Below, piece after piece: positions 1 to 64,000 of a stretch of DNA of 64,000 bases. Under the pieces are notes generated by a model, which saw nothing but the letters and a program-made list of their open reading frames with translations, did no database searches and was not told the origin of the DNA. Numbering within the stretch: the first letter of the stretch is position 1; each line of letters starts with the position of its first letter. Origin of the DNA: Thermoplasmatales archaeon (GTDB taxonomy: Archaea; Thermoplasmatota; Thermoplasmata; Thermoplasmatales; Thermoplasmataceae); contig DAIDBH010000019.1 in assembly GCA_027310185.1 (NCBI GenBank), forward strand, positions 1 through 64,000. Reading direction: 5' to 3'. The translations under genes and the position numbers were made by a program.

Positions 1-139
1 GGGAATCAACTCAAGGATTGCACTTATAGAAAGGATGGCATTCGGGTACAGGAACAGGAACCACCTGAAGACTGCCATATACTTCAGGTGTGGCAACTTA
101 CAGCTTTATCCAGGAACCCACACAAAAGTGTGATGAGCC
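1..139 (+). mobile_element. Right end of an ISL3-family insertion sequence (truncated by window start)
   Basis: Transposase C-terminus followed immediately by ...GATGAGCC (139), the reverse complement of the GGCTC terminus typical of ISL3, then an AT-rich flank (AAAATTTTT). Confidence 0.75.
2..133 (+). CDS. ISL3-family transposase, C-terminal 43 aa (partial)
   Basis: Hand translation GINSRIALIERMAFGYRNRNHLKTAIYFRCGNLQLYPGTHTKV* resembles the ISL3 C-terminal EGxNxxIKxxxRxAxGFRN...YFxCGxL pattern; not in ORF track. Confidence 0.8.
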   Translation, partial: GINSRIALIERMAFGYRNRNHLKTAIYFRCGNLQLYPGTHTKV

Positions 140-358
140 AAAATTTTTAAGCTTTTTATCATCTTCTGGAATAATTTTAGACACCTTCTAGCTAATTTGA
201 ATTTTGAAGCAGTTAATATATTGCATGTACTGGAAAAAATAGAGATTGGTATAGCGTTTGAGCATCAGCAAGACATCTTGATTGAGACAGGTTTCACCTC
301 TGTAATAGGGAAAAACAATAAGATTTATTTAGTTACAATCATATTACCAAACAGATAA

Positions 359-1054
359 ATGAAACTAACCAAGCTCATATTCATAGCTGCATTTTCAATC
401 ATATGTGTTTTTCTTGTTGTATCAGCGTCAAGCATATATGTTTCTGCTGAAAATGATCTCAAGGATATCGAACTTTCATTCGTTAAGCTAGAGATAAGAA
501 ACGGAAAGTTGACAGCAAATATGGATGTTTCAGCTAAAAACACCAATGCCCTTCCGTCAACAGTTTCAATCTTCAACAACAACCTCACAATAAATCCCTA
601 CAGCAGTTCCAATTCATTCTTCAATCTTCCAGTAAACATAACTTCTCTCACAGCTCAGGGCTGGCCAACAGAGTCTATTATCTATTATGCCAACGCTGTC
701 ATTTCAGAATTTCTTAATGGTGTTGGCATTACAACTCTTTCCAGGAATATCAGTACACAGCTCCCGTTCCTTTTCACCAACGTTTCCCTTGTTAAGAATC
801 CAGATAATAATACTTATACCCTATTCATCAACGACATGATACCAATAGGTTTATCAGTTCTCAAGGTGGGAATATATACGGGAGAAAAGTTTCTCGGCAA
901 TCTTTCTTTTGCCAATCAATCAGGTAACCTGAGTGGTAACCTATCTCTATCAGGAATCCTAGACAGCTCAAATTTACTGGGAAATCTCAGTTCTGTATTC
1001 TTTGATTTCCTCGGAGTAAAATTAAAGCTTGCCCAGTTTACAGCTAAAAACTGA
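359..1054 (+). CDS. Hypothetical exported/membrane-anchored protein
   Basis: 231 aa; N-terminal hydrophobic helix after basic residues; Asn/Ser-rich with several NxS/T sequons. Confidence 0.7.
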   Translation: MKLTKLIFIAAFSIICVFLVVSASSIYVSAENDLKDIELSFVKLEIRNGKLTANMDVSAKNTNALPSTVSIFNNNLTINPYSSSNSFFNLPVNITSLTAQGWPTESIIYYANAVISEFLNGVGITTLSRNISTQLPFLFTNVSLVKNPDNNTYTLFINDMIPIGLSVLKVGIYTGEKFLGNLSFANQSGNLSGNLSLSGILDSSNLLGNLSSVFFDFLGVKLKLAQFTAKN

Positions 1055-1057
1055 ATA

Positions 1058-1774
1058 TCAGTATATCTGCCTACCAATAAATTTAGTATTATTCAATTTT
1101 TCAAAGATTAATTTTGAGCAAACCCTGCATTCTTTCACCCTGTTTACTTTTACTTTCTGCAATTCCATTGCTGTAGCAGAATAGAAGTAAAAATTCCTGT
1201 CTAGGGCACCTTCCATAAGATATTTCAACAGTATGGATGTGGCCATGGCCGATACCGTACTTGGAACTGGGGGAGATACCTCATCAGCATGACAGTTTAG
1301 AGGAATCATTTGCTTTCCACCCGTAAGGCAGTTAAGGCACGCAGTTTGTTCTGGGACCATAAGCATGAATTCACCAAAATAACCATAACTGTTGGTCATC
1401 AGCCAGGGAATTTTTTTCCTTACCGCATATTCATTGATCAGTTCCCTAGTCAGGAACGAATCTGTAGCTTCAAAAATGAAGTCACTATTTCCAAGTAGAA
1501 GGTCTATGTTTGAAGAGTCAACATATTCGCTTACAAAGTTCAACTTTCCACTGTTGGAGCGGTTACTGATCCTGTCGTAAACAGTTTCTGCCTTGTTCTT
1601 TCCTATGTCATATTTATCAAACAAAGGTTGTCTCTGCAAGTTTGATTGTTCAACAGTATCACCGTCTATGACCCTTATCTCTGCACCAGAGGATGATAAC
1701 AGCATTGAAGCAAGCTGTCCGTTACCTCCAAGTCCTATTATGGAAATATTGACGCCACTTAAGATTTCATCCAT
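1058..1774 (-). CDS. ThiF/MoeB/UbaA (E1-like) adenylyltransferase
   Basis: GLGGNG nucleotide loop, DGDTVEQSNLQRQ motif, Zn motifs CLNC and CRVC. Confidence 0.9.
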   Translation of the reverse strand: MDEILSGVNISIIGLGGNGQLASMLLSSSGAEIRVIDGDTVEQSNLQRQPLFDKYDIGKNKAETVYDRISNRSNSGKLNFVSEYVDSSNIDLLLGNSDFIFEATDSFLTRELINEYAVRKKIPWLMTNSYGYFGEFMLMVPEQTACLNCLTGGKQMIPLNCHADEVSPPVPSTVSAMATSILLKYLMEGALDRNFYFYSATAMELQKVKVNRVKECRVCSKLIFEKLNNTKFIGRQIY

Positions 1775-1822
1775 TTTAAGAACATAGAAAAGTAATAAAT
1801 ATAGATTATTTCTAATGCAACA

Positions 1823-2836
1823 ATGAAAGTAGCAGTAGTGAATAAGGTAGGGCAGAATCTGGATATTGAGGAACGGGACACACCAGAACCCGGTGCAGAT
1901 GAAATAGTCTTGAGACAGGACCTGACTGGTATTTGCTACAGGGATATATTAACAAGAGATGGTTTTTTCCCCCGACTCCATACCCCCATAATACCTGGTC
2001 ACGAAGTTTCAGGCATAATTGATAAAGTCGGTTCTGGGGTAGAATATTTCAAGGTGGGTGACAGGGTTACCAGTCTTATTTATGTTCCATGTGGACACTG
2101 TTACAACTGTGTTTCCGGAAATGAAAATCTGTGTACAAACAAGAAGACACTTGGAGAGAACATAGATGGAGCTTATTCAAAATATGTCAGGTTGAATCAG
2201 AGAAGCCTTGTAAAGGTTCCAAAGGAAGTTACTTCAGAGCTGGCAGCAATTTCCGCATGCGTTACAGGAATGCTTGTAAATGCGTTGAAGAGGGTAGGCG
2301 GAATAACAGAGGGAAGCAGAGTCGTAATAACCGGTGCAGGAGGAGGAGTTGGAACCCACGCAATTCAGATAGCAAAGGCATTTGGAGCTGAAGTTACTGC
2401 GGTTACAAGTTCACAGTGGAAAGTTGATTCCCTGTATAAACTTGGTGCAGATCACGTTATATCCTCTGAGGGGGAGTTTAATAAGAAGGTAAAGGAGATA
2501 TGGGCTGACGGAGCCAATATATCCCTTGAAAACACTGGAGATGCAACATTCAATGAATCATTCAGGTCACTTGGATTCGGTGGAAGAATGGTCGTTGTCG
2601 GCAATCTGAGACCATCATCTCCACCACTTCAGCTCGGTGTACTAATATTAAAAGGCAATACAATAGCAGGTAATATCTCATCAACCAGGAAGGACATTAT
2701 GGATGCACTCGAAATGTCAGCGAAGAAGAAAATAAAAGCGGTAGTTTCAGAAGAAATTTCCATAGATGAAGTAAATAAAGCATTCGAGAAGATAAAGGAG
2801 AAGAAGAACGTTGGGAGGGTATTCATAAAGTTCTAA
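1823..2836 (+). CDS. Zn-dependent medium-chain alcohol dehydrogenase/reductase
   Basis: GICYRD, PGHEVSG, structural Zn CGHCYNCVSGNENLC, GAGGGVG Rossmann motif. Confidence 0.92.
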   Translation: MKVAVVNKVGQNLDIEERDTPEPGADEIVLRQDLTGICYRDILTRDGFFPRLHTPIIPGHEVSGIIDKVGSGVEYFKVGDRVTSLIYVPCGHCYNCVSGNENLCTNKKTLGENIDGAYSKYVRLNQRSLVKVPKEVTSELAAISACVTGMLVNALKRVGGITEGSRVVITGAGGGVGTHAIQIAKAFGAEVTAVTSSQWKVDSLYKLGADHVISSEGEFNKKVKEIWADGANISLENTGDATFNESFRSLGFGGRMVVVGNLRPSSPPLQLGVLILKGNTIAGNISSTRKDIMDALEMSAKKKIKAVVSEEISIDEVNKAFEKIKEKKNVGRVFIKF

Positions 2837-2884
2837 AATTCTACAGGTGATAGGGTTGATTACAGCGACCCAATTTGTTGATAA

Positions 2885-5581
2885 TCAACTATTTTCCGTT
2901 TCCATCTTCAATGCCTTCTGAAATTCAATGAAAACAGTACTCTCAGGATTTCTTACACTTAGGATATCCCGGACCATGGAATCGATGGATGACTTATAGT
3001 TAACGAATTTTTGAATGGTGTTCTTCACATCCTCCAGTGCCCGTACCTCAATTGTTGGCTCAATCCTATCCCACCTCTTTTCTATCCTGTTTATATTCAC
3101 CTTTGTATCTCTCAGGCTTAAATACGCTATTTCCGATTCTATCTGGTCCATGCCCATTTTATTCTCAAGGGAAAAGAGTTTTGCGTAGAGTGATAACTGG
3201 TTAACATAATCCCTGTTTACCTTCTTTGATGTCTTGAAATCCACAATAACCGTTTTCTCTATATTTCCATCCATGTATGTATATAAACCATCAATCCTGC
3301 CTTCGACAGTGATGCCTGTCATAATATCAGGGTAAACATTGTTAACCTTCTGCTTGAACTTCATTTCAGATCCTATCCATTTACCTTTCTGTATTTCCCT
3401 TACATATTTGTCATATGAAATGAAATTGCTCCATGTTCTGGTCAGCTTTTCATCATCCAGTATTGGTGGTGTCTCGTGATTTTTTATGAAATTTTCTATG
3501 TAGCTGTGAATATCACTCCCAAATGTCAGGGCAGTGGATTTTGTCTGGATTCCAAGGACATATGCCTCAACAAACTTATCCAGTTCCTTAACCCTTTCTA
3601 GCATTGTAAAACTCAGGTTATTCAATCTGTCCATCTTCCTCTTCAAATAGTCCCTTACCCATGGCTTGAAATTCATTTTTAAATTCTCTCTTTCTGAAAT
3701 CTCTTTCATGCTTACAAATTCATTAATTACTACTTTATTTGCAAAGTCAATCTTTTTGCATGGTTCTAAATTATATCTTTCAGAAGATTTCTTCTCAGTT
3801 ATAATGTCAAGGGAATTCTTTGTTCTCGAAAGTGCAACAAAATCTATTCTGTTTTCCTCTCTTATTCTTTCATTCATACTGTAGCTCAGGCCATTGCTTT
3901 CCAGAATGGAGTTAACTATAAGATCAATAGCGCTTACATTCTTCTTCTGGTTGTATCTTGGAATATATATCACGTGATCAAATTCGAGTCCCTTTGCCTT
4001 ATGTACCGTGATTATGCAGATCCTGCCAGTGATCTCATCAACACTGTCCCTTGAATTCTCCTGAAGTATGTATTTCTGGAGACCGGCAAGTGAGTACTCC
4101 TCGCTCGTACCGAATCTTTCAAGGAAGATGGGAAGAGATTCAAACACATCCTTGGCAGCTTCAAAGGCTGATTCTCCTAAGGTAAATGAATTTGGGATTA
4201 TATAATCGCTGAAGAGCTGAAGAAGTTGATTCTTGTGACTTCCATATTTCTCCCTTAGTTCTATCAACTCCTTTGGAAGAACCTTCTTCAAATCATTTTC
4301 AAATCTCATCCTCTCCGCTATTTGAATACCTTCGTATAGGGGTATCTGGGAATAAATAGAATAAATCATTCCGATTATGCTGTCAGAAGTTCCATAGACA
4401 CCACCGACAAATTTTGCAATCTCCTGTCTCCACAGCTTCTCACCCTTTGTGCCGGAAATCTTCTGATGTGGGATATTTTTAAGTGTTAGTGAATCTGAAA
4501 GATCGTTTGCCTGTTCATTGGTTCTCACAATAATCCCAACTGATTTCTCATCATCCAGCCTCTTTAAAATATCTATAACTGCATCCACAGTATCTCCCTT
4601 ATCTTTCAACCTGATGAGTGTTACCTCACCGTCTCTGTCATTCATGCTCTTAAAGTGCTCAAGTTCAGGTGATAATTCTTCTGGTTCATGGGTACTGTAG
4701 AAGTTGCTGCAGTATTCCATAATATTTTTCGGTAACCTTCTTGTACCTTCTATGAATCTTTTTTCATAATCTTTTCCAGACATCATCTCCCTGAAGGCGC
4801 GAACATTACCTCCCTGAAACCCAAAAATTGCCTGTTTCATGTCCCCTACAGCATATATATTTTCTCCTACTTGCTTCACAAGTTCATATTCTATTTCACT
4901 CATATCCTGGACTTCGTCCACAAAAACGTACTGGAATTTATTGAAGTGTGCTCTGGAATAATTTACGGCTCTTAACAAGATATCGTTATAATCCATCTGA
5001 GATGCACTTTTTGAAGCTTCGTAGTCACGGAATATATCCACGAATCCATCACATAAAGTTTCCATTTCCTCAAGAGAATAACCGTTTACTCCATTACCAT
5101 TGTTATATTCCGCCCGTACCTTTTTCTTAAGCTCCTCAATGTTTATTTTATCTGGTAAAATTGCAAAACTCTTTAGGAATTTTATTGCATTTACTATCTG
5201 TCCAACGTTAACTATTGCTGGATAATCCCTGGAAAGTACTTCACCATCATAATTCATTATCTGCCTTGTCTCCAGGGATTTTAATATCTGGTATCTCAAG
5301 AATCTCTCAGGTATCAGGTCTCCAGTTTCTATTCTCTGGTTAATTATGCTTTGAGATAAACTGTGAAATGTATGGATCTCTGGCATCTTAATCGGTGAAT
5401 CCTTCATCTTGAGTATTATTCTTCTTTCCATCTCATCTCTTGCCTTATTTGTAAATGTAAGACACAAAATATTATCTGGATTTACACCTTCATGAAGAAG
5501 TTTTGAAACCTGAGTTGAAAGATCTTCTGTCTTGCCTGAACCGGGATTCGCAGAGACAAGTATCCTAGATTTACCTATCAT
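2885..5581 (-). CDS. UvrD/REP superfamily 1 helicase fused to a C-terminal PD-(D/E)XK nuclease (AddA/RecB-like architecture)
   Basis: ANPGSGKT, TFTNKA, TFHS, VDEVQD, VGDMKQAIFGFQG, TVHKAKGLEF, FVALSR; C-terminal FGSDIH, EGRID, IVDFKT, QLSLY. Confidence 0.92.
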   Translation of the reverse strand: MIGKSRILVSANPGSGKTEDLSTQVSKLLHEGVNPDNILCLTFTNKARDEMERRIILKMKDSPIKMPEIHTFHSLSQSIINQRIETGDLIPERFLRYQILKSLETRQIMNYDGEVLSRDYPAIVNVGQIVNAIKFLKSFAILPDKINIEELKKKVRAEYNNGNGVNGYSLEEMETLCDGFVDIFRDYEASKSASQMDYNDILLRAVNYSRAHFNKFQYVFVDEVQDMSEIEYELVKQVGENIYAVGDMKQAIFGFQGGNVRAFREMMSGKDYEKRFIEGTRRLPKNIMEYCSNFYSTHEPEELSPELEHFKSMNDRDGEVTLIRLKDKGDTVDAVIDILKRLDDEKSVGIIVRTNEQANDLSDSLTLKNIPHQKISGTKGEKLWRQEIAKFVGGVYGTSDSIIGMIYSIYSQIPLYEGIQIAERMRFENDLKKVLPKELIELREKYGSHKNQLLQLFSDYIIPNSFTLGESAFEAAKDVFESLPIFLERFGTSEEYSLAGLQKYILQENSRDSVDEITGRICIITVHKAKGLEFDHVIYIPRYNQKKNVSAIDLIVNSILESNGLSYSMNERIREENRIDFVALSRTKNSLDIITEKKSSERYNLEPCKKIDFANKVVINEFVSMKEISERENLKMNFKPWVRDYLKRKMDRLNNLSFTMLERVKELDKFVEAYVLGIQTKSTALTFGSDIHSYIENFIKNHETPPILDDEKLTRTWSNFISYDKYVREIQKGKWIGSEMKFKQKVNNVYPDIMTGITVEGRIDGLYTYMDGNIEKTVIVDFKTSKKVNRDYVNQLSLYAKLFSLENKMGMDQIESEIAYLSLRDTKVNINRIEKRWDRIEPTIEVRALEDVKNTIQKFVNYKSSIDSMVRDILSVRNPESTVFIEFQKALKMETENS

Positions 5582-5966
5582 ATTTCATGATAGTAAGATT
5601 TGCATTAAGTTTTTTGCCCCAGTCATCTCCGAATTCGTCTGATAAAATCCTCCGATATAGAGAAAAACTCGCTCATCACTTCAGATGCAAGTTTAGAAAA
5701 TTATAAGAAATATAAAGAGTTCATTAGAAAAGAATACAACTCTCCAATATTCTCATTATTGTATTTTGAATCTAAATCGTTGTAAAGATTAATTAAGATC
5801 GACAATATAAGAATTTAATGAAGTTAGAGTTCTCTACATTTTTGAATCGAAAAAATAAGGAGAAATTAGTTACTTGGTCATATTCAATCTGTAGGTTTTA
5901 CCCAATAAATTATCAGGTTAACAGGAATTTTTCCAGTAATAGTTTTACCCATTAGTTGGTGGAAGA

Positions 5967-7352
5967 ATGGTTGAAACTAGGAAAGGAATAAGGGGAAGAA
6001 TTCGCAACCTAATGATCAAGAAATATGAATCCTTTGATCCGTCGTTCGAAATCCACGAAGTCGAATATAACAAGGATGAAGGAATTCTCACAGTTTTTGT
6101 AACTCCAAAATACAGGAAATATATAAAAAACATGGAAGTCACCATACGGGATTATAAAATGAGAGACAGGGTAGTAAAACTTAAAAGAGTTAAGGACGAT
6201 TTTAAACTGTCTTACAAACTTAGTACTGAAAAAATGTACAGTTTCTCTTTCTATTCCATTGCCAGGGATGGTAAATTCACAAGATCAGACTATGATATGG
6301 ATAAACTAAAAGAAAACATGAAAATAATAGGCATCGAAGTAAATCATGTTTCAGGGGAAAACGAATCAGTAAAAACTGTCACTACCGATCAGGTAGCATC
6401 ACCCACAGCGTCAGGACCGGTCTTTTCGCCTGTCAAAAGATCGTGGCCGACATCCTCACAATATGCACAGTCATTACAGAATCCCAACTTCTGTATATCC
6501 AAGAGTTACGACGAACTTAAGGGAATTGCATTCGAGAAGAATCAGAACGTGAAATATTCAAGCATCATCCAGGGAGCCGGAAATTTTGGAGTTGTATTCA
6601 AGTACAGGAGCATCGACGGTGACTTCGCGCTGAAATGTTTCACAAGAGGCAGCCCGAACATTCAACTTAGATATTTTGAAGTTTCAAAAAAAATAAACGA
6701 ATCTAAAATTCCATTCCTTCTGGATTTCAAATTCTATCAGGATGCATTAAGGGTGACACAGAGACCAAAGGAATATTTTCCGGCGGTGACAATGAAGTGG
6801 ATCGAGGGAAAGACACTTCATAATTTTATAAAGGAGAATCTTGCGAACCATGAAATGTTCAAGGCAATTGGAAATAACCTGGTAAATTGTATCAAGGAAA
6901 TGCAGGATAATTTCATAGCTCATGGTGATCTTTCATGTGATAATATACTGATAGACACAGGTAATAATGTAAAGCTTATCGATTATGATGGGATGTTTGT
7001 TCCAGCCCTTAAAAAACTTGGGTCTGAAGAACTTGGTCACGAATCATTCCAGCATCCGAGAAGAGGAAAATACTATGGAGAAAAACTCGATAATTTTTCA
7101 ATTCTCATAATATACACCTCTTTGATCGCCTTATCCAAAAATCCGAAGCTGTGGAAATATAATGGCGATGATCCTGACAAGCTTCTGTTTGATATCACGG
7201 ATTTCGAATCTCCAGACCGATCCAAAGCATTCAGGGATGTTCAATCAGAGAGTCCGAAATTGAAGAAGCTTGTGAAGCTGATAAATGAATATCTAGGCCA
7301 GGCTCCAGACTGGTCCGGGTTTGATCCGGCAGCTCTACTCAGAATGAAATAA
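5967..7352 (+). CDS. Ser/Thr protein kinase, YegI/TerY-P-associated type, with extra N-terminal domain
   Basis: GAGNFGVVFK glycine loop, ALK lysine, HGDLSCDNILI catalytic loop, LIDYDG in place of DFG, GHESFQHP. Confidence 0.88.
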   Translation: MVETRKGIRGRIRNLMIKKYESFDPSFEIHEVEYNKDEGILTVFVTPKYRKYIKNMEVTIRDYKMRDRVVKLKRVKDDFKLSYKLSTEKMYSFSFYSIARDGKFTRSDYDMDKLKENMKIIGIEVNHVSGENESVKTVTTDQVASPTASGPVFSPVKRSWPTSSQYAQSLQNPNFCISKSYDELKGIAFEKNQNVKYSSIIQGAGNFGVVFKYRSIDGDFALKCFTRGSPNIQLRYFEVSKKINESKIPFLLDFKFYQDALRVTQRPKEYFPAVTMKWIEGKTLHNFIKENLANHEMFKAIGNNLVNCIKEMQDNFIAHGDLSCDNILIDTGNNVKLIDYDGMFVPALKKLGSEELGHESFQHPRRGKYYGEKLDNFSILIIYTSLIALSKNPKLWKYNGDDPDKLLFDITDFESPDRSKAFRDVQSESPKLKKLVKLINEYLGQAPDWSGFDPAALLRMK

Positions 7353-8052
7353 GTATTGCTGAGAGATCATCATTCTTTATAATATTCCCATTCCTGCTAT
7401 CATCAAAAAATTTTCTATCGTCATAATGGTCCCACAGTACACCAAAACTATCTTCACCGGTTTCCATTATAAATTTTGACATGGCATCGGTCGCAAGTAT
7501 TATTTCACTTCCTTTCTTCACCTTAAACTTCTCTGTCTTGATATTCAATTTCTGATCAAAAGGTTTGTTGTTCAGTGGAAAGCCATATCCAGACCAGACA
7601 AGGCTTGGATGGATACCAAACTGATCTGGAGAATTCAGTGGGAAACTCTTCATCATTCCTTCTTCAAAGATGAAAATACATGAATCGCCTATCGCATGCA
7701 CAGTGAGGTTCTCCATAGAACCATCTTCGCTTGCCATTCCTAAAAAAGTAGAATATGCGCCTCGAACTGCCTTGTTCTTTACGTTCCATTTCAGTCCTTT
7801 CCAGTTGATACTTTCGTACCACACTTTGCGGGAATCTCTGATAAACTGACCAATGTCATTTTTAATTTTGTCATCACCACCGAAGTTTACGAATTCGTTA
7901 CTCAATGAAGAAGCCCATTGGCCAGAAAATATTGAGTCACTTGCACCATCAGCTATGGCAAATTTGAGTTTTTCAAGGTTGAAGCTGAGGGCATCTTCAG
8001 TCTCTTCAGACCGATTTCCGGCCTTAGAAAAATTAAAGGAGCGAACCTCCAT
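7339..8052 (-). CDS. PP2C-like phosphatase (YegK/TerY-P type)
   Basis: EDA, AIADGAS, IGDS, LATDAM, NDDLS metal-binding motifs. Confidence 0.88.
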   Translation of the reverse strand: MEVRSFNFSKAGNRSEETEDALSFNLEKLKFAIADGASDSIFSGQWASSLSNEFVNFGGDDKIKNDIGQFIRDSRKVWYESINWKGLKWNVKNKAVRGAYSTFLGMASEDGSMENLTVHAIGDSCIFIFEEGMMKSFPLNSPDQFGIHPSLVWSGYGFPLNNKPFDQKLNIKTEKFKVKKGSEIILATDAMSKFIMETGEDSFGVLWDHYDDRKFFDDSRNGNIIKNDDLSAILISF

Positions 8053-8879
8053 TATTCTACCTTGTTATATACCACTCTTGTTCCAATATCCAGAAGCTTT
8101 ATCAGCTCTTCAAGATTTGCGTTGAAAACATATGCTTTGGAACCACTGTCCACGTTGGAGAATTCCTCCTTTGCTATGGCCACCATCGGTTCAGGTACAG
8201 TGCTGGTCATTGAAAACATTGTTCTCGCGTTCTTATCTTCCGGTATTTCTGTTTCATCCTTCGGGAAGCTTATTGGCTTCTCATCTTTCTCAGAAAGATG
8301 GCAGTTCCATAGCAGAACCTTACCATCAGAAGTTTCCAGGTTCATTATTTCTTCTGCAATGTTTAATGGATTCCCATCCGTTGCTCCTCCATCACTTATA
8401 TTTATGATAACAGGAGGAAATGAATTCCCGTGTTCTTCAATCCATTTTTCAGTCCAATCCTTGGCAATTGTGAGTGCCTTTACCATTGGAGTATCATAGG
8501 AAGCAACTGGTTCAAACCAAACTGGAAACTCTGTTTCAATCGTTTCTCCATCTATCTCCTCCGTATGTTTTTCCATCTTCAGAATGTGGGTCTCAAGTTC
8601 AGAAATAGATACTGGACTATCACCAATCAGGCCTCTTGCATCACCACTCTTGAATCCATAACCAATGACTCCAACATCAAAATAAGGTCTTATTCCATCC
8701 GATTTTGTGCATCTGCTGATAACCTCATTCATCTGCCTGTTGATTGCATCTGAAGCTTCCTGGGCCTTTGATCTCTGTCCTCCTGCAATTTTCCTGCTCA
8801 TTGATCTTGACTGATCAAGGAGGAAAATGAACAATCCAGGGTTCCTTCTACTTATTTCTGCCTCATATGTCATACACAT
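8052..8879 (-). CDS. von Willebrand factor A (TerY/YegL-like) protein
   Basis: MIDAS motif FLLDQSRSM, TPM, NISDG; stop overlaps the phosphatase start by 1 nt; true start may be the ATG at 8873. Confidence 0.88.
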   Translation of the reverse strand: MCMTYEAEISRRNPGLFIFLLDQSRSMSRKIAGGQRSKAQEASDAINRQMNEVISRCTKSDGIRPYFDVGVIGYGFKSGDARGLIGDSPVSISELETHILKMEKHTEEIDGETIETEFPVWFEPVASYDTPMVKALTIAKDWTEKWIEEHGNSFPPVIINISDGGATDGNPLNIAEEIMNLETSDGKVLLWNCHLSEKDEKPISFPKDETEIPEDKNARTMFSMTSTVPEPMVAIAKEEFSNVDSGSKAYVFNANLEELIKLLDIGTRVVYNKVE

Positions 8880-8905
8880 TCATTCTTTCATTTAATATAA
8901 ATTTA

Positions 8906-9238
8906 TTAGTTCTTCTTTTCAAGCAATCCCAGTAACACTGCTACCAGAATTACGATGTAACCTATTATGAAAATTCCAGGATATGCTATTATTCCTGCAA
9001 CTGAAATTACAGCCATAGCTGTTAAACCGACATTTTTCTTTCTTCTGCTGAGTTCAACTCCTATTATTGCAATTACACTGAACAGCAAATTGTCAACAAC
9101 GGCGGTCCCTGCACTCACCTGCCCAAAAAATGAAATGTAGCTTGTGATGTCATGCAGTACAAATAGTATCAGCGCAAGGACTATATTTATGAGAGCTCCT
9201 ATTATCCCTATTTTATAATAAAGCTTAAATGATGCCAT
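8906..9238 (-). CDS. Small integral membrane protein
   Basis: 110 aa, about four hydrophobic segments. Confidence 0.75.
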   Translation of the reverse strand: MASFKLYYKIGIIGALINIVLALILFVLHDITSYISFFGQVSAGTAVVDNLLFSVIAIIGVELSRRKKNVGLTAMAVISVAGIIAYPGIFIIGYIVILVAVLLGLLEKKN

Positions 9239-9271
9239 GGTAGATTGATAATTTCAAGCTATTAAAATTTA

Positions 9272-10363
9272 TCATTTTTTTAATTCATACTTTTTTCCTC
9301 TCCACTCAATATGACTGGATCTAAACCCTGTAACCATATTAACGAAATAGATAAATGGCAATATTATAGATGCTATGGTAACCATTAGAACGTTCTGTTT
9401 CTCGCGCGAAATATTAATTATAATTGTCATGGCCCAGGGAATGTAGCCAAGAAGAAATATATTCCAGACAAATATCGACAGCGGAATCAATGAGAATATA
9501 TATATTATAACAAGACCATATATTCCAACTCCTGCATAAAATGCGTTCTTACTGTGGGATATGCTGATAGCAATCTGTCTGTTTGACCATTCCATGAAAG
9601 TTTTCCTATCTTCTTTAATGTAGACAACTGGCCTTGTATTATGGGCATAAGCAATCCTCAGATTTCTTTCCTTGCATATGGATGTTATGGTGGAATCATC
9701 AGAAATAGAATCTGCAAATCTTTCAAAATTATCTGGAAAAATAAGATCATTCCTGAACGCCACTGAACCGCCCCACACAAATCTGGTCAGCCTGAATTCC
9801 ATCATATTAATTCCAAGATATCCCCACGTTTTTTTTATAAAATCCCACAGGCTTCCCCTATCCACTGGATCATAATATGGATAGGTAGTGCTCGCACCAA
9901 CCTTTTCGTCACCAAGAAGAGTAATCAGGCTTTGCAGCCAGTTAGGTTTAACAAGTGTATCTGAATCCAGGATTGCGAAATAATCACTATATCGATATTT
10001 TTTCATGGCAGTAGCGATTGCGCCAACCTTTCCACTACCACTGTAATTGCCATCTGAAACTATAATTTCCATATCATGTTTTTCCAGTACCCTTACGGCT
10101 GGGTCTGATATATCGTCAACAACAGCAACAATGTTATAATTGGTGATTGTCTGTTTCTTTATTGCTTCTAAAGTTTTTTCGAAATATATATCAACACCCT
10201 TGCATGGGAAGATAACTGTAATGTGTTTTCCATCAAATTTCCTGTTCCTGAAATTCTGCCTCTTCCACCACTCCACAAGATAGATCCTTAACGATAGTAA
10301 TATTATCAAGGCTAATAATATAAATATCCAGAGTATTTTTACAATTTCAATGTCTTGAATCAT
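9272..10363 (-). CDS. Membrane-bound family 2/21-like glycosyltransferase
   Basis: N-terminal TM, PCKG, GKVGA, LDSD (DxD), VWGGS, ISDD, C-terminal TMs and IEWRGKKY. Confidence 0.85.
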   Translation of the reverse strand: MIQDIEIVKILWIFILLALIILLSLRIYLVEWWKRQNFRNRKFDGKHITVIFPCKGVDIYFEKTLEAIKKQTITNYNIVAVVDDISDPAVRVLEKHDMEIIVSDGNYSGSGKVGAIATAMKKYRYSDYFAILDSDTLVKPNWLQSLITLLGDEKVGASTTYPYYDPVDRGSLWDFIKKTWGYLGINMMEFRLTRFVWGGSVAFRNDLIFPDNFERFADSISDDSTITSICKERNLRIAYAHNTRPVVYIKEDRKTFMEWSNRQIAISISHSKNAFYAGVGIYGLVIIYIFSLIPLSIFVWNIFLLGYIPWAMTIIINISREKQNVLMVTIASIILPFIYFVNMVTGFRSSHIEWRGKKYELKK

Positions 10364-10913
10364 CTATCTCACTAATTGGAACGGTTCTGCTACCTCTAGT
10401 ACCTCTAACAGGCTCGGATTCTTTCCCAATTCTTTTTCCCCTTAATATGTTAAATATGTCTGAAAGGGAAAGAACAGAAAAGATTATTCCGGTTATGAGA
10501 GAAATGAAAAGAAAGATCTCAAAGAATATAATATAATAGGAAGCCTGGTAAACGACTACAGAGCTGGCAAAATTCATCAGCATTGATACCAGTCCTATCA
10601 TTATGGTAAAGACAAATAACCTGTTTATCTGGCCAAATATTGGTTGCTTAAGGCTTTCTGGGTGAAATATTGGTATCATTGAGATCATTACAGTGTATGC
10701 CGCCATCATAAGACCCATAATTGTACCATAGAAGGTGAGGATTGATGCGCTGGAATAGAAAGAAGCTATCTTTGAGGTCACTAGGGTGTCTGTTGGTATG
10801 TAGATCTTTCCTATGTTTGTTGTCAGAAGAAAAGTAATGATAAATGACAAAACAACCACATTTCTCAACTTATAAAAAGAATCCAGCCTCCCCTTCAGCC
10901 TGACCTGAGCCAT
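10347..10913 (-). CDS. Hypothetical membrane protein
   Basis: 188 aa, four hydrophobic helices, overlaps glycosyltransferase start. Confidence 0.75.
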   Translation of the reverse strand: MAQVRLKGRLDSFYKLRNVVVLSFIITFLLTTNIGKIYIPTDTLVTSKIASFYSSASILTFYGTIMGLMMAAYTVMISMIPIFHPESLKQPIFGQINRLFVFTIMIGLVSMLMNFASSVVVYQASYYIIFFEIFLFISLITGIIFSVLSLSDIFNILRGKRIGKESEPVRGTRGSRTVPISEIDDSRH

Positions 10914-10976
10914 GGAATATTATAGTAACCCAGTATAAAATTTTTTATTAGAATATCCCTAAAAATGATGAAGTTT

Positions 10977-11330
10977 TCAGAAAAATCGGAAGGTAGACTG
11001 GTCAATCAGGTCGGTAAAACTTTCCAGATCGATATCCCCTACCTTCACATTTGCAACGAGCTGTGTCCAGCCAACTTCAAAATAGAATGAAAGGTTTTCA
11101 CCTTTAACCATAAAAAGTAGTTGGGTAACTCTATCTACGTTTTCCTTGTCTGGAAATTCATCACTCTCAATTTCTTGGTTCTTGTCAGCATTCGTTATGT
11201 ATGTGTGGTGAAGGTATTCGAAGGAATAGTTGTGAAGGGGGAAATTTCTTCTTTTTTGGATAGCAAGCATCCGCACAAAATATTCAATGATATTTCCAAA
11301 ATCACCCTCTATTTTCATTGGCTCCTGCAT
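10977..11330 (-). CDS. Hypothetical protein
   Basis: Track ORF 10977..11426 begins with TTG in a very AT-rich stretch; ATG at 11330 (MQEPMK) is the more plausible start. Confidence 0.65.
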   Translation of the reverse strand: MQEPMKIEGDFGNIIEYFVRMLAIQKRRNFPLHNYSFEYLHHTYITNADKNQEIESDEFPDKENVDRVTQLLFMVKGENLSFYFEVGWTQLVANVKVGDIDLESFTDLIDQSTFRFF

Positions 11331-11434
11331 ATTTTTAAATTCTTGAATGGTATTTAAAATTGTTCCAATTTTCCATATCAAATTAAGTATTTTAAAAAAC
11401 ACAATGCGTAAAAACTTTTTTTCCAAAATTTATT

Positions 11435-12487
11435 ATGTTTTGTCTGGATGAAAGACTTATGACCGATGATATTCCAGAAGTAAGAAAAAACCACCCTTAT
11501 ATAATGTATGAGATGCTCAAGGAGACTCCTAAAGCGCTTAAGACAACCTTAAGGGATGTAATTAATGAGGAAATTGAGTTCAAACGAGGTTCCATAACGG
11601 TAACAGGCAATGGAACGTCATATCACGCGGGTGTGCTTGGGTTTCAATCAATTTCGGAAGAGGATAAGCCATGGAATTATATACAGTCCTATGAACTTGA
11701 AAATTATAGATCACCTGGCAATAATATAGTAGCATTCTCCCATACAGGTAAGACATATTCAACTGTTCAATCAATAAAAAAATACCCCGATAAGTTCAGC
11801 GTAGGTGTAACCCATGATCAAAATTCTCCGCTAGCCAAAATCTCAAGTAGAAGTATCGTCATCCATGAAAAAGATAAATCTCTATGCAATACAAAAGCCT
11901 TTTTCGACAACTCACTTGCATCTCTTATAATAGCCAAGAAATATGAAAAATCCAAATATGACTATGAAGGGTTCATTAACATGATCGACAGGAATCTTTC
12001 TAAAGCAGATATGGAGATGAAATCAATAGTCAATGAAATTGGGAACATTAACAATATTTTTGTCCTTGGAGCAGGGAATAACTTCATAGCAGCCCGGGAA
12101 ACAGCCCAAAAGCTCAAGGAAGCAACACACATACATAGTGAAGGTATAGAACTTGAGGAGTATAATCACGGTTGCACATCTGTAACAAATGAGGGTACCC
12201 TTCTGATCAATATCTGCAACAGGGAGGATAACTCAAGGGTAGAACAGATAAACCGAGGAATAAAGCACGTAGGAGCTAAATCAATCGGCATTGGCGGACC
12301 CGGAGACTTTGAAATAGATCTGGATGTCAGAAACAGCTTTGAATTACCAATCCAAGCTATCACCTATACTTATTTCCTTGCATACCACCTTGCGGTTAAA
12401 CTTGGAATCAACCCGGACATACTAAGATTTGATGAAAAAGACTACTATGATTTTGATATGGCAATATTTCCATCAGGTCAACACTAA
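11435..12487 (+). CDS. Double SIS-domain sugar-phosphate isomerase/deaminase (GlmS isomerase-like, no glutaminase domain)
   Basis: HPYIMYEMLKETP, GNGTSYHAG, SHTGKT, NTKAF, ETAQKLKE, EEYNHG, GINPD. Confidence 0.88.
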   Translation: MFCLDERLMTDDIPEVRKNHPYIMYEMLKETPKALKTTLRDVINEEIEFKRGSITVTGNGTSYHAGVLGFQSISEEDKPWNYIQSYELENYRSPGNNIVAFSHTGKTYSTVQSIKKYPDKFSVGVTHDQNSPLAKISSRSIVIHEKDKSLCNTKAFFDNSLASLIIAKKYEKSKYDYEGFINMIDRNLSKADMEMKSIVNEIGNINNIFVLGAGNNFIAARETAQKLKEATHIHSEGIELEEYNHGCTSVTNEGTLLINICNREDNSRVEQINRGIKHVGAKSIGIGGPGDFEIDLDVRNSFELPIQAITYTYFLAYHLAVKLGINPDILRFDEKDYYDFDMAIFPSGQH

Positions 12488-12651
12488 GATATTTTCTTAT
12501 TAGCCTTTTCTATCTTATTCTCAATTTTCTTAAGCTGGAATGGGTTAGTAGGTTCCTTACTTTTAAGCATTTTATTCTTCAGTTTCTCCCTTAGTTTATC
12601 ATCCTTGCACAAATTCAGAACACTAATCTCGAATTTCTCAAGTTCTCTCAT
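12484..12651 (-). CDS. Small basic hypothetical protein (55 aa)
   Basis: Hand translation MRELEKFEISVLNLCKDDKLREKLKNKMLKSKEPTNPFQLKKIENKIEKANKKIS*; starts 12 nt after the upstream stop and fills the gap; below ORF-track cutoff. Confidence 0.55.
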   Translation of the reverse strand: MRELEKFEISVLNLCKDDKLREKLKNKMLKSKEPTNPFQLKKIENKIEKANKKIS

Positions 12652-12663
12652 TTATATCATCTC

Positions 12664-13437
12664 TCATATAGATAAGCTGAATTTATCTTTAACTCTCTCG
12701 CTAAATTCTTTATATGTCGCGTTAATCTTCTTTTCAATATCCTCTCTGCTGTTTCCATATCCATAAAACTCTATAGTAAGGATTGGCTCATTGAGTTCGA
12801 AGGATTCTGGATGTGATTTAATGTTTACTCCATTGCCCATCATGTCAAAGACCTCTCTTATTAGTGGTGCAATTGCACTTTCCATTATTCCATTTACTTT
12901 TATTTCCCTGCTCATGTAAGCCTTCTCAGATAGCCCCATTTTTTTAAGGATATGGGGTAACATTGACCTCATCTCCCTCGGTACCCCCGGAACAGAAATT
13001 ATTACTTTCTCCCCATATCTGAGAAACATTCCAGGAGCTGTGCCGACATTATTTTCTATAATTTCCGTGCCTCTCGGCATTCTTGCCATTTTTAACCTCT
13101 CTTCTGTTAAGTCCAGTTTTAATGATGTATACTTTGCTTTCAAAGCATTGATTGCATCAGCATTCACCTCTAGTGGCAATCCGAGGCACTTAGCAATAGA
13201 CTCAACCGAAATATCATCCATGGTTGGTCCAAGCCCTCCTGTTGTGATAATAACATTGACTTCCTGTAACATAAAATTCAATGACCTGCATATTTGATCA
13301 GATTCATCCCTGCAAGCGATGTGAAAGTTCACATTAAATCCGTTTGATGTGAGAAAGGAAGATATTTCAGCTGAGTTCGAATCAATTGTTCTTCCTTTAA
13401 CAATCTCATTTCCAATGGAAATAACTCCTATGTCCAT
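12664..13437 (-). CDS. CinA-like molybdopterin-binding-domain protein
   Basis: IGNEIVKGRTIDSN, TTGGLGPTMDD, GTAPG, VPGVPREM, ESAIAP, IKSHP. Confidence 0.9.
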   Translation of the reverse strand: MDIGVISIGNEIVKGRTIDSNSAEISSFLTSNGFNVNFHIACRDESDQICRSLNFMLQEVNVIITTGGLGPTMDDISVESIAKCLGLPLEVNADAINALKAKYTSLKLDLTEERLKMARMPRGTEIIENNVGTAPGMFLRYGEKVIISVPGVPREMRSMLPHILKKMGLSEKAYMSREIKVNGIMESAIAPLIREVFDMMGNGVNIKSHPESFELNEPILTIEFYGYGNSREDIEKKINATYKEFSERVKDKFSLSI

Positions 13438-13447
13438 TATTTCACTC

Positions 13448-13543
13448 CTAAATGTTGTTCAAATAGGAAACGTAAAACATCAACGCAGACATTCCTACAA
13501 GCACCAGCATAAATATGAGCATCTGTCTCTTTCTGTTTTCCAA
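13448..13543 (-). CDS. Possible 31-aa single-pass membrane peptide
   Basis: TTG start; MENRKRQMLIFMLVLVGMSALMFYVSYLNNI*; basic N-terminus plus hydrophobic helix; stop abuts the GAGTGA SD-like site of the next gene. Confidence 0.4.
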   Translation of the reverse strand: MENRKRQMLIFMLVLVGMSALMFYVSYLNNI

Positions 13544-13800
13544 GGTTATCAGTCAATGATTGCTAATAATCTATTTAACCTTTACAAATTGAATTTTTTT
13601 TAACAAATAATTGCCAGAACCCCTCTTCTTTATGTAACTTTCAGAACTTGAGAGATTATGTTCTTCTGGTATTCTGCTGTTATCACTTAAACAGTGAAGT
13701 TTCCTGAGGAATCTTGAAGAGGAGATCACATATAATTGAATAGCAACATATTTATTTCCTTAAGTCCATTACCTTTTGCTCTTAATAGGTGTAGAAAAAG

Positions 13801-14085
13801 ATGAACATACGGAGATTAATTCTCGATGTTGGCAAAGGAATTAACAGGCCAACATTAATAGAACTTTCAGAGGTTATCAGCTCGGTGAAGGGGGTAGAAG
13901 GAGTAAATATTATCGTGACTGATATGGATATTGAGACTATGGGAGTCAACGTTACCATAGAAGGAAACAACATCAATTACGATCAGGTTTTAAAAGGCAT
14001 TGAAGAAGTTGGAGCTGTAGTACATTCAATAGATGAAATTGCAGTAGGAACTAAACTTATAGAAAATATAAGGCGTGATGAGTGA
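13801..14085 (+). CDS. DUF211-family small archaeal protein
   Basis: IRRLILDV...P, GVEGVNI, IEG, GAVVHSIDE pattern. Confidence 0.85.
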   Translation: MNIRRLILDVGKGINRPTLIELSEVISSVKGVEGVNIIVTDMDIETMGVNVTIEGNNINYDQVLKGIEEVGAVVHSIDEIAVGTKLIENIRRDE

Positions 14086-14606
14086 ACGAAGACGATTCAT
14101 TTGCCCTGAGTATAGGTGCAATTGATGGATTAATTACATCATTGATGATAACAAGTAATGCCATAATAAGCAAGTCAACCATCTTGCTTGAAACTGCTCT
14201 AAGGATAAGCTTGGGTTCAGCAGTTGTGGGTGCTGCAAGTTTTTTTGTTGCTGAATATGGAAGACTGAGGCAGGGAGAATACCGGGTAGCTCATCTATTG
14301 AAGCCTTCCCTGGGTCCTGGTCAAAGGAAAACATCGGTCAATAGACGAAATCTAAGTGATGCATTCAAGGGAGGCTCATTTTCCTTTATTATGGGATTTG
14401 TCGGAGCTGCAGTTCCAATAGTAAGTTATTCTCTGTTACACAGAGGTGGAGTTTATTCATTGGCCTTTTCATATTCAGCCCTGGGTATTACGGGTATATT
14501 CCTTGGAAAGAGTTCTGGGGGAAAGATATCAAACTGGTTCATATCTCTGGTGATACTTGGAGTTATAATGACTGCAGTTGGATATTACCTAAAGATAGTA
14601 TCTTAG
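14082..14606 (+). CDS. VIT1/CCC1-like membrane protein
   Basis: GAIDGLIT N-terminal motif, FVAEY, about five TMs; start overlaps DUF211 stop (GTGA). Confidence 0.75.
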   Translation: MNEDDSFALSIGAIDGLITSLMITSNAIISKSTILLETALRISLGSAVVGAASFFVAEYGRLRQGEYRVAHLLKPSLGPGQRKTSVNRRNLSDAFKGGSFSFIMGFVGAAVPIVSYSLLHRGGVYSLAFSYSALGITGIFLGKSSGGKISNWFISLVILGVIMTAVGYYLKIVS

Positions 14607-14655
14607 TTTCAGAAAACGAAGAAAAAGATAAACGTATTGAAGTGATACAGTTTAA

Positions 14656-16101
14656 ATGTCTAGGCTGTTGTATCTCTCCTTATTGAGTATAATGTTTCTT
14701 CTCTCCATAGTAATTGAGATTATTGGGGGGGTCATCATCTTTTCTGGGCAGATATTTTATATATTCTATTCGATCATAGGCTTGATAGTGTTGATGCCAC
14801 TATTGGAATATTTTTCGTACCGTAAAATTAGAATTTTGAATTTCTATCCAATAAGCATTTTTATTCTGTCAATGTTGCTCGCAATTTTAATGGACTTTGC
14901 CTATTTTCCAGCCCTGGCTCTCCAAATAATTGCATTGATTTTTTCCATAAGGTACATCATAGATAATGACAAAATGAAGAAGTATCATTCGGTTTACATA
15001 GTATATGGATTTCTCATGCTTCTTCTTTCCTCCCTCCTAAGAGAGATTCCATTTGAAAAATTATCTCAGGTGCTAATTTTTAACATTGGTGATGATATCA
15101 ACGTTGCAGGTGTTCCATTCTTCTTCAGCAATGGTGTTGTAGTTGCAGGAATGAGGTATTTTGTATTTTCCTTCAGTTATCAGTATATGGTCATAATACT
15201 GGTTCTTGGTTTCCTGCTACTCGAAAACGCCAGGAGCATAATTAAAATATCCACTGCAAAAAAGCAAGGAAAGGGCAACATCGTAAATCTAACGTCAATG
15301 AGCTTTTCAGTATTCTCATGTCAGTGTGAAACTGTCACATCAATAATCCCAGCCATAGGTGCTGAAATAATTGGAATAATATCTCTGCCCATTATACTGG
15401 AGAGTCTAATTCTTTCCGTAGGTACTTTCCTCTACCTTCATTTTGTTCAAAAGGGGAGATACGGAATATTCGGGAATCTCTGGAATTCTAAGAAAGAAAG
15501 GAGGGGATTGTTAATCATAGCGCTCATAATAATGGTGATCAGTCCAATATTGATAACAGTAGGAGTTTATTATGATCTTCAGAAAAACCTCCTGTTTTAT
15601 TTTGGAACCAATCTTGGTCTCTTTGCAGTATCATCGTTGATCTTTACTCGTTTATTCGGTGAAATCAGGATCAGACTAGAAATATCCCAAATAATGTACG
15701 CATTTTTAGCCTTTTTCACGATCTTCTTTATGGTTGTATGGTATATTCCAGTCATTCTTGATCTTGCAGTAAGTAATGGGATCATATTTTCAATAATGGG
15801 TCTGTTTTCAGTGATTTCAGGACTTATATTATCTTTTATGCTTACACCAATTGATAAAATCAGGCGTTCCATAATCTATGAATATATAACGGGAATGTTT
15901 CCAATTGTATTTGTAATTGTACTTTACTATACTGTTATTACTTCGAGCCAGATATGGCCTGTTTTCAGTATAACAAGTCAACTGGTATTCGCCCTTGTTC
16001 TATTGGGTTTGAGTCTTCCATTTATGTGGTTTTCCACAAACTATTCAATATATGGCAACTATGTTGCAAACATAGAGATAAATAAACGAGATGAGATATG
16101 A
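14656..16101 (+). CDS. Polytopic membrane protein of unknown function
   Basis: 481 aa, more than ten hydrophobic segments, internal SCQCE motif. Confidence 0.8.
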   Translation: MSRLLYLSLLSIMFLLSIVIEIIGGVIIFSGQIFYIFYSIIGLIVLMPLLEYFSYRKIRILNFYPISIFILSMLLAILMDFAYFPALALQIIALIFSIRYIIDNDKMKKYHSVYIVYGFLMLLLSSLLREIPFEKLSQVLIFNIGDDINVAGVPFFFSNGVVVAGMRYFVFSFSYQYMVIILVLGFLLLENARSIIKISTAKKQGKGNIVNLTSMSFSVFSCQCETVTSIIPAIGAEIIGIISLPIILESLILSVGTFLYLHFVQKGRYGIFGNLWNSKKERRGLLIIALIIMVISPILITVGVYYDLQKNLLFYFGTNLGLFAVSSLIFTRLFGEIRIRLEISQIMYAFLAFFTIFFMVVWYIPVILDLAVSNGIIFSIMGLFSVISGLILSFMLTPIDKIRRSIIYEYITGMFPIVFVIVLYYTVITSSQIWPVFSITSQLVFALVLLGLSLPFMWFSTNYSIYGNYVANIEINKRDEI

Positions 16102-16183
16102 AATTTGTTAATTTCATGATTTATCAATTCTCTACCAGTTTTAGTCTTAGAAACGCGTAAATACGAAATTCAAATTATCGCTT

Positions 16184-16996
16184 ATGAAAATAGAAATAGT
16201 AACTGAAAACGGTAACCTCTTTCCTTTCGCATATGAGGATGGAAATGTTAAGAAAGGAAAAAAAATCTCCAATCTCAATAAATTTTATAAGGAAATAAAA
16301 GAGAATGTGAATTCTATCGAATTCAAGGAATCCAGTATGGAAAATCACTCCACTGCTATTCCAGTTTGCCCTGGGAAAATTCTCTGCCCGGCCTTGAATT
16401 TCAGGAATCATTCTGCTGAAACTGAGCAAAAAAATCCAGAATTTCCATATTTTTTCCCAAAGTTCTCCAACGCCCTCATACCATTCAATGGAAAAATATT
16501 GAAGCATGTGGGTATTGAACAGCTCGATTATGAAGGAGAAATAGCAGCAATAATAGGAAGAAAAACATTTATGGCTTCAAGGAAAGAGGCCCAGGATTCC
16601 ATAGTGGGTTTTGCAGTTGTGAACGATGTGAGTGCGAGAGATTATCAGAACCAGTTTTCTCCAAATCTTGGGAAGAACTGGATAATGGGAAAAGCTGCAG
16701 ACACTTTTCTCCCAGTAAGCAACACAGTATTCATTGGAAAGGAAGAAGAGTTCTCAATCAAGACCCATGTAAACGGTGAAGCCAGGCAGGATGGAAATAC
16801 CCGGGACATGATATTCCCTTTCGCTGAAATGATATCATACATAAGCAGGAATATAACACTGGAACCTGGAGATATGATTCTCAGTGGCACGCCTGCGGGA
16901 GTTGCAGCATCAGGTAAATATCCATATCTTAGGAAAGGGGACATGGTAAGGATAGAATCTGACAAAATAGGAAAACTGGAAAATGTTATAGCTTGA
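16184..16996 (+). CDS. Fumarylacetoacetate hydrolase family protein
   Basis: LNFRNH, PYFFPK, LDYEGE, NDVSARD, GKAADTF, LEPGDMILSGTPAGV. Confidence 0.92.
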   Translation: MKIEIVTENGNLFPFAYEDGNVKKGKKISNLNKFYKEIKENVNSIEFKESSMENHSTAIPVCPGKILCPALNFRNHSAETEQKNPEFPYFFPKFSNALIPFNGKILKHVGIEQLDYEGEIAAIIGRKTFMASRKEAQDSIVGFAVVNDVSARDYQNQFSPNLGKNWIMGKAADTFLPVSNTVFIGKEEEFSIKTHVNGEARQDGNTRDMIFPFAEMISYISRNITLEPGDMILSGTPAGVAASGKYPYLRKGDMVRIESDKIGKLENVIA

Positions 16997-17020
16997 GAGC
17001 CAAGCATTCATTATAGTGAA

Positions 17021-17905
17021 ATGATATTCGAGGAAAATAAGGAACAGCTGTTGCAGGCTAAGCTACCATTCACTATATCTGTTCCAGAGAATGAAGAGTT
17101 TAAAGCTTCAATTCGTTTTTCATATAATGAGCCAATTTCTGTTAGAATAGAAATAGGGCCGGGCAAAGGAAGAATGTCGATCAAGGAGTCATTCATGGAC
17201 TGGTTCTACTATGGATTTCCAAAAAATCATATGAAAAGTGCAGTTGAATATTACGGACATGAAACAATAGAAAAGATTGTCCTGAATGGTGAAACGCATT
17301 TGGTATTCTCAGGTCCTGATTATTTAGGCAGGTCATCATCAACAGTCTTCATAAGGGGAACTATGATTGAATTAAGATACGAGCAGGGAATGGAAAATCT
17401 TTCCCTGAACATGATTAAAAACATGAGGATGAATGAGATCAAAGATATGAATTTTATAGACTGTTCATTCCTATGTAATTACCGTTCGGAATCAAAATGG
17501 TTCGAAAATGAGAGAGTTGGCAGGCTTTCATGGAAAAGAATTTCCGGAGACTCTCTATGGAATTATTATCCTGATTCAACAGGAGAGCTTCATGGATTGC
17601 ATAAAATCACCATCTATAGAAACAGTTTATCTGAATTCTTGTGGATTGATGTTTCCAGGAAGAATAGCGGGATTGAGAATTTACGATACAGGTTTTCAAG
17701 AGGTGGAAATATTTTTAAGCTGGTGAAAAATGAAAATAATTCATTCTTCGGGGCTCTTTCAGATAATGGGCCATATCTTTACCAGAAGGAAGATGATCGA
17801 TTTGTTTATACAGTTACAGTACCCAGAATGAAAGAATTTGACGAGGACAGGCAGAATTTTTTTTCATATATGGAAAATTTAAACTTTAGCTCATTTTTAC
17901 CCTGA
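17021..17905 (+). CDS. Hypothetical protein
   Basis: 294 aa ORF tightly packed between FAH and ATPase genes; no motif recognised. Confidence 0.75.
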   Translation: MIFEENKEQLLQAKLPFTISVPENEEFKASIRFSYNEPISVRIEIGPGKGRMSIKESFMDWFYYGFPKNHMKSAVEYYGHETIEKIVLNGETHLVFSGPDYLGRSSSTVFIRGTMIELRYEQGMENLSLNMIKNMRMNEIKDMNFIDCSFLCNYRSESKWFENERVGRLSWKRISGDSLWNYYPDSTGELHGLHKITIYRNSLSEFLWIDVSRKNSGIENLRYRFSRGGNIFKLVKNENNSFFGALSDNGPYLYQKEDDRFVYTVTVPRMKEFDEDRQNFFSYMENLNFSSFLP

Positions 17906-17908
17906 TTA

Positions 17909-19813
17909 ATGCCATTCAGATATGATATAGGTATTTCTTCAGGGAAGAAAAGGGTTGAAAATGGTATAGGGATAGGGAAGGGAGCCAATGGAAATCCGTA
18001 TCTAATCAATAATCAGTCCTTGATGTTCCACACATTGATCACAGGTAGAACAGGTACAGGCAAGTCAAATCTTCTGTTGAACCTTTGCATGAATATTCTG
18101 AAGATAGATAATTCAAGCATGGTTATCATAGACTTTCACGGTTCACTATCCGACAATATTATTTCAATGATGAATAACAGGCAACTGATCTACCTTGGAA
18201 GTACTCCAGATGGAAGGAAGAGCGTAAAGATGAATATACTCAAGGGAGCCTCAGAGTCATCAGTATCATTCTACCTGATACAGGAAATATTCTCCAGGGA
18301 ATCCTCTCTTTCAGGTGGGACATGGGGACCAAGGTTGCAGACCATATTCACATCAGTGCTAAGGGAAATATTACGGAATGATCCAGAATCAACTCTTGGT
18401 GATTTCATGGAGACCCTTCTTTCAAGGCAGCTGATGAAATCACTTTCTGATAATTGCTCAAAGGAAAGCAAAAAGGTCATTGTAAACCTAATCTCCAGAT
18501 GGCAGTCATGGATAGAATACAGCTCAAGTTCCATAAATAAATTATATCCTATTTTAAGTGATCCTAAAATAAAATCACTGGTTTCTTCAAGAAACGAAAG
18601 CATGGAGATCATCAAGGAACTCAGGGAGGGAGGTAAGGTTGTGATAATTGATGTATCAAAGACCAGATTCTCCACAACACAGGGAAAAATAATCTCTTCA
18701 CTTATACTCAACAGGATCTGGACTGAGATCCTGAGGGAGGGGGCAATCTCCCCAACTATGATAGTTGCTGATGAGGCACAGAATCTAAACTCCAGTGTAA
18801 TGTCTGAAATTCTAAGTGAGGGAAGGAAATTCAATACCTACCTTACCGTAGCTTCCCAGTATCTCGACCAGTATGATCGATACATAAAGGGCGCTCTCCT
18901 TTCAAATTGTGGCTCAATTTATTCATTCAATGTATCAGAAAAGGATGCAATGGAAATAAGCAATGTTATCACTGACAGGAGGAAGAGGGCTGAAACATTG
19001 AAATCTATCTTACTTGGAACCCCTCACAATGTAACTCATTTCAATTTTCTCTCTCAGAGAGGCATTGAGGTGGATAGCTTTACTCCATATTTAGTTGAGA
19101 AAACGGGAAGCAGAATAGAGGTTGAATCGAGAATAAGGGAAAGCATAAATATCTATGGTAACGAAGATGAGCAGGAGGTAACATCGGAAATTCAAGCACT
19201 TCCGGTTCACACATACCTATTAACGTTCATGTTGCGTTTCCTTGAAAGCAAGGGGATCTTCCCGGAGAAGGAGAAAAAGTTGAACAGCTTGAGGCCGGAC
19301 ATGATGTTCTTTCATAAAGATCGTCCTGTCGTGGTTGAAATCGAAGTTTCTGACATAGGGAAATTTTCAAGGGTCGTTGAAAAAGCCGTAAATTATAGCA
19401 CTTTGAAATTGATCTTTCTGTGTGACATGAATAATGGCAAAATTCTATACGAAAAATTCTGCGACAGGGATACTGTGATAAGGAGTCTTGAAAATCTCAG
19501 AATGAAGGGAACCGGTTCATATTTTGATTTCAAGAATATTCTCATATGCGAGGAAAGAAACGGTCTTCTGTATGTGATAGAGGGTGGGAAACTGGCAAGA
19601 TTTTCAATAGAAAAACTTGATAATTACAGAACATTCATGCAACAGTCTAACATTGATCCAACCTTTATGGAGGCCTGCTTGAACGAAATGAAACGCAAAT
19701 CAGATTACTACATTGGCCGGGAAGAATTGAAGAAATTTTGGAACGAATCTATGGCAGATTTCTCATTCACTTACAGTAATGAAAAACTTACATTAGTTGA
19801 TTTGTATAAATAA
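17909..19813 (+). CDS. HerA/VirB4/TraD-like (FtsK-HerA superfamily) ATPase with C-terminal nuclease-like region
   Basis: Walker A GRTGTGKS, IIDFHG, Walker B IVADEAQN, EGRKF, ASQYLDQ; C-terminal RPDMMF...VVVEIE. Confidence 0.85.
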   Translation: MPFRYDIGISSGKKRVENGIGIGKGANGNPYLINNQSLMFHTLITGRTGTGKSNLLLNLCMNILKIDNSSMVIIDFHGSLSDNIISMMNNRQLIYLGSTPDGRKSVKMNILKGASESSVSFYLIQEIFSRESSLSGGTWGPRLQTIFTSVLREILRNDPESTLGDFMETLLSRQLMKSLSDNCSKESKKVIVNLISRWQSWIEYSSSSINKLYPILSDPKIKSLVSSRNESMEIIKELREGGKVVIIDVSKTRFSTTQGKIISSLILNRIWTEILREGAISPTMIVADEAQNLNSSVMSEILSEGRKFNTYLTVASQYLDQYDRYIKGALLSNCGSIYSFNVSEKDAMEISNVITDRRKRAETLKSILLGTPHNVTHFNFLSQRGIEVDSFTPYLVEKTGSRIEVESRIRESINIYGNEDEQEVTSEIQALPVHTYLLTFMLRFLESKGIFPEKEKKLNSLRPDMMFFHKDRPVVVEIEVSDIGKFSRVVEKAVNYSTLKLIFLCDMNNGKILYEKFCDRDTVIRSLENLRMKGTGSYFDFKNILICEERNGLLYVIEGGKLARFSIEKLDNYRTFMQQSNIDPTFMEACLNEMKRKSDYYIGREELKKFWNESMADFSFTYSNEKLTLVDLYK

Positions 19814-19887
19814 ATATAGATACATATCAGTAGGCCAGGCTTATTAAGGTCAGAAATATATTTATAAGACCATTAACATGTAAAACC

Positions 19888-20586
19888 ATGATATCTGAAG
19901 AGGTAAATGAAAATAACTTCTACGAGAAGACATACCAGTTTGTAAAGAAGCACAGTGCCATAGATAATGAATTTATAAACAGATTCGCAAGAGGCGATAT
20001 TAGTGTTGATGAATTCAAGCGTTTCTCAGTGGAATTTTTCCACTTTACGCGGGAGTGGCCGGCTATTCTATCTACCCTGCTGGTTAATACTCCGGATGAA
20101 TCTGACGCTGCCAACCTGACAACAATCCTTGTCTCTGAACTGGGTGACATGGATCCAACAAAGAGGCATGAGCTTCTGTACAGGAAGTATCTGAGAAGCC
20201 TCAACATGGATCCAACACCACTTGTCAAGGCAAAGCAGTTACCAACAACAAAGGCATGGCTTGATGGCATGAGAAATTATTTTTCATCTGATTATTATGA
20301 GGCTCTTGGGGCAGAATTTGGACTTGAGAACATGGCCATACCCATGTGGGACAAAATTCTTGCAGGATTCACCATTTTTAAGAAGGAACATCCGGAATTC
20401 AAGAATGCAGACATTGAATATTTTACATTCCACAGGGAACTGGAAGAACATCATGAGGAGGCAATGGAAGATGTTCTCGGAACGCACAAGAGTGATCCTG
20501 AGGCACGGGAAAAATTCTTCAAAGGGGCAAAGGGTATCCTGGACCTGGAAAAGAATTTCTGGCTTGGGCTTTCAGACAAGCACTGA
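19888..20586 (+). CDS. Heme-oxygenase-like di-iron enzyme (CADD/PqqC/TenA fold)
   Basis: SELG...RHELLY, GAEFGLE, YFTFHRELEEHH (HxxxE/DxxH ligand pattern). Confidence 0.82.
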   Translation: MISEEVNENNFYEKTYQFVKKHSAIDNEFINRFARGDISVDEFKRFSVEFFHFTREWPAILSTLLVNTPDESDAANLTTILVSELGDMDPTKRHELLYRKYLRSLNMDPTPLVKAKQLPTTKAWLDGMRNYFSSDYYEALGAEFGLENMAIPMWDKILAGFTIFKKEHPEFKNADIEYFTFHRELEEHHEEAMEDVLGTHKSDPEAREKFFKGAKGILDLEKNFWLGLSDKH

Positions 20587-20717
20587 TTTAATAATTTAGA
20601 AAATTTTTTTCCATTCTTTCAATTCATGTTAACTTAAAACCGTTTCTCTTTATTATTATAATCTTAAAAAGTTGTAATAAAAACTAAATTGCATTGGAGC
20701 ATTTTCGCAAGTAAAAT

Positions 20718-21260
20718 ATGAAAGTCTATTTTGTGAGGCATGGAGAAACCGAATGGAACAGGGAAGGAAGATGGCAGGGGAGTTATGATATTGGCCTCTC
20801 AGAGGATGGTAAGAAACAGGCTTTAGAAGCTTCTTTCAGGTTAGAAAATAAGCACATCGATGCCATTTATTCAAGTGACCTCAAAAGGGCATATGAAACT
20901 GCTGAGTTCATCAGCAAGAAGACCGGGAATAGGAACATCATAAAGGACACAAGGCTGCGCGAAAGAAGACTTGGAAAGATAGAGGGAAAAACGTCATTGG
21001 AAGTTTCTGAGTTGTTATCAATGAATATTGACCTTATGGATATAATAGGCAAGGATCTACCTGTGGATGGGATGGAGCCACTTGAAAGCCAGTTTCAGAG
21101 AGCCCGGCAGTTCATCAACGACCTCAGAACATCAGATCATAACGTTGCAGTTGTGGTCTCACATGGGGTAACAATAGGGATAATGCTGGAAATCATAACC
21201 GGAGAAGATTTTCGAAAGAGAAAAATAGGGAATTGTGAAATCATAGAGACGATGCTATAG
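20718..21260 (+). CDS. Histidine phosphatase family protein
   Basis: RHGETEWN, SSDLKRAYET, LRERRLG, VSHG. Confidence 0.92.
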   Translation: MKVYFVRHGETEWNREGRWQGSYDIGLSEDGKKQALEASFRLENKHIDAIYSSDLKRAYETAEFISKKTGNRNIIKDTRLRERRLGKIEGKTSLEVSELLSMNIDLMDIIGKDLPVDGMEPLESQFQRARQFINDLRTSDHNVAVVVSHGVTIGIMLEIITGEDFRKRKIGNCEIIETML

Positions 21261-21267
21261 GCTTCCA

Positions 21268-21705
21268 CTAAATGAGGGCGCCAAGAGCCATAAATATTAG
21301 AGTTAATACAGCAAAAACAAGTTCTAGTGATACATATTTTTTGAGGTCTTTTCCCTTCTCCGGAGTTATATTTTTTGCCAGTCTCATTGCAAAACCTTCT
21401 CCGAAGATTACATAGGAAATTATGGCAAAAACAATACCAATAGAGAGGAGTATTCCACCTGTAGAATCAAAGCTAAAAGAAGAATGCAGATAGCCGGTTA
21501 AAGCAGCAACCACAATACCCATTATTATGGCCAGACCACCTATCATTCTTGAAACATTACCTGAGACCATCAACCTGCTGGCCGTTTCCTCAGTGGGGGA
21601 AGATAGATATGCTGAGACTGCCGTGTAAAACCAGAATATCATAATTATCCATAGAACTCCGAAAACTCCATGTATTCCAGCCAGTGCCTTGAATGTTGAA
21701 TCCAT
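21268..21705 (-). CDS. Hypothetical membrane protein
   Basis: 145 aa, four TMs, His in first helix. Confidence 0.78.
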   Translation of the reverse strand: MDSTFKALAGIHGVFGVLWIIMIFWFYTAVSAYLSSPTEETASRLMVSGNVSRMIGGLAIIMGIVVAALTGYLHSSFSFDSTGGILLSIGIVFAIISYVIFGEGFAMRLAKNITPEKGKDLKKYVSLELVFAVLTLIFMALGALI

Positions 21706-22122
21706 TTTAGATCATTTCCAGATCATCTTAACCCTATTATAATTTTTTAACCAGCAAAAAGAGGCATCCTGTTCATTAATATTGGATAACAGGTGTAATG
21801 AATAATCTTCTCTATCCAATCCTGTTCCATTGGCATGTGATAAATATATAAACAAATTTGACTGTTTATTGCATCATATAGCATGGTCTCAAGATTTGTT
21901 GAGATGAAGCAGTGGATGAAATATCACTGGATGAATTAGAATTGAAACTCATAAAGATATCGCTGACAACTTTTGAAATAGAAAGCTCACTGTGAAATAG
22001 ATGACATGTACCCTGGTCTATTTCGTCGTATTCTGTTTAACTTCCTTGAACTGGATTGTAAGATTAGTTGAAATTTGACTAATATCCACAATAGATTTAA
22101 TATTCGTAAAACATACTATAAT

Positions 22123-22539
22123 ATGCAACATAGAAAAGATGGAAACTTCGTCATAGTAAAGCTGGATGAAGGAGAAGATATAATAAAATCACTGGAACAG
22201 GTGCTTGTCAATGAAAATATAAAAAATGGCTTCATAGTGTCAGGAATAGGGGCTGGGGTAGAGCTGGAGATTGGCTATCTGAGAGGAAAGACATATGAAA
22301 GGGAAATATTCAATCCGCCAATGGAAATAACATCATTTTCAGGAAGCATAACAGAAGGAGACCCGAAGATGCACATTCATATTAACGCATCAGGGCCTGA
22401 TCATTTGACCTATGGAGGGCATCTTTTCAGCGGGAAGGCAAAACCATTAATGGAAATATTACTGTTTTCATCAGGTTCCATAAGAATGACGCGGGAATTG
22501 AAGGAAAGCAGTGGTATGAAAGAGATCAGGTTTCTCTGA
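22123..22539 (+). CDS. PPC/DUF296 domain protein
   Basis: KLDEGED, SGIG, EITSFSGSI, HIH, GGHL; ATG at 22123 preferred over TTG at 22075. Confidence 0.88.
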   Translation: MQHRKDGNFVIVKLDEGEDIIKSLEQVLVNENIKNGFIVSGIGAGVELEIGYLRGKTYEREIFNPPMEITSFSGSITEGDPKMHIHINASGPDHLTYGGHLFSGKAKPLMEILLFSSGSIRMTRELKESSGMKEIRFL

Positions 22540-23575
22540 TCAGTTCCCTGATCAGTTCAAGGTGCCATGGTTCTCTATTCTTTATTTTTGAGTAGATACT
22601 ATCTGCATCCTTCTCCTCTACCCCATATTTTGATAGAGTTTCATTAAATCCCAGGGAAGCTATGAATTCCTTTACCAGAAAGTAAGCGTTTTCTGGGTCC
22701 TCATCCACGACATTTTTTCCAGATATGGTGGAAGCAATCTCTCTCATTGCTTCAGGGAAAAGAACTGAATAATGTTTCATGACTGCAGGCAACGTTATGC
22801 AGGATGTTATTCCGTGAGGAATTTCAAACTTTGATCCAACAACCTTGCCTATGTTGTGGCTTATCCCCATGGGAGAGTCGTAGACCTGCCAGTAAGAGTA
22901 CCATGAAGCTATCTGGCATTTCAATCGTGACTCAAGATCGTTAGACTCCAAATTATCAAACAGCAGCCGTACGCCTTTCAGCGCAGCAGTTCTTGAAATT
23001 TCCAGTAGATTTGGCTGTATGATGCTCTCAACACAGTGATCCATAGATCTTACGCCCGTAGATCTCCATAATCTTTCAGGCGTCTCAACAGTCATTTCCG
23101 GATCGAGTATTACCTCCTGTGGGGTTATCTTCTTGTCTCTGATACCGTCCTTCTCACCCCCAATGGTATAACCCGCGATATGTGAAAATTCAGATGCAGA
23201 CAGTGTTGTTGGAACTGCAATGTGAAGCGTTTCAAGATCATAGTAATACTTCACCACTTTTGCTGCATCGGTAACACTCCCCCCTCCAACTGAAAGTATT
23301 GAATCGCAGTGATTGTTCCTGTAAACTTCCACTGCATGTTCAATTTCTTCCATGGGGGAATGCTGTGTTATCTGGTTCATGATGAAATAATCAATTCCAA
23401 GAATATTCAGAATCTTATTGAATCCCCGTGTTTTTGAAACTGAGTTACCAGTTATTATGAGTAATCTTTTCTTCCTGGTCTGGGTTAAAATAGAATTTAT
23501 GTTTGAAACTGACCCTTTACCATACGTTACCCTGTTAAGTGGAACATAATTAAATTCTTCTATCACTGGTACCAC
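22526..23575 (-). CDS. Iron-containing alcohol dehydrogenase family (maleylacetate reductase-like)
   Basis: VGGGSVTDAAK, VPTTLSASE, DHCVE, GISHNIG, IPHGITS. Confidence 0.88.
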   Translation of the reverse strand: MVPVIEEFNYVPLNRVTYGKGSVSNINSILTQTRKKRLLIITGNSVSKTRGFNKILNILGIDYFIMNQITQHSPMEEIEHAVEVYRNNHCDSILSVGGGSVTDAAKVVKYYYDLETLHIAVPTTLSASEFSHIAGYTIGGEKDGIRDKKITPQEVILDPEMTVETPERLWRSTGVRSMDHCVESIIQPNLLEISRTAALKGVRLLFDNLESNDLESRLKCQIASWYSYWQVYDSPMGISHNIGKVVGSKFEIPHGITSCITLPAVMKHYSVLFPEAMREIASTISGKNVVDEDPENAYFLVKEFIASLGFNETLSKYGVEEKDADSIYSKIKNREPWHLELIRELIRET

Positions 23576-24705
23576 GATCTGGAATATTCTGGATCTTCAA
23601 TTTCCTTTCCCTTTGTAGTGAGGAACAGGTGATCATAGGTTTCAATCATGACTGCAATTTCATCAGTCCCTTCCTTTCCTATTGCTTTCTCTACTGCACC
23701 TGGTTGCGGTCCATGAATTATTCCCCTTACATGAAGTGTTACGGAACCTGGTTCTATGCCTTTTCTGCTCATGAAGTTGCCAGAAGAATAGAAGAGGAAT
23801 TCATCTACATCTATATTGTTGTGGTAATATGAAATCGGTATACTCTTTGGATGAAAATCAAATTTTCTAGGAAGGAAAGTGCCAACCATCATGGACTTCG
23901 AGGAGAATGTTTCGTGAACAGGTGGGGGCATATGGATCTTGCCTACTATGGGTGCCATTGCATCTGTATTTATGGCATAGGGATATAAATAGCCATCCCA
24001 TCCTTCAACGTCAAGTGGATTGTGATCCCGTTCCTCAATGACTAAATTATCATCAAGTTCAACAAAAACCCTAAAGTTTCCTGTTTCATCCCTTGGTTTC
24101 TGAAGTTTTGGAACTCTTATATTTCTTGTATAGTAGGGAGAACCTTCCTTGATCTGACCGTAAAGATTCAGATATCTCCTTGGGAGGGTTAGGTCGTCCT
24201 TTGATTGAAATATGAGAAAATAAGATTCTGGCGAGCAGTCTAATTTGAATGTGAGCCCCTTTGGTATGTAAATATAATCTCCTGGCCCGAATTGTATATC
24301 CCCAAGGATTGATATTAAATTCCCATTGCCTTTGTGCACAAACAGAAGCATATCGTATATACCATTCCTGTAAAAATCGTCAGTATTTCTTTCAGGTTTG
24401 AGTATCTGAACCTTAACCCTGTCATTCATGAGAATCGTAACTTTTCCATCTATAATCGTACCATTTCTTGGAAGATTTGATGTTTTCAGATGTCTGTGCG
24501 AATAGGGAACATCATCTATTTGCTCTTTCTGAATTTCCTTAGCAGTGAATTTCCTGACCCTCGTAGGTTCGTGTATATGGTACAGGAGACTGTATGGCCC
24601 ATCGAAGCTTTCCTCCCCAAACAACTCCTCTCTTCTCAGCTTATTCTCATCATCATATGTATGCCTTGTCTCAGGCATAATTCCCTGTTTTACGTAAAAA
24701 ACCAT
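23563..24705 (-). CDS. hmgA: Homogentisate 1,2-dioxygenase
   Basis: EELFGEESFDGPYSLLYH, PLDVEGWDG, HMPPPVH, YYHNNIDVDE, GSVTLH..GIIHGP, EIAVMIET; ATG at 24705 preferred. Confidence 0.92.
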   Translation of the reverse strand: MVFYVKQGIMPETRHTYDDENKLRREELFGEESFDGPYSLLYHIHEPTRVRKFTAKEIQKEQIDDVPYSHRHLKTSNLPRNGTIIDGKVTILMNDRVKVQILKPERNTDDFYRNGIYDMLLFVHKGNGNLISILGDIQFGPGDYIYIPKGLTFKLDCSPESYFLIFQSKDDLTLPRRYLNLYGQIKEGSPYYTRNIRVPKLQKPRDETGNFRVFVELDDNLVIEERDHNPLDVEGWDGYLYPYAINTDAMAPIVGKIHMPPPVHETFSSKSMMVGTFLPRKFDFHPKSIPISYYHNNIDVDEFLFYSSGNFMSRKGIEPGSVTLHVRGIIHGPQPGAVEKAIGKEGTDEIAVMIETYDHLFLTTKGKEIEDPEYSRSWYQ

Positions 24706-24706
24706 C

Positions 24707-25582
24707 TTAACACACCTCATTTTTTAAAATTCCTAAAGTTTCAGATCTTATTTCCACCACATCACCCTTCTGCAGCCATCTGGTTTCTGGATCATCTTTC
24801 TCGAACAGGCATCCACCAGCCATGGTTCCCGTCATCAGGATATCCCCTCTCTTCAGGTAGCTATCCATTGAGCAGTATTCTATTAATTTGCCAATGCTGA
24901 AATACATGTCATTCATATTTGAACTGGAAAATGGTTGTCCGTTTATGCTTGAATCCACCCTGATATCAAAAGTCCTGCCATTCCATCTATCCATGATTTC
25001 ATCCTTTGTGGTTATATATGGGCCGACGCTTGTAGCAAAATCTTTGGATTTGGATGGTCCAAGATTAAGTGTTGCCTCTTTCCTCCAGAGGTCACGTGCA
25101 CTCCAGTCATTCATGAGGGTCAATCCATAGACATATTCCAGCGCCTGATCACTTTTTATATTCTTACCATCTTTTCCTATTATAATCCCAATTTCAACTT
25201 CAAGGTCCAGTTGCCTGGTAAAATCAGGCTTTGCTATTTTTTTGCCGCCTGAGATGAGAGCCTCCTTGTTTGTATAATAATATATGGGGATCTCATACCA
25301 AAATGGATTCATTTCTAGCCCACGATTCTTTCTCGAGTTCTTCACATGTTCCTCAAAGGCATAAAAATCTCTCACCTGATTAATCTCCTTCAATGGAACA
25401 AGCAGATCGTATTCTCCCTTCACCTGATGAAACTCTGAAATGTGATCTTTAAAAATTTTACTGTTAAAATCAAATATGGATAGTTTATTCCCATTGAGGA
25501 AATCGGATAAGTCATAAACCTCCTTTCCAGAAAATACTGCATACGAATCTTTCCCTTCGTATGAAATCCTTCCTATTTTCAT
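24707..25582 (-). CDS. Fumarylacetoacetate hydrolase family protein (tyrosine catabolism context)
   Basis: RDFYAFEEHV, PIYYYTN, LDLEVE, NDWSARD, KSKDFA, GTMAGGC; between hppD and hmgA. Confidence 0.9.
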   Translation of the reverse strand: MKIGRISYEGKDSYAVFSGKEVYDLSDFLNGNKLSIFDFNSKIFKDHISEFHQVKGEYDLLVPLKEINQVRDFYAFEEHVKNSRKNRGLEMNPFWYEIPIYYYTNKEALISGGKKIAKPDFTRQLDLEVEIGIIIGKDGKNIKSDQALEYVYGLTLMNDWSARDLWRKEATLNLGPSKSKDFATSVGPYITTKDEIMDRWNGRTFDIRVDSSINGQPFSSSNMNDMYFSIGKLIEYCSMDSYLKRGDILMTGTMAGGCLFEKDDPETRWLQKGDVVEIRSETLGILKNEVC

Positions 25583-25592
25583 GATTACCTGT

Positions 25593-26678
25593 TTATAGGT
25601 TTCCCCTTCTGGCCTGATCTTTTTCTATGGACTGGAACAGTGCCTTGAAATTACCCTTCCCGAAAGAGGTAGCACCTTTCCTCTGAATAACTTCATAAAA
25701 GAACGTAGGTCTGTCTCCCGTGGGTTTGGTGAAAATCTGAAGCAGGTATCCATCGTCATCCCTGTCAACCAGTATATTCAGTGATTTTAAGGTAGCAATA
25801 TCCTCATCTATCTTTCCCACTCTCTGGGCAAGCTCATCATAGTAGGAATCTGGCGCAGATTGAAACTGTATTCCTTCATTCTTCATTTTGGAAACAGTAC
25901 CCACAATGTCGTCAGTATGAAGCGCTATGTGCTGCACACCTGGCATATGATAATAATCCAGATACTCCTGTATCTGGGATTTCTTTTTTCCAGGCGCAGG
26001 TTCATTGATTGGAAAAACTATCTTCCTGTTGTTATATTGTACAACCTTTGACCTGAGAGCAGTGAATTCTGTGCTTATATCCTTGTCATCAAAACTTATG
26101 AGCGGCTCAAAACCCATTCCATCCACATAGTAATCTACCCAGCTGTCCATTTTCTTATCTTCTACATTACCTACTATATGATCAAATCTTGTAATTCCAC
26201 TGCCCTTGGTCTCTATCATTTCCACGGGCTCAAAGTTTGGTGGTAACCTGGATTCAAATTCTCCATAGTCTATCAGGGAATGAACAGTCTCTCCATAAGT
26301 GAAAGCCTTTGCCCGATGTACAACTCCGTTTTCCGTTTTAACATCTTCCACCTTTCCGTGCTTTACAACCTTTCTTTCCCTTATATCATTAAGTGCATCA
26401 TCAAGACTGTTTACCCTGATTGCAATATCTTTTACTCCATCACCGTGTAATTTAACATGGTTTGATATTTCAGAATCAGGGTTAAGTGAATTCGTAACCA
26501 TTACCTTAACTTTTCCCTGTTCCATCAGGTAAGATACCCTGTCCCTCACCCCTGTCTCCGGTCCACTATAACCTATGACGTTGAAACCCAGTCCAAACTT
26601 GTGATAATATGTCCATTGTTTTGCGGAACCCACATAAAATTCCACATAGTCAACCCTTTCCATTGCCTTTTGTGTCAT
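25593..26678 (-). CDS. hppD: 4-hydroxyphenylpyruvate dioxygenase
   Basis: HGDGVKDIA, DHIVGNV, PINEP, SQIQEYL, GVQHIAL, LLQIFTKP, FYEVIQR, FGKGNFKALF; ATG at 26678 preferred. Confidence 0.95.
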   Translation of the reverse strand: MTQKAMERVDYVEFYVGSAKQWTYYHKFGLGFNVIGYSGPETGVRDRVSYLMEQGKVKVMVTNSLNPDSEISNHVKLHGDGVKDIAIRVNSLDDALNDIRERKVVKHGKVEDVKTENGVVHRAKAFTYGETVHSLIDYGEFESRLPPNFEPVEMIETKGSGITRFDHIVGNVEDKKMDSWVDYYVDGMGFEPLISFDDKDISTEFTALRSKVVQYNNRKIVFPINEPAPGKKKSQIQEYLDYYHMPGVQHIALHTDDIVGTVSKMKNEGIQFQSAPDSYYDELAQRVGKIDEDIATLKSLNILVDRDDDGYLLQIFTKPTGDRPTFFYEVIQRKGATSFGKGNFKALFQSIEKDQARRGNL

Positions 26679-26918
26679 ATCAGATAATAACAAGGAAGGT
26701 ATATGAATATTTTCATAGTCTATATTCTCTGAACGCGTCTGTTACTCATTCTCACGCGAATCCAGATTTTATGTTGAATTTAAATTTATGTAATATATTT
26801 TAAATTATAGATTATTATCTTACTTTTACTGGAAGGAATTCCTAAAACCCGGGGTATGGATAAGGAACCCCCTCATTGATCAAAACATTTTAATACATAT
26901 AAAATTTAAGTGTTATAA

Positions 26919-27368
26919 ATGAAGGAAGTTGTGACTGAAGATAGGGCAGTATCACCAATTATTGCCACAATATTGTTGATAGCCATAACTGTAGTTTTAG
27001 CTGCAACCCTCATCTCAATACTCTCAACTTTTACCAATTCCACCCATCTGGAAGATATTGATTCTTCCTTAAGCCTTAGTGGAGTCATGAATACTACAAA
27101 GACAAATTCCTATGATCTTAATGTTTCTTCCACTAGCACTTCCCCCTCACTATCACAGATATTCATAGAAATATTTGATGGTTCCAGAGAAATCTATGAT
27201 GGCTCTCTGGCACCGGGTCAACACGGTAATCTTACCATTACTACAAACATGACAACCTTTTCTCCATTGGGATTCATTAAGCTTAGCCTCACAGGCAAAT
27301 ATAGTACGATCACGGAAGTTGAACTGATTTATGCAAGTTCTGTTTTTGCAACTGTAACTCCGGTGTGA
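26919..27368 (+). CDS. Archaeal type IV pilin-like protein
   Basis: Class III signal peptide RA|VSPIIATILLIAITVVLAA; Ser/Thr-rich mature domain with NxS/T sequons. Confidence 0.9.
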   Translation: MKEVVTEDRAVSPIIATILLIAITVVLAATLISILSTFTNSTHLEDIDSSLSLSGVMNTTKTNSYDLNVSSTSTSPSLSQIFIEIFDGSREIYDGSLAPGQHGNLTITTNMTTFSPLGFIKLSLTGKYSTITEVELIYASSVFATVTPV

Positions 27369-27372
27369 AAGA

Positions 27373-29394
27373 TTATCGGGCTTTTGAGCTTAGGTATCTG
27401 AGTATTTCCTCAAAGTTAACTCCATTAAGGACGCAGGCTGTTGAATTGCACAGTGAATATGTTGCTGGTTTCAGCGATTCATCCCTTTCATAGTAGGCAC
27501 TGGTATAACCCTTAGCAGCAAGCTGTTTCCTGATCTTTATTAACTCATCCATATCATTATAATTTCCCTTCAGAAGAAATGAATTGGTTCTTTCTATCTC
27601 TGTTTCTATCCTGAATGTGAAGTATGAAGGATATTTTGTTATATTTTCCACGGTTTCAGATGTTGATAGATTGACCAACTCATTGTACTGGCCAGCTAAA
27701 TTTGAATAAAGAAGCATTCTTTCGTAAACTGCAAACTGGGATGGTATGGAAGAATCTTCCTGGGAATTCAGGGTGCCTATAAATGCACTCCTGCTGTCTT
27801 TCAAGATCGCTTCACTTTCAACCTTTAACTTGAAGTATAACTGATCAGCAATCTCCTTTGCATTTTCTATGGCTTCATTGTTTGCTGTTGAGAATCCGAA
27901 TTTAAAGAAGCTCATGGATAGGAATGCATAATCTGACAGATAGCCAGGGACTTTTTTCCCACTTGGATAGATAAGATGAACGCATCTTCCGTTTTCTACA
28001 TATTTCGTTGAAAGGAAATTATAAAGTTCCTCAGCGTATTTCAGAAATTTCCTGTCGTTGGTAGATGAAAAAGCCTCGCTCAGTGCATATAAAAGAAAAC
28101 CGTTCATATCTCCACAAACCTTTGTATCTGTTTGCGGTGGAACTCTTTTCTCCCTTATATCCTTCAGTTTACCCAGATTTTGTTTTATACCATCATCAAG
28201 CCAGAAAAATCCATTCTCATTGAATTTATCAGTATCATTCTTCTCATTTTCAATATAAAGGATATTCATTCCGTTTGATGTCCCCTTCGGTTCTTCAACA
28301 TAGTTTCCATCATCACGTACATTAAACAAAGAGGCGAATCTTGCATAATCCTCACCGAGTATCTTCATAAGTTCTTTTGAAGTCCAGAGATAGTATTTTC
28401 CTTCTATGCCTTCGCTGTCTGCATCAATGGCACTGTAATAACCACCATCAGGAGACAGCATTTTTTCCCTCAGGAACGCCATTTCCTCCTTAATGATATC
28501 CAAATACTGTTTCTTTGATGTTACTTTATAAATATTTGACATGGCCGTGATGAAATTTGCCTGGTCATACAGCATTTTTTCAAAGTGTGGGATCTTCCAG
28601 CCAAAATCGGTTGCATATCTATGAATTCCATTTCCTACGTGATCATAAATTCCTCCCATCCTGATTGCCGCTGCAGTCCTCTCTGCCATCTCAAGTGCAT
28701 CTTTTGCTTTATATATACTGTAATAGTGAGCAAGGAAAGACATTATATGTGATGATGGAAATTTCATGTTCCTCCCAAATCCACCATAGCTCTTATCAAA
28801 TGAGCTTTGGAGCTGGTTGTAAGCCATAGTTGCTAAATTTTCCCTGTTATAATTAGCGACTTTTGAAACCTTAGTTCCCGTTATTAGTTCATTCTCCTGT
28901 ACCTTCTTGAATATTTCTTCGGGGCTGCCTGTCCATAGTTCGTTAATACTGTTCAGAAGTTCGATTATACCTATGGAACCATACCTTGACTCTCTTGGGA
29001 TATATGTGAATGGAAAAACTGGTTTCAGTTCCGGAGTAAGAATAATATTGAGGGGCCAACCAGCATTTCCAGCAACTCTGTTGGCAAAATCTATGAAATA
29101 AGCATCAACATCTGGCATCTCTTCCCTGTCAACTTTTATACTGACATATTTCTCATTCATCACTTTTGCAACGTCATCTCTGCTAAAGCTTTCTTTCTCC
29201 ATCACATGACACCAGTGACAGGTTGAGTAGCCTATGCTCAGAAAAATAAGTTTATTCTCTTTTTTTGCCTTCTCAAACGCTTCGTCTGACCATGGATACC
29301 AGTCTACTGGATTAGACGCATGTTGAATTAGATATGGACTTTCTTCATTTTTCAGATGATTCATGGTATTACTACTCATATATACCTCATCCAA
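27373..29394 (-). CDS. YyaL/SPATA20-like thioredoxin-domain protein
   Basis: [63 protein letters not shown]; true start may be a downstream ATG. Confidence 0.93.
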
Positions 29395-29416
29395 CGAAGA
29401 TTATTATTATTAATGT

Positions 29417-29435
29417 ATTTTTAGAATCTAAAAAT
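29417..29435. promoter_or_regulatory. Perfect palindrome ATTTTTAGA-A-TCTAAAAAT, candidate transcription-factor site
   Basis: 9-1-9 inverted repeat in the divergent intergenic region. Confidence 0.4.
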
Positions 29436-29453
29436 GAGATTCATACGTTTCAT

Positions 29454-29477
29454 ACTCTTAAATCCTATTTTAAGAGT
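29454..29477. repeat. Inverted repeat ACTCTTAAA-N6-TTTAAGAGT
   Basis: 9-bp perfect arms read directly from sequence. Confidence 0.45.
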
Positions 29478-29622
29478 TTTTAGGATCAATTCTTCTCTCT
29501 CATGAATCTAAGTTGTAAATGTTGAAAATTGAACGAAATATGATAATTATAAGGTTCCATATCGAGCATTTTTAATCCGGGTAGGGATTACACATGGGAC
29601 AGAATATGAAGGTGGCAATAAT

Positions 29623-30222
29623 ATGGTAAATGGTAAAAGAAATATAGCGATACTGATCAGGCATGGAGAAAGCCTGGCAAATGTAAAGAAAATCGTATCA
29701 GAAGACATAGACGGTTTCCCCCTAACAGAATTAGGAGTAAAACAGGCATTGAAGACTGGTAAATTGCTCGAACCCATCTCCAGAAGTGTTGATTCATTCA
29801 TATCAAGTCCGATCATCAGGGCAGTTCAGACTGGCCTCAATGTAATGGAAAGCATGGGACTGGAAAGGGAAGTAATCAGGGATGATCTCCTTATTGAGAC
29901 AAGATTTGGAAAATACAACAATATAAATTTCAGTGATTTTCCAAAGTTTCACAAGAAAGAGTACGGAATCGAAGCCTTTGAGGATAATGGTAGTAGGATG
30001 ATGGAAGCCATAAAAAAATACAAGGGAATTAATCTTTATTTCTCTCATGCGTTGCCAATCAAGGCGCTCATATGCAATATATTGGGTCTGGAGGAAGAAG
30101 ATTCAGGTGGAATCCAGATAGAGAATGCTACAATTTCAGTAATAGATGTTTCAGATAAAAAGATCCTCTCCATAGGTTCTCATCACATTTCAGAGAACCT
30201 GATCAATCTTATCAATTCCTGA
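29623..30222 (+). CDS. Histidine phosphatase / cofactor-dependent phosphoglycerate mutase-like protein
   Basis: RHGES, SSPIIRAVQT, FSHALPI. Confidence 0.88.
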   Translation: MVNGKRNIAILIRHGESLANVKKIVSEDIDGFPLTELGVKQALKTGKLLEPISRSVDSFISSPIIRAVQTGLNVMESMGLEREVIRDDLLIETRFGKYNNINFSDFPKFHKKEYGIEAFEDNGSRMMEAIKKYKGINLYFSHALPIKALICNILGLEEEDSGGIQIENATISVIDVSDKKILSIGSHHISENLINLINS

Positions 30223-31374
30223 ACTGGCAATAATAAAAACTAATCCGGCAACTGCACCAAGTATGATTGTAACAGCAAATGAAACTGGAAGTAGATACCC
30301 TTTACTTATAATCAGTACCAGGGATCCTTCCAGAATAGCTCCTATTCCATTCCCAGAGTATTGGAACGTATAAAATATTCCAAAGGAAACATTTCTTTCC
30401 TTATTGCTTAGTACTCCTGTGAGAAGAGGAATTATAGCTATTTCATATATGGAGAAACCAGTGAAAAAAGGTATCAATGCAAGCACATATGCAAGGTAAT
30501 TCAGCTTGAAAATGAGTCCTAAATAAACAGTAAAAATACCGGCAAAAATAAGAATTGAGGATAGGGCAATCACATTGAATTTTCTTTTTCTATAAACACC
30601 CTCTGAAATTGAAATAGCTATTATGCCTGAAATCAGTATGCTTAAAAACAGTGTAAGACCATAATGAAATAAACCATATGAAGGAACAACATTGATCTGA
30701 ACAGCTAAAAATATCATGAAAGTTATTGAAGAAAGCATAAAAGCGCCAGCATATATTAGATGATCTCTGTGTTCATTTCTAATTTTACCCACATTTCCAT
30801 CGTTTACGTGGCGTTTCACTTCTTTTATCCGGTTTATGATAAGGATAGCCAGTATTCCCAGTACTGCCGATATGAGGAAGAAATTCCTGATTCCTATATA
30901 AGTCGCGATAAGTGGTGAAAAACCTATCCCACCAATGAAAGCAAATCCTATTCCTATACCGGTTACGGCCATTGCGGTATTTCTTCTGTCTTCAGGGACT
31001 ATGTCTATGGCGAGAGATGTAATAGGAGTACTGATTGCTCCCAGTCCAGCTATAAATCTACCAGCGATAAGGATCCATATATTGCTTCCCAAATAACTCA
31101 ATATATTTCCTGCAATAAACAGGGATAGTCCTAAATATATGTAATTCTTCCTTCCAATAATCCTTGATATGTATCCACTTGGAATCTGCATTACTGCCAT
31201 GGATATTTCGTAAGATGCAAGAGCAAGCCCGATCAGTATACCATTATGTGTAAATTTAGATGCGTATACGCCTATCAATGGAATGACAAAAAATATTCCA
31301 GTCAATCTTAAAAACTGTACAATAGAAAGTTCAAATAACGACCTGTACTGTTCTTTATTTAGTTTTGAAGCCAT
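30190..31374 (-). CDS. MFS transporter
   Basis: About 12 TMs, GYISRIIGRK motif-A variant, GRFIAGLGA. Confidence 0.9.
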   Translation of the reverse strand: MASKLNKEQYRSLFELSIVQFLRLTGIFFVIPLIGVYASKFTHNGILIGLALASYEISMAVMQIPSGYISRIIGRKNYIYLGLSLFIAGNILSYLGSNIWILIAGRFIAGLGAISTPITSLAIDIVPEDRRNTAMAVTGIGIGFAFIGGIGFSPLIATYIGIRNFFLISAVLGILAILIINRIKEVKRHVNDGNVGKIRNEHRDHLIYAGAFMLSSITFMIFLAVQINVVPSYGLFHYGLTLFLSILISGIIAISISEGVYRKRKFNVIALSSILIFAGIFTVYLGLIFKLNYLAYVLALIPFFTGFSIYEIAIIPLLTGVLSNKERNVSFGIFYTFQYSGNGIGAILEGSLVLIISKGYLLPVSFAVTIILGAVAGLVFIIASSGIDKIDQVL

Positions 31375-31375
31375 T

Positions 31376-31837
31376 TCAGTCTGACAGAACTTTTACCTGC
31401 TCAGATATCAACTCAGCAAGTTTTGATATGAATTTCTCATCCTCTTCAGTAAAGGCCTTTGGTGTATCCGAATCAATGTCGATTTCTCCAACTGGAACAC
31501 CATTGGACCTTACCGGGACTACAAGTTCAGACCTGGTTTCAAGTGAACAGGCAAGGTACTTCGAATTGGAAGTCACATCAGGTTCATTTACCACGTCGTT
31601 CTGGACAATGGCCTGACTGCATAATCCCTCTCCTATGGTGATTTCTTCGTGAATGGTTGGTTTTCCGACATAGCTTTCAAGTATCAGCTTGTTTTTTTTC
31701 AATACGTAAACTCCAACCCAGTTGTATTTCGGGTTATTCTCTGAAATATAACTGCAAAATTGGTTCAACATATTTCTAGCAGACGTTAATCGTAAAGCAT
31801 CTACACTTTCTATTTGCCGCTGGATGTTAACAACCAT
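31376..31837 (-). CDS. msrC: GAF-domain free methionine-(R)-sulfoxide reductase-like protein
   Basis: NWVGVY, GEGLC, PDV...YLAC, SELVVP, IDIDS. Confidence 0.8.
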   Translation of the reverse strand: MVVNIQRQIESVDALRLTSARNMLNQFCSYISENNPKYNWVGVYVLKKNKLILESYVGKPTIHEEITIGEGLCSQAIVQNDVVNEPDVTSNSKYLACSLETRSELVVPVRSNGVPVGEIDIDSDTPKAFTEEDEKFISKLAELISEQVKVLSD

Positions 31838-31916
31838 AATACGGTAATGCTGATTGGACTATTAAATTTCATTTTAAGTATCATTCGTGTTTGCAGGAAT
31901 GTCTTTCTAAGACTGT

Positions 31917-32657
31917 CTAATTCTTTTTGGTCTTATTCTCCTCTACCCTGCATAGGATCATCGTAATATTATCTATACCTCCATTGGAAAATGCCGCTTC
32001 TTTCAGTTCAGTGATAAGTTCATCAGTTGCCTTCTCTGAATTGCTTAAGACAGCAGAAATATTTTGTTCTGATACCATATCGGTCAGCCCATCTGAACTT
32101 AGGAGTATCATGTCCCTATCATGAAGGTCAATAGAACCGGTAAATATTTCGGGAGTTCTGTCAACACCGATACAAGATGTGAGATAGCCCGTGAAAATCT
32201 CCCTGTGAACTTCACTCAGCACCCTCAATTTTCCATCATAAAGCATTAGTTCGCTATCCCCAGAATTTGCAAAAGAAAGAGTCTTATCGTGAATAACAAA
32301 AGTTGTAAGAGTGCTGGCCATATACTCTGAACTCTTCTTTTTTCGGTTCACTGAAAGTACAGAACTGTTCGCCTGAATCATGCCTTTTCTTATGGAACTT
32401 ATACTTCCAGAACTAAACGCACCAGACCTTATTTCCTCTGTGATCGTTTGAATGAAGACACTTACCGACTCCCTGCTGGCAATTTCCCCATCCGGCATTC
32501 CACCAACCCCATCTGCCAGTGCAGCAATAAGAAATACATTCTCATTTCTATATTCTATGGTTTGCATATCTGCACTGTCTTCATTATTACTTCTTTTTAG
32601 CCCCTGGTCCGTATCCATTGAATAATGTATAGTAAGAAAGTTATTTTTGAATATCAC
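31917..32657 (-). CDS. PPM/PP2C-family Ser/Thr protein phosphatase (PrpC/Stp1-like)
   Basis: RSNNED, LADGVGG, GEIAS, STLT, SGDS, SSDGLTD, GGIDNIT. Confidence 0.92.
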   Translation of the reverse strand: MIFKNNFLTIHYSMDTDQGLKRSNNEDSADMQTIEYRNENVFLIAALADGVGGMPDGEIASRESVSVFIQTITEEIRSGAFSSGSISSIRKGMIQANSSVLSVNRKKKSSEYMASTLTTFVIHDKTLSFANSGDSELMLYDGKLRVLSEVHREIFTGYLTSCIGVDRTPEIFTGSIDLHDRDMILLSSDGLTDMVSEQNISAVLSNSEKATDELITELKEAAFSNGGIDNITMILCRVEENKTKKN

Positions 32658-32689
32658 TTAAAAATAATTGTGATATGACTAATATATTT

Positions 32690-35311
32690 TTACTGTTTTT
32701 CTCTATTTCCATGAAAGATGGATAGCATTGAAGGAAAGTAAAACGTTCTTATTACGAATGTATCTATTATGAGTGAGATAACAAATGCAAGTCCAAGCTC
32801 CTCCAGGAATGCAACTGGAATAAAAGCCAGTGAGCCAAGAGAAATAGCAAGTATCAATCCCAGTGAAGTAACAGTCTTTGCACTTCCTACCATCCCTTTC
32901 CTCAAGCCCTCCTCAAAATCTTCTTTCTGCACCTCTTCTATGATCCTTGAAGTAATGAAAACAGTGTAGTCGTTACCAAGGCTGAAGAGAATTATGAACA
33001 GGATTATTGGAATCAGATATATCAGCTGGATATGAAGCACGTAGTTTGATAAAAGGTATAGAATGAATGTACTCCAGGATATACTGAAGAATGTTCCAGT
33101 TATTGAGATTACTGGATATCTCAATTTCCTGAAAGATGCCAGTAGAATGAGGAAAATCGCAATGATTATGAATATCTCAAGTTCGCTATATGTTCTTATA
33201 TTGGAAGCCTGCTGATCAATTACTGAGGAAGTGATTCCACCCACAATGAAAGAATCGTTAGCCCTCATAGAACTTACAGTAGATATGGATTCCTTTGAAT
33301 ATGGGGAGCTGCTTAAGGAGACTATGAAGAGGTAGTATCTTCCATTATCGATTGTAAATGCACTGGGAGATGAAAAATTTGTAATCTTCATTCCACTTAC
33401 ATAAGGGCCTTCTACCGAGGACACTCCAGTATACGACAAAATTCTTTTAGCTGTGTTCTCCAGAATGCCAATCTGGCTGTGAGTAAGATTTTCACCGTTG
33501 AAATTACTCTTGTAAACAATGTACGTTGGGAATATGACTCCATCTCCAAAGTTGTCTTCAATCTCATTCAATCCATGAACAGAACTGAGTGACTGGGGAA
33601 GTCCAGTGTTAAAATTGTAGGTAGTAGGAGCTGTAAAGAAGAAGTATCCTCCTGCGGCTCCCAGAATTATAATGACTGCAGCCACCGCAAACTTCTTGCT
33701 CGATGAGAAGGAAGTGGTCTTGTAGAATATAGATTTTCTGTGATGGTTTTCTCCCTGTGGTTTAGAACCTATCTTCATTATAAGCCTCTTTGATAGAAGC
33801 TTCATTGCTACTGGCAGCAATGTTGTCTGAAGAATTACTGTGAAAATTATTGCCTGGAAGAGAACAATCCCCCAGTCAAAGAATGATGGGACAAGGGAAA
33901 AGGTCAGTAGTGTAACGGCTACTGTTATTCCACTTATAATTACTGCCTTTCCAGCCCTGTTAATAGCGATCTCAAGTGATTCCTCATAGCTCTTCCCCGA
34001 TCTCAATTCCTGCCTGTATCTTGCTATTAGAAATACAAGGTAATCTGTTGAAACTCCAAGTATAACTGCGGTCAATGTGTAATTTACAATGAAACTTACA
34101 TTACCAATTAGAAAACCAGTGATGTAAACTGAAACATAGCCCAGTAATAATGAAATACCTACAAATATTAACCCAAGAATAGAGGCCCAGTATGAAACCA
34201 GGGTTATGAAGACTGCAATCAGCAGGAATATGAAAATAAGACCAAAGGCAAATCCTGATTTGGCTGTTACCTGTGAAGTCTGATAAGCAATAGCCCCGTT
34301 ACCTGTCACTATTGCATTGTTTCCAAAAACCTGATCTGTGTACGAATTCAATCTGGGATAGAATTCCTGAGCAGGTGATGAACCATTCTTATATTCGAAC
34401 CCTGAAGGTGCGGTAAATTCAATTGATACAATGAAAATTTTATGATTTGGGCTCACTGTCTGGTTGATCAGAGAACCAGGAGCACTGAGTAATGCAAAAC
34501 TGGTAACATATCCGTTTCCCGGGTTACTGTAATTTATTGCTGAGTATACCAGATTCCATGAAATATTGAACCCGCTTGAATTGGAAATATAATTTGCAGT
34601 GGCTCTGCTCAATGAAGTTGAATTATCAAAACTTAGAAAATTAACATCCTGCAGTATGTAAGTTGTAATTGGTAATGTGCTGAAGGATGAGTTTCTTGCG
34701 TCCTCTACTATGGCATGAAATACTGTCTCCTTACCATTTCCCGCAAATTCTGCATATGAAGATTTAACATCTGAAACAAAGGTACTTTCATAGTTTGATC
34801 CATTATATCCACTCAAATTCACTGCCTGCTGTATTTCGCTCTCCTTGAAATCTAACGCATTCCAATTAATAAAGAAGTCATAAGAAAATCCGTAAATCTT
34901 AGAACTGTTATTTTTTACATTTAAATAATTGGCCTTTATCTGGCTACCGTAACTCTTAAGCGTTGTGTTGTCGATATAATCAGAATAGTTTGTAAATGGG
35001 TTGGTTGTTTTGTATACACTCTTATCAGCATTTCTGATCATGTAATTTAAGCGAAAAGTCTCTCTTGCAAGTGTATAATTAGACATTGGATTTCCATTTA
35101 CCACTATGGTTAGGGATTGGTGTGTTGTCTCAAGCTGGGAAACTAGCTCCTGAGCCTGGTTAGACTCAGAATTGCTGCTGGTTGTAGTTGAACTGGCGTA
35201 GTTTAGGTAGGAACTGTAATGTAAGACCGCAGGTATGGCTAGTAGAAGGACTACGACCCATACAATGATCACTACATTCCTCTTTGAAAGCAGGCTTTTT
35301 GCATTTAACAC
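32690..35311 (-). CDS. MMPL/RND-family transporter
   Basis: Two TM repeats with GVSTDYLVFLIARYRQE and GNDYTVFITSRIIEE, DTFVIR; large extracellular loops. Confidence 0.9.
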   Translation of the reverse strand: MLNAKSLLSKRNVVIIVWVVVLLLAIPAVLHYSSYLNYASSTTTSSNSESNQAQELVSQLETTHQSLTIVVNGNPMSNYTLARETFRLNYMIRNADKSVYKTTNPFTNYSDYIDNTTLKSYGSQIKANYLNVKNNSSKIYGFSYDFFINWNALDFKESEIQQAVNLSGYNGSNYESTFVSDVKSSYAEFAGNGKETVFHAIVEDARNSSFSTLPITTYILQDVNFLSFDNSTSLSRATANYISNSSGFNISWNLVYSAINYSNPGNGYVTSFALLSAPGSLINQTVSPNHKIFIVSIEFTAPSGFEYKNGSSPAQEFYPRLNSYTDQVFGNNAIVTGNGAIAYQTSQVTAKSGFAFGLIFIFLLIAVFITLVSYWASILGLIFVGISLLLGYVSVYITGFLIGNVSFIVNYTLTAVILGVSTDYLVFLIARYRQELRSGKSYEESLEIAINRAGKAVIISGITVAVTLLTFSLVPSFFDWGIVLFQAIIFTVILQTTLLPVAMKLLSKRLIMKIGSKPQGENHHRKSIFYKTTSFSSSKKFAVAAVIIILGAAGGYFFFTAPTTYNFNTGLPQSLSSVHGLNEIEDNFGDGVIFPTYIVYKSNFNGENLTHSQIGILENTAKRILSYTGVSSVEGPYVSGMKITNFSSPSAFTIDNGRYYLFIVSLSSSPYSKESISTVSSMRANDSFIVGGITSSVIDQQASNIRTYSELEIFIIIAIFLILLASFRKLRYPVISITGTFFSISWSTFILYLLSNYVLHIQLIYLIPIILFIILFSLGNDYTVFITSRIIEEVQKEDFEEGLRKGMVGSAKTVTSLGLILAISLGSLAFIPVAFLEELGLAFVISLIIDTFVIRTFYFPSMLSIFHGNREKQ

Positions 35312-35472
35312 ATGAATTAATTGTTTATATATAATTGAAAATTTGTTAAATTTTTCTTCACATATTACTTATTGCTTTTATATACTAATCGTACGATGAG
35401 GATAGTGTTTATTCACTGAAAAAAATTAATTAACGTCAATTTTTAATAATAGTTAGAATTACTTGAATAATC

Positions 35473-36249
35473 ATGGATACAGTAGATAAAAAAATCCTGT
35501 TCAGCTTACTGAAAGATGGTAGAACCCCACAAAGGCAGATAGCCAAGGAAATAGGTATCTCAGCACAAACCTTGAACTACAGAATGACGAAAATGATAGA
35601 AGATGGTATAATTGTAAACTTTATAGTACACATAAATTCCAGGATACTGGGAAAGGTAGAAGCATTTGCAGCTTACATTTCAGATAAGGAGATAGAAGAA
35701 GGTTATTTTACAAGACTGAAATGTCTGGAAAAGATCACTCTTTACGGATTTGATGGAGAAACCGCTGAGGAAGTAGATAAGAAAATTGAAGATGCGTCAT
35801 TGAAACTAGGCCAGCCTGTGATGAAGTACAGGCCGGAAATCAATTCTTATTCAGGAAATTCGAAGAACATAGATTTCCAGATTATTGACCAGCTAAAGAA
35901 AACACCAAGAGCAAAAATATCTGAAATTGCCAAGGCTCTGGATATGCCCGTGATACGGATAAAGAGAAGGTATAACTTCCTGAGAAAAAGTCATCTTGTG
36001 GCCGTAATGGCGAAAATTGACCTTTCTAAGACAGATGTTGTCATCTTCAGCATTTTCAGTACTGATCAGGAAAAGATTGAGTCTATACTGGAAGATGCAA
36101 CAATATTCAAGATAACAGATAACAAGACCGGGGTATTCATATGTTTTGCGGAAAACATGGTCAGCGCAAGGACACTGATCAACAGTTCAAGGGAAGCCGA
36201 GAAAAGCAGTGAAGTCATGGTTATATATGACTATGAATTCATTCATTAG
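35473..36249 (+). CDS. Tandem Lrp/AsnC-type winged-HTH transcriptional regulator
   Basis: Two HTH units: DKKILFSLLKDGRTPQRQIAKEIGIS and DFQIIDQLKKTPRAKISEIAKAL. Confidence 0.88.
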   Translation: MDTVDKKILFSLLKDGRTPQRQIAKEIGISAQTLNYRMTKMIEDGIIVNFIVHINSRILGKVEAFAAYISDKEIEEGYFTRLKCLEKITLYGFDGETAEEVDKKIEDASLKLGQPVMKYRPEINSYSGNSKNIDFQIIDQLKKTPRAKISEIAKALDMPVIRIKRRYNFLRKSHLVAVMAKIDLSKTDVVIFSIFSTDQEKIESILEDATIFKITDNKTGVFICFAENMVSARTLINSSREAEKSSEVMVIYDYEFIH

Positions 36250-36320
36250 GTAATACTGAATTACATAAATAACACGACCAATTGAACAGAATGAGTTTGG
36301 AAAATCAATAAAAGTTAATT

Positions 36321-37493
36321 ATGGAATTGCCATTAAACTTTGTGTTATCAAAGAGAGTAAATAACGTCTCTGAATCTGCTACGGTCTCCACGTCTGCTAA
36401 GGCTGCGAAGATGACCGCCGAAGGAAGAAAAATTATAAACTTTGGAGTGGGAGAGCCAGACTTTACAACACCTGCTGGTGAAATAAACTATGCATTTGAG
36501 AAGGCCAAAGAAGGATTCACACACTACACACCATCAAAGGGATATGTGGAATTGAGAACCAAGATCGCTAAAAAGATCAATAATAACATCCACAATCTGA
36601 ACTCTGAAAACATAATTGTAACACCAACAAAATTTGCCATTAACCTTGCAATCATGGCAATCGCAGATGAGGGGGATGAAATAATAATTCCAGAACCATA
36701 TTTTCTCTCATATCCTGAAATCTGCAGGATTTACGGGGTAAAACCAGTCGAGGTACCGTCCAATGATGATTTTTCCCTTGATCTTGAGGGCATAGAAAAT
36801 TCTATTACACCAAGGACAAAGGGCATAATCATATCCAATCCTGCAAATCCAACAGGTAAGGTTTTTTCAACAGAGGAAATCAAGGCACTACAGAAGCTAT
36901 GCATCGATGAAGGAATATATTTTATTCAGGATCAGATTTATGAAGAACTTGTTTTCGAGGGGAAAATTCAGGATATAATTGAGATGGATCAGGAAATGAA
37001 GCATACCATACTAATAAGCGGCTTCTCTAAAAGTTATGCCATGACAGGATGGAGGATAGGATATCTCGCTTCATCCAGAGAATTTATAAGTGCGGTAGAC
37101 AAGCTTCAGCAACAGACCATAACATGTGCACCTTCGATTTCTCAAATGGCGGCCATATATGCAATGGATGATGAAGAGAGTCCTAAAGCAATGAAGGAGG
37201 TGTTCAGGAAAAGAAGGGAACTTGTTTGTAACCTGATAAGTGAAATTAAAGGTCTGAATCTCATAAAGCCAGAAGGGGCATTTTATGTTTTTCCATCATA
37301 CGACCTCAATATATCATCAGTTGAATTCTGCAAGCAGATTCTTGATTCAAAGGGTCTTCTGCTTACTCCAGGTTCAGCATTTGGTAAACAGGGGGAAGGT
37401 CATTTCAGAATTTCCTATGCGCTATCTGAGGATAAATTGAAGGAAGGGATCGCACTCTTGGCGAGTTTCATGGATGAGCAGAGCAGGATTTAA
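36321..37493 (+). CDS. Aspartate aminotransferase (class I/II PLP)
   Basis: GEPDF, HYTPSKG, SNPANPTG, DQIY, SKSYAMTGWRIG, PEGAFY, PGSAFG. Confidence 0.93.
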   Translation: MELPLNFVLSKRVNNVSESATVSTSAKAAKMTAEGRKIINFGVGEPDFTTPAGEINYAFEKAKEGFTHYTPSKGYVELRTKIAKKINNNIHNLNSENIIVTPTKFAINLAIMAIADEGDEIIIPEPYFLSYPEICRIYGVKPVEVPSNDDFSLDLEGIENSITPRTKGIIISNPANPTGKVFSTEEIKALQKLCIDEGIYFIQDQIYEELVFEGKIQDIIEMDQEMKHTILISGFSKSYAMTGWRIGYLASSREFISAVDKLQQQTITCAPSISQMAAIYAMDDEESPKAMKEVFRKRRELVCNLISEIKGLNLIKPEGAFYVFPSYDLNISSVEFCKQILDSKGLLLTPGSAFGKQGEGHFRISYALSEDKLKEGIALLASFMDEQSRI

Positions 37494-38477
37494 ATGGGTT
37501 TAAGCTTCTTGATTGTTCCAGTTCTAATCACAGTTCTCGTGATTGCCGGAATCAGTTTAATTCTGACATTCTTTAATTTCAGGGCAATCCGCCTTTTCAG
37601 TAGAAAATATGAAGAGGACATTGAAAACTACAAAACATCTATCAATGAGTACGAGGAAGATTTTACAGTTTCTCCAGATGAAGAGATGGAGGAAGATGAG
37701 GAAATTGAGAAGGAACATACCCGGGAAGAGGTAAAACTGGAGATAGATAAGGACATGGAGAGACTTACAAACGAGATCAGAAAGAATGAGTTGCTGATGG
37801 AGAAAATGGAAAAACATTATTCAACACTGAGAAAGGTTTCTAAGGACATGATGGAAAGCATCATTCCACCGACAAAATTTCAGTCTCTTTCGGAGACTTA
37901 TGCACCGATCCCACTGATTGATGAAAAGCCATTGTGGAATGATCTTGTGAGAAATCATATACCATCAGAGCAGGGAAACCTCTATGAGATGTGGGGTAAA
38001 TATGTTGAACTCACAGGAGAATATTCACATCAGAAGATAGAGTCAATAAAGGGAATCCTGGAGAAAATTTTTGGCAGGACAGAATATAGAAAATTAGATA
38101 GATCTGATAATGCAGTCAATGGGGATACATACTATACGGTAAAACCAGTGCTTCATATCCTGAACAACCTGTTCTTCGATGAACCGGAAATTCAATTTCA
38201 GATAGAGGACGGAAAAAAGGAGAAGAAACTGGGAAGATCATCATCTCTTCTGATTAACAATGAGGAATTCATACATGGAAAGACATCAGAAGTGATGGCA
38301 TTTCAGTCCATGTTCAGGGAAATTCTTGACACAAAGAACTATTCTATATGCAGGGAAACACAGAGACAGAAGGAATTGAAAAGTGAAATAGAAAACATTA
38401 TTAAAAGCATAAGGAAATTATTAAACTGGTTCATATTTGAAGAAGATAACATGATACAGTGTAAGATGCTGGAGTGA
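37494..38477 (+). CDS. Hypothetical membrane-anchored protein with acidic/coiled-coil region
   Basis: N-terminal TM, Glu-rich tract, abuts both neighbours. Confidence 0.78.
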   Translation: MGLSFLIVPVLITVLVIAGISLILTFFNFRAIRLFSRKYEEDIENYKTSINEYEEDFTVSPDEEMEEDEEIEKEHTREEVKLEIDKDMERLTNEIRKNELLMEKMEKHYSTLRKVSKDMMESIIPPTKFQSLSETYAPIPLIDEKPLWNDLVRNHIPSEQGNLYEMWGKYVELTGEYSHQKIESIKGILEKIFGRTEYRKLDRSDNAVNGDTYYTVKPVLHILNNLFFDEPEIQFQIEDGKKEKKLGRSSSLLINNEEFIHGKTSEVMAFQSMFREILDTKNYSICRETQRQKELKSEIENIIKSIRKLLNWFIFEEDNMIQCKMLE

Positions 38478-38998
38478 ATAAAATGTCAAGGGCATTTATA
38501 GTTGGAAGATTTCAGCCATTTCATCTTGGCCATCTGGAAGTTATACAGGAAATTCTCAAGGAGCACGAGTCTGTGATTATTGGAATAGGGAGCGCCCAGT
38601 ATTCTCATACCCTCCAGAATCCATTCACTGCTGGAGAAAGGCATCTGATGATCTCGAATACGCTGGAAAGCAGGAAGATATTCAATTTCTACATAATTCC
38701 GATTGAGGACGTAAACTCCAACCCACTCTGGGTAGCTCATGTGGAATCTCTTACTCCACGTTTCTCAAGCGTTTACACAAATAACCCACTGGTCAAAAGA
38801 CTCTTCTACGAGAAAAAATATAATGTGAAATCAATGGAACTCATAAACAGGGTGGAGTGGTCAGGTACCAGAATAAGAGACAGGATGATAAGGGGGGAAA
38901 ACTGGGAAAGAGATGTACCAGAAACTGTCTCAGAAATAATTAGGGAAATTGATGGTGTTGGAAGATTGAGGGCACTCTCAGAATCAGATGATCTATAA
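38474..38998 (+). CDS. nadM: Nicotinamide-nucleotide adenylyltransferase
   Basis: GRFQPFHLGH, IGSAQ, NPFTAGER, SGTRIR. Confidence 0.93.
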   Translation: MNKMSRAFIVGRFQPFHLGHLEVIQEILKEHESVIIGIGSAQYSHTLQNPFTAGERHLMISNTLESRKIFNFYIIPIEDVNSNPLWVAHVESLTPRFSSVYTNNPLVKRLFYEKKYNVKSMELINRVEWSGTRIRDRMIRGENWERDVPETVSEIIREIDGVGRLRALSESDDL

Positions 38999-39012
38999 TC
39001 TTAAAGAAAAGA

Positions 39013-40212
39013 TCAATCAGAATAAACCATTTTTTCAATGGTTTCCCTATCCTGCAGTATCTGGTCAATTATGACATATTCATCCACCTGATGTGCAACA
39101 TCAGGAACTGTAGTGCTCCATACAACTGCTTCATATCCCAGTCTTCTGAAGAAAGCAGCGCATGTACCGCCTCCAATTCCAACAACCTTTGGTTCCCCTC
39201 CTCTGCTGGATAACGCCTTCACGAGTCTTGTGACAACCTCTGAATCCTTTGAGGTGGGCACAGGTGCCTGTTCTCTCTGTACAAACTCCATTTTAATTTT
39301 AGACTTATGTGTTCTTTCAAACTCGGAAATCTCCCTTGAAATGTCATCTACCACGCTATCCACATCGTAACTGGGCAATATCCTGCAATCCATGTAGAAT
39401 ACTTCCTTACCTGGAATGGTGTTTATGTTGTCCACGTTTTTCTCATGCTTCGTTGGCTCAAATGTGGAATAGGGGAAGTTGAAAGTATCATCTTTGCTGG
39501 TATACTTTGAGTGAAGCATCTTATCAATTGACAGCATGAATTCCATTCCATCTCTTGCAGCGCTGATTGCATTGCTTGGCATACTTGCATGGTATTGTCT
39601 ACCATTAACTGTAAATTTAATCCACACAATACTTTTCTCTGCTATCTCGAGTTCCATCCCGTCCATGGAACCTGCATCAGGCACAATTATCAGGTCGTCT
39701 TTCTTGAAAATGTTCTTGTCAAGGAGGTACTGGATGCCATACACACTCCCAACCTCCTCATCTGCAACAAATGCAAGACCTAGATTCATTTTTAATTTGG
39801 ATCTGTCGAGTCTTTTCAGGAGTAGGAGCGAAAGAAACACCGCCTGACCATCATCAGAGGTGCCACGGCCATAGATTCTGTTACCCTCCACAGTTGCCTG
39901 AAATGGTGCTCTTGTCCACAGGTTTGGATCACCATCAGGTACTGTATCTATATGGGATACAAGCCAGAGGGTACGATCAAAATTTCCCACTTTCTCTATT
40001 ATGCTGGATCTCTTGAATCCTGCCTTGTCCTCAACATCATATCTTACTGAATCCTCGTATCCCAGTTCCTTCAGGATGCTGACAAGAAGATCCGCCCTCT
40101 CAGATTCCCCCTGGCCACCAGAAGCCGGGCTAATAGATTTCACTGGAATAATCCTCTTTGCAAGTTCAATTATAAACTCCTTTTCATCCGTTATATCTTT
40201 TAAGCTCATCAT
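39013..40212 (-). CDS. M20-family metallopeptidase (DapE/ArgE-like)
   Basis: SHIDTVP, GRGTSDDG, ADEEVGS, HAS, GGGTCA, AHQVDE. Confidence 0.92.
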   Translation of the reverse strand: MMSLKDITDEKEFIIELAKRIIPVKSISPASGGQGESERADLLVSILKELGYEDSVRYDVEDKAGFKRSSIIEKVGNFDRTLWLVSHIDTVPDGDPNLWTRAPFQATVEGNRIYGRGTSDDGQAVFLSLLLLKRLDRSKLKMNLGLAFVADEEVGSVYGIQYLLDKNIFKKDDLIIVPDAGSMDGMELEIAEKSIVWIKFTVNGRQYHASMPSNAISAARDGMEFMLSIDKMLHSKYTSKDDTFNFPYSTFEPTKHEKNVDNINTIPGKEVFYMDCRILPSYDVDSVVDDISREISEFERTHKSKIKMEFVQREQAPVPTSKDSEVVTRLVKALSSRGGEPKVVGIGGGTCAAFFRRLGYEAVVWSTTVPDVAHQVDEYVIIDQILQDRETIEKMVYSD

Positions 40213-40455
40213 CTCTGATTGTTGTTCTATTAATAAACAATTACCTCATTTAATTCCTCATTGTGTCCCATGATTAACCGGTAAAGTAATCCATGTAGCA
40301 TGATCCTGTTATTTCCGGTGTAACCGGGGAAATATTGAAGTGACATTGTTTGATAACAGTTGTTTCTAAAGTCATGAGGATATACTTTATTTATAACGAC
40401 TAAGGATATAAGTCACTTGCAATAGTTAAATAATGACGAATTTATTTACAAGGGA

Positions 40456-41841
40456 ATGGAGCATAAAAAGGAAGATTTTAGTGAATGGTATAATGAAATA
40501 ATAGACATTTCCCAGCTTACAGATAAGAGGTACCCAGTTAAGGGGATGAATGTCTGGATGCCCTATGGATACAGCCTGATGAAAAACACGGATGAAATGA
40601 TCAGGAACAAGTTCTACGAAGATGAATATGAGGAGGTGATGTTTCCTTCATTGATCTCAAGGCCAATGTTTGAAATTGAATTTGAGCACATTAAAGGCTT
40701 TGAAAAAGAGCTGTTCTGGATAACAAAGGGTGGAAGAGAATCCCTTGAAGAAGACCTTGCTATGAGGCCAACCAGTGAAGCTGCAATTTACCCAATGTTG
40801 AAATTATGGATAAGAGATCATGGCGATCTACCAAAGAGAATCTTTCAGATTGTCCAGGTGTACCGTTATGAAACAAAACATACACGACCATTCATAAGAT
40901 CAAGGGATATCCACTTTATAGAATGCCACACTGCCCACGAGACTTATGACGATTCAGAGGAACAGATGGACCTGTACAGGAGGGAATGGGATTATTTTAC
41001 GAAAAAGCTCTGTCTACCCTATATGGAAGTAAGAAGACCGGAGTGGGATAAGTTCCCCGGTGCTGTTTACACCATAGCATTTGATACGCTTATGCCATCT
41101 GGCAGGACTCTTCAGATCGGGACAATTCACGAATATGGCAGTAATTTTTCAAAGAATTATGACGTGAAATTTGCAAAGGAAGATGGAAGCAGTCAATATG
41201 TTAACCAAACCACATTCGGTATGAGTGAAAGATTAATAGCAGCCATAGTTGGAATCCATGGAGATGACAAGGGCCTGATTCTCCCTCCGTTTGTTGCCCC
41301 AACGCAGGTAGTCATAGTTCCAATCTCATCTGCGGATTCCAGGCTTGAATCCTTTGTACACGAAATAGAGTCAAAAGTTAAGGCCAGTGGGTTCAGGGTG
41401 ATTGTTGATGATAATGATAACTATACACCTGGTTACAAATTTAACCAGTGGGAAATGAAGGGGGTGCCTCTGAGGATAGAAATAGGCAAAAGAGAGGCTG
41501 AATCAAATACAATTACTGTGTCCCTGAGAACAAGGAAGGGAAGGGTAAAGTTGAACAAAGATGATACGGCAGAGCTTCAAAATTTGCTGGATGAGGTAGA
41601 AAATGATCTGCTTAATAATGCCAGGAAGATACTTATGAATGGGATTGATGGAATTCCAAATAGTGGACAGGAGTCTAACATAAAGACATTTATCATCTGT
41701 GATAGTGAGAAATGCGCAAGATCGATAGAGGCAAGAACCGAGCTTGACATGATGGGACACATCCTGAATTACGGGTCTAAAGGTAGATGTGAGGTTTGTG
41801 GAAATGAAGGGAGAACTGCCCTCTTCTCTAGACCATACTGA
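40456..41841 (+). CDS. proS: Proline--tRNA ligase (archaeal type)
   Basis: FSEWYNE, RPTSE, YRYETKHTRPFIR, QIGTIH, FGMSER, WEMKGVPLRIEIG. Confidence 0.96.
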   Translation: MEHKKEDFSEWYNEIIDISQLTDKRYPVKGMNVWMPYGYSLMKNTDEMIRNKFYEDEYEEVMFPSLISRPMFEIEFEHIKGFEKELFWITKGGRESLEEDLAMRPTSEAAIYPMLKLWIRDHGDLPKRIFQIVQVYRYETKHTRPFIRSRDIHFIECHTAHETYDDSEEQMDLYRREWDYFTKKLCLPYMEVRRPEWDKFPGAVYTIAFDTLMPSGRTLQIGTIHEYGSNFSKNYDVKFAKEDGSSQYVNQTTFGMSERLIAAIVGIHGDDKGLILPPFVAPTQVVIVPISSADSRLESFVHEIESKVKASGFRVIVDDNDNYTPGYKFNQWEMKGVPLRIEIGKREAESNTITVSLRTRKGRVKLNKDDTAELQNLLDEVENDLLNNARKILMNGIDGIPNSGQESNIKTFIICDSEKCARSIEARTELDMMGHILNYGSKGRCEVCGNEGRTALFSRPY

Positions 41842-42499
41842 GCACAAGCCAATTGTGTTCTTTGACATGGATGGGGTGCTCACCACAGAGAAGAGCAGCT
41901 GGAACTATGTTCATTCAAGACTGGGAGTTGATAACAACCTCAATTATTCACTTTTCAGGGCAGGAAAGATAGATTATCATGAATTTATGAGGCGTGATGT
42001 TAACCTGTGGATCCAGGAAATGGGTGAGGTACAGGTAAGCCAGATAAGGGAAATCCTTAATGAAATTGAACTGTTTCCAGGAGCAGTGGAAGCAACCGGA
42101 ACACTTGCTGCTGAGGGATTTCATCTTGTAATAGTATCAGGTGGATTGATGTGGCTGGCGGAAAGGGTCGGAAGACTTACGGGAATAAGTGATATTTATG
42201 CAAATATAATTCTATCACTGGGTGGAAAGGTACTGCCTGATGGGAAAGCTGTGGTGGACCCAAAAAGGAAGGATATAGTAGTAAACAGTGTTATAAGCAC
42301 TTATAAGCCTGAATATTCCATTTCAGTTGGGGATTCTCCAGATGATGAAAAGATGTTTATGGTCACCGACTATTCCATAAGCATGAACAATGAGCCGGGG
42401 TTCATAAATACCATGGGTTTTGACCTCAAAACTGATAACCTGAAGTCATGTGCTGATCTCATTCTGGGGATCAGGGATCAGAGAAATGAAATCACCTGA
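41804..42499 (+). CDS. HAD-superfamily phosphatase (phosphoserine phosphatase-like)
   Basis: FDMDGVL, VSGG, VGDSPDD; ATG at 41804 used. Confidence 0.88.
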   Translation: MKGELPSSLDHTEHKPIVFFDMDGVLTTEKSSWNYVHSRLGVDNNLNYSLFRAGKIDYHEFMRRDVNLWIQEMGEVQVSQIREILNEIELFPGAVEATGTLAAEGFHLVIVSGGLMWLAERVGRLTGISDIYANIILSLGGKVLPDGKAVVDPKRKDIVVNSVISTYKPEYSISVGDSPDDEKMFMVTDYSISMNNEPGFINTMGFDLKTDNLKSCADLILGIRDQRNEIT

Positions 42500-42500
42500 A

Positions 42501-43178
42501 ATGAGAAGGGAGGAGAAACTTCCCTTTGGAATAGGATGCATAGATCAGTTTCTTGAAGGTGGGATCGATCCAGGGGTAATTACGCAGATATATGGGGAAG
42601 GCGGTTCGGGAAAGACAAACATGGCTCTTCAGCTTACGGTATCTACATTATCCAGGGGAGACAAGGTCGTATATATTGATACAGAGGGATTCTCAAGCAA
42701 CCGTTTTCTGCAGATCTGCGGAGGAAATCAGGAATATTCAAACAACCTGATTCTTTTCACCCCGGAGAACATAGGTGAGCAGGAGGTATGTCTCATAAAG
42801 GCTGAGAGAATGATGCAGAATTCAGATGATATAAAACTTCTGGTTATTGATTCAATGACTGCACTGCTGAGAATTGAAAGAGATGAAAACCTGAAAAACC
42901 AGGGACTATCAAGGGATATATCCATTCTAAACACCATATGTAACAAACACAAGATTCCTGTTTTCATCACAAACCAGATATATTTTGACGTGGAGGAAAA
43001 CCAGATCACTCCATATGGGGGGTATCTCCTGAATCATTTCTCAAAGACAATACTTTCGATCAGGCGGTCAAGGGGAACCGGTAGGGAAGTGAAAATAGTG
43101 AAGCACAGGTCAATACTGGACGGAAAAGCCATTGAAATATTCATCAACAGTACAGGCCTGTCATGTACAGAGGCATGA
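42501..43178 (+). CDS. radB: DNA repair and recombination protein RadB
   Basis: GEGGSGKT, YIDTEG, VIDS, ITNQ, KHRS basic patch; lacks the RadA N-terminal domain; ATG at 42501 used. Confidence 0.92.
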   Translation: MRREEKLPFGIGCIDQFLEGGIDPGVITQIYGEGGSGKTNMALQLTVSTLSRGDKVVYIDTEGFSSNRFLQICGGNQEYSNNLILFTPENIGEQEVCLIKAERMMQNSDDIKLLVIDSMTALLRIERDENLKNQGLSRDISILNTICNKHKIPVFITNQIYFDVEENQITPYGGYLLNHFSKTILSIRRSRGTGREVKIVKHRSILDGKAIEIFINSTGLSCTEA

Positions 43179-43235
43179 ATTCTCAACTCAAGGCCTTTCA
43201 AAAAGATTTACATACTGGCACACATATGGAAGTAC

Positions 43236-44255
43236 ATGGGAGTTAATCTTGAGCCCATCCTGATAAAACACAAAACTCATATAAAGGATTTCTCAAATAA
43301 TACAGTTTCAGTGGATGCTTACAATCAGATCTACCAGTTCCTCAGTGCAATAAGGCAGCCAGACGGGACACCATTGATGGATTCTTCTGGAAAGGTAACA
43401 TCCCATCTAAGCGGTCTGTTTTACCGGACAATATCACTCATGGAAGAGGGTCTTAAACCTGTATACGTTTTCGATGGCAAGCCGTCCCCAATGAAACTGA
43501 GAACACTCGAGGAGAGGAAGGCAATAAAGGAGAACTCAGAAAGGGAACTGGAAAAGGCAATCATGACTTCAGACAGGGAAAAAATTGCAAGGTTGAAGAG
43601 AAGTATAAATCACATCACAAAGGACATGATTGATGAAAGCAAGCAACTACTCACATATATGGGATTGCCATATGTACAGGCTCCTTCTGAAGGGGAGTGC
43701 CAGGCATCATACATGAGTTCTACAGGAAAGGTAAATGCAGTCATCTCACAGGATTATGACTGCCTGTTGTTCGGTGCAAGGGAGGTTTTGAGGAATTTCA
43801 CCATATATGGAAAGAGAAGGGTTTCGAGCAGGAACATCTACGTTACTGTGGACCCGGAATACATAGATCTGAAGGAGAATCTCACCGGTATGAATATAAC
43901 AAGGAGTCAGCTGGTAGATATAGCCATAATGGTTGGAACGGATTTCAACAGTGGAGTTGAGAGAGTCGGCCCAAAGACAGCATTGAACCTGATCCAGAAG
44001 CACGGAAACCTGGAGATGGTCATCAAGGAGAAGGGTTACAGGATACCTCAATACGAAGAGGTGAGAAAACTATTCCTTGAGCCGGAGGTAACGGATGATT
44101 TCAGCGTCTCATTCGGAAAGCCTGAAGAAGAAAAAATATACTCGTTTCTCTGCGATCTTCACAACTTCGGTGAAAACAGGGTAAAACCATTCATAGAAAA
44201 ACTGAAAACAAGCCTTCAGAAGGGAAACCAGTCCAGTCTTGATTCATTTTTCTAG
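43236..44255 (+). CDS. fen: Flap endonuclease 1
   Basis: MGV start, DAYNQIYQFL, YVFDG, APSEGECQA, SQDYD, GTDFN, C-terminal PIP box QSSLDSFF. Confidence 0.96.
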   Translation: MGVNLEPILIKHKTHIKDFSNNTVSVDAYNQIYQFLSAIRQPDGTPLMDSSGKVTSHLSGLFYRTISLMEEGLKPVYVFDGKPSPMKLRTLEERKAIKENSERELEKAIMTSDREKIARLKRSINHITKDMIDESKQLLTYMGLPYVQAPSEGECQASYMSSTGKVNAVISQDYDCLLFGAREVLRNFTIYGKRRVSSRNIYVTVDPEYIDLKENLTGMNITRSQLVDIAIMVGTDFNSGVERVGPKTALNLIQKHGNLEMVIKEKGYRIPQYEEVRKLFLEPEVTDDFSVSFGKPEEEKIYSFLCDLHNFGENRVKPFIEKLKTSLQKGNQSSLDSFF

Positions 44256-45230
44256 ATAATCCCTCAGTACAGAGAAGGGCTTCATCATTACTGACAGGTT
44301 ATCAGATACGGACTCCTTGAGGTCCATTGGATGAATCGAACCAGCATTATACATAACCTCTAGAGAACTGTAATTATTGAATATTATGTCTCCGCCTTTC
44401 TTCTCTGGCCTGTGTATAGTTACTTCCTTCATTGAAGGAAATATAATTATCTTCATTATATCCATAATTGGGTTCCCTTCCGATGTCCCCATTGGACAGA
44501 AAGAATTTCTTATCTTCCTTCTTATGTCCTCTTCAGAGTCTGTCATTAGGATAGCGCTGTCAGGATCACTTTTTGACATCTTCTTGAAAGTATCCATTCT
44601 TCCAGTTCCCTTCAGGCTTCCGAGAAGTGGTGAGTGCATGGATACAACCTTTTTTCTGTTCATCTTTTCCGCAATATCCCTTGCAAGCATGTGAGCATGT
44701 CTCTGATCCATCCCACCCAGCGCAACGTCAAGATCCAGTTCAAATATATCGTTTACCTGCATCACTGGATAAAGGTATTTGCTGAAATCGGACTCGGCAT
44801 CAGACTCATCTCTTCCCATTATGGGGAGAGCACGTTTCAACCTAGAAAGAGTTGTCTGTTTTGCAGTCCGGATGATCCCTTCCATGTAACTGCTCTTATC
44901 TATCAGGTCGGATGCCCAAATAAATTCAGGTTTCAAATCACCCATTTCTATCTCGTAGGCTTTTTTCAGAAGTTCTCCGCTCTGTCTTATACGTTCCAGG
45001 TCTCCGCCCAGTTTATCGTTCACCATGGCATGCCAGTCAGCAAGCAGTATCTGCATCCTGATACCGGCTTTCATCATCGCCTTGATCCTGGTACCTATAA
45101 CCAGAATATGTCCTATATGGGGTATGCCTGAGGGTTCCACGCCATGATATCCCTTGCAGTTTTTTTCAAGGGCCTCAAACTCACTTTCTGTTACAATTTC
45201 TTCAAAAAGGGAAGTATCAAGATTCAACAA
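44244..45230 (-). CDS. tyrS: Tyrosine--tRNA ligase (archaeal type)
   Basis: GVEPSG, HIGH, LADWHA, YPVMQVND, GGMDQ, KMSKS, HPMDLK. Confidence 0.95.
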   Translation of the reverse strand: MLNLDTSLFEEIVTESEFEALEKNCKGYHGVEPSGIPHIGHILVIGTRIKAMMKAGIRMQILLADWHAMVNDKLGGDLERIRQSGELLKKAYEIEMGDLKPEFIWASDLIDKSSYMEGIIRTAKQTTLSRLKRALPIMGRDESDAESDFSKYLYPVMQVNDIFELDLDVALGGMDQRHAHMLARDIAEKMNRKKVVSMHSPLLGSLKGTGRMDTFKKMSKSDPDSAILMTDSEEDIRRKIRNSFCPMGTSEGNPIMDIMKIIIFPSMKEVTIHRPEKKGGDIIFNNYSSLEVMYNAGSIHPMDLKESVSDNLSVMMKPFSVLRDYLEK

Positions 45231-45249
45231 TATACAGGCATCAAATTAT

Positions 45250-45768
45250 CTATCTTAATCTTTCCCTACATATACTCCTGTACTTGCAGTTCACGCATCT
45301 TCCGGGGTTATCATGATTCCTGTTAGGGACACCTCTCACCCTCCTGATAAGTTGAGCTCTTGCAAGTACCCTGTCCTTCAATTCTGGACTGTTATTGATA
45401 TAGAACGATCTGTTCCGGTATTTTATAACACCGTACTGGATCATATTTTCAGGGTAAAGCTCCTGAAGGATGATGAAATAAACTCCCATTTGAATTATGT
45501 GCGGTTCCCAGGGTTGGTCGCCTATATTGCTGCTTTTGTACTCATAGGGAATTATTTGCCCACTGTTTTCTATCACTCTATCCGGCTTACCCGACAGGCC
45601 ATATCTTTTTGAAACCAGGATTTTCCCCTCTGCTTTCATGTCTCCATATATGAACCTTCCCCTGGGCATCTCATAATAGTCCACTCTCCTTCTAGCCTTA
45701 AGGAAATAGAAGACGAGAATTAACAGAACCACAATAAATGGGACGATGAAATAAACAGGAAGCAACAT
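45250..45768 (-). CDS. Cas4-like PD-(D/E)XK nuclease, C-terminal part, with N-terminal membrane anchor
   Basis: TM then KARRR; GKPD, PYEYKS, HIIQMGVY (QxxxY-type), C-terminal CVNCKYRSIC (three Fe-S Cys). Confidence 0.85.
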   Translation of the reverse strand: MLLPVYFIVPFIVVLLILVFYFLKARRRVDYYEMPRGRFIYGDMKAEGKILVSKRYGLSGKPDRVIENSGQIIPYEYKSSNIGDQPWEPHIIQMGVYFIILQELYPENMIQYGVIKYRNRSFYINNSPELKDRVLARAQLIRRVRGVPNRNHDNPGRCVNCKYRSICRERLR

Positions 45769-45769
45769 T

Positions 45770-46039
45770 TCAGACGAACACTACAAACATGAACACAATA
45801 ACAAGCAATATGGCAATTATGAGGGTAACACTTAGTTTCGAGTTTCTCTCGTGATCTATATCGGCATCCTCGTGAGCTATGGTGCCCCTATTCATCCTTT
45901 CAACTTTGTCAGCCGGGATTCTGTATCCTTCACGGGTATAATACCATGAGAGGGCACAGTAGTCAAACTCAGCAAGTTCCGATGCACTGATAATTCTTTC
46001 TCCCTCATCAGGGTTGTTTCTCGATCCAGATTCTGTCAT
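45770..46039 (-). CDS. Cas4-like N-terminal module with C-terminal membrane anchor
   Basis: ISASELAEFDYCALSWYY (first Fe-S Cys motif) and RGTIAH, then a hydrophobic tail helix. Confidence 0.75.
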   Translation of the reverse strand: MTESGSRNNPDEGERIISASELAEFDYCALSWYYTREGYRIPADKVERMNRGTIAHEDADIDHERNSKLSVTLIIAILLVIVFMFVVFV

Positions 46040-46781
46040 ATGAGCGCTCCTGTTTTAGTGCGATAGTACCATTCTTCCTGATAAACATACTGTATATAAA
46101 GAACTTTACCCTATCCTCCTTTGTTTCTCCCCACACTTCTTCCATGAAGAAAGAATCTTCCCTCATATTCATGATCTTCTGCATGATTGATTCAAGGTCT
46201 CTCTCAGGCTCACCAGAATTCAGTACTTCATAGATTTCTTCAACCTCTGCAACCTGTTCCATATGGGGCATCCTGACGATTTTTTCCCTGCTCCTTTCTG
46301 TTTTCCTCATAACCTCAATGAGTTCCACTAGCATGACCTTCCTCGTTTCGTGATGCTTGACTGGCATATTCAGGCTTATAAATTCCTTTTCCTCTATTTC
46401 CAAATCATTTACTTCTTCCTGTGATAAATCCTGATAATTCTCTACAGTCTCTTCAGCTTCTTTCTTGCCAAAGTTATCAATCAGGTCGTTAGCCTGCACA
46501 TACACTATTCCCCATGACCTGTATATTATATATCCTGCTTCTGCAATGGACATCAGACCTGCATTTGTTAATTCCCTTACTATAAGAACAAAATTAACAA
46601 CATCTACACGCCACGGATCTATTTCTCTTGCAATGCACCGTTCCATTATCTCTATAATGTTCTTCGTCTCTTCCTTTGTATCCTTGAAGTCGAGCTCTTC
46701 ATAGAACCTCGTATCAATGCCAATAGTTGATGCCTGAACAATTATTGTCCTTTTAAGATCAATTAGCTGTGTATCTTCCAT
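46008..46781 (-). CDS. scpA: Segregation and condensation protein A (kleisin)
   Basis: IDPWRVDV N-terminal kleisin motif; immediately downstream of smc with GGAGGTGA SD. Confidence 0.85.
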   Translation of the reverse strand: MEDTQLIDLKRTIIVQASTIGIDTRFYEELDFKDTKEETKNIIEIMERCIAREIDPWRVDVVNFVLIVRELTNAGLMSIAEAGYIIYRSWGIVYVQANDLIDNFGKKEAEETVENYQDLSQEEVNDLEIEEKEFISLNMPVKHHETRKVMLVELIEVMRKTERSREKIVRMPHMEQVAEVEEIYEVLNSGEPERDLESIMQKIMNMREDSFFMEEVWGETKEDRVKFFIYSMFIRKNGTIALKQERSYDRIWIEKQP

Positions 46782-49700
46782 CTATTCACCTCCAAAGCTT
46801 TTGGAAAAAATTTCCGTGCAACCTGCTGCTTTGTTCATGGTAACCCCGAATAGGGAGTTTGCGTACTTGCTCATGGCATTCTTCAATGATATCATAATGA
46901 TTTGAGAGGTATTTGAATTTTCCCTTAACAACTCACCCATTGCCTCAGCATTGGTACCATCCAGGAACATGTCAATTTCGTCAAGGAAATAAATGGGTGA
47001 GGGCTTGATTCTCTGGACCGCAACAATGAACGAAAGTGCTACCAGACTCTTCTCACCACCACTTAGCGACTGTAATTTTGTATATGTAGTGCCCTTAGGC
47101 TTTGCCTTTATCAACAATTCTGAATCCAGTGGTTTTGATTCATCGGAGAGATACATATCCACGTCACCTCCCCTCGTCAATCTCTTGAATATTTCCCTCA
47201 TCTCGACTTTTACCTTTCCATAAAGATCAAGAAGAACTCTTGTCTTTACCTCTTCCAGTTCTGCCATTAACTTAATAAGGGAGTCAACTTCCCTCTTCAG
47301 AATGTCAATTTTTTCAACCAGATTATCCCTTCTTTCCGTATCTCTCCTGAGATCTTCCTCTGCCAGCTGGTTTACTGCACCAATTTCCTGTAATTTTGCA
47401 ACCTTAACGGCAATTTCGCTGTTCGCCCTCTGTGCGCTTGAGTAGTCAGTAATAACATGACCACCGTTCTGCCTGAGTTCTTCCCTAAGTGCTGATAACC
47501 TTTCATTGAAGTTCTGTATCTTTATCTTTGAGGTGAGAACAGCATTTTCATGATTCTTCATTTCAGACTCCAACCTTGAACTTTTCTGACTGATATCTGA
47601 AATTTGCCTCTCTATTTCCTTCAGCCCCTGAATGATTTTTCTGTTATTTTCATTGAGCTTTTCCTCTTCCCCCTCGAGTCTTCCTATTTCATTTCCAAAT
47701 CTTGCAATTTCCTCTTCTATCCGATCTTTTTCTATAGTTTCTGCATTTATGTTCTTTATCAGATTGTCATCTTCCATCATCAACTCTGACTTTCTTTCTG
47801 ATATTTTCTTCATTGTTGTCTGATTGCTGGATTTAGTTGCCATGGTAGAATTTTGTTCATTACTTATCTTTTCAAGCTCCTTTTGAAGTTCTGAGAGATC
47901 ATTCCCCTCCTCCTTATTGTCACCTATGATCATATAAAGTTCATTCTTTCGCTTCTCAAGAGATGCTTTCTTGCTCTCCTCTCCTGCTATTTCATTCTGA
48001 AGTTTTTCAAGTGAAGCAGAACTGTTTTTCAGCTCAATTTTGAGGGTCTGAATCTCAAGTTCAAGTGATTCCCTGATTTTCTGGCTCTCCTTTAACTGGG
48101 ATTCCAGTGAATCAGACTTTCCCTTCCCTTCACCACCACTCTTTGATATATCCATCAGTTGTTTTGATACATCGTCATACTCCTGTCTCAAATTTCTCGT
48201 TTCACGATCAAGACTGTTGAATCTTTCTCTAAGTTCCTCAAGAAGTTTTTCCCTGTTTTCCAGTTCAGAAAAGTTGAATGTTTTCCTGGTCCTGTTCATG
48301 AATCCTCCTGATATTGCACCACTAGCCTCAAATATGTCCCCATCAAGAGTCACAATTCTAACGCCTGTCATATACTTCTTTGCACTTTCAGGAGTATCGA
48401 CAACAACAGTATCCTGGAACGTGTACCATATGGCGTTAGCATAAACATCCTGGCACTGAATCTGCTGGCTCAGTAGGGAAGTTGAACGGTCCTGCTGAAT
48501 AATAGTAAGGGCCTTACCTCTTGGTCTTCCAGGCAAGATCTTATTCAGTGGGATAAAGGTTACACGTCCGAGCTTCTTCTCTCTCAGTAATTCAATGCAT
48601 TCCTGGGCCACATCTTCATTATCAACTACTATGGAATTCAGTCTTCCACCTGCTGCTGCCTCCACAGCAAGCGCATACCTGTCGTCATAACTTATGAGTT
48701 CTCCTATGGATCTGTGTATTCCAGATATGGCTCCTCTTGCCTTTGCTTCCATTATTGCAGAAATGGATTTGTTGGCGAAGCCCTGGGAGCCCATTTCAGA
48801 TCTCATTCTTTCCACTTCCTTTCCGAGGGAATCCATTTTTGATCTAGTCTCTGTTCTTTCTCTTTCTCGATCCTTGATCTGGGATTGCAGTTCATAATAT
48901 TTCTTACTCAGGGACTCGTTTCTGGACCTGTTTCCTCCCTCGTCCTTCTTGATCTGGTTTAACTGCCATTGAGTTTCAGATAATCTGTATTTCTCGTTTG
49001 TAAGGCTCTCTTCTTTAATACCAAGCTTTGTTTCTATTCCCTTGAATCTCTTTGATTCCTCAGACTCCTCTCTTCTTATTTTTTCAGTAATATTTGAATT
49101 CTCTTTAAGTTCCTTCTCTATAATAGTCAGCTCATCAGTTGCCTTCCTGTACTCTTCTGTCTTATTTCTCTGAAGTTCTATCTTCTGATTTATCTGGGCC
49201 CTCAGAGAAGTTTCCCTATATTTCAATTCTTCTTCCCTGCTCATGAGCTCATTAAAGGACTTTGCAAGATTATCTATCTCCTCATCTATCTCTTCGATCT
49301 TGCCTGTATTTGTTTCTATAAGACCACGTTCTTTATCTATATTCATGCTGATGTTTGAAGCATTTATTTCTGCTCTGGCTCTTTCCAGTTTTTTGGATTC
49401 TATACCTTTTCTTATACCTTCAAGCTCCTTCTGAATCCTTTCTCCAATTCCTTTCTCTATTTCCATTCTCTTCTGCGTGAGTGTCTCATGTTCTCTGGTT
49501 AGATCATCCAGTAGGGCCTTAATTTCAGCCATTTTCTTTTCACTCTCTTCCATTGATTGCTGATGGCCACTGAGATCTATCTCAACTCCACGGATCTGGA
49601 TGGAGAGGGCAGTGGCTTTTAAATCAACAATTTCACTGTTAAGACTCCTATATTCTCTCAGCTTTTCAGCCTCTTTCTCTATTATTGCAATATTTTCTTC

Positions 49701-50300
49701 AATCTCTGTTCGCAATGTTTCTGACGCAAGTATTGTCTTATCGATCTCATCGATCTTTTCTTTTGCAGAATTGATCCTCATATTGTAGGCATCTATTCCT
49801 GCTATGGATTCCAGCAATTTTCTTCTTTCATTTCCACTGACATATATAAATTTATTTATGTCTCCCTGCAGGACGAAGCTATAGGAGTCCAGCTGGATTC
49901 CGATATTTTCGAGAAACCTGTCAACCTCACTGTGCTTTGATCTCTTGCCATTTATGAAATAAGTACTGTTTATTTCATTACCACTCTCTTCAATAACTCT
50001 TGATATTTCCACTGTTTCAAAAGATTCATCATCTCTATCTTCGACAAATACTGCCTTGACCTCTGCCTTGGAAATCTTCTTATCCCCATTGCCAGGATTG
50101 TGTATTAAATCATCGAGTTTGTCAGCTCTCACAGTCTTGGATGATCTTGTACCGAGGACAAACAGGAGGGAGTCACCTATATTGCTTTTCCCACTACCAT
50201 TGGGACCAGCTATCATGCTCAATCCTGGCCTGAAATCTATCTTCATGCCCCTATGGCAGAAAGATTTGAAATTTTTAATTTCTAAGCTGTATAGTCTCAA
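46782..50300 (-). CDS. smc: Chromosome partition protein SMC
   Basis: NFKSF, GPNGSGKSN, VLQG, hinge GRVTFIPL and GAISGG, LSGGEKS, FLDEID; GGGGTGA SD before TTG start. Confidence 0.97.
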   Translation of the reverse strand: MRLYSLEIKNFKSFCHRGMKIDFRPGLSMIAGPNGSGKSNIGDSLLFVLGTRSSKTVRADKLDDLIHNPGNGDKKISKAEVKAVFVEDRDDESFETVEISRVIEESGNEINSTYFINGKRSKHSEVDRFLENIGIQLDSYSFVLQGDINKFIYVSGNERRKLLESIAGIDAYNMRINSAKEKIDEIDKTILASETLRTEIEENIAIIEKEAEKLREYRSLNSEIVDLKATALSIQIRGVEIDLSGHQQSMEESEKKMAEIKALLDDLTREHETLTQKRMEIEKGIGERIQKELEGIRKGIESKKLERARAEINASNISMNIDKERGLIETNTGKIEEIDEEIDNLAKSFNELMSREEELKYRETSLRAQINQKIELQRNKTEEYRKATDELTIIEKELKENSNITEKIRREESEESKRFKGIETKLGIKEESLTNEKYRLSETQWQLNQIKKDEGGNRSRNESLSKKYYELQSQIKDRERERTETRSKMDSLGKEVERMRSEMGSQGFANKSISAIMEAKARGAISGIHRSIGELISYDDRYALAVEAAAGGRLNSIVVDNEDVAQECIELLREKKLGRVTFIPLNKILPGRPRGKALTIIQQDRSTSLLSQQIQCQDVYANAIWYTFQDTVVVDTPESAKKYMTGVRIVTLDGDIFEASGAISGGFMNRTRKTFNFSELENREKLLEELRERFNSLDRETRNLRQEYDDVSKQLMDISKSGGEGKGKSDSLESQLKESQKIRESLELEIQTLKIELKNSSASLEKLQNEIAGEESKKASLEKRKNELYMIIGDNKEEGNDLSELQKELEKISNEQNSTMATKSSNQTTMKKISERKSELMMEDDNLIKNINAETIEKDRIEEEIARFGNEIGRLEGEEEKLNENNRKIIQGLKEIERQISDISQKSSRLESEMKNHENAVLTSKIKIQNFNERLSALREELRQNGGHVITDYSSAQRANSEIAVKVAKLQEIGAVNQLAEEDLRRDTERRDNLVEKIDILKREVDSLIKLMAELEEVKTRVLLDLYGKVKVEMREIFKRLTRGGDVDMYLSDESKPLDSELLIKAKPKGTTYTKLQSLSGGEKSLVALSFIVAVQRIKPSPIYFLDEIDMFLDGTNAEAMGELLRENSNTSQIIMISLKNAMSKYANSLFGVTMNKAAGCTEIFSKSFGGE

Positions 50301-50350
50301 AGTTCACCCCGTCAGACAACTGTATGATATTATTACAGAAATATAAATAT

Positions 50351-50890
50351 TTATGCATTGTTAATCACATCTTCCTTAGGTTGATTACTGAGTAGCTCCC
50401 TGGCTGACGATTTTAGATGCAGAAATTCGCCTACAAGAATTCCCAGGGATATAGCCAGGCTTGCATTGACCGCTGTCAGAAGATAAATATTAGTCGTGTT
50501 AAGAACAAATTCAAGAACGATCCTTATCAAATAGAGCATTAGCGTCAGGAAGAGTACCCACGTGGACCTTTTATACATCAGTACTGTTCCTTCCCAGTAA
50601 ACAGTTGATAATGATCCTATCCTGTCGCCCAGTATAAATCCCGGGATTATCATAATTGCTGCTATCAGGTCATAAATGACAAATGAATAGAGGACCGCCA
50701 GAAAGTATATCAGAAGAAGTGCATAAATAACAGGAGTTGTTAAAATTCTACGTAATGTATAAGGTCTGCCATTGATTCCTCTCTTAATCCTTCTGTAAAT
50801 AAGCAGACCGAAAATCGCAATCAACAGTATATAACTATAAATATCACTGCCTGAATTCGAACTCTGATTTGTAAACGTTAATACTAGCAC
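50351..50890 (-). CDS. Membrane protein, CcdC/DUF1453-like
   Basis: Five to six TMs, YRRIKR..GRP, PVIY pattern. Confidence 0.7.
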   Translation of the reverse strand: MLVLTFTNQSSNSGSDIYSYILLIAIFGLLIYRRIKRGINGRPYTLRRILTTPVIYALLLIYFLAVLYSFVIYDLIAAIMIIPGFILGDRIGSLSTVYWEGTVLMYKRSTWVLFLTLMLYLIRIVLEFVLNTTNIYLLTAVNASLAISLGILVGEFLHLKSSARELLSNQPKEDVINNA

Positions 50891-51151
50891 AAAATATAAT
50901 GTATCTAATATATTTAAATCTTTGAGAAAGATATCCGCTGAGCCTGCGATGTGTAAGAATTGTCAAACTTCAGTTTTTCGAAAGAGAGTAAAGTAATCAC
51001 AATCAGGTGATGAGTTCTCCAGAACCGAAGAGAATCAAAGCCATGAGAGAAATAAGGTTTGAATCTCCAGCACTTTCTGTTTGAAGAGCAAGTTAGATGC
51101 TTTCAACAACTGATACTGAAAACATAATAACAAAGATTGAATTTTCCCCTC

Positions 51152-52084
51152 ATGGTATCATCTTTCAAGGTTACATTTCTCGGAAGTGGGGGTTCTTGGC
51201 CATTTCCAGGGAGGTCATTGCCGGCAGTAGTGGTTCAGTTAGATGATTTTGTATGCATGTTTGATTGTGGTGAAGGAACGCAGAAGCAGATAATGAAAAG
51301 TGGAATTTCTTTCATGAAAATAGATAGTATATTTATATCACATTTTCACGGAGATCATTTTCTGGGCATACTTGGTCTGATCCAGAGCATGTCATTTAAT
51401 GGAAGGGAAAAACCGCTAAAAGTTTATGGACCACCCGGGGCTATATCAGTCCTTACAAGAGCATTCAATGTAGGTTATTACACTCTTGGATTTGAAATAC
51501 TCATAAACGAGATACCATTCGAAGGAAAGCTCCAGACTGAATTTTTTACTCTTGAAACAATCAGGGCTGATCATCCCGTACCCGCAGTTTCATACAAACT
51601 TACTGAAACTGATCTGATAAAGATAGATCCTGAAAAAGTAAAGAAACTTGGTATTGAATCAAGCAAAATTGAAAAACTACGTGAACACGGGGAGTTGAAC
51701 ATAAATGGAAGGATAGTTAAGCTTGAGGAAGTTTCAGCAGGAATAAGAAAGGGGAGAGTCCTTGTATATTCGGGAGATACCAGGCCAAATAGTGAAATGG
51801 TAAACTTCGCAAGAGGAGCAGATGTATTAATTCATGAGACAACAACAGATTCGTCGCTGGAACCGAAGGTAAATGAATTCGGACATTCATCATCAAGGCA
51901 GGCCGCAGAAATAGCCAGAGATGCAGAAGTGAAGCGCTTTTATCTATATCATTATAGCCCTCGAATTGATGACCCAGAAATTTTACTTAAGGAGGCAAAA
52001 TCTATTTTCCCAAATTCATTTCTGTCTAAGGAACTCCTATCATTCGATGTGGCAAAGGGAGAGACTATTCCCCAGAATCACTGA
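51152..52084 (+). CDS. rnz: Ribonuclease Z
   Basis: FDCGEGTQ, HFHGDH, exosite region, YSGDT, HETT, GHSS, HYSPR; ATG at 51152 used. Confidence 0.95.
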   Translation: MVSSFKVTFLGSGGSWPFPGRSLPAVVVQLDDFVCMFDCGEGTQKQIMKSGISFMKIDSIFISHFHGDHFLGILGLIQSMSFNGREKPLKVYGPPGAISVLTRAFNVGYYTLGFEILINEIPFEGKLQTEFFTLETIRADHPVPAVSYKLTETDLIKIDPEKVKKLGIESSKIEKLREHGELNINGRIVKLEEVSAGIRKGRVLVYSGDTRPNSEMVNFARGADVLIHETTTDSSLEPKVNEFGHSSSRQAAEIARDAEVKRFYLYHYSPRIDDPEILLKEAKSIFPNSFLSKELLSFDVAKGETIPQNH

Positions 52085-53459
52085 ACGGTTTGCTGCTCTT
52101 CATACTCTGTTTTACCTTACCTGATATTCTAGTTTCAAAAATATAGGTAAGAATAATTGAGATGAAGAATGAAATTACATAGCTAAAATCAACACCGGAA
52201 GTTGCAGAGTAAAATGGTATGTATATACCAAAATAATACTGAATAGTATCCATGAATGGAATGGAGATGCCAATTGAAAGTAGATAGGCTATAATAGGGT
52301 TCCAGTTTATGTTAGCATAAAAGCCTCCTTTCCTCTTAACAAGGAAGAATTCTGCTATCATGACACCAATCCACGGCGTTATCCAGTAATCAAGAACATA
52401 AAGGAATCCCTCAAAATAGGAGGAGAATGTATTATAAAAGATGAATCCCATTGCAACCGTGAGTATTCCTATGGCCAGGATGATATAATTTCTGCCGTTT
52501 TTAAAACCAAGAGACCTTATGGACATAAGATTGGAATAAAGATTAAGTGAGTTTGCAGCAAGACCACCGAGAAAGAGTGTAAGTGATCCGAGTATCCAGA
52601 ATCCACCCAGTAATGGCACAAACAGCCTGTTTGAAAACACTCCACTCAGATTCAAATCAATCCCTACGTAAAAGCCTATAAGTTCAACCAGAAATGACGC
52701 TAGTGCAGTACCCAAAAATGTATAAATGAAGGCTTTTGCTGATGAAAACTGGCCTTTCTGTGTATATCTGGAATAGTCTGCTGCATAAGGGCCCCAAGAC
52801 ATGATGTAAGAAAACGACAGCATAATTATGGAAGCAAATGAAATTATTGAAAAAGTGCCTGTATATGAAGAGATGAACCCTGAAGGACTGGTAATAATTG
52901 AATATGTCAGTATCACAAAAAGTATTCCGAGAACAACGGACATTATCTTCTCGAATGCTTTGATTGACCTGTGACCGAAAATTATTGTCACTGCTATTAC
53001 AGCCATCACAATTATGAGCGATGTAATTTCAAGAAGATTAATGCCCATGAAGCTTGGGTTGTAAGAATCTCTTGAACTGAGAATGAACTGTAGTGCTCTT
53101 GATGATATGATTAGGTTGACTGACAACCATCCAATGGTGTTCATGAACTGGAGCAGGGAAAATATCTTTCCGCCTCCTTTCCCGAATGATTTTTTTGATA
53201 TTTCCATCTGTCCCATGCCACTTGTTGGACCGAGATGGCTCATGAAAGCAACGAGCAATCCTCCAAAAACGTTCGCTATTAAAAGTGCTATAACAGTATA
53301 ATAAACTGTCAGTCCATAGGACTCAACCAGGACTCCAAGTGCAAAATCAGCAACTGTAAGATTTGATCCGAACCAGAGGTAGAAGAGAGCATTTGGTTTC
53401 ATTGTTCTCTGGCCGTTTTCAAGGGTTCCAAGAAGCGTTTCATCGCTATGTTCTGACAT
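52065..53459 (-). CDS. Purine-cytosine permease (NCS1 family)
   Basis: WFGSN, GQMEISKKSFG, SWGPYAADYSRY, NSLNLYS; about 12 TMs. Confidence 0.92.
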   Translation of the reverse strand: MSEHSDETLLGTLENGQRTMKPNALFYLWFGSNLTVADFALGVLVESYGLTVYYTVIALLIANVFGGLLVAFMSHLGPTSGMGQMEISKKSFGKGGGKIFSLLQFMNTIGWLSVNLIISSRALQFILSSRDSYNPSFMGINLLEITSLIIVMAVIAVTIIFGHRSIKAFEKIMSVVLGILFVILTYSIITSPSGFISSYTGTFSIISFASIIMLSFSYIMSWGPYAADYSRYTQKGQFSSAKAFIYTFLGTALASFLVELIGFYVGIDLNLSGVFSNRLFVPLLGGFWILGSLTLFLGGLAANSLNLYSNLMSIRSLGFKNGRNYIILAIGILTVAMGFIFYNTFSSYFEGFLYVLDYWITPWIGVMIAEFFLVKRKGGFYANINWNPIIAYLLSIGISIPFMDTIQYYFGIYIPFYSATSGVDFSYVISFFISIILTYIFETRISGKVKQSMKSSKPFSDSGE

Positions 53460-53571
53460 TCTTATCCCTTATCAATTAGTTAAATTAAATCTATGTGGTA
53501 TTGAAATACGAGACACCCGTTTAAAATATTTGCATAAAATAAAAATATATATTAAGAGTCAATAAGGAAAG

Positions 53572-54075
53572 GTGGATATCCAAAGAAAGATAGAAGCTAT
53601 CCTGTTCGCAGCGGAAGAACCTGTAGGTATAACAGAAATATCCTCAATCCTGCTGGAAGACCAGAATATGATAAAGAAGGAGTTGAGGAAACTGATAAGG
53701 GAATACGCTGGAAGGGAAACCTGTATAACAATAAGCAATGCAGGAAAGAAATACAGGATGGTCCTTAAAAATGAATATTCAGATCTGGTAAAAGGTGTAG
53801 CAAAGCCAGAATTATCTCCTGAACAGATCAGGTTGCTCACCCTAATACTCAACAATGACAGAACCATGAAGGGGGAAGTCAAGGAGAAGTTCAAGATGCA
53901 GGGTGACTTCCTGGTACACTCCCTGAAGAGAGCAGGATTTATTAAATCAGTTAAATATCGTAATACAGAAATTTACGAATTAACCGGTAAATTTTATAAA
54001 TATTTTAATATGGATAAAAAGAAGATACCTGTAAACAGGGAGGATGAAAGGGGGAGTGAGATAAAAGATGAGTGA
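53572..54075 (+). CDS. scpB: Segregation and condensation protein B
   Basis: IEAILFAAEEPV N-terminus, ELS, YELTGKFYKYF; two winged-helix-sized domains. Confidence 0.85.
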   Translation: MDIQRKIEAILFAAEEPVGITEISSILLEDQNMIKKELRKLIREYAGRETCITISNAGKKYRMVLKNEYSDLVKGVAKPELSPEQIRLLTLILNNDRTMKGEVKEKFKMQGDFLVHSLKRAGFIKSVKYRNTEIYELTGKFYKYFNMDKKKIPVNREDERGSEIKDE

Positions 54076-55390
54076 AGTAATTGCAATTGTAGGTGGTGGT
54101 GGAAGGGAAGATGCTCTTGCGAGAAGGTTGTTTCAGGATGGGGCAGAGCTGATCTCCATAATGCCAAATGACAACCCATCAATAAGATCAATAAGCAGTG
54201 AATCGCTAGTAACAAAATCCATGGATACTGATCTAATAGCGAGATTCATAATCGACAAGAAGCCAGATCTCGTATATGTAAGTCCAGACGGTTACCTTGA
54301 AACCAATCTGGTTGACAAACTTGAATACAACAAGATCAAGGTTGCAAGTCCAACGTCAGCATCATTCCAGATCGAGAGTTCAAAAATCTTCATGAGACAG
54401 CTTATGAAGAGGTACGGAATTCCGGGAAACCTTAAATATGAGGTTCTGGACAATGAATATGATATACAGAAAATGCTTTCAAACACGAATCTTGAATTCG
54501 CCATAAAGCCCTCCGGATTAACAGGAGGAAAAGGGGTAAAGATAACTGACCAGCATTTCAACAGCAGGGCCGAAGCCATAGGATACGCCCAGGAGGTTTT
54601 CCGTAGGGATAAGAAGGTGCTTATTGAAGAAGCCGTATATGGGGAGGAATTCTCAATGCAACTGTTTACGGATGGTGTAAACTCAATCTTTGCTCCTGTC
54701 GCACAGGACTATAAGAGATTATACGAGAACGACCTCGGACCAAACACCGGGGGAATGGGTTCAATAACCGATATAGAACTCAAGCTTCCCTTCATGAGAC
54801 CGGGGATATATGAAAGAGCAAAAGATATTTCCAAGAGGTTTATAGAAGCACTTTTCCAGGATGGATTGCTTTTCCGTGGAGTCCTTTATGTTCAATTCAT
54901 GCAAACGAAAGATGATCTGAAGGTAATAGAAGTTAATGGAAGGCTTGCCGATCCGGAAGGGATGAATATAGTCACGCTTATGGAAGGTAATTCAGTTGAT
55001 TTAATGTTCAAGATAGCTGATGCAGATCTCAAGAGCACAAAGATCACCTTCAGGAGGAAAGCTTCTGTATTGAAATATCTTGTCCCGGAAGGTTATGGCA
55101 TAAACCCAAAGCCTGGAACCCTTAATATAAATACCAAAGACCTTCCTGACCATGTACATATCTTCTATTCATCCGTTGAAGGTGAGCTTGAAGAGGTCAA
55201 GATGACAAATTCAAGAGCTATAGCCATAATGACAGAGGCAGATTCCATACCTGAGGCATCGAACATGGTGGAATTGAATCTTTGGAGAATAAGAGGAGGA
55301 TATTACATGAGGCACGATATAGGCACGAAAGAATCAATAAATAAAAAGATAGAAATGGCCAGAACCGGGAATTACAAATTCACTCACTGA
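54068..55390 (+). CDS. purD: Phosphoribosylamine--glycine ligase
   Basis: GGGGRE, IESSK, GLTGGKGV, GEEFS, QDYKR, GPNTGGMG, YMRHDIG. Confidence 0.95.
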   Translation: MSEVIAIVGGGGREDALARRLFQDGAELISIMPNDNPSIRSISSESLVTKSMDTDLIARFIIDKKPDLVYVSPDGYLETNLVDKLEYNKIKVASPTSASFQIESSKIFMRQLMKRYGIPGNLKYEVLDNEYDIQKMLSNTNLEFAIKPSGLTGGKGVKITDQHFNSRAEAIGYAQEVFRRDKKVLIEEAVYGEEFSMQLFTDGVNSIFAPVAQDYKRLYENDLGPNTGGMGSITDIELKLPFMRPGIYERAKDISKRFIEALFQDGLLFRGVLYVQFMQTKDDLKVIEVNGRLADPEGMNIVTLMEGNSVDLMFKIADADLKSTKITFRRKASVLKYLVPEGYGINPKPGTLNINTKDLPDHVHIFYSSVEGELEEVKMTNSRAIAIMTEADSIPEASNMVELNLWRIRGGYYMRHDIGTKESINKKIEMARTGNYKFTH

Positions 55391-56294
55391 GCTTGTCGAT
55401 CCTCCCAATCACCCTGGGTTTTGCATTAGGTTTTATCAGAATATAATCATCCCAGGGAAGTACAGGTTTATCCATTGTAATTTTGCCATTCTCCATAATA
55501 CCACGGGAATAGATGAAGTGACCTGAAACGAATACTTCTCCATCCTTCCGTGCATCTTCTGGAACAGCCCTGTGAAACTTTATATTCCCCCTAATCTCCT
55601 TTAATGGAATTTCTATCTCCTCGGAGAGGGTTGCTCCTCGGTCGATAGATTCTATATCTGCATTTTTCAGGGCTATTCCAACTCTAGATCCAGCTGGGGC
55701 CTCATCAAAATCAACATCGTTCATCTGTATTGATCTAACCTGGACCTGAACTCCGGCAGGATTGAGATAAAGTGTTTGATGCTTCTTCAGTGTCCCAGAT
55801 AGTACGAATCCCAGAATGACTGTACCAACGCTTTTAACCTTGAAGAAGTGATCTATTATAACCTTCACATTACCCGTTGGATCTGGTTTCACAATATTTC
55901 TATCAAGAGTTTCTAGCATGTCCATGGCATTACCATCGTACATCCTGTAATTTTCAAGATTTGAACCTTTTATGATACTCTTTAATTTTCCAGTATCTGT
56001 GAACGAATCAGTAATGAATAAGCCATTTTTCTTGTTCATAAGGTCAGCACATATAATATTCTCCCCAAGGAACCCATCGAATTTCCTCCCATTTATAAGG
56101 CAGTAGTCCGAGAGTGTCATGCTGTCTGTCAGTGAAGAAATCTTATCTGGATACCTCAACGGAGAAAACAGTGTTATGTTTCCTTTCTCATCTTTTCTTC
56201 CATAAATCGTTATATCACTTTCCGTGTGCTTCTTCACTATACTCTTGATAAAATCTTCAAGATCATATGCAAACAGTTTCAAATCACTCATCAT
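55380..56294 (-). CDS. SelB-like (EF-Tu domain II-containing) translation-factor homologue with degenerate G domain
   Basis: IDHFFKVKSVGTVILG, VRSIQMND, GSRVGIALK, DRG; ESDITIY and YPDKI N-terminal motifs; no GxxxxGK. Confidence 0.82.
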   Translation of the reverse strand: MMSDLKLFAYDLEDFIKSIVKKHTESDITIYGRKDEKGNITLFSPLRYPDKISSLTDSMTLSDYCLINGRKFDGFLGENIICADLMNKKNGLFITDSFTDTGKLKSIIKGSNLENYRMYDGNAMDMLETLDRNIVKPDPTGNVKVIIDHFFKVKSVGTVILGFVLSGTLKKHQTLYLNPAGVQVQVRSIQMNDVDFDEAPAGSRVGIALKNADIESIDRGATLSEEIEIPLKEIRGNIKFHRAVPEDARKDGEVFVSGHFIYSRGIMENGKITMDKPVLPWDDYILIKPNAKPRVIGRIDKLSE

Positions 56295-57165
56295 TCATCA
56301 TCTCCGTACACTCCCTTATTGTTTCCACCATAAGGCTTGAATTATTTGGAAGTTCAGCCCTCCTGTATCCCATACCCTTATCTAAAACCTTTTTCCCGAA
56401 CAGAAAGTCAAGATCATACAGCACTTCCAGGTGATCGTAAATAAAGCCTATGGGTACTGTAACGATATTATTATACCTGCCTTGCTCAATACCTTCAAGT
56501 ACCTGATAAACACTTGGTTCCAGCCATGTTTTTCCGTATGATCCCCTGCTCTGAAATGCAAAATTAAACTCCTTTATTCCAAGGCTCCCTGCAATCTGCC
56601 CGGACCAGTTCTTGAATATATTGTAATATTCGGTTTCCTGCTCTATGGTGTGTGGTAGACTGTGGGCGCTGAAAAGGAGGAAATCCCCATCTCTATAAGT
56701 CTTCTTCACAGACTCAACCCAGTATTGAGTAAGACTGGGCGCATCTGTCATGCCACTTACCAGGCGTACCTGAGGATTATAATCTAATTTTTTAAGTACC
56801 CTATGGAATGGGTCTATGTAGCTTCCCTGGATACTCGTGTTCCTGATGGGAAAAAGTGGAAGTAGGTTTATCCGTTCGTAACCCCTATCTCTGAGTTGAA
56901 TGACGATCTCCTCGATTGAAGGCTTCCAGTGCTTGAAAGCCATATAAACGTCCATTTCACTTATTGAATTCCTAACCTGTTCCGTGAGCTTTCTGAGGAT
57001 TTCACTGGACGGAGACTTGAATCCAAATCTCGAATACTTGTTTTCTGTCTCATCTATGGCAAATTTTGGTGGTTCCCTACCCCCATATACATCTCTCAGG
57101 TAATCCATTATATCTTCTTTTCTTTCCGGGCTTCCGTAAGCCATCATAAGTAAGGCATTTTTCAT
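56284..57165 (-). CDS. hemH: Ferrochelatase
   Basis: LMMAYGSP, KHWKP, FSAHSLP, FQS, WLEP, PIGFIYDHLEVLYDLD. Confidence 0.93.
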   Translation of the reverse strand: MKNALLMMAYGSPERKEDIMDYLRDVYGGREPPKFAIDETENKYSRFGFKSPSSEILRKLTEQVRNSISEMDVYMAFKHWKPSIEEIVIQLRDRGYERINLLPLFPIRNTSIQGSYIDPFHRVLKKLDYNPQVRLVSGMTDAPSLTQYWVESVKKTYRDGDFLLFSAHSLPHTIEQETEYYNIFKNWSGQIAGSLGIKEFNFAFQSRGSYGKTWLEPSVYQVLEGIEQGRYNNIVTVPIGFIYDHLEVLYDLDFLFGKKVLDKGMGYRRAELPNNSSLMVETIRECTEMMNDE

Positions 57166-58148
57166 CCTATCACTTCGTGTATTTTCCTAACAAGTGTTCG
57201 TGCATTCTCAGGGTCTGTATCAGGTAGTATCCCGTGACCCAGATTAAATATGAACCTGTTAAAATCTCTCATTTCCTTCACAATTTTAATGCTTTTGTCA
57301 ATAGTTTTGTCCAGAGATGATGAAAGAACAGCCGGATCAAGATTTCCCTGCAATCCTATATTTCCAAAATTTTCAGCAATCTCCTTTAATGAACATCTCC
57401 AGTCCAGACTGAGAAAATCAGCGTTCCCTTTTTTCAATGATTCCATCATTCCTGAAGTACCTGTTGAAAAATATATGGATTTTGCTCCATTATTCTTGAT
57501 TTCTTTCGTTATCTTGCTTACCGTTGTGTTAATAATAAGTTCAACATAATCTGGGTCCAGAAAACCTAGCCAGCTATCAAAGATCTGTATAACCCTGGCA
57601 CCTGCGGCCACCTGGGATTGAGCATCCTTCACGATTATGTCTGTGATTCCATTGAGTAAATCCCTCATTTCATTCTCATCCTTTAAAAGTTTTGTCTTCG
57701 TTTTCTTCAGGTCCCTGTCAGGTCCCCCTGATATTATATATGAAGCAATGGTCAAGGGTCCACCGACAAATCCAATTATTGGAATTGTACTGTAGTTCCG
57801 GACAAAGTTTTTTACGGCCCTTCCGGAATATGAAATAAATTCATTTGAGATACTAGAGGATTTCTCAGGCACTGGACCAACATTTTCTATATATTTTATC
57901 CTGTAACCCATGTTTTCCAGTGGTGTCATTATGTCAGAAAATATTATTGCAGCATCAGTACCAAGAAACGAAGCTGCTTCATAGGCTATTGTGGATGATA
58001 CATCAGGAAGATGGCAGATCTCCTCCATCGTATATTTTTTTCTTAACTGGCGATAGGATTCCATATATCTTCCTGCCTGCCTCATGAACCAGACCGGGGT
58101 AAGATCATGTTCCTTACCTTCCAGGGTAGAATAAAACGTATTAACCAT
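57162..58148 (-). CDS. hemE: Uroporphyrinogen decarboxylase
   Basis: PVWFMRQAGRY, AAIIFSDI, QIFDSW, LQGNLDP, FNLGHGI. Confidence 0.96.
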   Translation of the reverse strand: MVNTFYSTLEGKEHDLTPVWFMRQAGRYMESYRQLRKKYTMEEICHLPDVSSTIAYEAASFLGTDAAIIFSDIMTPLENMGYRIKYIENVGPVPEKSSSISNEFISYSGRAVKNFVRNYSTIPIIGFVGGPLTIASYIISGGPDRDLKKTKTKLLKDENEMRDLLNGITDIIVKDAQSQVAAGARVIQIFDSWLGFLDPDYVELIINTTVSKITKEIKNNGAKSIYFSTGTSGMMESLKKGNADFLSLDWRCSLKEIAENFGNIGLQGNLDPAVLSSSLDKTIDKSIKIVKEMRDFNRFIFNLGHGILPDTDPENARTLVRKIHEVIG

Positions 58149-59438
58149 TTATGGTCTCAGTCTTCTTATTGTTCTGGGATAGGCTATAGCCCCTGTAATC
58201 TTGTCCAGATGCATTATCCACATGGCAAGTCTGTCCATTCCCAGCCCAAATCCAGAGTGAGGAACACTGCCATATTTCCTTAGATCCAGGTACCAGTAGT
58301 AATCCTCCTCCACGAGTCCATTATCATCTATTCTTTTCTTCAGCAGGTCATAGTCCCATATTCTCTCGCCTCCTCCAAGTATCTCACCATATCCTTCGGG
58401 GGCAAGAAGATCGTGACACAATATCTCATCTGGTTTTGCAGGATTTGGTTGGTGGTAAAATGTTTTTAGTGATGCAGGAAAATCGGTGACAAATATGGGC
58501 GTCTTGAAGTTTGACATTATCTGCCTCTCCTCATCTGCTCCTAGATCATCCCCATATTTCAGTGGCATTCCAAGGGATTCTGACATTTCTATAAGTTGCC
58601 TGTAAGGAATCCTTCTGAAAGGTTTCAAGCTTTCCTTAAGCGTATCTATGTCTCTTCCAAGTATTTTTAATTCCTCACTGTTTTCATCAAGAGTTTTCTT
58701 CACAATATAATGAAGCATCTTCTCTTCAATTTCCATCATCTGCTGATTGTTTACCCAGGCAACCTCTCCTTCTGCATGCCAGTATTCAGTTAGATGTCTC
58801 CAGGTCCTGCTCTTTTCTGCCCTGAAACTGGGGGTTATGGTATAGACTTTTTCAAGGGAGAAAATAAACGTTTCCAGATAGAACTGTGAACTCTGTGTAA
58901 GATATGCCTTTTCTCCAAAGAATGGTACACTGAATAGTGTGGAACCGCCTTCGGTAGCAGTAGACACCATTATGGGCGGTTGAACTTCATAATATCCATC
59001 ATTATCATAGAATTCCCTGAAAGCCTTAAAGATGGTCGAACGGATCTTCAGGATCGCGTTAAATTCCCTGCTCCTGATCCAAAGATGCCGGTTATCAAGT
59101 TCAAACTCCTCAGAAATATCTTTAGACACAGGAAAATTGTCATTTCTCTGATATATGGTAAATGATTTAATATTCATTTCATAACCAGTTACTGCTCTTT
59201 CATCTTTCTTCAATTCTCCACTGAAACTTACACTGCTTTCTATAGTAAGGGAGGAAATTAGCTTGAAATCTGCTTCATTGAAATTTTCGGATTTAGCTAC
59301 ACACTGAATAATACTGGAAGCATCCCTCAGAATGACAAAAACCAATTTACCTGATGTTCTAATCCTATAGACCCATCCCCTTATATCGAATTCTTTACCG
59401 GTAGATGAATCATTCAGAATGGAGGATATCTGTTCCAT
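58149..59438 (-). CDS. asnS: Asparagine--tRNA ligase
   Basis: RGWV OB fold, [60 protein letters not shown]. Confidence 0.9.
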
Positions 59439-59452
59439 GACACCGGATTAAT

Positions 59453-60046
59453 TCAGGCAATATATATTTGTTCGAAATGTTCCAGCAATTTAGGATTCAA
59501 TAAAATTGGGTAGGAAATCCCCTTGATGATTTCATCTCTCAAAATTCCGGTATTCTCTTCAATTAATGTTAGATTCCTAACTAAAACATTTTTCGATACT
59601 TCAAACTGTCCCATCTGCCATTTTACCTGTGAGACCAATAATCCTATTATTTCCTGAAGGATCATCTTATCCCATCCCTTAGACCTCTTCCAGTAGTGTT
59701 CCATTATCTCGTGCATTTCCCAGAAACGTTCATCCTTATTCATTGCGATGAATTTCTTAATTGAAAAAGTTCTGTAGAAATTGTCATCATCATAGACATC
59801 CGCATCAAACCTGAATTTTTCATTATCTGAGTTAGAAATATCATCATCAGGATTCAGATCGTAGAAGTCAAGTTCTTCTCCATATACCGTTCTTCTAGTT
59901 ATGTGCTTTAAACCCATTCTTTCAGGGGATTTGCCATAATATCCAATTATGAGCCGCATTTCAAAAGGCGTTTCCAAGGTTTCTGGACTTATAACGTTCA
60001 ACAAGTGTTCTTGGTATTCCCTTCTGGACAAGGGAATTCCAGTCAT
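59453..60046 (-). CDS. DUF309-domain-containing protein
   Basis: FWEMHEIMEHYW resembles the DUF309 FFEAHEVLEDxW motif. Confidence 0.7.
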   Translation of the reverse strand: MTGIPLSRREYQEHLLNVISPETLETPFEMRLIIGYYGKSPERMGLKHITRRTVYGEELDFYDLNPDDDISNSDNEKFRFDADVYDDDNFYRTFSIKKFIAMNKDERFWEMHEIMEHYWKRSKGWDKMILQEIIGLLVSQVKWQMGQFEVSKNVLVRNLTLIEENTGILRDEIIKGISYPILLNPKLLEHFEQIYIA

Positions 60047-60560
60047 CTATTATATTTCTATCAATTGCCATTGAAATCAATGACTCCGTTGGGATGTAAT
60101 ATGTGTGTGGTGCATAAGAGGTCCCAAGCAACCATGGTGGATAACTGAAGTATCCTCTGAATCTACCTGGAATAACAGGTAGAAGAATATCTGAAAGAAT
60201 GGAGGCGACCTTTTCGTTAAAATACCAGTATTTAATCTGTGTTTCACCAAATTTTATGCTAGGAACAAACATCTTCCATTTAAGGCCATACATGGAAATC
60301 TCTCCCTTGTAGATAGATGATCCACCAAACTCATCATAAATTGTCTGAGGGGGTTCCTCCTCTACGCCAGATTCAACGTTCACAATCCTTACTGGCGTTC
60401 CTTTGAACATACTGAGTCTCCTCTGGATAGAATTCTCTATCCATTCCCTCTCTTCCTCTGTTATTGTATTATCATTCCCTACCTGGTCTAGCAGATCTAT
60501 TAAATCTTCAACTGTTCCATTCAGGACAAGTTTTTGATAATACTCAGACTTTACTGCCAT
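59961..60560 (-). CDS. Hypothetical protein
   Basis: 199 aa ORF with ATG start at the head of the minus-strand run; no motif recognised. Confidence 0.7.
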   Translation of the reverse strand: MAVKSEYYQKLVLNGTVEDLIDLLDQVGNDNTITEEEREWIENSIQRRLSMFKGTPVRIVNVESGVEEEPPQTIYDEFGGSSIYKGEISMYGLKWKMFVPSIKFGETQIKYWYFNEKVASILSDILLPVIPGRFRGYFSYPPWLLGTSYAPHTYYIPTESLISMAIDRNIIDDWNSLVQKGIPRTLVERYKSRNLGNAF

Positions 60561-60744
60561 TTTGATGCCTTCAGCATATCAAGATAATCTAGATATATAA
60601 CACTTATGGGACAATCAGGAACATAATTATCGGGAAAATATGTGCATGGTATTCTTGAAATGAGATATAATCAGTCATGTCAGACAGCAATATCCATCAC
60701 TCTGAAATTGGAAAACTTTTATTATATTACAACTATGGGATGAT

Positions 60745-61701
60745 ATGGAATCCAGGGAGTTAATCTCAAAGTATATCCAGGACCTAAAGGACATAGGAGA
60801 CAGAATATTTATTGTAAACTCGTCATATTATAAATCCGGGAATTTCGAAAGCAAGGACGTCTTTAAGTTCACTCCCTTCGATCTTAATCAAATGGAATTA
60901 AATATTCCACTGTCCCCTCACGAAAATATGAAGGAACTACTTTCAGATATGGGTTATGATTTCCTTATTTCAGAAGGAGTTGAATTCCTGAAATTAAAAG
61001 ACTATGCAGAGGAAGAGCAGCAGGAGGAAACAAATATAGATATACCCATAGTAGACATAAACAATCTGGGAACAATAGAGGCGATAGATCTTGCTTACAA
61101 CCTTAAACTAAAGGAACGAACAAGAGAAGAGAAAGAGCCAATAGATGTTATTGATCTTTCTTATGAAGTAAAGAATGAACTTAAGTTCCCTGATGAATTC
61201 TTTAATGATTTCCCATCAAAACTCATGGAATCACCATATCTTAACACAATGAAGAACTGCACAAAATATGGCTTTATTCAGGGGTTCAGAGTATATTACA
61301 ATTTTTATCAGCTCTCAAGCAACTCAATAGTCCCAATCTCATCCTATCCTGCTGAAATAAAATTGAGTCAGAATATTAACATTGAAGGCCTGATGATGTC
61401 ACTGCAAAGCAAGTTCAAGAGTTTCTCAGAGACTGAAGAATTTGGAATATACAACACTTACAGAATGGTCAGGAATATAAAGAATAAATACCTGATGAGG
61501 AAGGGAAAACCATGTTCAATCTCAATATTCACCAAGCCAGAGCTTGAATGGGCAGAAAGTTCCGGCCTCTTTGAAATAAATGAGGATAAGTTACAACTTT
61601 CCGAAGGTGCCGTTCCAACAGATCTTTCTGATCTTATCAATGAATATGCCATTGGAGCGGAACGAATTGTTCAAAAGTGGAAAAGTATGAAATTATTTTA
61701 A
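60745..61701 (+). CDS. Hypothetical acidic protein
   Basis: 318 aa ORF; internal near-repeat IEAIDLAYNLK / IDVIDLSYEVK. Confidence 0.75.
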   Translation: MESRELISKYIQDLKDIGDRIFIVNSSYYKSGNFESKDVFKFTPFDLNQMELNIPLSPHENMKELLSDMGYDFLISEGVEFLKLKDYAEEEQQEETNIDIPIVDINNLGTIEAIDLAYNLKLKERTREEKEPIDVIDLSYEVKNELKFPDEFFNDFPSKLMESPYLNTMKNCTKYGFIQGFRVYYNFYQLSSNSIVPISSYPAEIKLSQNINIEGLMMSLQSKFKSFSETEEFGIYNTYRMVRNIKNKYLMRKGKPCSISIFTKPELEWAESSGLFEINEDKLQLSEGAVPTDLSDLINEYAIGAERIVQKWKSMKLF

Positions 61702-61704
61702 GAA

Positions 61705-62208
61705 TTAATCTTTCTTTGGCTCGTTTTCGTCGATTGTTTTACCGAAAACCTTTCCCACTTCCCTGTAGCCAATTTTCTGGTAGAAGTTCAGTGCAATAAG
61801 GTTCAATGCTGGAAACTCTGCTGTAACAACTCCTATCTTCCTTTTCCTCATTTCTGCATATAGGTGATCTAGTAGTAGATTTCCTACATTCTTCCTCCTC
61901 AGCTCAGGCATTATATAAAGATCTATGATCCTGACTTCATAGTTCGGTACATATGAAACTCTTTCCCTGACTTCTGCTTTTATAAGTCCGTAAATCTTAC
62001 TATTTGCCACGGCTACCAGGGCAATATTCTTTTTCTTATCCTTGATGCACTCCAGGTAATAGTTTTTGATTCCGGCATGGTTCTGTTCATTTGCGGTGAA
62101 GAGTGAATCAAATTCTCCATTCAATCTCTTCATCCTCAGTATGAGTTCCACAAATTGATCTATATCGCTTTCTTCTGCATTCCTTACTTCAATCTTCATT
62201 TCTTTCAT
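61705..62208 (-). CDS. GNAT-family acetyltransferase
   Basis: LYIMPELRRKNVG acetyl-CoA motif, NLIALNFYQKIGY. Confidence 0.9.
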   Translation of the reverse strand: MKEMKIEVRNAEESDIDQFVELILRMKRLNGEFDSLFTANEQNHAGIKNYYLECIKDKKKNIALVAVANSKIYGLIKAEVRERVSYVPNYEVRIIDLYIMPELRRKNVGNLLLDHLYAEMRKRKIGVVTAEFPALNLIALNFYQKIGYREVGKVFGKTIDENEPKKD

Positions 62209-63539
62209 TCATTCACCTCGGGTAATTTTTCCACTATATTCAATTTCATCAGTTTTTCAAAATTTTCCCTGTTGCGGGTAATTATTTCACTTGCGGTCTT
62301 ATAAAATCCCTCCTTGCTGTCTATCTTTCTCGCTAGCTTTTCCTCAACTGTTGCCCTGGCAACGGAAGAAGCTACCCTTGGATAGAGTTCCCAGTCCCCC
62401 ATGGTTGGAACAATGTGATCCGGGTCGGGATTCTTCACATAATCAGCAATCTCATAGGCTGCCTTCACCATTATTCTAAAATTCACTCCACGGGATCGAG
62501 CATCAAGAACGCCTCTAAATATTCCTGGAAACACAAGGCTGTTGTTTATCTGGTTTGGAAAGTCACTACGACCTGTTGCAACCACTTTTGCGCCAGCGGA
62601 TTTTGCATCGTCTGGCCATATCTCGGGGAGTGGATTTGCCAGGGCGAAAATTGCAGGATCCTTGTTCATTTTCCTAACCCATTCCTGCCTGATCAGACCA
62701 GGTTGAGATTTAGCTGCGGAAACCACAATATCGACCCCCTCCATGGATTCCTCTATATCACCTTTCCTTCTTTCCGCATTTGTTTTTAGCGCCAGTTCAT
62801 ATTTCCACGGATTTGATATCATAATTTTATCGAGATCGGCTCTCTCAGGTTCTAAAATACCCTTAGAGTCCACCATTATAATATTGCCGGGCTTGAATCC
62901 AGCTTCTATCATAAGATGAGCAGCAGCTATATTTGCTGCGCCGGATCCTATCAGTGAGACGGTTGTGTCTTCTATCTTCTTCCCTGCAATTCTTAGAGAG
63001 TTTATGAGACCTGCAAGGATAATACAGGCTGTACCCAGTTGATCATCATGCCATGCCGGAATGTTTAATTTTTCCTGTAATTCCTTCAGAACGAAGAAAC
63101 ACTTCGGGCTCTCGATATCCTCAAGATTATAGCCTCCAAAGGAAGGCTCCAGCGCCATTGCAACTTTTATAAATTCTTCTCCTGAGGAAACTCTCATGGG
63201 CAACGGTATGGCATTAACACCTCCAAATAAGTTAAAAATCATAGCTTTTCCTTCCATAACTGGCATGGCTGCTTCTGGTCCTACATTTCCAAGACCAAGC
63301 ACCCTTGTACCGTCTGTGATTATTCCAATTGAATTCCATCTTCCAGTCAGTTCAAATGACTCATCCGGATTTTTATTAATTACTCTTGAGACTTCCGCAA
63401 CACCAGGAGTGTACCAGTATGAAAAATCCTTAACTGAAGAAATAGGAACATTTGGGTAATTTCTTATTTTGCCCTTATAATATCTCGAGTATTCCACAGC
63501 TAATTTATTAAATTGCTGTGTTCTCTCTTCATTATTCAT
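62205..63539 (-). CDS. NAD(P)-dependent malic enzyme
   Basis: YTPGVA, TDGTRVLGLG, VMEGK, NLEDI, HDDQLGT, GSGAA, FALANP, ATGRSDFPNQINN. Confidence 0.95.
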   Translation of the reverse strand: MNNEERTQQFNKLAVEYSRYYKGKIRNYPNVPISSVKDFSYWYTPGVAEVSRVINKNPDESFELTGRWNSIGIITDGTRVLGLGNVGPEAAMPVMEGKAMIFNLFGGVNAIPLPMRVSSGEEFIKVAMALEPSFGGYNLEDIESPKCFFVLKELQEKLNIPAWHDDQLGTACIILAGLINSLRIAGKKIEDTTVSLIGSGAANIAAAHLMIEAGFKPGNIIMVDSKGILEPERADLDKIMISNPWKYELALKTNAERRKGDIEESMEGVDIVVSAAKSQPGLIRQEWVRKMNKDPAIFALANPLPEIWPDDAKSAGAKVVATGRSDFPNQINNSLVFPGIFRGVLDARSRGVNFRIMVKAAYEIADYVKNPDPDHIVPTMGDWELYPRVASSVARATVEEKLARKIDSKEGFYKTASEIITRNRENFEKLMKLNIVEKLPEVNE

Positions 63540-63587
63540 TCTATAGCATCGTAAAATTGTTTAAATAGGCTTCGAAATTATCAGATT

Positions 63588-64000
63588 ATGGAGAAAGTTA
63601 ACAATGTTAAGCTGGACTGGAACTTAATTCTATTATCTCAAAAGCGCTTGTTTCAGGATAAGTTCAGGGACATGAATGCGGATGAAGTTTATGCACCGGT
63701 TATAGACATGTTGAATAACAACAGGATACCTTCAAGAGTTATAGTATCCAATGGGAGAATATGTTCATATGGATATGTAATGCCACCACAGGGAATAGAT
63801 GATAGACTGATCTGCTCAATGGGATTTGTAAATAAGGATGAGTCATACATCAAAAAAGGAATTGATATATTAAGCTGGTTCTCAGAAATGGCGTCGAAGG
63901 AATCCAAACTTCTGATCATTGATGGCATTTTCAATGGTGAAGAATTCTTCAGTGAGCTGGAAAAACTAAACTTCACTCGGGCCTACAGGGTAAAATTGAT
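63588..64000 (+). CDS. Partial protein (N-terminus, runs off window end)
   Basis: Open frame from ATG 63588 (MEKVNNVKLDWNLILL...) with no stop before the end; divergent from malic enzyme. Confidence 0.7.
   Translation, partial: MEKVNNVKLDWNLILLSQKRLFQDKFRDMNADEVYAPVIDMLNNNRIPSRVIVSNGRICSYGYVMPPQGIDDRLICSMGFVNKDESYIKKGIDILSWFSEMASKESKLLIIDGIFNGEEFFSELEKLNFTRAYRVKL

Follow-up and report, generated by a model that had tools for sequence, protein, structure and literature searches.

Two neighbouring genes, designated here A and B, in the 64,000-nucleotide stretch of Thermoplasmatales DNA analysed in this work (the window) probably encode, with a likelihood that we put at roughly 65%, the two subunits of a single membrane-anchored nuclease of the Cas4 family, a RecB-like PD-(D/E)XK enzyme with a [4Fe-4S] cluster. 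The pair is no local oddity, being a member of a large family found in Archaea and Bacteria, whose commonest form is the split one, and it represents a real, little-noticed enzyme type and not a broken gene, because the two-gene design and its fused versions recur in many archaea and bacteria. Cas4-family nucleases have so far been described as soluble enzymes that consist of one chain and act in CRISPR adaptation, and here is a large membrane-embedded solo clade in whose commonest form neither gene product holds a complete Fe-S site or a complete active site. The pair therefore offers a natural system for the study of a [4Fe-4S] cluster shared between subunits and of a composite site of nuclease action, the family suggests that DNA is processed at the cytoplasmic membrane of archaea and bacteria, and the annotation of its B halves and fused forms, now labelled 'CRISPR-associated protein Cas4', calls for correction. 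The features concerned are the following.

45250-45768, minus strand: gene B, ORF of 172 aa, an N-terminal membrane anchor followed by the Cas4-family C-terminal nuclease core
45253-45663, minus strand: nuclease core of B, aa 36-172 (motifs, conservation)
45685-45765, minus strand: predicted N-terminal transmembrane (TM) helix of B, aa 2-23, and then KARRR, aa 24-28 (45685-45699) (hydropathy)
45766-45772, minus strand: A/B junction, TGA-A-ATG (sequence, contigs of other studies)
45770-46039, minus strand: gene A, ORF of 89 aa, the Cas4-family N-terminal half with a C-terminal membrane anchor
45773-45835, minus strand: predicted C-terminal TM helix of A, aa 69-89, where the chain terminates (tail anchor; hydropathy)
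45842-46000, minus strand: soluble part of A, predicted cytoplasmic, aa 14-66, with the C28 helix and the G52/H56 helix (conservation, model)
46008-46781, minus strand: diverged scpA (kleisin) gene, its 3'-terminal 32 nt shared with the start of A (BLASTP)
46782-50300, minus strand: smc gene, directly upstream of scpA (TIGR02169 SMC_prok_A, 741.6 bits, cut-off 729.4)

Two half-proteins and one set of Cas4 motifs

A preliminary description of this DNA had read the 89-aa ORF as the elements that normally begin a Cas4 protein followed by a hydrophobic tail, and the 172-aa ORF as a hydrophobic helix and KARRR followed by the remaining Cas4 motifs; both readings were confirmed. The only cysteine of A, C28, lies within ISASELAEFDYCALSWYY (codon 45956-45958), RGTIAH holds G52 and H56 (the latter encoded at 45872-45874), and residues 71-89 form a C-terminal tail with a Kyte-Doolittle mean of 3.47 over 19 residues, the same C-terminal TM feature being seen in each A homolog inspected. 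A aligns, as the small ORF was expected to, with the N-terminal end of Cas4-family models, within model positions 2-53: positions 2-43 of 180 in TIGR00372 cas4 (E 0.16, 11.8 bits, cut-off 65), 2-45 of 247 in Pfam PDDEXK_1 (E 0.0023, 18.4 bits, cut-off 22) and 4-53 of 161 in the PADLOC Cas4 model PDLC01447 (E 0.0013), so that A alone did not reach curated-threshold significance on PDDEXK_1 or TIGR00372. A profile of fused homologs (331 positions; see below) matched A at positions 3-51 with an E-value of 1.4e-8, and A19, C28, W32, G52, H56 and H63 do not vary among the 28 A sequences compared, archaeal and chloroflexotal. Because a search of PDB sequences with an A profile returned a designed coiled coil and ferritins (E at least 0.0035) and no Cas4, the assignment of A comes from the family models, the fused homologs and the co-occurrence with B. 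The ferritin matches in that search are noise (E above 0.03); in a protein atlas the clusters nearest to A, from Chloroflexota and Bacillota, are labelled 'hypothetical protein', which is a lead only.

In B, a hydrophobic helix (Kyte-Doolittle 3.02 for residues 2-20) precedes GKPD (D63, codon 45580-45582), EYK (E76, 45541-45543; K78, 45535-45537), QMGVY (Q93, 45490-45492; Y97, 45478-45480) and CVNCKYRSIC (C158, 45295-45297; C161, 45286-45288; C167, 45268-45270), the last containing all the cysteines of B and giving the series D63, E76-x-K78, Q93xxxY97 and C158x2C161x5C167. B matches positions 54-179 of 180 in TIGR00372 (E 7.8e-15, 55.2 bits, cut-off 65), 118-247 of 247 in PDDEXK_1 (E 3.6e-8, 34.1 bits, cut-off 22), 32-159 of 161 in PDLC01447 (E 1.7e-13) and 183-330 in the fused-homolog profile, and scores above the cut-off on PF01930 (25.7 against 22.7 bits). 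A B profile matches the Cas4 chain 8d3l_I with an E-value of 5.9e-6, with E76-x-K78 and the three cysteines aligned. All 80 B-like representatives have G60, D63, Y97, Y117, C158, C161 and C167, and each of E76, K78 and Q93 is kept in 79; the N-terminal hydrophobic segment starts within the first 25 residues in 96 of 107 short B-like representatives.

A and B thus match consecutive and complementary parts of the same Cas4 models (TIGR00372, PDDEXK_1, PDLC01447), which supports the earlier proposal of a Cas4-like protein laid out over two genes, the cut falling between motifs I and II and each part having one TM helix. Nuclease motifs II (D) and III (ExK) and QxxxY are all present in B, and the Cas4-type 1+3 cysteine set, an N-terminal Cys and CX2CX5C, is spread over the two polypeptides, one Cys in A and three in B, unchanged in 19 of 19 A and B sequences. 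The conserved motifs suggest that the pair has nuclease activity, and both proteins are predicted to be integral membrane proteins, each with a bilayer-spanning helix. On hydropathy and sequence reading only, both helices are flanked by K and R residues towards the soluble domain; from the positive-inside rule, and from the requirement of an Fe-S domain for the cytoplasm, we infer the topology. A would be tail-anchored, its 68 cytoplasmic residues supplying C28 as the first cysteine of the cluster and H56 as the histidine of motif I, and B would be held by its N-terminal helix, the N-terminus facing outward and KARRR the cytoplasm, and would supply the beta-sheet core, D63, E76-x-K78, Q93xxxY97 and the three other cluster cysteines. 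The soluble parts would dock at the cytoplasmic face of the membrane and so form the cluster and the active site, which, because neither chain has the full ligand set, would exist only at the docked soluble parts.

Modelling of the A-B complex is consistent with the suggestion that the four cysteines converge in a heterodimer, since in the predicted docking of the halves the C28 helix comes to lie against the CX2CX5C region. The model has an ipSAE of 0.85, against 0.00 for the best control (58 of 80 solved complexes attained this mark, as did 2 of 110 mismatched pairs); the runs share at least 78% of their contacts, with a partner pLDDT of 62-65. Residues 14-34 of A contact residues 147-152, 157 and 161-167 of B in a confident interface, in which the C28 helix is confidently placed, the H56 helix lying outside the confident contacts. 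The model was made with custom alignments and a riding ligand, unlike the calibration of the tool, and its score may reflect memory of solved single-chain Cas4 structures, split-gene halves being able to pass through likeness to solved structures. For a fused homolog of 330 aa, AF2 gave a model with a pLDDT of 86.7 and a pTM of 0.74, in which four long helices lie between the halves and for which Foldseek ranked Cas4 first (7mi5_A, E 1.7e-4), followed by 8d3l_I and then Dna2, Pcal_0546, MGME1 and SSO0001. The Cas4-like fold is a result for this fused homolog only, the window pair being represented by the docking model alone.

Comparison with known systems places the pair within the family and sets it apart by its architecture. 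Cas4 proteins (7mi5 and 7mi4, Cas4/Cas1/Cas2; 8d3l, type I-C; SSO0001, 4ic1; Pcal_0546, 4r5q) have the same motif set, namely the N-terminal Cys helix, motif-I His, D, ExK, QxxxY and CX2CX5C, but are single soluble chains of about 160-220 aa, whereas in the pair the chain is interrupted by membrane helices between motifs I and II and divided between two genes, with no cas1, cas2 or array adjoining as in CRISPR Cas4. The nuclease domains of AddB, Dna2 and AdnAB are of the 'iron-staple' type and share the 1+3 cysteine cluster with the pair; they and MGME1 have the same fold and are lower-ranked Foldseek matches, but these either form domains of large helicase-nucleases or are soluble enzymes, and none is known to be embedded in a membrane or split. 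A fusion of this kind, a UvrD-PDDEXK protein, is encoded in the window at 2885-5581. In the accessible part of one source (PMC13621843), the metal site of SSO0001 consists of His62, Asp99, residue 113 (given as Asp113) and Lys115. Solo-Cas4 proteins (Hudaiberdiev et al., 2017, PMC5704561; Methanosarcina mazei, PMC12501428), as far as the accessible parts of these papers describe them, resemble the pair in lying outside CRISPR-cas loci. Word searches of the first, whose supplementary tables could list such clades, turned up no membrane-inserted or split Cas4 form, the abstract of the second mentions no transmembrane form, and no description of a membrane-inserted or split Cas4 was found in the accessible portions of the full-text literature, including PMC5704561, PMC13621843 and PMC5155288.

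Degraded lineages, neighbouring genes and possible roles

In five species of the window's genus the catalytic motifs are degraded, loci L019-L022 having Tyr in place of H56, Met in place of E76 and Arg in place of K78, and L028 having Ser in place of D63 and Leu in place of Q93, with the four cysteines, the TM helices, intact ORFs and synteny all kept. Such a pattern implies that nuclease chemistry is not always what selection preserves, and it is one reason to consider that the pair could be mainly a non-catalytic membrane Fe-S module, for example one that senses iron or redox state or serves as a scaffold for tethering DNA, with nuclease activity secondary or dispensable. We consider this unlikely, even with the four cysteines as the most conserved feature of the pair (those of B being present in all 80 B-like representatives), since the window copy and 79 or 80 of the 80 representatives retain D, ExK and QxxxY, which argues for catalysis in most members, and the branches that lead to the degraded lineages are very long (1.29 and 2.11 substitutions per site), as expected under relaxed or changed constraint in side branches.

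A cellular role for the putative A/B nuclease in chromosome maintenance or repair is inferred from neighbouring genes only. In the window these are smc, scpA and tyrS, and the order smc-scpA-A-B, with scpA upstream of A, recurs in 20 of 20 loci of the same family. The ScpA identity of the 257-aa ORF comes from BLASTP to same-order proteins only (E 2e-17 to 5e-9 against five proteins at places matching Pfam SMC_ScpA above its cut-off); the ORF itself has no Pfam or NCBIfam match, and SMC_ScpA finds no match in the window's genome even at E <= 1. In three other families fused homologs lie among unrelated housekeeping genes, with scpA elsewhere in the genome; the neighbours of fused genes include an MBL-fold protein, PfkB, DUF2070, Trm1, a nucleotidyl transferase, DUF2240 and RFC, and no neighbourhood is shared beyond one genus (five genomes, three families). 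As the smc-scpA linkage is limited to one family, the proposed role rests on lineage-limited synteny. Chloroflexota have the order ssb-DUF3467-translin-like-A-B, the translin-like gene being upstream in 49 of 80 listed loci, and unlinked A or B genes in five Chloroflexota genomes have no adjacent ssb, DUF3467, translin-like or NAD kinase gene (tblastn, E <= 1e-3). A and B would probably share expression with smc and scpA, the translation of the two being coupled, and their most likely job would be the cutting or trimming of DNA, at ends or in single strands, at the membrane during chromosome maintenance or repair. Two RNA-library runs contain contigs spanning scpA-A-B, which, being contigs and from the probable source sample, prove neither transcription nor an operon.

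The absence of cas1, cas2 and an array from the window, remarked on in the preliminary description, was upheld: there is no tandem array, the sole Cas1 match of the genome is on another contig, and its Cas4g/Cas1g fusion and Csb2 are on contig C5, apart from the pair, which is a solo Cas4 and not part of CRISPR adaptation. The same description offered, as an example of function, the action of a membrane-tethered nuclease on incoming DNA, which as a defence role would mean the breakdown of foreign DNA where it enters the cell. A nuclease at the membrane would be well placed to attack DNA on entry, Cas4 models are the best PADLOC matches of the pair, and Cas4-family nucleases act, in the accessible parts of the literature, in CRISPR adaptation and with Argonautes; nevertheless, no defence gene is linked to the pair in any context read, the neighbours there being smc, scpA, tyrS, ssb, DUF3467, translin-like, NAD kinase, MBL-fold, PfkB, Trm1 and RFC genes, of which smc-scpA in the window and ssb and the translin-like gene in Chloroflexota serve chromosome maintenance. 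Synteny is moreover stable and vertical within families, and the pair is present as one copy per genome in most genomes searched, which makes a defence role quite improbable. Defence genes are typically found in variable islands.

Split and fused forms of the family

A profile search of 1.84 billion proteins gave the extent of the family, with 1916 representatives at E <= 0.001 and 733 at E <= 1e-10, in which one-TM B-like halves are the majority and the other forms are 2-TM fused, 4-TM fused and proteins with up to about 10 TM helices. Two TM helices were found in 11 of 18 one-chain representatives of 201-310 aa, and four in 17 of 18 of 311-360 aa. The fused membrane-inserted homologs have halves homologous to A and B, with TM helices at the same insertion point, but, unlike the pair, are single polypeptides, of about 265-300 aa with 2 TM or about 320-340 aa with 4 TM, the longest having 534-596 aa and about 8-10 hydrophobic segments. 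Their source labels are 'CRISPR-associated protein Cas4' or 'PD-(D/E)XK nuclease family protein', and one, L030, scores above the TIGR00372 cut-off (89.8 against 65 bits). Records labelled Methermicoccus shengliensis (266 aa) and Methanofollis formosanus (274 aa) are of the 2-TM fused form, and other fused forms come from MAGs labelled Thermoplasmata or Thermoplasmatota. With these two records and the cultured isolates of Cuniculiplasma that exist according to the accessible part of PMC5155288, the idea becomes testable at the bench.

The survey for the same two-gene arrangement, proposed as a check, found it in 22 of 30 related Thermoplasmatales loci, the other eight having the fused form, a single ORF of about 325 aa with four TM helices between the halves, and also in Chloroflexota. 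A and B occur together in the same 28 of 41 related genomes, kin and not independent samples, the remaining 13 having neither, and in all 16 other genomes of the window's genus. At least 591 confirmed stretches of Chloroflexota genomes contain a family member. Chloroflexota loci were found with a 13-sequence B-like subset and the pattern QLAAYCLLV, and because of this pattern all 80 loci among the matches listed are from Chloroflexota, which says nothing on other phyla; an A-like gene is upstream of B in 56 of the 80 (51 adjacent, 5 one gene further), and in 5 of 5 genomes tested that lack a linked A exactly one A-like gene is present elsewhere (E 1e-25 to 1e-30). This arrangement indicates that the A and B halves would work in trans.

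The preliminary description had also likened the split to a TM hairpin inserted in Cas4 and cut, which the existence of 2-TM and 4-TM one-chain relatives fits; less in keeping with it, the fused forms of the same order have four TM helices and form a separate clade, in a weakly resolved tree. In this tree, made with FastTree on 138 columns, the window clade (support 98) lies outside the 4-TM fused clade (support 96), and the window pair has its nearest relatives outside the 4-TM forms of the same order. As many branches are unresolved (84 of 158 inner branches) and the root lies on a long outgroup branch, we draw no direction between fission and fusion. Taken at its broadest, the family might be an ancient module of Archaea and Bacteria that has switched repeatedly between two-gene and fused forms, that processes DNA at the membrane with an inter-subunit [4Fe-4S] cluster and active site, whose assembly acts as an iron or redox on-switch, and that works with chromosome maintenance, its partners being SMC-ScpA in Cuniculiplasma-like archaea and SSB and a translin-like protein in Chloroflexota; this joint reading we offer as a tentative possibility.

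At the junction itself, contigs from two other studies cover 45418-45814 with no differences, no gaps and no junction indel, so the reported TGA-A-ATG is confirmed, and the varied junctions of the split loci, like their frequency and the co-occurrence of A and B, bear out the view that this is a normal two-gene arrangement and not a broken gene. They comprise TGA-A-ATG, TAG-C-ATG, TAA-A-ATG and TGA-N4-ATG, as well as overlapping stop and start codons (L018, L028) and a 40-nt overlap (L026). B is in the +1 frame, 1 or 4 nt past the stop of A, in the 18 spacer-bearing loci of the window's genus (named as L001-L011, L016 and L019-L022), where a one-base skip at the stop would join the two frames; a programmed +1 ribosomal frameshift could on this account yield a single fused 2-TM protein, the two ORFs being a recoding device. 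This is very improbable, given that all three stop codons are in use, that no conserved slippery or stimulator sequence is visible at the junctions inspected, that the stop/start overlap in L018 (also in L028, of the window's genus) is in another frame and L026 has its 40-nt overlap, that B has its own ATG in all loci of the genus, and that Chloroflexota pairs are unlinked or have a whole gene between them. Least probable, to the point of being ruled out, is a broken gene or assembly error, that is, a Cas4-like gene with a TM hairpin recently disrupted into two decaying remnants, which the fused homologs in the same order (8 of 30 loci) and elsewhere and the position of B, in the +1 frame one base past the stop of A, might suggest, but which is contradicted by retention of the split, at identities as low as 21% for A and 31% for B, in 22 loci whose ORFs are intact, whose junctions differ and whose motifs are conserved, by the identical, indel-free contigs of the two other studies, by the same split in Chloroflexota with unlinked pairs in 5 of 5 genomes tested, and by the placement of the window clade, in the weakly resolved tree, outside the 4-TM fused clade.

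Two reading frames that would together make a Cas4-family protein

The A-B pair appears, from its sequence and that of its relatives, to be a two-subunit, membrane-anchored protein of the Cas4 family, encoded by two neighbouring genes:

46039..45770, minus strand, ORF A, 89 aa
45768..45250, minus strand, ORF B, 172 aa

All the sequence features that the preliminary description listed for both frames were present when 45250-46039 was re-read on the minus strand. ORF A runs ...ISASELAEFDYC(28)ALSWYY...RG(52)TIAH(56)E... and its C-terminus is a 19-residue hydrophobic stretch (residues 71-89, Kyte-Doolittle mean 3.47) with no residue after it, while ORF B starts with a hydrophobic helix (residues 2-20, Kyte-Doolittle 3.02) and KARRR, downstream of which lie GKPD (D63), EYK (E76, K78), QMGVY (Q93, Y97) and C158-x2-C161-x5-C167. 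The two chains hold exactly four cysteines in total, and they meet at the junction TGA-A-ATG. A and then B match successive stretches of three family models, namely TIGR00372 cas4 (180 positions; A 2-43, B 54-179), Pfam PDDEXK_1 (247 positions; A 2-45, B 118-247) and PADLOC Cas4 PDLC01447 (161 positions; A 4-53, B 32-159). B lies above the Pfam cut-offs of PF01930 and PDDEXK_1 and below that of TIGR00372, and A alone falls below every family cut-off; the assignment of A to the N-terminal part of Cas4, and of B to the remainder, is upheld by these profiles.

That the pair is a CRISPR Cas4 was rejected, as the one Cas1 that the genome encodes is a fusion with a Cas4g domain, located beside Csb2 on another contig (C5), and the 64-kb window holds no repeat array, in keeping with the earlier remark that the window lacks both. 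The C5 module (locus L013, about 7.8-10.8 kb) is type I-G-like, with Csb2 (TIGR02165) followed by the 540-aa Cas4g/Cas1g fusion (NF049935, 744 bits). No defence gene was linked to A-B or its homologs in any gene context read. Elsewhere in the window (2885-5581, minus strand) is an 898-aa UvrD helicase with a C-terminal PD-(D/E)XK (PDDEXK_1) domain, corresponding to the UvrD-Cas4-like fusion type that PMC5704561 discusses.

Persistence of the split across genomes

The structure, conservation and co-occurrence of the two genes are all borne out. B is present in 28 of the 41 related genomes searched, including all 16 other genomes of the genus, and the A profile finds exactly the same 28, a count that, the genomes being kin, is no statistical test. 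Among 30 loci cut out of related genomes and inspected for reading frames, 22 are split (20 in the window's family and two second copies in another family of the order, f5) and eight carry a single 322-330 aa ORF. Junctions vary among the split loci (TGA-A-ATG, TAG-C-ATG, TAA-A-ATG, TAA-T-ATG, TGA-N4-ATG, overlapping stop and start, a 40-nt overlap), and identity drops to 21% for A and 31% for B, yet the ORFs, TM helices and cysteines are retained. Across 45418-45814, the junction at 45766-45772 included, contigs of two other studies show neither difference nor gap, and no indels were reported across the 2 kb compared. Since relatives retain the split and the junction is identical in those contigs, assembly error and recent pseudogenisation are excluded, and the view that this is not a broken gene stands. 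Three f5 genomes (G028, G032, G035; loci L023-L027) carry both a four-TM fused gene and a separate A-B pair, as two paralogous versions.

The two-gene arrangement recurs in Chloroflexota. Scanning species-representative genomes with a 13-row B-like alignment (pattern QLAAYCLLV) matched at least 600 stretches, at least 591 of them confirmed; the 80 best loci among these all come from Chloroflexota MAGs (Anaerolineae, Thermoflexales, Caldilineae, Roseilinea and others). An A-like ORF, reading IRASEIGQYxYCAxAWWLG...G..AH..HGR and ending in a hydrophobic tail, lies directly upstream of B in 51 of the 80, one gene further upstream in five, and nowhere within 2.5 kb in 24, five of which end upstream at a contig end. 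In L058 an L,D-transpeptidase gene separates A from B. In five genomes without a linked A, whole-genome searches each located a single A-like gene at another place (E 1e-25 to 1e-30). Such unlinked yet co-retained halves are the strongest comparative evidence that A and B work together in trans.

Fused relatives, family size and history

Against a 331-position profile of 113 fused proteins, A covers 3-51 and B 183-330, and therefore the pair corresponds to the N-half with the first TM helix and the last TM helix with the C-half. The proposal that a TM hairpin had been inserted into Cas4 and then cut holds in part: fused forms with two TM segments exist, but the fused relatives of the same order have four, and in the eight single-ORF loci these four hydrophobic segments lie between residues ~60 and ~175. 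AlphaFold2 modelled a 330-aa fused protein (pLDDT 86.7, pTM 0.74) with long helices at 38-83, 89-111, 122-147 and 152-190, then a beta core; Foldseek ranked Cas4 chains first (7mi5_A, E 1.7e-4, and 8d3l_I), with Dna2, Pcal_0546, MGME1, SSO0001 and ACE1 lower. Of 2581 candidates from a word-indexed search with this protein, 945 reached E <= 0.001; the best 120 of the 945 are nearly all ~320-350 aa at ~97% coverage, called 'CRISPR-associated protein Cas4' or 'PD-(D/E)XK nuclease family protein' where named, with record labels of Thermoplasmata, Thermoplasmatota, Natronoplasma and Saliniplasma.

A B profile of 19 sequences, run against 1.84 billion representative proteins, matched 1916 at E <= 0.001, of which 733 reached <= 1e-10 and 25 reached <= 1e-30. 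The finding of the preliminary description is real and of wider reach than was thought there.

Forms among the best 150 of the 1916 B-profile matches
<= 200 aa: 107 proteins; N-half in 1 (198 aa, no TM)
201-310 aa: 18 proteins; N-half in 11; about two TM segments
311-360 aa: 18 proteins; N-half in 17; four TM segments
> 360 aa: 7 proteins; N-half in 5; up to about ten hydrophobic segments

A hydrophobic segment starts within 25 residues in 96 of the 107 shortest proteins, and 106 contain CxxCxxxxxC; judged by these best 150 of 1916 matches, the split form is the commonest within a large family. Record-labelled members include Methanothrix sp. (173 aa, B-like), Methermicoccus shengliensis (266 aa), Methanofollis formosanus (274 aa) and a Thermoplasmata MAG (596 aa), the last among the largest forms (P0171, P0175, P0178 and P0185; 534-596 aa), which have ~8-10 hydrophobic segments between N-half and C-half. 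The clade of A-B is widespread and apparently undescribed, searches of main article texts having turned up no account of a membrane-inserted or split Cas4.

In a FastTree phylogeny (138 C-half columns, 161 rows; 84 of 158 branches unresolved, root unsure), the window's family falls in a clade of support 98 alongside other split forms, the four-TM and larger forms make a separate clade (support 96), and several two-TM fused forms nest among split ones. The starred branches force at least four changes of the 'split' label. What follows from the tree is limited to this: fission or fusion occurred more than once, and the window's pair is no recent break of the same-order four-TM gene.

Predicted assembly, motif loss and gene context

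That A and B assemble, share the cluster and are active as a nuclease is inferred, as is their cellular role. Complex prediction with B 33-172 and A 14-68 (19-row alignment each, a 4Fe-4S cluster riding along) gave ipSAE 0.85, 0.85 and 0.84 versus 0.00 in the best of three controls, a mark that 58 of 80 solved complexes attain, as do 2 of 110 mismatched pairs, with the caveats that split-gene halves can pass via likeness to solved single-chain structures and that this run, with its own alignments and ligand, differs from the calibration. The runs share at least 78% of contacts (partner pLDDT at least 62), and the confident ones join A 14-34, the C28 helix, to B 57-61, 88-97, 134-152, 157 and 161-169; the H56 helix is absent among them. 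In the model the C28 helix is placed, possibly through likeness to solved structures, against the CX2CX5C region.

The charged residues of A precede its TM helix, with which the chain terminates, and KARRR follows that of B, so that, under the positive-inside rule, each soluble part probably lies on the cytoplasmic side; the fused forms, with their even TM numbers, fit this. A cytoplasmic location is also required of an Fe-S domain, the more so should the organism be a Cuniculiplasma; PMC5155288 describes cultured isolates from sites of pH 1-1.5.

Five same-genus species carry pairs with degraded motifs, in which metal ligands or catalytic residues are gone, on very long branches of the tree. 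In L019-L022 (genomes G009, G010, G001, G005) H56 of A is Tyr and PYEYK of B is PMMFR (E76 to Met, K78 to Arg); in L028 (G002) GKPD is GRPS (D63 to Ser) and Q93 is Leu. All five retain the four cysteines, both TM helices, intact ORFs and smc-scpA/tyrS synteny. The one feature conserved throughout is the Fe-S site, rather than catalysis.

In all 20 same-family loci smc is followed by a 257-aa gene and then by A and B, tyrS being convergent:

46008-46781, minus strand, 257-aa gene (strongly diverged, kleisin-like), directly downstream of smc, 32-nt overlap with the start of A

Pfam and NCBIfam give this gene no name, and Pfam SMC_ScpA matches nowhere in the genome; its homology to same-order proteins at SMC_ScpA-matching places (BLASTP E 2e-17 to 5e-9) nonetheless suggests a strongly diverged kleisin. 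In Chloroflexota A and B commonly follow ssb, DUF3467 and a ~215-aa translin-like gene, in that order, and NAD kinase often comes next (for example L045:602-2129 and L066:688-2211, among L040-L119). Of the 80 best loci, 49 have the translin-like gene upstream, and one copy among those tested exceeds the Pfam cut-off. Fused homologs in three other families neighbour unrelated housekeeping genes. The smc-scpA and ssb/translin-like contexts are both DNA-handling ones, each limited to one lineage. Just beyond tyrS (42450-44255, plus strand) lie RadB (TIGR02237, 200.4 bits) and the flap endonuclease FEN-1 (TIGR03674, 470.5 bits), and the RadB-to-smc region is therefore rich in DNA-maintenance genes.
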